DNA from: an uncultured Chloroflexota bacterium
Lineage (GTDB): Bacteria; Chloroflexota; Chloroflexia; Chloroflexales; Roseiflexaceae
NCBI GenBank assembly: GCA_903871975.1
Contig: CAIQIY010000619.1
Span: 1 to 25,014 of the forward strand
DNA: 25,014 nt
Direction: 5' to 3'
Made by a program: the position numbers and the translations under genes
Shown: piece after piece, positions 1 to 25,014 of the stretch
Layout of the letters: every line of letters starts with the position of its first letter
Position numbering within the stretch: position 1 is the stretch's first letter
The notes under the pieces: model-generated
The model's database searches: none
What the model was told of the DNA's origin: nothing
Seen by the model: only the letters and a program-made list of their open reading frames with translations

Positions 1-519
1 ACCAAGCCGTTTGGCTTCATGAAATTCACTCCCGGCCCTGGTCTCGGCGGTCACTGTATCCCGATCGATCCATTGTATCTTTCGTGGAAACTGAAGACTC
101 TCAACTACAATGCACGATTTATTGAGCTGGCAAGTGAAGTAAATACGTCAATGCCACCGTACTGGGTGCAAAAAGTCATGGATACACTCAATGATCATGG
201 AAAAGCGCTCCGTGGGAGTAATGTACTGGTTGTTGGTGTAGCCTACAAAAAAGATGTCAATGATGTTCGTGAGTCGCCAGCGCTCGACATCATCCATCTT
301 CTCGAAAATAAAGGGGCACATGTTACATATCACGACCCTCATGTGCCATCAATAGTCGTCGAAGAAACAAAATATGTGTCAGTCGTCGACTTTGATACGT
401 CTCTCCGTGAATCAGATTGTACGATCATTGTTACAGATCACACTGGCTACGACTGGGTTCATATCCACGGAACAGCAACATGCGTCGTTGATACACGGTG
501 GACGACGAAAAAAGTATGA
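1..519 (+). CDS. Nucleotide-sugar dehydrogenase (UDP-GlcNAc/UDP-ManNAc 6-dehydrogenase, WbpA/WecC type), 5'-truncated by the window edge
   Basis: Frame is open from base 1 (TKPFGFMKFTPGPGLGGHCIPIDP). It contains the catalytic GGHCIP motif and the C-terminal GVAYKKDVNDVRESP and YHDPHV motifs. Confidence 0.92.
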   Translation, partial: TKPFGFMKFTPGPGLGGHCIPIDPLYLSWKLKTLNYNARFIELASEVNTSMPPYWVQKVMDTLNDHGKALRGSNVLVVGVAYKKDVNDVRESPALDIIHLLENKGAHVTYHDPHVPSIVVEETKYVSVVDFDTSLRESDCTIIVTDHTGYDWVHIHGTATCVVDTRWTTKKV

Positions 520-2453
520 GCATAGTCGATGGTTTGCTGTCAGCACGGCGTTTCCATACTGCTCAACTCGTGGATGGGCGAATCTATTTCATCAGCGACT
601 TAAGCGGTCGTCTGAGTCTCTATGTCATGGATTATGGTGGAAGTATACCAGAACCATTGCTTCCACCACAGATTGCATTGCAAAACCCCGATTTGATCGG
701 CGGTGTGCCATATGCGATATTCCCGACGCTTGGCCAAATTCTGGTGATGATCGACCAGGATGGTGATGAGCACTATTTGCCGCACGTGATTCCACTCACA
801 GGCGGACCACCGCAACCAGTGTTTGCCGCGGAGCTCGAGCGCAGCCGCGTCGCTTGTGAGGCTGTCGACGTGGCTACAGGCATCGTGTACATTGCGGCAC
901 AATCGACCGAACGGCCAGAGACGACCATCATCGCGGCGCAGCTGGCGACTCAGGCATGCACCGTGCTGGCCATGCGCCCGTGGTCGTTCGAAGTTGCCGG
1001 AGTAGCGGGTGATCACCAGCGCGTCGCACTGATCGAGAGCTATACGTCGGGCGATCATGTGTTGCTGGAGTGGTCACCCGGCGCTGGCGTCGTGGTGCGC
1101 TATGGCAGCTTGAACGAGCATCGATCGCCTGAGACGCCAGTGGTGCTCAATGCGATCGCCAATTGCTGCTACACGCCGGCGAATCATGGCATGGTGTTCA
1201 TCACGGCACTCTTCGATGATTGCTATGGCCTAGGGTACATGGCGGCCGGAGCGACGACACCAGAACCGGTGACGATCGACGGTGTGCAGCACCACGGCGC
1301 AGGTGAGTTGACCGGTCTCAAGCAACTGGATGGTGATCGCTACCTGGTGAGCTACAATATCGATGGCTGTTCGTGGTGTTACGAGGCGCGTTTCGATGAG
1401 CGGCAGCGGCATTGCGCGCTGACAGCGGTGATCGTCGGGCGTGGTGCGCTGGCCGGTGGTGTCGTCGAGTCGATTGATTATGACCGTGCCACCGACCGGT
1501 TCATCGCCACGTTCTCAAGCGCCGTCGCGCCGACACAGATCGTGACCGTAGAAGGCCCGACTCGTTCCACAATCGTCCAGCACACGCGTGAACGCTTCCT
1601 CGGCTACGCCGAGGATGGCTTCGCTCCGGGCGAGGATGCATCCTTCGACTCGCACGATGGATTACGCATCTCGGCACGGTTGTATCTCCCGGCGCCACGT
1701 CATGGATTCAGTGGGCCGCGACCGCTGGTGTATTACATTCATGGTGGCCCACAGAGCCAGGAGCGGCCGGACTTCAGCTGGTTCTCGATGCCGCTGATCC
1801 AGCTTCTGACGATCGAGGGGTTTGCAGTCTTTGTGCCGAACGTGCGCGGCAGTACCGGATACGGCATGCGCTACACGACTTTGGTCGATCGCGACTGGGG
1901 TGGGGCCGACATGGCCGACCATGTGACCGCGATGGAGCATCTGAGTCGTGACCAGCGAATCGACGTGCGGCGCGCAGGCGTCATTGGTCGCTCGTATGGT
2001 GGGTACATGACCTTGATGCTGGCATCGCGGCATCCGCACTTGTGGCGTGCTGCTGTCGACATGTTCGGCCCCTACGATCTGCTCTCGTTCCTGGAACGCA
2101 TTCCGCCGACGTGGAAGCCGTATTTCCAGATTGCAGTGGGTGACCTGGTCGCCGATCGAGCACACTTGATCGAGCGCTCGCCGGCGACGCACATCGATGC
2201 GCTGCAATGCCCGTTGCTGGTCATCCAGGGGCGCAACGATCCGCGAGTCGTCGAACGTGAGTCAGCCGATCTCGTCGCACGTCTCGCGGCACTTGGCCGC
2301 GAGGTGCGGTATCTGGTGTTCGAGAACGAAGGCCATGATGTGCTCAAGTTCGAGAATCGTGTGACCTGCTATGGGGATATCGCGGCATTCTTTGGGCAGC
2401 ATCTCGGCGATGGTGATGCAGCATTGCCTCGTGCTGCGAGCGCCCTGGCCTGA
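516..2453 (+). CDS. S9 family (prolyl oligopeptidase/acylaminoacyl peptidase-like) serine peptidase, 645 aa
   Basis: HGGPQSQ, GRSYGG nucleophile elbow, QGRNDPRV (Asp), NEGHD (His), PNVRGSTGYG. ATG at 516 overlaps the upstream stop (ATGA) and is preferred over GTG 498. Confidence 0.93.
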   Translation: MSIVDGLLSARRFHTAQLVDGRIYFISDLSGRLSLYVMDYGGSIPEPLLPPQIALQNPDLIGGVPYAIFPTLGQILVMIDQDGDEHYLPHVIPLTGGPPQPVFAAELERSRVACEAVDVATGIVYIAAQSTERPETTIIAAQLATQACTVLAMRPWSFEVAGVAGDHQRVALIESYTSGDHVLLEWSPGAGVVVRYGSLNEHRSPETPVVLNAIANCCYTPANHGMVFITALFDDCYGLGYMAAGATTPEPVTIDGVQHHGAGELTGLKQLDGDRYLVSYNIDGCSWCYEARFDERQRHCALTAVIVGRGALAGGVVESIDYDRATDRFIATFSSAVAPTQIVTVEGPTRSTIVQHTRERFLGYAEDGFAPGEDASFDSHDGLRISARLYLPAPRHGFSGPRPLVYYIHGGPQSQERPDFSWFSMPLIQLLTIEGFAVFVPNVRGSTGYGMRYTTLVDRDWGGADMADHVTAMEHLSRDQRIDVRRAGVIGRSYGGYMTLMLASRHPHLWRAAVDMFGPYDLLSFLERIPPTWKPYFQIAVGDLVADRAHLIERSPATHIDALQCPLLVIQGRNDPRVVERESADLVARLAALGREVRYLVFENEGHDVLKFENRVTCYGDIAAFFGQHLGDGDAALPRAASALA

Positions 2454-2582
2454 AGCCGAGGTCAGGGCTCGGTTGATGACGGAGACGATGCGGCCGGTTG
2501 CTGCAGGCGGCGTGCTGCACAACGGCCGTGGTGCCGGTGCGTCGCGACCGATAGCGGTGACAACGAGCAAAAAGTGGGTGCG

Positions 2583-2714
2583 ATGGAGACAATACTCGCA
2601 ATCGTGCGGTACGCGTTCATCGTTGGCATCGCCATCGAAGGTGTCTTGATCGCTCGCGCGCTCTGGCGCCTCGTCAGTCGGCGGCCTGCGCATCAATCCA
2701 CGACAGATTTATGA
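2583..2714 (+). CDS. Small single-pass membrane protein, 43 aa (METILAIVRYAFIVGIAIEGVLIARALWRLVSRRPAHQSTTDL)
   Basis: Translated by hand; it is below the ORF-track size cut-off. It has one hydrophobic helix followed by basic residues, and its stop overlaps the next ATG (ATGA, 2711-2714). Confidence 0.65.
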   Translation: METILAIVRYAFIVGIAIEGVLIARALWRLVSRRPAHQSTTDL

Positions 2715-3589
2715 CACCACCATCAATCGTTTTACATATCTCAGACCTGCATGCCGGGCCGCCATTTGTCACTGCTGCGGCAGAAGGCCTGGTCGAGCGT
2801 GCATGGGTTCATAAGCCCGATCTTGTCGTGATTTCGGGAGACTTGGTGCAGAGAGCGGATAGCTCGCGACAATGGCGCATGATTCGTGAATTCATCGCCA
2901 AACTACCACAACCTCAACTCATCGTCCCTGGGAATCATGATGTTCCTTTGTATAACGTGATCAATCGTATTCTTCGGCCGATGACTACATATCAACGAGA
3001 AATTGGTGTGCCACTCAATCCAGTGATAGAATTGCCAGGAGCAGTCATTATCGGCGGAGTGACGGCACATGGGTTGACCATTGATGGGGGAATGCTGAGC
3101 AAGCGCCAGCGCCGGACACTGACAGAACTCTGGTCGCGCTATGACGATACGCGCTGGAAACTGATGGTCCTACATCATCAACTCGTCAATCCACCAGGGT
3201 ATCAGCATCGAGCAACGATGCGTGATTCTGTTGGGGTAGCACATCTACTGGAGCAATGGGGGGTCGATGTATTGCTCTGCGGGCACATTCATGTCTCGCA
3301 TGTTGGACAGACCGCGGACAGCATACCGACGCTGCAGCATGGTACCGTGATCTGTCAGAGCGGTACAACCACATCGCGGCGTGGCAAGAGTCGCGAACGA
3401 GGTGCACAGTCGTATAATTTACTCAGCATCAGTGACACGGCAATCGATATTACGCCACATGTGTACACAGCAGCGACGGCACAATTCACGCCGACGGCGA
3501 TCTACACGGTACGTCGTCGGGATCGGCGAAGCATCGAGCAGCGATCGGTTGAGGGTGTTGCAGCATCACTGGACCGCATCGCAGAATAG
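2711..3589 (+). CDS. Calcineurin-like metallophosphoesterase (CpdA/Icc-like)
   Basis: Motifs SDLH, SGDL, GNHD, LHH and GHIH appear in canonical order. Confidence 0.9.
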   Translation: MTPPSIVLHISDLHAGPPFVTAAAEGLVERAWVHKPDLVVISGDLVQRADSSRQWRMIREFIAKLPQPQLIVPGNHDVPLYNVINRILRPMTTYQREIGVPLNPVIELPGAVIIGGVTAHGLTIDGGMLSKRQRRTLTELWSRYDDTRWKLMVLHHQLVNPPGYQHRATMRDSVGVAHLLEQWGVDVLLCGHIHVSHVGQTADSIPTLQHGTVICQSGTTTSRRGKSRERGAQSYNLLSISDTAIDITPHVYTAATAQFTPTAIYTVRRRDRRSIEQRSVEGVAASLDRIAE

Positions 3590-3598
3590 CGAACCGGC

Positions 3599-5110
3599 AT
3601 GACGGCGAGCGTGCGCCTGGTGATGCTTTGGTGCCTGGTATGTGCGGCATTGTGGCCCGGAGCGGGGGCCCGTGCCGAGACGCCGGATCCACTTCGTGGT
3701 GACCAATGGAGCCTGGATCTGATCGGCGCGGCATGTGCCTGGCGTGTGGTTCAGGGAGACGCAGATGTCATCGTCGCGATCATCGACAGTGGTGTCGACC
3801 CGCAGCATCCCGATCTGGTCGGCAGATTATTGCCCGGGCGCGACTTCGTCGATGGTGATGATGACCCATCGGATGCCAACGGGCATGGTACGCATGTCGC
3901 CGGCATCGTCGCCGCAACCCTGAATAATGCCGAGGGCATCGCTGGGCTGGCGCCTGGTGTCACCATGTTGCCCGTTCGGGTGTTGAACGAACGCAACGTC
4001 GGCACAGAGTCGGCGATCGAAGCCGGCATTCGCTACAGTGTCGCGCGGGGTGCGCGGGTCATCAACATGAGTCTGGGCGCGACGCTGACGATCGCCGCCG
4101 ACCGCGAATCGACCCGGGTGCTGAACGCTATTCGCGAAGCCCAAGCTGCCGGTGCTGTGGTGATCGTTGCTGCCGGCAATGACTTTGTCCCGTTCCCCAA
4201 TGCGTTTGCCGGTGAACATCCCGACGCCATGGTGATCGCGGCGAGTGACCGGTCCGATGTCAAGGCCAGGTTCTCGAATTCGGGGCCGTGGATCGCAGTG
4301 AGTGCACCAGGCGTCGACGTCCTCTCGACGATGCCCACGTACGAGGTGTCGCTGACCAGCGGCGACGCACCCGAGTCGGAGCGCTTTCGTCGCGGTTATG
4401 ATCGACTGTCGGGCACGTCGCAGGCGGTCCCTCATGTCGCGGCATTGGCGGCGCTGCTCATCTCGGCGCATCCCGACTGGTCGCCGGCCGAGGTGCGCGC
4501 GCAGATCGAGCGGAGCGCACAGGACGTTCGCACGCGCAACCCCGGCCTCGAGATTGGCACTGGCAGAATCGATGCTTGCGCGGCGCTCGGTGGCGATGAT
4601 GCAGCGGGTGCTCCGGCGCCGGTTGCTCCACCACTCGAGTTGCGTGTGTGGGGGTTCGCCGCAGCCCAGACGCTGGCATGGCTGCTGGTGCTGGCCGGGG
4701 GTATCGTCATCGCCGGTTGGTGGTCGATGCGTCGGCGACGCTCGGGAAGTGCCGGAAGCCGGCGCGAGACACCTGGCGCGGCGCTGTCTGCTGGCCAGCA
4801 ATGGACAGTTCAGGTGATCGTGTTCGACGACGTCAGCCATGTGGTGCTCGCGCCCGGCACCACGACGATCGGCCGTGATCCTGCGTGCGTGCTCGTGGTT
4901 CACGGTGACACGAGCGTCTCGCGACGCCACGCACGATTGCTGGTGGACGAAGCTGGCCTGCAGGTCGAGGATGCTGGCAGCAGCCACGGTACGTTCGTCA
5001 ATGATCGGCGGATCACCGCGCCGCGGCGGTTGCGGCGTGGTGATGTCCTACGCCTCGGGCAGACACAACTACGCATTGGCATCGGGGATTCGCGGCACGT
5101 GTTGCATTAG
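3599..5110 (+). CDS. S8 subtilase with signal peptide, transmembrane helix and C-terminal FHA domain
   Basis: IIDSG (Asp), HGTHVAG (His), AAGND (oxyanion Asn), GTSQAVPHVA (Ser). TM segment LAWLLVLAGGIVIAGWW is followed by RRRR. FHA motifs IGRD, SVSRRHA, EDAGSSHGTFVN. Confidence 0.92.
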   Translation: MTASVRLVMLWCLVCAALWPGAGARAETPDPLRGDQWSLDLIGAACAWRVVQGDADVIVAIIDSGVDPQHPDLVGRLLPGRDFVDGDDDPSDANGHGTHVAGIVAATLNNAEGIAGLAPGVTMLPVRVLNERNVGTESAIEAGIRYSVARGARVINMSLGATLTIAADRESTRVLNAIREAQAAGAVVIVAAGNDFVPFPNAFAGEHPDAMVIAASDRSDVKARFSNSGPWIAVSAPGVDVLSTMPTYEVSLTSGDAPESERFRRGYDRLSGTSQAVPHVAALAALLISAHPDWSPAEVRAQIERSAQDVRTRNPGLEIGTGRIDACAALGGDDAAGAPAPVAPPLELRVWGFAAAQTLAWLLVLAGGIVIAGWWSMRRRRSGSAGSRRETPGAALSAGQQWTVQVIVFDDVSHVVLAPGTTTIGRDPACVLVVHGDTSVSRRHARLLVDEAGLQVEDAGSSHGTFVNDRRITAPRRLRRGDVLRLGQTQLRIGIGDSRHVLH

Positions 5111-5372
5111 GCGCCGATGCGCGCAACCGTGACTCACCACGATCGTACGATGCGTTGGCTGATCCGGGGCCTGCCCTGTATCAGGCAGTACCGCACCGAC
5201 CGGCTCCGTGCGTCAGGTAGCGTATACCCCATCCGTGAACGTGCGATCGTCCTTGCCGGGCAGCAGCGTCGAGCGCGACGAAGCAAAGCAGCAATCCGGT
5301 GCGTTGCACCGGATTGCTGGATGGAGCAGGGTCGTGTGAGGATCCGGGAGCAGCTGCACTCCCGGAGGCAGT

Positions 5373-5573
5373 TCACGAGATCGTCTTCTGAAAACAGGCG
5401 CGGTGATGGTATGTCTTGTTCCGGCGACGGCCATCCATCACCACGACCATCTCGCGGTCGTTCATGATGCGATCGCCACAATTGCCACAGGCATGGTCGG
5501 TGACGCGACCGCTGCGATCGCGTGATGTCACGTCAGTCTTCGACTTGGCTGTCTTCGTGTTCTTGCCCGCCAT
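5373..5573 (-). CDS. Small basic putative zinc-finger protein, 66 aa (CxxC...HxxC)
   Basis: GGAGGG SD 4 nt before the ATG, an extended -10 promoter about 50 nt upstream, and motifs CGNCG and YHHRACF. Confidence 0.75.
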   Translation of the reverse strand: MAGKNTKTAKSKTDVTSRDRSGRVTDHACGNCGDRIMNDREMVVVMDGRRRNKTYHHRACFQKTIS

Positions 5574-5623
5574 TGAACCCTCCAGTGCTCATGATCTGAA
5601 CGGTCGTGCCCGTCTGATGGCGC

Positions 5624-5632
5624 ATTATAGCA
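5624..5632 (-). promoter_or_regulatory. Extended -10 promoter (TGCTATAAT) for the 66-aa ORF
   Basis: Exact TGnTATAAT consensus in GC-rich intergenic DNA, correctly oriented toward the ORF. Confidence 0.7.
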
Positions 5633-5994
5633 CACCGGGCAGATGATTACCGGCACGGCAGCTTCCAGCCCAGGATACGTGCAGCGTCGTGCGATGCATG
5701 GCTGCCCGAGCCGCGTCGGCAATGCGCCGACGTCGCACCATCACCGCCCACACGCTGCAGGAGCGAGGAGCACAACACCCTCGCGGCTGCGCTGGCACGG
5801 CGGCGTGCCATCATCCCCAGCCCTGCTCACCTGCCTCGCGGGGCGCAGCATCGTGTACACGATCGCCACGCAGACACCAGCCGCCGTGAGGCAGGTGGAC
5901 GTGCGCTGCGCGACCGTGTGGTGGGGTTACGGCGTCATGACATTGATGCAGCCCCGGCACTTGGGCCGCACCCATCCATATCCGGCCGGGAGTA

Positions 5995-6003
5995 TGCTAT
6001 ACT
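5995..6003 (+). promoter_or_regulatory. Extended -10 promoter (TGCTATACT) for the riboswitch/btu transcript
   Basis: TGnTATACT lies about 30 nt upstream of riboswitch P1. Confidence 0.65.
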
Positions 6004-6032
6004 GCCGGCGGTACACTGACAACCTGCAGCCG

Positions 6033-6195
6033 ATCGAGGCGACCCGACAGCCCGGATGCTAGGGCGGAATGGTGGAAGCTGGTGCAAGTCCAGCGCTGTG
6101 CCGCAACTGTGAGCGATGGTGACATGATAGTACCATCGTGAGCCAGGACGCCAGCCTCGGTCATGTGACGTACAACCTTCTCGAGCACGGGAGGT
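6033..6195 (+). ncRNA. Cobalamin riboswitch, compact (class II-like) with P13 expression platform
   Basis: P1 ATCGAGGC(6033-6040)/GCCTCGGT(6154-6161); GGAAGCTGG-TGCAAGT-CCAG P4 T-loop; GCCGCAACTGTGA core; single hairpin CGATGGT/ACCATCG; B12-box-like GAGCCAGGACGCCAGCC; P13 ACCTTCT/GGGAGGT covering an SD. It lies upstream of btuFCD-like genes. Confidence 0.9.
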
Positions 6196-6342
6196 GATGC
6201 GATGCGACGATCGCCATGATGGCTGTCGCCGCGGCCATGACTCGCACGCCGACCACATCAGGTCGGCGTTGGTGTTTGCGCCCGGCGCATCTGCCGGTGA
6301 CATTTGACTGTATCGAACCATCACGCCAATCGGAGGCGAGCC

Positions 6343-7365
6343 ATGTTCTTCCGTCATCTGCGACTGATCGCAATGGCCTGTGTGTTGGCGGCGTGTGGCG
6401 CTGCGGCGTCACCGGCACCGACGCCGAGCGCTGTGCCGGCGCCGAGTGCGATACCTGCATCACCAACTGCGGGTGCAACGCCAACCACAGGCGCAACTGT
6501 TGCACCAGAAGCTGGCATCAGCATCACCGATGCTGCCGGCCGCACCGTCGTCGTACCAGCCAGCGCGCGGCGCATCGTGTCGCTTGCGCCCAGCACCAGC
6601 GAGATCGTGGCGTTTGTTGGCGCCATCGATCGATTGGTTGCCGTCGATGACTTCTCCGACTATCCGCCGGCACTTCAGAACCTGCCGCGGGTTGGTGGCA
6701 GCGATTTCACCTACGACGCCGAAGCGATCGTGGCACTGGAGCCCGATCTGGTGCTCGCCGCCGGGATCACGTCGCCCGATGCCGTCGGCCAGCTCGCTGA
6801 TCTCGGCCTGACGGTAGTGGTGGTCGGCAGCCTCGAGGCGAGCCTCGATTCGATCCTGACCGATATCACGCTCGTCGGCAGCTTGGTCGGTGCTGCCGAC
6901 AGCACTGCCGAGGCGGTAGCCGCGTTGCGTGAGCGGGTCGCCACTGTCCAGCGGGCCATCGCCGCAGTCGAAGGACGACCACGGGTCTACTGGGAGATCG
7001 ACGCCACGGATCCGCAGCGGCCGTACAGTATCGCGCCGGGCAGCTTCATGCATGAATTGCTGACGACTGCGGGGGGCGAGAATATCTTCGCTGATGCGAC
7101 GAATCCGTATCCCCAAGTGAGTGCCGAACAAATTGTCGACGGTGACCCGCAGATCATCGTGATGTCGAATGCTGCATACGGTACGACGGTCGAGTCGCTG
7201 CGGGGGCGCACCGGCTGGCAGGACATCACTGCAGTCCGCGACCAGCAAGTCTTTCCGATCGACGATGATCTGGTCAGTCGACCGGGCCCGCGGGCAGTCG
7301 ATGGCCTTGAGGTCCTGGCGCGGCTGCTGCATCCAGGGCAGTTCGACGGTCAGATGGCGCCGTGA
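6343..7365 (+). CDS. btuF: Cobalamin ABC transporter substrate-binding lipoprotein
   Basis: GGAGG SD then ATG 6343; lipobox VLAAC; P/A/T linker; RIVSLAPSTSEI, EAIVALEPDLV and SRPGPR class III SBP motifs; riboswitch context. Confidence 0.88.
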   Translation: MFFRHLRLIAMACVLAACGAAASPAPTPSAVPAPSAIPASPTAGATPTTGATVAPEAGISITDAAGRTVVVPASARRIVSLAPSTSEIVAFVGAIDRLVAVDDFSDYPPALQNLPRVGGSDFTYDAEAIVALEPDLVLAAGITSPDAVGQLADLGLTVVVVGSLEASLDSILTDITLVGSLVGAADSTAEAVAALRERVATVQRAIAAVEGRPRVYWEIDATDPQRPYSIAPGSFMHELLTTAGGENIFADATNPYPQVSAEQIVDGDPQIIVMSNAAYGTTVESLRGRTGWQDITAVRDQQVFPIDDDLVSRPGPRAVDGLEVLARLLHPGQFDGQMAP

Positions 7366-7419
7366 GCAGCACCGTGGCGACTGCCCGGTGGTGCGACGCC
7401 GCAATGTGAGGAGCGAGCG

Positions 7420-8490
7420 ATGCGTCTTGCGTTGCGCCGCGGGATCGGGCGACACGTGGCTACACCCGCACCAGTCTGGCCGGTGGTCCTGCTTGGCAGT
7501 GTGCTGATGACCGGTGCTGCCGGCATCGCCGTGTTGGTCGGAAGTGTCATGATCCCGCCGGCGGCGATCGGAGCGTTGTTCTGGCGCGCTGTTGCGGGGG
7601 GTGGTCACGATCCCTGGCCGGCCACCTATGCGACGATCCTGTTCGACATCCGCCTGCCGCGGGTCGCGCTGATGATCCTGACGGGAGCGGCGCTGGCGAG
7701 CTCCGGAGCAGCGTACCAGGGGCTGTTTCGCAATCCGCTGGCGGACCCATACCTGATCGGCGCTGCGGCGGGTGCCGGGCTTGGCGCGGTCTTCAGCGCG
7801 ATGCTCCGCCTGAGTATGCCTGCCCTGCCGTTGGCGGCGGTGCCGTTCGGAGCGTTCTTCGGCGCTGCGTTGACGGTGGCGGCCGTGTATGCACTCGGGC
7901 GGGTTGGCGGCGCGACGCCGGTGAGCACGCTGCTGCTGGCTGGTGTGGCATTGAGCGCCCTGCTCTCGGCGGCGACGATCTATCTGTTGCTGCGTCAGGC
8001 ACGCCAGGCGAGCTACATCTTGGCATTCCTGCTCGGTGGCTATGCCGGCGGCGGTTGGGAAGCCCCGAGCGTGGTCGCGCCGTTCGTCGTGATCGGATTC
8101 GTCGTGTTGTATCATTGTCGCCGTGAGCTGAATGTGTTGAGCTTCGACGATCATCAGGCGCAGCAACTCGGCGTCGACGTCGGTCGTGCACGCCTGCGGA
8201 TCATCATCGCTGCAACATTGATGACCGGCGCTGCGGTGGCGTTCAGCGGGCTGGTGGGATTCATCGGCCTGATCGTACCCCACATGGCGCGTCTGCTGAT
8301 CGGTGCCGATCACCGTCGGCTGCTGCCGTTGGCGGCGCTCGGTGGTGCCGCCTCCCTCGTGTTGGCCGACACCCTCGCGCGCAGCGTGGTCGCCCCGGAA
8401 GAATTGCCACTCGGTGTGATCACTGCGGTCGCCGGTGTGCCGTTCTTTCTGTGGATGCTGCGCCGCGCCCGTAGCGCAGCATTTTTCTGA
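7420..8490 (+). CDS. btuC: Cobalamin ABC transporter permease (FecCD/BtuC family)
   Basis: DIRLPRV, QGLFRNPLADPYLIG, GLVGFIGLIVPHMARL, ELPLGVIT; GAGGAG SD. Confidence 0.92.
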   Translation: MRLALRRGIGRHVATPAPVWPVVLLGSVLMTGAAGIAVLVGSVMIPPAAIGALFWRAVAGGGHDPWPATYATILFDIRLPRVALMILTGAALASSGAAYQGLFRNPLADPYLIGAAAGAGLGAVFSAMLRLSMPALPLAAVPFGAFFGAALTVAAVYALGRVGGATPVSTLLLAGVALSALLSAATIYLLLRQARQASYILAFLLGGYAGGGWEAPSVVAPFVVIGFVVLYHCRRELNVLSFDDHQAQQLGVDVGRARLRIIIAATLMTGAAVAFSGLVGFIGLIVPHMARLLIGADHRRLLPLAALGGAASLVLADTLARSVVAPEELPLGVITAVAGVPFFLWMLRRARSAAFF

Positions 8491-9266
8491 TGGACCTGCT
8501 GCGACTCAGCGCTGTCAGCATCGCATACGGCGCGCGCCAAGCGTTGCGCCACGTCAGCCTTGATGTGCCGGCTGGCGCATTGGTGGCGCTGGTCGGGCCG
8601 AACGGCTCGGGCAAGAGCAGCCTGCTCCACGCCATCGCCGGCACGGTGACGCCGCAGGCCGGGACGATTCATCTGGGTGGTATCGCATTGACGACGCTCA
8701 CTGCCACGGCACGGGCGCGCCTGGTCGCCAGTGTGCCGCAGAGTGCACGACTGGCCGAGGGGTTCAGCGTCGCCGAAGTCGTGATGATGGGCCGCACGCC
8801 ACATATCGATCCGTGGCGTGGCAGCCGCCATCATGATGCAGCGATCGTCGCCGAAGCGATGCGTGCCGCGGGCATCGAACCGCTCGCCGACCGCTGGGTC
8901 GGTCAGCTGTCGGGCGGCGAGCAACAACGTGTGCTGATCGCCAGGGCGCTGGCGCAACAGCCGCGCGTGCTGTTGCTCGATGAGGCGACGGCACATCTGG
9001 ATGTGCACCACCAGATATCCGTCCTTGGCCTGGTGCGCATACTGGCACATCAGGGGCGCGTGGTGCTGGCGGCACTGCACGATCTGAATCTGGCTGCGCT
9101 CTATGCCGACCATCTGGTGTTGCTGGCCCATGGCACGGTGCTGGCGAGCGGGCCCCCGGCACAGGTGCTGACGGCCGCGCTGATCGAGCAGGCGTTCGGG
9201 GTATCGGTGATCATCGCGACCCATCCGTTCCATGGCACGCCACTGGTCATGCTGCGGGACCGCTGA
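8490..9266 (+). CDS. btuD: Cobalamin ABC transporter ATPase (BtuD/FepC family)
   Basis: Walker A GPNGSGKS, signature LSGGEQQR, LLLDE, ALHDLN; 1-nt TGATG overlap with the permease. Confidence 0.92.
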   Translation: MDLLRLSAVSIAYGARQALRHVSLDVPAGALVALVGPNGSGKSSLLHAIAGTVTPQAGTIHLGGIALTTLTATARARLVASVPQSARLAEGFSVAEVVMMGRTPHIDPWRGSRHHDAAIVAEAMRAAGIEPLADRWVGQLSGGEQQRVLIARALAQQPRVLLLDEATAHLDVHHQISVLGLVRILAHQGRVVLAALHDLNLAALYADHLVLLAHGTVLASGPPAQVLTAALIEQAFGVSVIIATHPFHGTPLVMLRDR

Positions 9267-9896
9267 GCATGGTCGTCGGTGGCCCCCCGCCCGATGGCGT
9301 GGATGCGCCCGAGGCGGCCATCCGGCCGATGGGTCCGCCGCCGGCTCTGGCGCGTGTCATCGGCGTACCGGTGCCGGGCATGCTTGTGGCCGTTGCATGA
9401 TGCTTGTCGCACGCGCCGCACGGCTCACGACCGCCGCACACCCGGCAGCGGCCGGGCTCTCCCGCAGTAGGGCGGCACGATGCGTCTGGCCGGAGATATC
9501 GGGAGATGACTGTCGCAGCAGGCGACTCGTCGGCGCGGGCGGGACATCGACCAGGGGGCGGGTTGCACATGATCGTTCGTGCTCGATCAGGATATGTGCG
9601 ACTGATACGCCTGTGATCGACTTGCACCCCCGGTGCAGCATGGTGGCCGGATGCACGGTACGATGCCGTGTATCCGGCCTCGAGCTGCGTGTCGCCAGCA
9701 GGCTGCCACGCCGGCGGGGTGATGGCGCCGCACACCACAGGACCTTGGTCGTGCAACACCTGCGTGTGCGCCAACTGCGGGTTGGCCATACTCACGTGTG
9801 GCCAGCAGATTGCTCCGGATGGCCATCGAACCCATCGCACCGCCGACGCCCCCAATGCGCACAGTATCACGCTGCGCGAGGGCCAGCAGAGTCATG

Positions 9897-10646
9897 TCAC
9901 AGAATCTGGCTGAGGAACAGCCGCGTACGCTCCTGTTGCGGGTTGGCAAACAACGCCTCAGGCGTGCCTTCCTCGACGATCTGCCCGTGATCCATGAAGA
10001 CGATGCGATCAGCCACCTCGCGCGCGAAGCCCATCTCGTGGGTGACACACACCATCGTCATGCCGCCGCGCGCCAAGGTCTTCATCACATCAAGCACTTC
10101 CTTCACCATCTCGGGGTCCAGTGCCGACGTCGGTTCATCAAACAGCATGATCTTCGGATCCATCGCCAATGCGCGGGCGATCGCCACACGTTGCTGCTGG
10201 CCACCCGAGAGCTGCCCCGGATACTTGGTCGCCTGCTCAGCGATGCCAACGCGCTCGAGCAGCTCCAACGCCCGTGCTTCGCTCGCACGGCGCGTGCGGC
10301 CACGCACCCAGATCGGTGCCAGCGTGATGTTCTGCATCACAGTCAGATGGGGAAACAGATTGAATTGCTGGAAGACCATTCCTACCTCACGGCGGATCGC
10401 ATCGATGTTGCGAATATCGCTGGTCATCTCGATGCCATCAACCGTGATCCGCCCGACCTGATGCTCTTCCAGGCGATTGATCGTGCGGATGAAGGTGCTC
10501 TTGCCGCTCCCCGAAGGACCGCAGACCACCACCACCTCGCCGCGGGCGATGCGCAGCGATACCCCCGACAACGCCTGGAAACTGCCGTACCACTTGCTGA
10601 CACCTTCGCAGATGATGATGTCGTCGCCCTGCAGCGTTGCGCTCAT
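9897..10646 (-). CDS. aapP: Polar amino-acid ABC transporter ATPase (AapP/BztD)
   Basis: [44 protein letters not shown] 10646 follows a GAGGGAG SD. Confidence 0.93.
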
Positions 10647-10656
10647 GCTCTCTCCC

Positions 10657-11883
10657 TCAGTGACGGCTCTTGGCGAACGAGTCTTCAATGCGCTTGCTGA
10701 CGCGCGACATGGTGAAACTGAAGACCCAGTACAGCGCGGCGATCACCAGAAACGTCTCACGCCAGACACCGCCAGGTGTCCCGAGCCAGTCGGGCTGCCC
10801 GACGACGTTCTGCGCAGCCCCGAGCAGATCGATCAGGCCGACGATCACGACCAGCGAGGTGTCCTTGAACAGGCCGATCGATTGACCGACCAGCAGTGGC
10901 ACAATCGCGCGCAGCGCCTGTGGGAGCGTGATCAGGAAGGTCGTCTGAACCACATTGAGCCCCAACGCACGGGCGGCTTCGGTCTGGCCGGCGGGTAATG
11001 CCTGCAATCCACCACGGACATTCTCGGCGAGATACGCTGCGCTGAACAGGGTGACGGCGACCATCGCCCGGATGAACTGATCGACGGATTCGCCGCCGGG
11101 CAAGAACAATGGCAGCAGTAGCGACCCCATGTACAGCACGGTCACCAGTGGCACACCGCGAATCAGCTCGATGTAGGCGATGCAGAAGATACGAATGATC
11201 GGTAGCCGGCTCCGCCGGCCCAGCGCCAGCGCCACACCGATCGGGAAGGACAGCACGATGCCACTGATCGCCAGCAGCAGCGTCAGCATCAGGCCACCCC
11301 AGAGCTTGGTCTCGACCACCGGCAGCCCGATGCCACCGCGCACGATCAGGATGACGATCGGGTAGGCCGTGATCCATGCGATGATCAAGACCCAGCGCAG
11401 CCAACCGCCGGCTCGGCGGCCGATCGGTATGCCGAGCAACAGCAGCGCGACACTCGTGGCGAGCGCCAGCCAGCTCGGCAGCCCCACCATCCCGGCAAAC
11501 TCCGGCAATCCAATCGCCGGTACGGCGAGGATGCCTGCCGTCAGCGCCGCGCCGATGGCGACGAGCTGCACCACGCCGCGCCAGACACCGGCACTCAGAC
11601 CGAGCAGGGCCGCGACGAACAGCACGGCGAGCTGTGGTCGCCAGATCTGATCATTGGGATACGTCCACGCCAGAATCAACTTCATGTTGGTGAACGCCGC
11701 CGGCCAGCCCTGCGCCTGCGCCACCCATCCCGCCAGACCGACGAGCGCGCTGATCAGCCCATACACCAGCACGATCGTGATGACAGCGTTGTACCACGTC
11801 GAGAACAGGTTCGCCCGTACCCAGGTCACCATGCGCTGAATGTCGGGGCTTGGTATGCGTGCTGTGGCTCCATCCGTCACCAT
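10657..11883 (-). CDS. aapM: Polar amino-acid ABC transporter permease (AapM/BztC)
   Basis: [36 protein letters not shown]...[16 protein letters not shown]; GAGGAGG SD. Confidence 0.92.
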
Positions 11884-11893
11884 GCACCCCTCC

Positions 11894-13090
11894 TCAGCGT
11901 TCGACCAGCTGGATTCGACGGTTGTACCAGTTCATCAGCAGCGATGTGAACAGACTTGCCGACAGGTAGCTCACCATCAGCATCACGATCACCGGTACCG
12001 CCTGGCCGGTCTGATTGTTGATCGTGTTGGCAATGTAGAACAGGTCGGGATAGGCGATTGCCACCGCCAGGCTGCTGTTCTTGGTGAGGTTGAGGTATTG
12101 GCTCGTCATCGGCGGGATCATGATCCGTAACGCCTGTGGGAAGATCACCAGCCGCAATGTTTGCCCTTGGGTCAGCCCCAGCGCACGGGCTGCCTCGCGT
12201 TGCCCTTTGCTCACCGCGAGAATGCCACTGCGAACGATCTCACCGATGTACACCGCGGTATAGATGACCAGGCCGACCACCAGTGCCGCGAAGCTCGCCG
12301 TGACCGTTGCACCGCCGATGAAGTTGAAACGCTGCAGTTCGGGAAAGACCAGGACGGCCGGTGCCGTTCCGGTGATGACGGTGGTGAGGACATACCCCAC
12401 GCCGGCGATCACCATCCACCCCAGGATTGCGTAGGGTATGGCCACTCCTGGCCGGTCGCGGCGCCGAAACTGGATCTGGCGCACCGTGTAGATCGCGACG
12501 GCGACCAGCAGCGCGCCGACGAGCCACCAGAGCCAGCTCGCGAAACTTGCGGTTGGCTCTGGCCAGGCGAGCGTCACGCCACGATTATGCAGGAAGATGG
12601 CATCACCGATCGCGATGCTCTCCTGTACTCGTGGAAACATCTTGGTCAGATAGAACCAGAAGATCAGCTGCAACAGCAGCGGCACGTTGCGGATGATCTC
12701 GACATACGCCATGGCCACGTTGCTGAGGAGCCAGTTGCTCGAGAGCCGAAAGATGCCGAGGATGATGCCCAGGATCGTCGCCAGCACGATGCCGATGAGC
12801 GCGACGCGCGCGGTGTTCAGCAAGCCAACGACAAAGGCTTGCCAGTAGCTCATCGAGGGATCGTACGGAATCACGCTCTCGGCGATCGGAAAACTTGCCG
12901 GAACATTCAGAAAATCAAACGTTGGCAGCAGATTGGCGCGTGCCAATCCTGCGATCATGTTCTGGTAGAGCACCCAGCAGCCAGCCATCACAGCGATGGC
13001 GAAGACGATCTGCACCAGCACCGCGATGATTCGCGTGTCGCGGTAGAACGGGATCGATGATGATGAGATCCGGGGTATGCCTGATGCCAT
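11894..13090 (-). CDS. aapQ: Polar amino-acid ABC transporter permease (AapQ/BztB)
   Basis: [59 protein letters not shown] 13090 follows GGAGGG; the ORF-track N-terminal extension overlaps aapJ and is not used. Confidence 0.92.
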   Translation of the reverse strand: MASGIPRISSSSIPFYRDTRIIAVLVQIVFAIAVMAGCWVLYQNMIAGLARANLLPTFDFLNVPASFPIAESVIPYDPSMSYWQAFVVGLLNTARVALIGIVLATILGIILGIFRLSSNWLLSNVAMAYVEIIRNVPLLLQLIFWFYLTKMFPRVQESIAIGDAIFLHNRGVTLAWPEPTASFASWLWWLVGALLVAVAIYTVRQIQFRRRDRPGVAIPYAILGWMVIAGVGYVLTTVITGTAPAVLVFPELQRFNFIGGATVTASFAALVVGLVIYTAVYIGEIVRSGILAVSKGQREAARALGLTQGQTLRLVIFPQALRIMIPPMTSQYLNLTKNSSLAVAIAYPDLFYIANTINNQTGQAVPVIVMLMVSYLSASLFTSLLMNWYNRRIQLVER

Positions 13091-13173
13091 GCGCGTACCC
13101 TCCACTGTATCCGTTGCCGTACCGATGCCGGAGCGCACACCGGGGTTGTTCGGTATGCGCTCCGGCGATCCGA

Positions 13174-14277
13174 TCAGCGGAACGGTGGCGAATACAGCAG
13201 GCCGCCCTCGGTGTAGAGCGCGTTCAGGCCGCGTGGCAGATTGAACGGCGTGTCGGGGCCGAGGTTGCGGTTGTAGATCTCGGCATAGTTGCCGACATGC
13301 TTGATGACGCGTGCCGCAAAGTCGTTCGACAGGCCGACGCCCTTGCCCAGTTCGCCCTCGATGCCGAGGAAGCGGCGGATCTCGGGAACCTCGCTGGCGC
13401 TGAACTCGGCGAGGTTGGCCGAGGTGATGCCGTACTCCTCGGCCTGGAACGTCGCAAAGGTGATCCAGTTGACCGCATCGGCCCACTTCGGATCGCCCTG
13501 CAGCACGCTCGGGCCGAGCGGCTCCTTCGACATCGTGTCGGACAGGATCTGGTGGTCAGCCGGGTTGCTCAGCAGTGTGATGCTGCTGACGAGGCCCGAC
13601 TTGTCGGTGGTGAAGCCGTCGCACTGTCCGGCGTCATACGCCGAGCGCGTCTGGTCGCCATCGGGGAAGACGACTGGCTGGAATGTCAGGCCCTTGGCGC
13701 GGAAGACGTCGGCCAGGTTCAGCTCGGTGGTGGTACCGGTCTGCACGCAGATCGTCGCGCCGTCCATGTCGTTGATCGAGGTGATGCCGCTGTCCTTGCG
13801 CACCATCATGCCCTGACCATCGTAGAACGTGGTGGGCGACCAATCGAGGCCCACGTCGCCATCGCGGCCGAGCGTCCACGTGCTGTTGCGGATGAGCACG
13901 TCGATCTCGCCGGTCTGCAATGCGGTGAAGCGATCCTGGCTGCTGAGCGGTCGATACTCGACCTTGCTCGGATCATCGAACAATGCTGCAGCGACCGCCT
14001 TGCAGAAGTCGACATCGAAGCCGCTGTAGACCCCCGACGCATCGACCGACGCGAAGCCGGGCAACGGGTTGTTGTTGACACCGCAGATGACGGTGCCCCG
14101 CGCGGTGATCGCCTCGAGGCGGCCGGTGGTCGCGGCCGGTGCGGCGGGCGCCGCAGTCGGCGCCGGCGCCGTGGTCGGCGCCTCGGGGGCGGCGGTCGGC
14201 GCAGCGGGCGCCCCGCCACATGCGGCGATGATCAGGCTCAGTGCTGCCGCCAACGGAACCATGAGTGAACGTCGCAT
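13174..14277 (-). CDS. aapJ: General L-amino-acid ABC transporter substrate-binding lipoprotein (AapJ/BztA)
   Basis: Lipobox IIAAC; GFDVDFCKAVAAA, RFTALQTGEIDVL, SKEPLGP, VGNYAEIYNRNLG, GGLLYSPPFR; AAGGAG SD before ATG 14277. Confidence 0.93.
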   Translation of the reverse strand: MRRSLMVPLAAALSLIIAACGGAPAAPTAAPEAPTTAPAPTAAPAAPAATTGRLEAITARGTVICGVNNNPLPGFASVDASGVYSGFDVDFCKAVAAALFDDPSKVEYRPLSSQDRFTALQTGEIDVLIRNSTWTLGRDGDVGLDWSPTTFYDGQGMMVRKDSGITSINDMDGATICVQTGTTTELNLADVFRAKGLTFQPVVFPDGDQTRSAYDAGQCDGFTTDKSGLVSSITLLSNPADHQILSDTMSKEPLGPSVLQGDPKWADAVNWITFATFQAEEYGITSANLAEFSASEVPEIRRFLGIEGELGKGVGLSNDFAARVIKHVGNYAEIYNRNLGPDTPFNLPRGLNALYTEGGLLYSPPFR

Positions 14278-14420
14278 ACCTTCTCCTTGCGTACGAAGTA
14301 TCTCCGCTACCGGTCGAGGCGCCAGCATCGCCACGCAGCGTAGCATCGCCATGGGATTCTGTACGGGCGCGCGTCAGATCATTGTTGTCGGTGATACGCG
14401 ACCGTTGTGCTGGTGTATTC

Positions 14421-14449
14421 AGTGTACCACGGATTCTGTGGCGAATCCG
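14421..14449 (-). promoter_or_regulatory. Putative aapJ promoter (TGGTACACT extended -10) with an adjacent inverted repeat CGGATTC-N6-GAATCCG
   Basis: Extended -10 at 14421-14429 on the - strand; perfect 7-bp inverted repeat at 14430-14449 over the expected -35 position. Confidence 0.4.
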
Positions 14450-14662
14450 GGTTCATTGCGTAGAGAGAGATGGTCGACGCGCATGGCGCTGCCCGAAGGA
14501 TGTTCTCGCGGTACATGGGCGCGCGGCATCCGACCGTCCTCCCGTTCCCGACCGGTCGGACGGTGATCACGAGTACGCCGACGGGGATGCTGCCGCACGG
14601 ATTGCCGGTATAATCATCTGGCAGCACGTGGTATGTCTGTCGCGAGTCGTGGCTGGACACCG

Positions 14663-15115
14663 ATGAACGTGGTACACCGACGATGGCGCATCGTCAATCA
14701 TACGCGCGGATCACTCATCGCTGATCGTGCAGTCGTCGTGGCTGGCCTGTGGCAGCGTGCACGTGGGTTGCTGGGCCGCCCGGCGCTCGCGGCGGGTGAT
14801 GCGCTGATGCTGCGTGGCACCACTGCGATCCACACCTGGGGGATGCAGCAGGTGATCGATGTGGTTGGTATCGACGAGCACGGTATCGTGTGCCACATGG
14901 CGCAGATGGTGATTCCCGGCAGGATCGTCATCGGCGCGGCGCCATGGCGTCGGTTCAGCATGCTCGAACTGCCGGCCGGGCAGGTAGGGTGTAGTGCGAC
15001 CCGCATCGCCGATCGACTGCGCATCGAGCCATGGGATGGTGGCGGGCAGTTGTGTCGGGCTGCCCGATTGCCCGAACGGACGGACGAGCAGTGCGCGTCG
15101 GTGGGGGCGCAGTGA
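14663..15115 (+). CDS. DUF192-family protein
   Basis: A..lWQRARGLLGR..L..GDALML....IHTWGM...IDVV.ID and final LELPAG match the DUF192 pattern. Start is uncertain. Confidence 0.75.
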   Translation: MNVVHRRWRIVNHTRGSLIADRAVVVAGLWQRARGLLGRPALAAGDALMLRGTTAIHTWGMQQVIDVVGIDEHGIVCHMAQMVIPGRIVIGAAPWRRFSMLELPAGQVGCSATRIADRLRIEPWDGGGQLCRAARLPERTDEQCASVGAQ

Positions 15116-15654
15116 TGCGCTGGTCGAAGACCATCACGGGGCATGAACCGGCGATCATCGCGCTCATCACCGCAGCATTCACCGATGCCCAAGGCGTCGC
15201 GGAGGGCGAACTGGTGGGCGGTCTCGTGCGTCATCAGCTGGCGGGTACTGCACCCGCCGACATCCATGTCTTCACTGCCGTGGAGCACGATGTGCTGGCT
15301 GGTGTGGCGGTATTCACCCGGCTACGCTATGCGAACGATCCGCGCGTGGTGTTCATCCTCTCGCCGATGGCAGTGGCGACATGGCGCCAACGCCAGGGAA
15401 TCGGCCAGGGATTGCTGCGCCACGCGCTCGCTGAGTTGCGCGTCGCCGGTGTCGATGTGGTGACGACCTACGGCGATCCGGCATTCTACGGGCACGTCGG
15501 ATTCGCGCCGATCAGTATTGCCACTGTCCCCGCGCCACTCCCGCTCAGCCAGCCCATGGGGTGGCTCGGTCAATCGCTGACCGGACACCCGCTGACGCAG
15601 TTGCAGGGCCCTGCCACGTGCGTCGCAGCGCTGCACGATCCGAGGTTCTGGTGA
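15115..15654 (+). CDS. GNAT N-acetyltransferase (YhbS-like)
   Basis: ILSPMAVATWRQRQGIGQGLL (motif A), TYGDPAFYGHVGF; TGATG overlap with DUF192. Confidence 0.88.
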   Translation: MRWSKTITGHEPAIIALITAAFTDAQGVAEGELVGGLVRHQLAGTAPADIHVFTAVEHDVLAGVAVFTRLRYANDPRVVFILSPMAVATWRQRQGIGQGLLRHALAELRVAGVDVVTTYGDPAFYGHVGFAPISIATVPAPLPLSQPMGWLGQSLTGHPLTQLQGPATCVAALHDPRFW

Positions 15655-15925
15655 GCTGCGGAAGCGATCCAGCACGTGCCTGCGGTGACCCACCATCGAG
15701 GTGTCGGCGATATGGCAGTGCTGTGGTCGGGGCGCGGCTGCAGCGCCGCACCGCGCCGGCCATGGTTGGGCAGGCTGCTGCCCGGAGTCGCGTGGGGCGC
15801 GCATGGTCGCCCATGCAGTCACCAGCGCCGCCGGGCCTATGCCGGCTTCGACAGGATCAGCCATGCCATCACCAGCCAACCCGCCGGATGGCGGGTCGGG
15901 CCATGTAGCCAGCGGGCCCCCGCCC

Positions 15926-17884
15926 ATGCGGAGTGTGACTGTGCCATCACTTGCCTCACCTGCTGTCCGACGCCTGCTCGTCTTGTGCTGTGGGCTGATC
16001 GCGACGCCGCTCTATCTGGCGACGCTGACACAGGTGCACACCTTCGATGCCCTGTCGTACGTGACCAGCGTCGAGCGCAAGCCCTGGCAGGCGCTGTTCC
16101 ATCCCCATCATCTGGCGTACGGCCCGATGGGTGCCGCCCTGGCATGGCTGAGCGCCGCGATCGCACCGGGCAGCGGCGCGGCCATACCGCTCCAGGTCGT
16201 CAACGCCATCGCCGGCGCATGTGGCATCGCCCTATTCGCCGACCTGCTGATGCGGCTCGCGATTCGACCGGCGGTGGCAGTGGTGTCCGCCGGGATACTC
16301 GGCGGGAGTTACGCGTTCTGGTACTACGCCGTCGAAATCGAGGTCTACACGCTTGCGGCGCTCTTCCTCATTCTGGGCATGCGCTTGGTGCTCATGCCGG
16401 AGCCGTGGACTACGCGGCGGGCTGCTCTGCTGGGCGTTGTCCATGCCCTCGCCGTGCTCTTCCACCAGACGAACGTGCTGTTTGGCCTCGTGATCGCCGT
16501 CGTGGCACTGACGCAGCGCGATCTTCCATGGCGCGGCTGGCTGCGTCGTTGGTCGATCTATGCCGCAGTCGCCAGCGCAGGCATCCTGCTGCCCTACCTG
16601 TTCGCCGGTGTCATCGTCAGCGGGTTCGTCACGCCCGATGCGCTGTGGGCCTGGCTGACCGAGTATGCCCGTACCGGATGGTGGGGTGGCGCGCTGTTTG
16701 ATGGCGCCAGGCTTGTCGAGTTCGGCCGTGGCATCGACATGACGATTGCCGCTGCAGGTGGCGCATGGCTCTGGCTGGCACTCGCGGCGCTGGCGTGCTG
16801 GGGCTGGTGTGTCGGCGGCCGGATCGGCACGGTGCTGGCACCATGTACTGCCTGGCTGGTGAGCTACGGGCTGTTCTTCTTTTGGTGGGAGCCAGACAAC
16901 ATCGAGTTCTGGATCGCCAGCCTGCCGCCATTGCTGCTGCTGTGGGCACGCGCAGCCAACGGTGGCGACGTGGGCCGCTGGTCGCTGATGCGCATCGGGC
17001 TGGCTGGCAGCATCGTCGTGGGCCTCATCGGCGCCAACGGCGATGCCATCGCGCAGCGTGGCGATGCTGCCCGGGATCTGCAGCGCGTCATCGCACGCGC
17101 GCTGGCCGAGCGCTCGACGCCCGCCGATCTCTTGCTCGTCCCCGATGGCCTGCTCGAACTCTATCTGCCCTACTACGAGCGGCGCGAGAATTTCTTGTCG
17201 CTGAATCAGGCGCTGTTCGACGCCGACGGCGACTGGCCGCGTGCCTGCGACACCATGCGTGCCCGCATCGAGCAGGCGCTGCATGCCGGCGCGACGGTCA
17301 TCATCGCCGATGCGGTGCGCCGCCCGCCCGAAGACCTGCTCACACGCCATCGTACGCTTGCCGCCGGGGCGCCCGACGCATGCCTTGCACCGTATCTCGT
17401 GCTGCTCGAACCGCTCACGTTGCCGGACATGGTGCCGGGATATGCGGCGCTGCGTCGCGCCGACGCGCTGGCGCTCGGCACTGGCTGGAGTTTTTCCGCT
17501 GCACCGCTCGGTTGGCGCCTCGAGCACGCCCGCGACGAAGGTCATCGACAAGGGTGGCACTTCGTCCCCGGCGTCGACCCGGCGCTGCTCAGCCCGCTGC
17601 TGTCACTCGATGCCGCACGCGTCAGCGCCATCGAGATTCGCCTGCGCAACCAGACGAACGCACGTGATGCGCAGCTGTTCTACGCCGACACGTCCGGCAC
17701 GCTCGTCGAAGCGCGTTCGGTGCGCTGGACGCTCGATCCGGCTCGCGGGCCGGTCACCTATCGGCTGGAGCTGGCGGGTGCGCCGGGTTGGGCGGATCGC
17801 ATCAGTCGCATCCGGATCGATCCTGTGGGGCAGGGTGATGGTGGCACGATGACCATCGAATCGGTGCGCTTCATCATGCGCTGA
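15926..17884 (+). CDS. Multi-pass GT-C fold glycosyltransferase-like membrane protein (DUF2723/ArnT-like) with a C-terminal beta-sandwich domain
   Basis: About 10 hydrophobic segments; acidic residue after TM1 (HTFDALSY); WYYAVEIEVYTL and FHQTNVLF; soluble C-terminus ending WADRISRIRIDP. Start uncertain (15926-15941 preferred over 15701). Confidence 0.7.
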   Translation: MRSVTVPSLASPAVRRLLVLCCGLIATPLYLATLTQVHTFDALSYVTSVERKPWQALFHPHHLAYGPMGAALAWLSAAIAPGSGAAIPLQVVNAIAGACGIALFADLLMRLAIRPAVAVVSAGILGGSYAFWYYAVEIEVYTLAALFLILGMRLVLMPEPWTTRRAALLGVVHALAVLFHQTNVLFGLVIAVVALTQRDLPWRGWLRRWSIYAAVASAGILLPYLFAGVIVSGFVTPDALWAWLTEYARTGWWGGALFDGARLVEFGRGIDMTIAAAGGAWLWLALAALACWGWCVGGRIGTVLAPCTAWLVSYGLFFFWWEPDNIEFWIASLPPLLLLWARAANGGDVGRWSLMRIGLAGSIVVGLIGANGDAIAQRGDAARDLQRVIARALAERSTPADLLLVPDGLLELYLPYYERRENFLSLNQALFDADGDWPRACDTMRARIEQALHAGATVIIADAVRRPPEDLLTRHRTLAAGAPDACLAPYLVLLEPLTLPDMVPGYAALRRADALALGTGWSFSAAPLGWRLEHARDEGHRQGWHFVPGVDPALLSPLLSLDAARVSAIEIRLRNQTNARDAQLFYADTSGTLVEARSVRWTLDPARGPVTYRLELAGAPGWADRISRIRIDPVGQGDGGTMTIESVRFIMR

Positions 17885-17885
17885 A

Positions 17886-18470
17886 TCATGCCGGCGCTTC
17901 GTAGCAGGCGCGACACCGTGCCTCGTAGAGCTCGAGGCCACCGACTGCAATCGTCGGTGCGGCGCGTGGTGCCGGTCGCCCGTCGATCAGCCGTTGTGAA
18001 CGGGTGGCATACGCGCCGCAGCGCACACAGATTGCCATCAACTTGTCGACCTGCTCGGCGACTGCCATCAGTTGTGCGAGCGCCGGGAACGGCAGCGCCC
18101 GGAAATCCTGATCCAGCCCGGCGACGATCACCCGATGGCCGGCATCGGCGAGCGCCTGGCACACAGCGACGACCCGCTCGGGCGGATCGTCGAGGAAGTG
18201 CAGTTCGTCGAGCGCGACAGCCACCGCACCGGCAGGAACCAGCGTCGGAATGTCGTCGACGGTGTCGACGATCTGTGCCGCTACCGACAGCCCGTTGTGG
18301 CTCACCAGATTGCCCGGGCGGTAGCGCGTGTCGCGCCGCGGCGTGAATGCGGCCAGCGCCTGGCGCGCGATGCGCACGTGGTTCAGTCGCCGGATGAGCT
18401 CCTCGGTTTTGCCACTGAACATGCATCCGCAAATGACCTCGATGCGCCCACTCGCCGACGGCCTGGTCAT
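17886..18470 (-). CDS. tdk: Thymidine kinase (type II, Zn-binding)
   Basis: [45 protein letters not shown]; ATG overlaps the MFS stop (TGATG). Confidence 0.95.
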
Positions 18471-19738
18471 CACACACTCCCCTTGTATCCGGCGGCCCGC
18501 GCGAGCCGGTCTGCTGCCAGTGCACGCCAGCCGACGACGGCGATCGGCGCGAGTGCGAGCAGTGCGCCGAGCACGCAAAGCCAGCCATAGCCGACCGATG
18601 CCATGATGAATCCGCTGCTCAGCGCTGCGCTGGCAGCCGAGACATTGACGGCCAGTTCGCTCAGCCCCTGATAGGCGCCCCGTTCGGCGGGCACCAGCGT
18701 GTCGGCCAGCAGCGACGAGCCGCCAATATAGCAGAGGTTCCAGCCCCAACCGACAAGGAAGAGCGCGAAGGCGATCCACGGTGTCATCAGCGAGAGCGGC
18801 GCCAGCAATGATCCGATGAGCAGGATCAGCGCCCCGGCGACGATGATGGCGTTGCGCCCGAATCGATCAGCCAGATAGCCGGTGACGAACGAGAGGGCGA
18901 ACATGCCGAATGTGTGCGAACTGAGTACGGCGCCGATATCGCCAAGCCCGTGGTCGTGATGATCCATGTGCAGCGAGGTGACGGTCATCACCAGCACCAT
19001 CACGACTTGGCCGAAGACCATGGCGGCGACGGCGATCTGCACCTGTGGCACGCCGATGATGGCGGCGAAGCTGCGTGCCGCACGCGGCTCCTCGCCGCTC
19101 GCCGCCGCCTCGGCAGCACTCAGCGCCCGCGCGATGTCACGTGGATCCGGGCGCAATCCCAGGCCGAGCAGCACTGCACCGACCAGCAAGAGCACGCTAC
19201 CACCAAACATCGGTCCGGCGAGTGGTGCGATGCCCCACGTGCCGACCTGCTCGCCGAGCGGCCCGACCAGCATCGGGCCGAGGACCGAGCCGATCGTGCT
19301 GGCGAACACGATCGTGCTGATGGCACGGGCGCGCTGATCGATCGGTTGTGCGTCGGCGGCCGCGTAACGCCCCTGGTCGATGGCACTGCGCGATGCGCCG
19401 ATGAACGCCAGCCCGATGAGGAACAGCACAAAGCTGCCGGATGCGATGGCGATGCCGCCTATCAGCATGCCGACCGTACCAAGCACAAATCCCAGCGTGA
19501 GCCCGACACGCCTCCCGGCCGACTGCATCAGGCGGCCGAGCGGGAACGCTGCCAGCGCTGCCCCGATCTGCAGCAGTGTCCCTGGTAGCCCGGCGAGTGC
19601 GTCCTGGCCGCTGAGTCGGGCGCCGACGATTGGATTGATGGTGAACGTTGCGATCAGGCCGGCTGATGCCAGGCTCTGGGTGATGAAGAGGATCGCAATC
19701 AGCCGGCGGCCAATCGTCGTGGTGTAACGGAGCGTCAT
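18470..19738 (-). CDS. Major facilitator superfamily transporter
   Basis: About 12 TM segments; MFS motif A in both halves ([10 protein letters not shown]; [10 protein letters not shown]); RYAAAD and HHDH loop. Confidence 0.9.
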
Positions 19739-19769
19739 ACGCCCGTGTCCTTTCCGAACTGTTCGAAAC

Positions 19770-20822
19770 TCATGGCTGCACCACGCTGGCGAAGCCGGTC
19801 AACACCGCAGCAACATTGCGCCCCAGCGCATCGACCGCGTAGCCACCCTCCTGGACGAACACCGTCGGCAGGCCGAGTGTGGCGATGCGCGCTCCGATCG
19901 GGTGGAAGGCAGCGGCGCTCAGCGCAAAGCTGGCGCCCATCGCGGCGACGGGATCGTCGGCAGCGGTGTCGACACCGAGCGAGACGATCAGTGCCGCCGG
20001 CATACGCGCGCCAATGAGCGCCAGGGCGGCATCAAGCGCTGCCAGGTAGCTGGCGTCGTCGGTGCCGGCCGGCAGGACGAGGTTGTGGGTCCAGCCGCGG
20101 CCGACGTCTCGGCCGATTTCGTCGGCATATCCGCTGAAGTAGGGATAATGCTCGGCAGGATCGGCATGCAGCGAGACGAACAGCACATCATCGCGCGCTT
20201 CGAAGATCTGCTGGGTGCCATTGCCATGATGGAAATCGATGTCGAGGATCGCGACGCAGCGCCCGGCACAGTGCCGACGCAGATACTCGGCGGCGATCGC
20301 GGCGTTGTTGAGGAAGCAGTAGCCGCCACACAGATCAGGGCCGGCGTGATGGCCGGGTGGGCGGCACAGCGCGTAGGCTGCCGATGCGCCCGCCTGCACG
20401 TGCCGGGCGGCAGTCAACGCAGCATCGGCCGCAGCGCGCGCTGCGGCGTACGTCCCAGCCACGATCGGTGCACTCAGGTCGAAGCTGTAGTATCCCGGTG
20501 CGGCGAGTGGCGTCAGGCTGCGGCGCGACATGCCACGCACCGCAAACGTTCCGGGCAATACTGCCTCGGGCGATCCACCGGCCGCGACCCAGCGCCGGTA
20601 GGCGTGTGCGAGGTACTCGAGGTACTCGGGGGGGTGTACCGCCCGGATGTGCTGATCATCCCATTGGTCTGGCATGAGGATCGGGCCGAGATTGGCATGG
20701 CGCAGCGCGGCCTCGATGAGCGTGGCACGCAGTGGCGATTCGTAGAGTGGCACCAACCGGCCATCGGTGAACTCGTGCGGCGGGTGATGCGACGCGGTGT
20801 CGGGCGTCAGGACGGTGATCAC
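19770..20822 (-). CDS. Histone-deacetylase-family amidohydrolase, acetylpolyamine amidohydrolase (APAH)-like
   Basis: RPPGHHA, GGYCFLNNAA, LDIDFHHGNGTQ, SLHADP, SLGVDT, QEGGY. GTG 20822 is preferred because of an AAGGAG SD and a promoter at 20892-20900. Confidence 0.9.
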   Translation of the reverse strand: MITVLTPDTASHHPPHEFTDGRLVPLYESPLRATLIEAALRHANLGPILMPDQWDDQHIRAVHPPEYLEYLAHAYRRWVAAGGSPEAVLPGTFAVRGMSRRSLTPLAAPGYYSFDLSAPIVAGTYAAARAAADAALTAARHVQAGASAAYALCRPPGHHAGPDLCGGYCFLNNAAIAAEYLRRHCAGRCVAILDIDFHHGNGTQQIFEARDDVLFVSLHADPAEHYPYFSGYADEIGRDVGRGWTHNLVLPAGTDDASYLAALDAALALIGARMPAALIVSLGVDTAADDPVAAMGASFALSAAAFHPIGARIATLGLPTVFVQEGGYAVDALGRNVAAVLTGFASVVQP

Positions 20823-20891
20823 GGTGCTGGCTATGCTCCTTTGCGTGCGTACGGCGCCACGACGCCGCCGCGTCGTCAGCGCAGGACCCGC

Positions 20892-20900
20892 AGTATAGCA
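20892..20900 (-). promoter_or_regulatory. Extended -10 promoter (TGCTATACT) for the APAH-MFS-tdk operon
   Basis: TGnTATACT about 70 nt upstream of the preferred start codon. Confidence 0.6.
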
Positions 20901-20993
20901 GAGCCTGGGGACGTGTGCGACCGGCTGATCGCCATGTGCGGCGGCGCCTGCATCAGGCGTCACTCCAACGCCAAAAATACGCATTTCTCCTTA

Positions 20994-21022
20994 TGGACGC
21001 AATACTATTCGTCGTGTAGGAT
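20994..21022 (+). promoter_or_regulatory. Possible sigma70 promoter TGGACG-17-TAGGAT for the 185-aa ORF
   Basis: Near-consensus hexamers with an exact 17-nt spacer in an AT-rich patch. Confidence 0.35.
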
Positions 21023-21207
21023 GGGATTGTCAGTCCCGTTGGTCGACCCCGGGTGGCCGCGTGTCGGTGCCTGAGCATGTGCTGTTGTCATGGGCGTGCG
21101 GTACCGCTCGCATTGCGCGTGGCATGTACCGGCCGCGTCAGTTGGCGCAGCCGTGGTCGCTTCCCCCGGGGCAGATGCGGATCGATGGCTCACATGAGGT
21201 CAGGACG

Positions 21208-21765
21208 ATGAGCGCTGCACCGAATCAACCTGTCGGCGACGGTGATGTGTATGGCGAGGATTTTCCGCAGCTCGCACAGGCCCAGAATGCCGGTTACGAC
21301 ATGGCGGTGATCAACGGTCACAAATATCCTTTGTCGGTGGTCGTCAATGTGCTGCTGGTGATCTATGAGATGCTGGCGGATCCGCACACACGGGCGATCC
21401 TGGTGTGGGCGATCGAGATCATCGAAGCGCGGGGCACGACACCCGTCGAACACGATCCGCGATTTGCCCAATATCGTGCGATATTGCGCAAAAATGGCCT
21501 GATCATCAGTAACCCCTCCGGTCATGGCGTGCAATTTGTCCCCGAGTTCCACGACATGATCCGGCTCATTGAGCGACAGGTTTCGCTCTACGATCGGCTC
21601 GTCGACAACCTGATCGCGCGGCAGTCGCATGACTTCCGCCTCCCGCTGCGCCTCTCGTGGTATGACTCGCGTACTGGAACCTACTCGGATATCGCCGACA
21701 AGGACGACTCGGAGTTCCTGATCTCCAGTAGTCTGGTACGGTTTGCCGAGAGTATGCGCTGGTAG
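21208..21765 (+). CDS. Hypothetical protein, 185 aa (possible winged-helix segment)
   Basis: Globular-looking composition and gene-like codon use; GAGGT/AGGA SD-like sequence before ATG 21208. No family recognised. Confidence 0.7.
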   Translation: MSAAPNQPVGDGDVYGEDFPQLAQAQNAGYDMAVINGHKYPLSVVVNVLLVIYEMLADPHTRAILVWAIEIIEARGTTPVEHDPRFAQYRAILRKNGLIISNPSGHGVQFVPEFHDMIRLIERQVSLYDRLVDNLIARQSHDFRLPLRLSWYDSRTGTYSDIADKDDSEFLISSSLVRFAESMRW

Positions 21766-22058
21766 TGCTCCGTGCGGCTGGGCTACGCTGCATGTGATCG
21801 GGCGACGCCACGAGCCGGCGCAGTCTGCCGTGTCGGCCCATGTGCTGGCTTTCCGTCCGCCGATCGACACCATGGATCCGCGTGTTGCCGATGCTGGACG
21901 CTGGGGTGAGCGAACGTCAGCGTAGCCTGACGCTCGGTCGTACAGCGTGTCCCCGCGCGCTCTGACTCGAACGACGGGCCATACCTGCCGGCCAGCGCTT
22001 GCCGATGATCTATCCATGCCGCCGTTGCATGTGTGGACACCCGTTGCAGCGACATCCA

Positions 22059-22067
22059 TGGTATAAC
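22059..22067 (+). promoter_or_regulatory. Possible extended -10 promoter (TGGTATAAC) for the tandem HD gene
   Basis: TGnTATAAC about 170 nt upstream of ATG 22234. Confidence 0.4.
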
Positions 22068-22233
22068 CGTTGTACCGGAACGGGCACAGGCAGTACTGGC
22101 ACGAATCGGTGTGCCAGGTCTCCAGCAGCGGGGTGCGTGCTGGCCGTTGGGCCGGGATCGACCACACATGGTTGTGCTGGTCGGCCGACGAGCGGTCCGG
22201 CCTGCTGCATCAATGTGTCACAGGAAGGTGACC

Positions 22234-23466
22234 ATGACAGACGACACATCCACGCCGGCCACACGCTACACCGATGCCCTGTGCTTTGCCGCCGAACGGC
22301 ATCGTTTCCAGCTGCGCAAAGGCTCTGCCATCCCATACATCACGCATCCGGTCGCGGTTGCCGAATTGCTGATGCAGCGTGGCTTTGGCGGCGACATCAT
22401 CGTCGCTGCGTTGTTGCACGATGTCGTCGAGGATTGTGACGTCACCCTGGATGAACTGGACACCCGCTTCGGTGCCGGCGTCGCCGAACTGGTCGGCCTG
22501 GTGAGCGAGCGCAAGCGCGATGATGATGGCAGCGCGCTCCCGTGGGAGCTGCGCAAGCACGAGCAGCTCGCGCACGTTCGTGGCGGCAGCCCGCTGGCAG
22601 TGGCCCTGAAGTGGGCTGACGCACTCCACAACGCACAGTCCATACGGCGCGGCCTCGAGCAGATCGGGGCTGATGTCTGGACGCGGTTCAAGGTCGGCCG
22701 CACGGCACAGGTCTGGTGGTACCTGTCGGTCTGCGATGTCGTGCGCGAAGCCGGTCGGGGCGATCTCGCCGGCGAACTCGAGCAAGAGGTCGCCGCAATC
22801 ATCTGGCAAACGTCCGGCCATGAAGCTGGACACATGTCGCCGATCGTGCCGGCAGGCGGGGGAGGCGACGGCTTTGCGCGGCGTTATGCCGATGCGCTGC
22901 AGTTCGCCGCAGAACAACACGCCATGCAGGTGCGCAAAGGCTCTGCCATCCCGTATATCACGCATCCGGTCGCAGTTGCCGAATTGCTGATGCAGCGTGG
23001 CTTCGGCGGCGACATCATCATCGCCGCGTTGCTGCACGATGTCGTCGAGGATTGTGCCGTCACCCTGGATGCCCTGAGCGCGCGCTTCGGCGCCGGCGTC
23101 GCCGAACTGGTCGGTGTGGTCACCGAACAGGAGCCGGATGATGTGCGCAGCGAGCGTCCGTGGCAGGATCGCAAACGCGACCGGCTCGCGAGCATTCGCG
23201 CCGGTGGACCAACTGCGGTGGCGTTGAAGTGGGCTGATGCGATGCATAATGCACAAGCTACACTGCGCGACAGCGAACAGCACGGATCCATGGTCTGGAC
23301 AAGATTCCAGGTGGGCCGCACATCGAAGATCTGGTGGTACCTCTCGATCGCCGACATCGTCCGCGATGCTGGCAGGCCCGACCTCGCCGGCGAACTCGAG
23401 CAAGAGGTCGGTGCGATCGTCTGGCAAGGCAGCAGACATGGCGCACCGCACGAGCCGCAACGCTGA
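22234..23466 (+). CDS. Protein of two tandem RelA/SpoT-type HD hydrolase domains (Mesh1/small alarmone hydrolase-like), 410 aa
   Basis: Each half has RKGSAIPYITHP, ALLHDVVED and ALKWADAxHNA. GGAAGG SD precedes ATG 22234. No synthetase domain. Confidence 0.9.
   Translation: MTDDTSTPATRYTDALCFAAERHRFQLRKGSAIPYITHPVAVAELLMQRGFGGDIIVAALLHDVVEDCDVTLDELDTRFGAGVAELVGLVSERKRDDDGSALPWELRKHEQLAHVRGGSPLAVALKWADALHNAQSIRRGLEQIGADVWTRFKVGRTAQVWWYLSVCDVVREAGRGDLAGELEQEVAAIIWQTSGHEAGHMSPIVPAGGGGDGFARRYADALQFAAEQHAMQVRKGSAIPYITHPVAVAELLMQRGFGGDIIIAALLHDVVEDCAVTLDALSARFGAGVAELVGVVTEQEPDDVRSERPWQDRKRDRLASIRAGGPTAVALKWADAMHNAQATLRDSEQHGSMVWTRFQVGRTSKIWWYLSIADIVRDAGRPDLAGELEQEVGAIVWQGSRHGAPHEPQR
22264..23427 (+). 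repeat. Intragenic tandem duplication, period 618 nt (about 22264-22809 and 22882-23427)
   Basis: Same 618-nt offset at both ends. Segments 22315-22452 and 22933-23070 differ at 8 of 138 nt by hand count. Confidence 0.93.
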
Positions 23467-23530
23467 TGCGAGCCAGTGGCTGCCGATCCGTCACGCGAGC
23501 TGCATCCACGTTCGTGTCTGGAGAACCCGC

Positions 23531-23986
23531 ATGACCGAAACGTACGTCATTCGTCCGCTGGCCGCTGCGGATCGTAGCGCATGGGAGCCATTGTGGCAGG
23601 GCTACCAGGCGTTCTACCGTGTGAGCATTCCTGCCGAGACGACCGAGGTTACCTGGCAGCGTCTGACCGACGGTGCCGCGCCGATGAACGCACTGGGTGC
23701 ATTCGTTGGCACCGAGCTCGTGGGGATCGTGCACGTGATCGCCCATCCGTCATGCTGGTTCCGCGAGCCGGTCTGGTACCTTCAAGACCTGTATGTACTG
23801 CCAGACCATCGCGGTCACGGCATCGGGCGAGCACTGATCGAGGCAGTGTACGCTCGCGCCGACGCCGCGGGTGCGGCACGCGTCTACTGGCTGACCCACG
23901 AGAGCAACACCACGGCCATGGCGTTGTACGACCAAATTGCCGCACGTAGTGGATTCGTCCAGTATCGGCGCGATCGGCCCGGATGA
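23531..23986 (+). CDS. GNAT N-acetyltransferase, 151 aa
   Basis: WYLQDLYVLPDHRGHGIGRALI (motif A), VYWLTHESNTTAMALY; GGAG SD before ATG 23531. Confidence 0.9.
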   Translation: MTETYVIRPLAAADRSAWEPLWQGYQAFYRVSIPAETTEVTWQRLTDGAAPMNALGAFVGTELVGIVHVIAHPSCWFREPVWYLQDLYVLPDHRGHGIGRALIEAVYARADAAGAARVYWLTHESNTTAMALYDQIAARSGFVQYRRDRPG

Positions 23987-24202
23987 TCGATGTCGTGTGC
24001 GCTGGGCTTCAGCGGGCGCCCGAAGGAATTGGGTGACCAGCGATCGAGCGACTGAGCCGGGCAACGCCGCGCGCGCTACGCTGTGGTCGGTCGATGAGCG
24101 TACGGCCGCGCTCAAGACACGCCTTCAGGCACGTTCGTCGCGCTGCTGCGTGCTCGAGAGGGCGGAGCGGCGCGCTCTGCGGCAAGCTGCATGCGCACGA
24201 GC

Positions 24203-24240
24203 AATAAATGAGGAGCCACCAGCAAACCTGCTGGTGACCC
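24203..24240 (-). terminator. Probable intrinsic terminator after tRNA-Pro
   Basis: On the - strand, GGGTCACCAGCA-GGTT-TGCTGGTGGCTC hairpin followed by CTCATTTATT. Confidence 0.6.
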
Positions 24241-24246
24241 CCGTGT

Positions 24247-24323
24247 TGGTCGGGGCGAGTGGATTCGAACCACCGACCTCAGCGACCCGAACGCTGCGCT
24301 CTACCAGGCTGAGCCACGCCCCG
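24247..24323 (-). tRNA. tRNA-Pro (anticodon CGG)
   Basis: Folds as CGGGGCG acceptor, GCTC/GAGC D arm, CAGCG-TTCGGGT-CGCTG anticodon arm, GGTTCGAATCC T loop, encoded CCA; 77 nt. Confidence 0.97.
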
Positions 24324-24355
24324 ATGCCGACCAACCGAACAGACTGACGGTACCT

Positions 24356-24441
24356 TGGTGCCGAAGGTGGGAGTCGAACCCACACGAGGTCGCCCTCAAC
24401 GGTTTTTGAGACCGTCGCGTCTGCCATTCCGCCACTTCGGC
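24356..24441 (-). tRNA. tRNA-Leu (anticodon CAA)
   Basis: GCCGAAG acceptor, ACGGT-CTCAAAA-ACCGT anticodon arm, long variable arm, GGTTCGACTCC T loop, encoded CCA; 86 nt. Confidence 0.97.
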
Positions 24442-24451
24442 GATGCCGCGC

Positions 24452-24480
24452 AGTATAGCCGAACATGGCGAAAACGTCAA
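24452..24480 (-). promoter_or_regulatory. Sigma70 promoter of the tRNA-Leu/tRNA-Pro operon
   Basis: TTGACG-17 nt-TATACT, ending 11 nt before the tRNA-Leu 5' end. Confidence 0.85.
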
Positions 24481-25014
24481 ACAGCCCGAATCGCTCATGT
24501 CGCGCGCAGCCCCCTGGGACGCTCGGTGCCACGATGTCGTGTGGTACAGCGATGAGCCGCCACACCGAGCATGCGACCGCTGCTTCCAACGGCGCGACGT
24601 TGATACACCATCGCACCGCGGCTCCAGTGACGCTGCAAGAGTGTGCAGCGCAGATCCGTCATGGATCTGCGAGCAACCATTGCCGGCGCCACGGCGACAC
24701 CCCATCGGTGTAATCCGACGATGGTCGCGGCTGCCGTGGACTGCTCGTGCGGCAACGAAGCATGTACCACCGCGCTCTGCGTCACGCGTCGGTGCTGGCC
24801 AACCGTGCATGATATTCCGCGTGGCGAGCGCACCCGCGCCGCGTCGCGCAGCCATCCATCCATGCCCGACCAAGGACATGCGAATGCATCGGCATGTGCG
24901 ACGTCTGGGTACACCGGGGCACGTGACCCACGATGCAACACCCAGTGATGACGTCGGTCGACCAGCTGTTACCTGGTGATTTCGGCAACGTTGTCGCGTG
25001 GAGGCACGAGCCGG

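Follow-up and report, generated by a model that had tools for sequence, protein, structure and literature searches.

Introduction

FHA domains bind phosphothreonine (pThr), and those of OdhI, GarA, Rv1747 and FhaA are established pThr readers. Mycosins are subtilases anchored by a transmembrane (TM) helix and devoid of an FHA domain. FHA readers are already known to put transporters (Rv1747), division proteins and secretion systems under the control of bacterial Ser/Thr kinase signalling. In Mycobacterium tuberculosis, the Rv1747-type FHA-ABC-2 exporter is regulated by PknF (PMC8339232). Proteins combining a protease and FHA have been reported as well: PrsW-FHA forms were read as "signaling peptidases" (PMC3482391) and an FHA-FHA-trypsin protein of Bacteroides thetaiotaomicron was filed under signalling and metabolism (PMC2605481), while the combination of a Peptidase_S8 (S8) domain with FHA is listed in neither work. 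RsgI9 is a TM protein that joins a protease-like sensor to a signalling domain in the cytoplasm (PMC12203970).

Here we analysed a 25,014-nt stretch of DNA, hereafter the window, from an uncultured Chloroflexota bacterium of the Roseiflexaceae (GCA_903871975.1, contig CAIQIY010000619.1, positions 1 to 25,014, forward strand), one gene of which encodes an S8-TM-FHA protein. A sequence-only reading of this gene had not recognised the architecture as a characterised one, and our literature search likewise found no paper describing it.

Architecture of the window protein

The gene and its features are as follows (window coordinates, strand, feature).

3599..5110, + strand: S8-TM-FHA gene P0001, a single intact ORF of 503 aa plus stop, with no internal stop
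3599..3676, + strand: signal peptide, residues 1-26 (n-region Arg6, hydrophobic core, putative cleavage site ARA/E deduced from sequence)
3734-3736, + strand: C46, invariant in the family alignment
3764..4540, + strand: Peptidase_S8 domain, Pfam residues 56-314, fold about 30-330 (Pfam, invariant columns)
3785-3787, + strand: catalytic D63, invariant column
3884-3886, + strand: catalytic H96, invariant column
4178-4180, + strand: oxyanion N194, invariant column
4418-4420, + strand: catalytic S274, invariant column
4577-4579, + strand: C327, invariant in the family alignment
4652..4741, + strand: TM helix, residues 352-377, followed by RRRR at 378-381 (hydropathy, flank charge, AF2 model)
4862..5059, + strand: FHA domain, Pfam residues 422-487, fold about 398-497 (Pfam, column counts, AF2 pLDDT)
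4874-4876, + strand: FHA R426, invariant
4919-4921, + strand: FHA S441, invariant
4928-4930, + strand: FHA H444, invariant
4985-4987, + strand: FHA H463, at the position of the canonical Asn of "NG" (column count)

The Pfam search of the window protein returned Peptidase_S8 (PF00082) at 180.7 bits (gathering score 21.8, E 5e-53) and FHA (PF00498) at 65.9 bits (gathering score 20.7, E 4.6e-18), and gave no match to an I9 propeptide. To assess conservation we used a family alignment of 30 sequences, in which relatives share 48-77% identity with the window protein. The Asp-His-Ser triad in S8 order (D63, H96, S274), described as intact from the single sequence, is invariant together with oxyanion N194 in 30/30 relatives. 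Such invariance suggests real proteolysis rather than mere binding. A conserved, family-specific insertion of about 17-30 residues (residues 241-270) precedes the catalytic Ser. Of the solved structures among the matches listed, thermitase and Ak.1 protease come nearest, both by sequence (170 bits) and by Foldseek comparison of the S8 domain (E 1e-20, 38-40% identity).

Hydropathy of the window protein reveals an N-terminal signal-like segment (residues 1-25) and one TM segment (about 352-377), modelled by AF2 as a helix at 346-380. Of the 30 family members, 28 begin with an N-terminal hydrophobic segment, and all 30 possess a hydrophobic segment between S8 and FHA with Lys/Arg more numerous on its C-terminal than on its N-terminal side. 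Hydropathy and this positive flank are consistent with a predicted topology in which S8 lies outside and FHA in the cytoplasm. The succession of signal peptide, triad, single TM helix with RRRR and FHA domain given by the sequence-only reading is therefore borne out by Pfam, hydropathy and alignment.

The AF2 model displays the FHA beta-sandwich, with strands over 400-497 and block-mean pLDDT of 88-95 over residues 401-490. G425, R426, S441, R442, H444, S461 and G464 are invariant in the 30-sequence alignment; the IGRD and SRRH motifs, with their pThr-contacting Arg and Ser, had thus been correctly assigned (R426, S441 and H444 in 30/30). SSHGT had also been noticed in place of the usual SxNGT. 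The column of the canonical Asn holds His463 in 28/30 and Tyr in 2/30, so this substitution is shared across the family rather than being a mutation of this one gene. Among FHA domains of solved structure, those of OdhI, GarA, Rv1747 and FhaA come closest. Its conserved Arg, Ser and His suggest that the FHA domain of the window protein may bind phospho-threonine.

Taken together, these features lead us to propose, with moderate confidence, a type-I membrane protein in which an outward-facing thermitase-like S8 protease would be joined by a TM tether to a cytoplasmic FHA domain, within a conserved module.

Distribution and FHA-less relatives

The sequence-only reading had considered that the fusion might be an assembly artefact found only here, with homologues usually lacking FHA. 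The reverse was observed: S8 and FHA are fused in 120/120 best database matches, including closed or near-closed genomes of Roseiflexus-like and Herpetosiphon-like bacteria, and the window genome itself holds a paralogue of the gene. Consequently, the fusion is no artefact. In a sample of 401 Chloroflexota genomes, orthologues with the fusion were detected in 11, every one from the window's own order; these 11 include 7/7 genomes of one family (f3) and one single-contig genome. After clustering at 50% identity, 5 of the 9 closest representatives have S8+FHA. A related-locus search of genome contigs, which is dominated by generic S8 motifs and is no census, gave the fusion in 1/80 loci among the matches listed. 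These sequences indicate that the S8-TM-FHA family is narrow and conserved in Roseiflexus-, Herpetosiphon- and some Chloroflexus-type bacteria.

In the S8 tree, FHA-less relatives are placed among FHA-bearing branches of the same clade and, upon midpoint rooting, the two earliest-branching rows both bear FHA. Two lineages lack the FHA domain yet keep the protease; FHA thus appears dispensable in some backgrounds. In three of the FHA-less lineages whose protease is fused to an NTF2-like domain (four loci), an FHA-(FHA-)ABC-2 exporter gene lies directly downstream of the protease, and at one locus a Pkinase-TPR (Hanks kinase) gene lies directly upstream. Since FHA is either fused or encoded in the adjacent exporter gene, protease and FHA stay linked: the S8 clade is evolutionarily coupled to FHA, whether fused or adjacent. 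At one such locus (L103), the exporter's own FHA domain is not especially close to the FHA domain described here (34% identity over 53 residues), so a recent origin of the fusion is not supported. That exporter genes with FHA, and a kinase gene, recur beside FHA-less relatives is the strongest comparative support for a link with phospho-signalling. At least 11 Hanks kinases are encoded in the window genome, together with several further FHA proteins, one of them FHA-FHA-ABC. No kinase gene was found within the window, nor in the Roseiflexus or Herpetosiphon loci.

A conserved gene module around the protease

Two genes precede that of the protease in the window.

2583..2714, + strand: 43-aa single-TM microprotein (MET...E19...LIARA), its stop overlapping the start of the next gene (ATGA)
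2711..3589, + strand: metallophosphoesterase, 292 aa, cytoplasmic (motifs D-x-H, GD, GNHD, GHxH)

The sequence-only reading of the protease gene was right as to architecture and made no mention of the conserved partners, namely the microprotein, the metallophosphoesterase and an NTF2-like protein, or of the FHA-ABC-2 exporter and kinase genes that adjoin FHA-less relatives. The module runs in the order TM microprotein, Rv0805-like metallophosphoesterase, anchored NTF2-like protein and protease; the NTF2-like gene is missing beside the window copy and present beside the paralogue of the window genome. The microprotein aligns with 45-aa genes at the same position in two Roseiflexus loci (L010 and L012), sharing 16 invariant positions, and has a tblastn match in another genome (G295).

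The metallophosphoesterase (Pfam Metallophos, E 3.9e-19) is encoded directly upstream of the protease, on the same strand, at every orthologous S8-TM-FHA locus checked (41-76% identity). Its best solved relatives are Rv0805/Icc, a class III phosphodiesterase, and GpdQ (E 1e-5 to 1e-4), and its best NCBIfam match is a cAMP phosphodiesterase model at 40.6 bits, under the cut-off of 225. Assignment to the PPP-type Ser/Thr (pThr) phosphatases was rejected, as the motifs read SDLHAG/GDLVQRA/GNHD and not GDxHG/GDxVDRG/GNHE, the nearest proteins being those named above. The enzyme may have a protein-phosphatase role.

The NTF2-like partner, which is predicted to face outward, has no match to a Pfam family. 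Its AF2 domain (pLDDT >90) forms an alpha+beta cone of three helices on a curved sheet, for which Foldseek gave 131 matches to NTF2-like proteins at E 1e-3 or better. A domain-fusion ("Rosetta stone") relationship ties it to the protease, as those proteins of the S8 clade that lack FHA carry an NTF2-like domain in one chain with the protease. Co-folding the S8 domain of the paralogue together with the adjacent NTF2-like protein gave a median score of 0.31 against a mark of 0.34 and is counted neither for nor against their interaction. This newly defined, unnamed accessory domain of subtilases could be a protease chaperone, inhibitor or substrate adaptor.

Neither the cytoplasmic linkers of relatives nor the tail of the NTF2-like partner yielded a conserved Thr ligand for FHA. 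The linkers are rich in Pro, and roughly two in three contain Tyr-x-Pro-Pro, typically as PVY[T/V/A/M]PP. This motif is missing from the window protein and its Thr varies among relatives, so a phospho-Thr acting in cis from the linker, as in GarA or Rv1747, was discarded. The Thr of "DTG[S/P]L", a motif that the cytoplasmic tails of the Roseiflexus NTF2-like partner and of the partner of the window genome's paralogue have in common, was also rejected as a general ligand because the motif is missing where the NTF2-like partner is a lipoprotein.

A simple sequence scan detected no sigma-70-like promoter or terminator inside the operon. Contigs of three metatranscriptome libraries cover the protease gene and the phosphoesterase/protease junction, which is not strict proof of transcription. 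ORFs downstream of the protease (window 5117-5467 and counterparts) were dropped as candidate partners, as they are not homologous between loci. An S9 peptidase gene is found upstream in the window lineage.

Possible functions

In the mechanism that we propose, with the same moderate confidence, the protease would be docked or clustered by phospho-threonine signalling. Hanks-type kinases would phosphorylate Thr on a membrane-associated partner. Candidates for this partner are a kinase, an ABC-2 exporter complex under FHA regulation or some other machinery of the envelope. The FHA domain of the protease would then dock on the phosphorylated site, and proteolysis outside would be recruited, clustered or released at places and times set by the cytoplasmic signal. 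More tentatively, the protease clade, the NTF2-like domain, an FHA reader, either fused by way of the TM helix or provided by an adjacent FHA-ABC-2 exporter, and Hanks kinases may form a previously unrecognised Chloroflexota pathway in which cytoplasmic Thr phosphorylation would directly gate or position proteolysis at the outer face of the membrane, and perhaps substrate export.

Information could also travel the other way, a possibility we find doubtful. Binding or cleavage of an extracellular ligand by the S8/NTF2-like ectodomain would be passed to FHA by conformational change, oligomerisation or shedding, and FHA would capture or release a phosphoprotein, much like TM anti-sigma factors with protease-like ectodomains. 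The best fold match of the NTF2-like partner is indeed the ectodomain of RsgI9 (7SJY, Foldseek E 1e-5), whose sensor and signalling domains were presented above, and the fusion of the NTF2-like domain to the protease in relatives fits such a sensor. However, this match reflects only the common NTF2 fold (15-16% identity) and the protease classes differ (S1C vs S8). The invariant triad and oxyanion residue also weigh against it, and FHA domains by themselves are not known to have any output activity.

We consider it improbable that the protein is an ordinary anchored degradative exoprotease whose FHA domain is a relic or serves, independently of pThr, for scaffolding or oligomerisation, as in ring proteins of the YscD/PrgH type. 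The Yop-YscD_cpl Pfam model does match the window protein above cut-off (53.9 vs 33.2 bits), and the replacement of the canonical Asn by His, the loss of FHA in two lineages and the upstream S9 peptidase gene would all suit this reading. Yet none of R426, S441 and H444 varies in the alignment, and FHA is conserved over its full length in relatives down to 48% identity, which is not expected for a relic. Moreover, FHA-ABC exporter genes and, at one locus, a kinase gene recur beside FHA-less relatives, and the closest solved FHA domains are all pThr readers.

The mycosins deserve mention since the T7SS mycosin model TIGR03921 is the best NCBIfam match of the S8 domain (215.4 bits), and the window protein, like mycosins, has a signal peptide, no classical propeptide ahead of its S8 domain, and a TM anchor on the C-terminal side. 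WXG100 and EccC-like loci also exist in related genomes, with their own C-terminal-FHA protein beside the ATPase. That the protein is nonetheless a trans-encoded, MycP-like protease of a Chloroflexota T7SS, tied by FHA to the secretion ATPase, is highly unlikely: the score falls under the curated cut-off (278.75), no mycosin structure appears among the 60 sequence or 50 Foldseek matches listed (thermitase, Ak.1 and subtilisins do), the window contains no EccC/WXG100 gene, the S8-TM-FHA gene lies megabases from the T7SS locus in two genomes (G295 and G223), the T7SS locus of G295 has no S8 gene, and the conserved neighbours are not T7SS genes. Mycosin identity was thus rejected, and of the comparison with mycosins drawn by the sequence-only reading, the TM-anchored subtilase architecture stands while the thermitase-like S8 domain and the gene's location outside T7SS loci depart from it.

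Returning to control of the protease by Thr phosphorylation, a protease outside the membrane wired to an FHA reader has no description in the literature searched. If true, it would make the family a compact example, open to experiment, of extracytoplasmic proteolysis governed from inside the cell, set in filamentous gliding bacteria (Roseiflexus, Herpetosiphon) whose envelope remodelling is poorly understood.

Comparison with known systems

The catalytic domain is 38-40% identical to those of thermitase and Ak.1 (S8A), with the same triad order and oxyanion Asn. Unlike these soluble secreted enzymes, the window protein lacks a propeptide, has an insertion ahead of the catalytic Ser, and is anchored by a TM helix with FHA on the cytoplasmic side. 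Mycosins (MycP) resemble it in signal peptide, lack of classical propeptide, C-terminal TM and best NCBIfam model, but differ by the sub-threshold score, the non-T7SS locus, the FHA domain following the TM helix and the greater structural proximity to thermitase. FhaB/FipA (Rv0019c) and other small TM-anchored FHA proteins also combine a single TM with one cytoplasmic FHA, whereas FipA has no extracytoplasmic enzyme domain; its model, NF049868, matches over the FHA part only (59.8 bits vs a cut-off of 125).

Rv1747 likewise places a cytoplasmic FHA on an envelope membrane protein, and its FHA is among the closest solved; homologous FHA-(FHA-)ABC-2 genes are those lying directly downstream of FHA-less members of the S8 clade. 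It is, however, an exporter and not a protease, with two N-terminal FHA domains and known phosphorylation control. PrsW-FHA and FHA-FHA-trypsin, both uncharacterised proteins, similarly unite protease and FHA, but their clans and topologies differ. Finally, the RsgI9 ectodomain of Clostridium thermocellum (S1C + NTF2, PDB 7SJY), top fold match of the NTF2-like partner, likewise pairs a protease-type domain with an NTF2-like one outside the membrane, and a single TM helix connects it to a cytoplasmic signalling domain. It has S1C instead of S8 and an anti-sigma domain instead of FHA, neither being homologous to its counterpart here, and its protease-like domain binds cellulose, whereas the triad is intact here.

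Architecture of the S8-FHA protein

The protease gene of the window is a single uninterrupted ORF, whose 503-aa product (P0001) the sequence-only reading described as a membrane-anchored subtilase fused to a cytoplasmic FHA domain. This description was borne out by Pfam, hydropathy and an AlphaFold2 model. Pfam assigns residues 56-314 to Peptidase_S8 (E 5e-53) and residues 422-487 to FHA (E 4.6e-18), both far over the gathering score, and returned no I9 propeptide. Hydropathy revealed a signal-like segment at the N-terminus (ARA/E after residue 26) and one TM segment, ~352-377, immediately followed by RRRR. The AlphaFold2 model, for which the 30-sequence family alignment was the input (mean pLDDT 74), has one long helix (residues 346-380), and the FHA part is modelled with confidence as a beta-sandwich (block-mean pLDDT 88-95). 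P0001 is an outward-facing subtilase in which one helix tethers a cytoplasmic FHA domain.

Genes of the window and paralogue of P0001
window 498-2453, + strand: S9 prolyl-oligopeptidase-family gene
window 2583-2714, + strand: TM microprotein, 43 aa, with a Glu inside the membrane segment; its stop and the start of the phosphoesterase gene overlap
window 2711-3589, + strand: metallophosphoesterase, 292 aa
window 3599-5110, + strand: S8-TM-FHA gene (P0001)
C585 (contig of the same genome) 5238-6827, - strand: paralogue, 529 aa, ~53% identical overall to P0001

Across the alignment, whose members are 48-77% identical to P0001, the protease residues D63, H96, N194 and S274 are invariant, as are G425, R426, S441, R442, H444, S461 and G464 of the FHA domain; on sequence grounds the subtilase is probably active. 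C46 and C327 are also invariant and are probably disulfide-bonded, as would suit an S8 domain outside the cytoplasm. All 30 members possess the interdomain hydrophobic segment, Lys and Arg being richer on its C-terminal than on its N-terminal side, and 28 possess the N-terminal one.

Conservation and distribution of the fusion

A search of 5.8 billion proteins revealed both Pfam domains in 120 of the 120 best matches (480-590 aa), which are named only 'S8 family serine peptidase', 'thermitase' or 'mycosin' and assigned to Roseiflexus, Roseiflexaceae or Chloroflexi. Together with the paralogue, these matches exclude an assembly artefact or a fusion unique to the window, an outcome the sequence-only reading had allowed for. 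After clustering at 50% identity few representatives are left, and S8+FHA is found in five of the nine closest. The MAG that holds the window comes from freshwater (707 contigs, 85% complete), and the stretch recurs in many studies' metagenomes from freshwater, rivers and lakes.

In a sample of 401 Chloroflexota genomes, no close S8-domain orthologue (E 1e-91 or better) was found outside the order to which the window belongs; the next matches fall to 1e-62 and have different architectures. The fused form was found in 11 genomes (the window's, 2/2 of genus g2, genus g10 and 7/7 of family f3) and an FHA-less form in two. Near-identity to named proteins identifies the g2 genomes as Roseiflexus, and we infer that f3 is Herpetosiphon-like.

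Contigs of three metatranscriptome libraries cover the stretch, some running from the upstream gene across into the protease gene (3589/3599). They are consistent with transcription, falling short of strict proof; depth in library X13 is uneven (~0-7 on the operon versus 50-107 downstream at 5289-5600), and contig depth is not an expression measure. At window 5265-5541, metatranscriptome contigs are ~10x deeper than on the protease operon, with the same caveat on contig depth; this region coincides with a small zinc-finger-like ORF (5373-5632).

A conserved module around the protease gene

While the sequence-only reading had the protein right, it overlooked its conserved neighbours. A phosphoesterase orthologue (41-76% identity) lies upstream in every orthologous S8-TM-FHA locus examined, across three families, and in the window directly precedes the protease gene. 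Its motifs and weak PDB matches (Rv0805/Icc, GpdQ) would put it among class III phosphodiesterase-like enzymes rather than PPP protein phosphatases. The microprotein is kept at the same position in the Roseiflexus loci (L010:6483-6620, L012:6478-6615), with 16 invariant positions. The S9 gene also occurs on the contig of a 76%-identical relative (L009) and is absent from the Roseiflexus loci, and is therefore a lineage-specific neighbour outside the core module.

In the other loci examined, L009 excepted, a gene of ~135-195 aa lies between phosphoesterase and protease, inverted in the Herpetosiphon-like loci. Its product carries a TM or lipobox anchor and an outward-facing domain of ~115 aa, matches no Pfam family and is modelled by AlphaFold2 as a confident NTF2-like cone (pLDDT >90).

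Copies of the unnamed, anchored NTF2-like family
L002:2520-3413 (paralogue locus; = G000:C585:6824-7717), - strand; real start likely Met122 of the long ORF
L010:7455-7997
L105:3465-3875, - strand

The window copy has no such gene, phosphoesterase and protease being separated by 9 nt (3590-3598), and in L009 ~600 nt without a recognisable gene fill this gap. Other relatives retain the NTF2-like gene, a series that suggests the middle gene was lost in steps. The paralogue locus keeps it, with a 4-nt overlap, and has no upstream phosphoesterase gene in the stretch examined; after duplication, the window copy retained the phosphoesterase and the paralogue the NTF2-like gene. Besides the subtilase, the module comprises an NTF2-like accessory facing outward and a phosphoesterase in the cytoplasm.

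Foldseek with the NTF2-like model returned NTF2-like proteins, the top one being the S1C-NTF2 ectodomain of anti-sigma factor RsgI9. Co-folding the paralogue's S8 domain with its NTF2-like neighbour gave a median score of 0.31, against a mark of 0.34, a result that counts neither for nor against a complex. We consider it rather unlikely that the protein works as an outside-in sensor like RsgI9.

FHA-less relatives

The most telling relatives are the FHA-less members of the S8 clade, which are of three types. The first (genome G343) is an S8 domain with a TM anchor and a short tail, still behind phosphoesterase and NTF2-like genes. The second (G375) is soluble, its stop overlapped by an FHA-ABC_tran-ABC2_membrane gene. 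In the third, the protease carries a fused NTF2-like domain, either at the C-terminus (P0129, P0131) or at each end (P0125); by the domain-fusion argument, the NTF2-like domain is a predicted genuine functional partner of the protease. An FHA-FHA-ABC-2 exporter gene directly follows the protease in the P0131 and P0125 loci, and in the latter (L109) a Pkinase-TPR gene lies immediately upstream. L109 also carries a second exporter gene further upstream.

Coordinates for the Rv1747-like FHA-(FHA-)ABC-2 exporters directly downstream of FHA-less proteases and, in L109, for the kinase and second exporter genes as well
L103:1502-3901
L107:4835-7381
L109:1-1091, 2308-4995 and 6886-9375

Maximum-likelihood S8-domain trees grouped FHA-less and fused forms in one clade (support 100/100 in a first set, 85/87 in a wider one), requiring at least three FHA-label changes. 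In the drawing, midpoint-rooted for display only, the first two rows to branch off within the clade bear FHA and the FHA-less rows sit among FHA-bearing branches; our own reading is a single gain and then at least two losses. Given these exporters and the shared clade, the tie between this protease clade and FHA-based signalling persists, whether the FHA domain is part of the protease polypeptide or belongs to an FHA-regulated exporter encoded next to it.

Possible role of the FHA domain

The closest solved relatives of the FHA domain are OdhI, GarA, Rv1747 and FhaA (Rv0020c), plus ArnA. The first four, all actinobacterial, are established phospho-Thr readers. P0001 matches the GR, SRRH and GS-x-GT signatures of OdhI and differs at a signature position only by His for Asn. 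The SSHGT noted from sequence is a family trait: where the 'NG' turn canonically has Asn, 28 of 30 members carry His and the other two Tyr. No conserved Thr ligand was found in the cytoplasmic linkers or the NTF2-like partner tail. The linkers between TM helix and FHA are Pro-rich, about two-thirds having Tyr-x-Pro-Pro (typically PVY[T/V/A/M]PP), a motif that P0001 and the proteins closest to it lack. At least 11 Hanks kinases and several further FHA proteins, one being FHA-FHA-ABC, are encoded in the window's genome.

We give roughly even chances to docking or clustering of the protease at a membrane complex through phospho-Thr. A Hanks kinase would phosphorylate a Thr site, the FHA domain would bind it, and binding would hold the protease at a particular complex. 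An Rv1747-type exporter would be the obvious candidate, given the neighbourhoods of the FHA-less relatives and the known FHA/phospho-Thr regulation of Rv1747 (PMC8339232). That the FHA domain instead serves as a phospho-Thr-independent scaffold on an ordinary exoprotease, a reading which the replaced Asn would favour and the preserved signatures argue against, seems improbable.

Comparison with known systems

The nearest solved chains by sequence are Ak.1 protease and thermitase (~170 bits), and Foldseek on the P0001 model returned thermitase (E 1e-20, 38% identity), Ak.1 and subtilisins, with no mycosin structure among the matches listed by either route. The top NCBIfam model is T7SS mycosin, at 215 bits below its cut-off of 278.75. 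WXG100 and EccC-like loci exist in related genomes, megabases away from the S8-FHA gene; that of G295 holds no S8 gene and has an FHA protein of its own, with the domain at the C-terminus, as found beside an EccC-like gene in the window's genome. Such loci (L110:12423-18009 in G295, G000:C272:430-8685, G000:C535) comprise two WXG100 genes and an EccC-like ATPase of ~1580 aa, followed by the C-terminal-FHA protein; in the window's genome a Pkinase-like ORF adjoins an EccC N-terminal fragment. P0001 shares with mycosins the C-terminal anchor and the absence of a propeptide, a likeness which the sub-cut-off score, the thermitase-type structures and the distance from T7SS loci mark as architectural only, and a trans-acting mycosin analogue is very improbable.

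No paper on S8+FHA was found in the literature searched. Architectures of prokaryotic serine proteases were surveyed in 2008, with FHA-FHA-trypsin in the list and S8+FHA absent from it (PMC2605481), and PrsW-FHA 'signaling peptidases' were mentioned by Zhang et al. 2012 (PMC3482391). Since public databases already contain the family's proteins, generically named, they represent no new fold or family of parts; S8-TM-FHA is an uncharacterised but conserved combination, a variant of membrane-anchored subtilases and FHA-coupled membrane effectors.

Follow-up and report, generated by a model that had tools for sequence, protein, structure and literature searches.

A tandem RelH-type small alarmone hydrolase restricted to one freshwater Chloroflexota genus, probably a covalent pseudo-homodimer

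The window, which is the whole stretch of 25,014 nucleotides analysed here, carries at 22234–23466 on the + strand (stop codon included) the coding sequence of a tandem RelH-type small alarmone hydrolase (SAH) of 410 aa. Of the arms of the RelA/SpoT superfamily, that of the SAHs, which break down the starvation signal (p)ppGpp, is understood least. We consider it probable that the protein is a single-chain double RelH-type SAH that arose by a genus-level duplication-fusion and forms a covalent pseudo-homodimer with two equivalent (p)ppGpp sites. Particular to this case are the homotypic pairing of two RelH domains, the two sites that both appear intact in the translated sequence, the confinement to one genus, and the gene conversion by which the halves are kept alike.

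The ORF at 22234–23466 was uninterrupted by stop codons. A Shine-Dalgarno-like GGAAGG, read from the sequence, lies at 22223–22228 on the + strand, 5 nt 5' of the ATG. A longer frame with a GTG start from 22033 adds just an Arg-rich leader that is non-coding in appearance. An internal start at Met201 was discarded; this residue is Thr in a strain variant, and the start comes without a good Shine-Dalgarno sequence. The identical protein is present in a public protein collection (P0002).

Pfam HD_4 (PF13328; gathering cut-off 27.2 bits) matched the two halves separately, with 72.6 bits for domain HD1 (residues 9–193; 22258–22812, + strand) and 69.1 bits for domain HD2 (residues 213–401; 22870–23436, + strand). 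The AF2 model placed helices over residues 8–193 and 213–401, respectively. The original prediction of two complete HD domains in one chain, for which an HD_4 ×2 architecture search had been proposed, was thus borne out. NCBIfam TIGR00691 (spoT_relA) matched each half with its first ~120–123 profile positions, and the two domains were 71% identical over 192 aa in an ungapped alignment (E 7e-101). Over the 410 aa, Pfam and NCBIfam gave no match besides HD_4/HD; synthetase, TGS and ACT domains are all absent. The two-domain chain of 410 aa is unlike the usual SAH, which has a single domain of ~180–220 aa. The domains are joined by a Gly/Pro-rich linker (residues 194–212; 22813–22869, + strand) that is predicted to be disordered, with an AF2 pLDDT of 54–67 and no secondary structure; the flexible linker claimed earlier, including its quoted string, is therefore present. 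The linker is made up of the former C-terminal tail of the first copy and the N-terminal leader of the second. It has equal length and the same P..PA.G...G pattern in the second genome of the genus (G001).

The source genome (G000) is a MAG of 707 contigs and 85.5% completeness. G001, the sole other genome of the genus, carried the same two-domain gene with 61% identity over residues 9–409 and no stop. A metagenome protein from ENA (P0003, 425 aa), which differs little from that of G001, had the same architecture. The G001 locus shared both neighbours, an unannotated 185-aa protein (85% identity) and a GNAT acetyltransferase (79%), and the order of hypothetical gene, tandem SAH and GNAT was kept in the two genomes. 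A DNA contig from run X2 (record 17) spanned 22763–23408 across the linker in frame with 1 mismatch. An RNA-library contig from run X16 (record 7) spanned 22682–23099, also across the linker, with 14 substitutions and no gaps. These substitutions left the frame open and resulted in G199A, M201T and a change of GGGGDG to GGGDGG in the linker, plus L280M. An assembly artefact is ruled out by G001, P0003 and the in-frame contigs from independent runs that bridge the junction. The sequence was present in freshwater, riverine, lake, wetland and aquaculture metagenomes (at least 10 studies). Five metatranscriptome libraries also contained it, RNA-library contigs alone being no proof of transcription.

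Outside the genus, the relatives were single-domain proteins. Twenty other genomes of the family had single-domain orthologues with 46–54% identity, in frames of ~190–290 aa and at other loci. The single-domain SAHs of the sister genera (L008–L017, and L019 from a Chloroflexota MAG) shared the ADA(L/I)HN variant of motif HD5 and the C-terminal helices with the tandem protein, but unlike G000 and G001 they lacked the neighbours of the tandem gene. A functional link of the SAH to these neighbours was rejected, since the hypothetical gene and the GNAT gene are absent beside the single-domain orthologues in other genera. Among the 1.84 billion cluster representatives scanned, a doubled RelH architecture was found just in the protein's own cluster. 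A scan of genome contigs gave no relative with the single protein as query, and only single-domain or long-RSH relatives, with no tandem form, when alignment A2 was the query. The tandem architecture is restricted to one genus.

Both domains are RelH-type small alarmone hydrolases and not Mesh1-type, because RelH came out on top in both the sequence and the fold comparison. With one half as query, the best PDB sequence matches were RelH_Ll from Leptospira levettii (7QOE, E 4.5e-27, 98 bits) and RelH_Cg from Corynebacterium glutamicum (7QOC/7QOD, E 1.9e-25, 93 bits), followed by Lmo0812, then MESH1/Mesh1 and then the long Rel enzymes. MESH1 reached 72–75 bits and Drosophila Mesh1 55 bits. The HMMER alignments to the RelH structures extended to chain residues 176–189. 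In Foldseek, the AF2 domains superposed on 7qoe and 7qoc with a TM by target of 0.86–0.89 and an rmsd of 1.6–1.9 Å over 183–192 columns, and the match included the extended alpha7 and the C-terminal helices of the RelH fold. Mesh1 has a short alpha7 and a loop where RelH has the alpha8 helix (PMC9293644). MESH1 and Drosophila Mesh1 (3NR1, 5VXA, 3NQW) have the HD_4 superfamily fold and the catalytic motifs in common with the tandem protein, but they were farther away than RelH, with E values of 5e-20 to 9e-14 and a TM by target of 0.76–0.82. The structural ranking, with RelH above MESH1/Mesh1, agreed with the sequence ranking. The earlier label 'Mesh1-like' therefore does not fit, as RelH_Ll and RelH_Cg are clearly closer.

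Identity to the solved RelH enzymes (7QOC/7QOD and 7QOE; Bisiak et al. 2022, PMC9293644) was ~33–34%, with the fold and all HD motif residues shared. RelH_Cg and RelH_Ll have monomer chains of 190–200 aa, whereas the tandem protein has two domains in one chain of 410 aa. Further differences from RelH were W in place of A/L before the HD5 Asp, A in place of K after it, and three extra Trp per domain.

Each half was aligned with 57 single-domain relatives, and ten columns were invariant across 60 RelH-type sequences: H23, R28, K29, P34, H38, H62, D63, E66, D67 and D129. All ten and the near-invariant N133 were kept in HD1, and their counterparts were kept in HD2. The motifs HD1 to HD6, as defined in PMC9293644, were R28/R234, H38/H244, H62-D63/H268-D269, E66-D67/E272-D273, D129/D335 and N133/N339 in the first and second domain, respectively, and K29/K235 completed the set of catalytic and motif residues. 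The sequences KWADALHN/KWADAMHN, RKGSAIPYITHP and HDVVED were all found in the translation, so the claim that both halves keep the motifs stands. The change from the canonical KLADRLHN to KWADA(L/M)HN is likewise real, but only part of it belongs to the tandem protein: W127 is specific to the tandem clade, and the Ala after the Asp is common to single-domain orthologues. This Ala replaces Lys/Arg after the HD5 Asp in both halves and in the sister-genera proteins, and corresponds to the D:hydrophobic variant of PMC9293644. Because the single-domain orthologues share it, the HD5 Ala is a clade trait and no consequence of the fusion. It may bear on activity.

As each domain keeps the full set of metal-binding and catalytic residues along with the Arg that stacks on guanine, it would be a Mn2+-dependent 3'-pyrophosphohydrolase that converts (p)ppGpp to GTP/GDP and PPi. 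From these residues we judge it likely that both sites are active (p)ppGpp hydrolases, and we rate this claim higher than the intramolecular pairing of the domains. The original prediction that the two sites may act on different nucleotides fared poorly, the stacking and catalytic residues being identical in both halves. A sub-functionalised pseudo-heterodimer, with separate sites for (p)ppGpp and for (p)ppApp, NADPH or CoA, or with one site turned to allosteric or product sensing, is in our view decidedly unlikely. In its favour, the alpha5–alpha6 loop segments are strongly unlike between the halves. Both of the divergent central strings quoted earlier are present, but this loop varies throughout the family, its consensus being mostly x, and the identity between the halves covers all catalytic, metal-binding and base-stacking residues. 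MESH1-type enzymes accept NADPH, CoA and PAPS, which would suit a second substrate. The sole active-site-adjacent difference between the domains was S136 in HD1 against A342 in HD2, three residues past the HD6 Asn and equivalent to RelSeq T151/RelH_Cg S129, the residue by which the HD1 Arg is held. This exchange could also speak for two different sites, but in G001 the order of Ser and Ala is reversed, and which of the two a domain carries thus does not depend on its position.

The proposal of a covalent pseudo-dimer is plausible, given that RelH SAHs are obligate homodimers (PMC9293644). RelH_Cg and RelH_Ll form homodimers in solution via a hydrophobic patch on alpha1–alpha3, a designed mutant of the RelH interface was insoluble, and the sole structural work on RelH proposes dimer geometry as a regulator of activity (PMC9293644). 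By analogy, a covalent homodimer is most likely, being the simplest reading of a tandem fusion of a homodimeric enzyme. AF2 modelled the whole protein with a mean pLDDT of 90.7 (93–98 in HD1) and a pTM of 0.86, a value that was equally obtained for the G001 orthologue and that reflects the model's prior and not co-evolution, as only three rows of the alignments span both domains. In both orthologues, low confidence was seen just in the 19–21-residue linker and the termini. A pTM of this size would be unexpected if the placement of the domains were uncertain. The MAFFT full-length alignment put all single-domain rows on one half and gave no usable inter-domain co-evolution signal. A two-chain prediction of HD1 with HD2 from deep alignments (A4, A5) scored 0.27, below the mark of 0.32, and speaks neither for nor against pairing. 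From the RelH dimers and the AF2 models, intramolecular pairing of the two domains appears rather more probable than its absence.

The interfaces could instead be used between chains like beads on a string, giving chain dimers, tetramer-like assemblies or open polymers, with the fusion raising local concentration or avidity. The long, flexible linker would allow this, and the two solved RelH dimers differ in geometry, the SAH interfaces being diverse (PMC9293644). We nevertheless hold such an arrangement to be unlikely; the pTM of both orthologues stands against it, and a linker of ~19 residues suffices for pairing within one chain. Open polymers, moreover, are usually selected against. In the covalent pseudo-homodimer that we prefer, the two domains would pack within the chain via a RelH-like interface.

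The six halves from G000, G001 and P0003 formed one clade in the tree (support 98/99), nested among the single-domain sequences of the family on a stem of 0.95 substitutions per site. Within this clade the halves grouped by genome rather than by position. The DNA identity between HD1 and HD2 was 83–96% over columns 49–240 and 60–75% elsewhere, and dS between them was 0.22 over columns 55–240 against 0.93 downstream. In codon permutations, 0 of 5000 had a 150-nt window as similar as the one observed (p < 2e-4). This identity mosaic and the dS values mark a gene-conversion tract at 22312–22497 on the HD1 side (residues ~27–88) and at 22930–23115 on the HD2 side, both on the + strand, the latter being marked by the N-terminal tree as well. 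The tract contains the HD1 Arg loop, helices alpha2–alpha5 and the HD and ED motifs, a region that in RelH comprises the catalytic core and the dimer interface (PMC9293644). In the N-terminal tree (83 columns) the halves paired by genome, and a topology with the HD1 domains together was rejected (AU p 0.012). In the C-terminal tree (112 columns) the four lineages were near equidistant, and the by-position topology was not rejected (AU p 0.11).

About 5 shared substitutions were position-specific, compared with ~14 that were genome-specific. The position-specific residues shared were T/A at RY[T/A], L/M in ADA[L/M]HN, and VAAI/VGAI. As these residues occur together with linkers that are homologous and equally long, with C-terminal tails that resemble each other and with a shared locus, we favour, from the sequence comparison, one duplication-fusion in the genus ancestor and subsequent gene conversion within each lineage. 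Two independent duplications in the G000 and G001 lineages appear less probable. Under the favoured scheme, the ancestor of this freshwater Chloroflexota genus would have duplicated a single-domain RelH-like gene whole and in tandem. Loss of the stop codon of the first copy would then have produced the in-frame fusion, with tail and leader becoming the flexible linker of ~19 residues. Repeated gene conversion would since have kept the halves alike in their N-terminal part, where the catalytic and interface regions lie. The homogenisation of the catalytic core, which was recent, and the ratio of position-specific to genome-specific substitutions both weigh against a sub-functionalised pseudo-heterodimer. 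It also seems quite improbable that the roles were split after the fusion, for instance with one site kept for (p)ppGpp and the other tuned to a different 3'-phosphorylated nucleotide, and that the catalytic core common to both halves was the sole part to tolerate gene conversion. If the asymmetric pseudo-heterodimer were true, it would be a natural case of an obligate homodimeric signalling-nucleotide hydrolase gaining regulation by fusion.

Between G000 and G001, dS was 0.75–0.84 and similar in the SAH and both flanking genes. The dN/dS was 0.35 for HD1, 0.36 for HD2 and 0.37 for the whole SAH, whereas the flanking genes had 0.12 and 0.14, so the tandem protein evolves ~3 times faster than the neighbouring genes. 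The two halves are under equal purifying selection, which looks relaxed or diversifying when set against the flanking genes, and to judge from these values neither half resembles a decaying copy. The faster rate could be taken for divergence of two roles, but the equal dN/dS of the halves does not agree with this. The rate and the confinement to one genus could also be expected of a young, nearly neutral duplication in transit, without functional gain and with one half free to decay. Such a transient state is very improbable: the fusion has persisted over a dS of ~0.8 with both halves intact and equally constrained, no invariant residue was lost, and the gene has been kept in many freshwater metagenomes of the studies counted above.

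About 15 positions were common to the six halves and rare in 67 single-domain sequences. This clade signature included A22Q/R, E53G, A127W, Y162W, R164L, P177D and W191, with three new Trp, and most of its positions lie in helices that make dimer contacts in at least one of the RelH structures. E44/E250 (D in G001) places an acidic residue at the equivalent of the RelH_Cg interface residue Y40, where the tandem protein differs from RelH. Because of this acidic residue and the clade-specific substitutions, the inter-domain surface or the classical interface may have been remodelled.

The statement that the window holds no synthetase was confirmed; the RelA_SpoT domain is absent from the contig, and contig C544, which carries the long Rel, accounts for all its matches in the genome. 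G001 (95% complete) gave the same picture as G000 (85% complete): PF04607 (RelA_SpoT synthetase) matched the long Rel and no small synthetase. Because neither genus genome shows a small alarmone synthetase, the protein is probably an orphan SAH, without sign of a toxSAS partner in these two genomes, rather than an antitoxin. It would then serve as a housekeeping hydrolase beside the long Rel. The SAH type IV antitoxins of toxSAS systems (ATfaRel, PbcSpo subfamily; PMC7229694) are, as here, stand-alone alarmone hydrolase domains, but they pair with a synthetase, whereas the neighbours of the tandem SAH are the hypothetical gene and GNAT. Neither Pfam nor NCBIfam matched the upstream hypothetical protein. 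The 469-nt spacer upstream of the SAH gene yielded nothing credible for a ppGpp/PRPP-type riboswitch or another Rfam family (best E 0.71), and no convincing sigma-70 promoter or terminator was seen around the gene.

The classification of the RSH proteins contains 11 SAH subfamilies and no tandem form, and the terms 'tandem', 'duplicat-' and 'hydrolase domains' are absent from its text (PMC7229694). None of the titles and abstracts found on small alarmone hydrolases and tandem concerns a tandem SAH. A natural single-chain RelH dimer is a tool for testing the role of dimer geometry, because mutants of a single site are feasible within one chain and impossible with a homodimer. The gene also documents the passage of a homodimeric signalling enzyme to a tandem fusion whose halves still undergo gene conversion. 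Its source lineage belongs to the abundant uncultured freshwater Chloroflexota, and the sequence was also met in metatranscriptome libraries.

As other types of tandem HD_4 proteins exist, the protein is a rare variant of known biology, which it refines, and not a new system. Among the best 150 representatives, P0252 was a doubled Mesh1-type protein whose halves share 50% identity and whose top PDB hit is 3NR1 (E 3e-26), and P0187, P0149, P0192 and P0091 were fusions of a RelH domain with an Aph1-type domain. All five have two RSH-type hydrolase folds per chain, like the tandem protein, but they are of independent origin and belong to another subfamily or are heterotypic, whereas the tandem protein is a homotypic RelH pair. 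The second domain of the RelH and Aph1-type fusions matched the (p)ppApp hydrolase 7SMG (E 1e-31), so chains of dual specificity are biologically plausible, a point on the side of the pseudo-heterodimer.

Four public metagenome proteins from outside the window (P0187, P0149, P0192, and P0091) were heterotypic chains with two hydrolase domains, a RelH-type small alarmone hydrolase (SAH) domain at the N-terminus and a (p)ppApp-hydrolase-like domain at the C-terminus. The HD..ED motifs were kept by both domains in all four chains, and the C-terminal domains matched PDB 7SMG, a (p)ppApp hydrolase from Bacteroides caccae, with an E-value of 1e-31 in the case of P0187. These proteins are better candidates than the tandem SAH of the window for action on two alarmones by one chain.

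P0252, a public metagenome protein of 387 aa, was a homotypic tandem of Mesh1-type SAH domains with 50% identity between its halves. Its best PDB match was human MESH1 3NR1 (E 3e-26), and this double SAH is of independent origin. The Foldseek search with the whole 410-residue SAH model matched the AlphaFold DB clusters A0A1B6EX28 (412 aa) and A0A1B6M0H9 (341 aa), whose entries are unnamed or labelled 'HD domain-containing'. These alignments covered more than 420 columns with 24% and 18% identity, respectively, and an rmsd of about 27. The two clusters may represent further two-HD_4 proteins with a different arrangement of the domains.

Within the tandem SAH of the window, the residue three positions past the HD6 Asn, equivalent to RelH_Cg S129, was Ser in the HD1 half (S136, 22639-22641, forward strand) and Ala in the HD2 half (A342, 23257-23259, forward strand). 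Relative to this protein, the order was swapped in the only other genome of the genus, G001, and in P0003, a metagenome near copy of the G001 protein, so each protein retains one Ser and one Ala. The second domain of P0003 (residues ~330-347) also carried a short internal repeat, ADAVALK / ADTVALK, immediately before the KWAD motif. This repeat was absent from the G001 protein; either a micro-duplication or a slip in the assembly accounts for it.

The long Rel of the window's own genome, encoded outside the window, matched the RelA_SpoT synthetase profile (G000:C544:1412-1882, reverse strand) in two pieces, profile positions 1-34 and 35-111, separated by ~140 nt. The same split was found on G001:C170 and, in one other genus, on G010:C272. 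The split matches scored ~91 bits, compared with ~145 bits for relatives. The split match and lowered score suggest a ~47-residue insertion within the synthetase domain.

Adjoining the SAH gene upstream was a 185-aa ORF (21208-21765, forward strand), which had no match in Pfam and NCBIfam searches and which, in other genera, was not found beside the single-domain SAH orthologues. It shared 85% identity with its G001 counterpart, with a dN/dS of 0.12. The spacer from this ORF to the SAH start (21766-22233) was 469 nt long, compared with only ~160 nt in G001. Neither an Rfam match nor a clear promoter was found in it, and parts of it were covered by RNA-library contigs. Elsewhere in the window were a Cobalamin riboswitch (RF00174; 6020-6173, forward strand; 53 bits, E 9e-11) and, downstream of the GNAT acetyltransferase gene, tRNA-Pro(CGG) and tRNA-Leu(CAA) (24247-24441, reverse strand).
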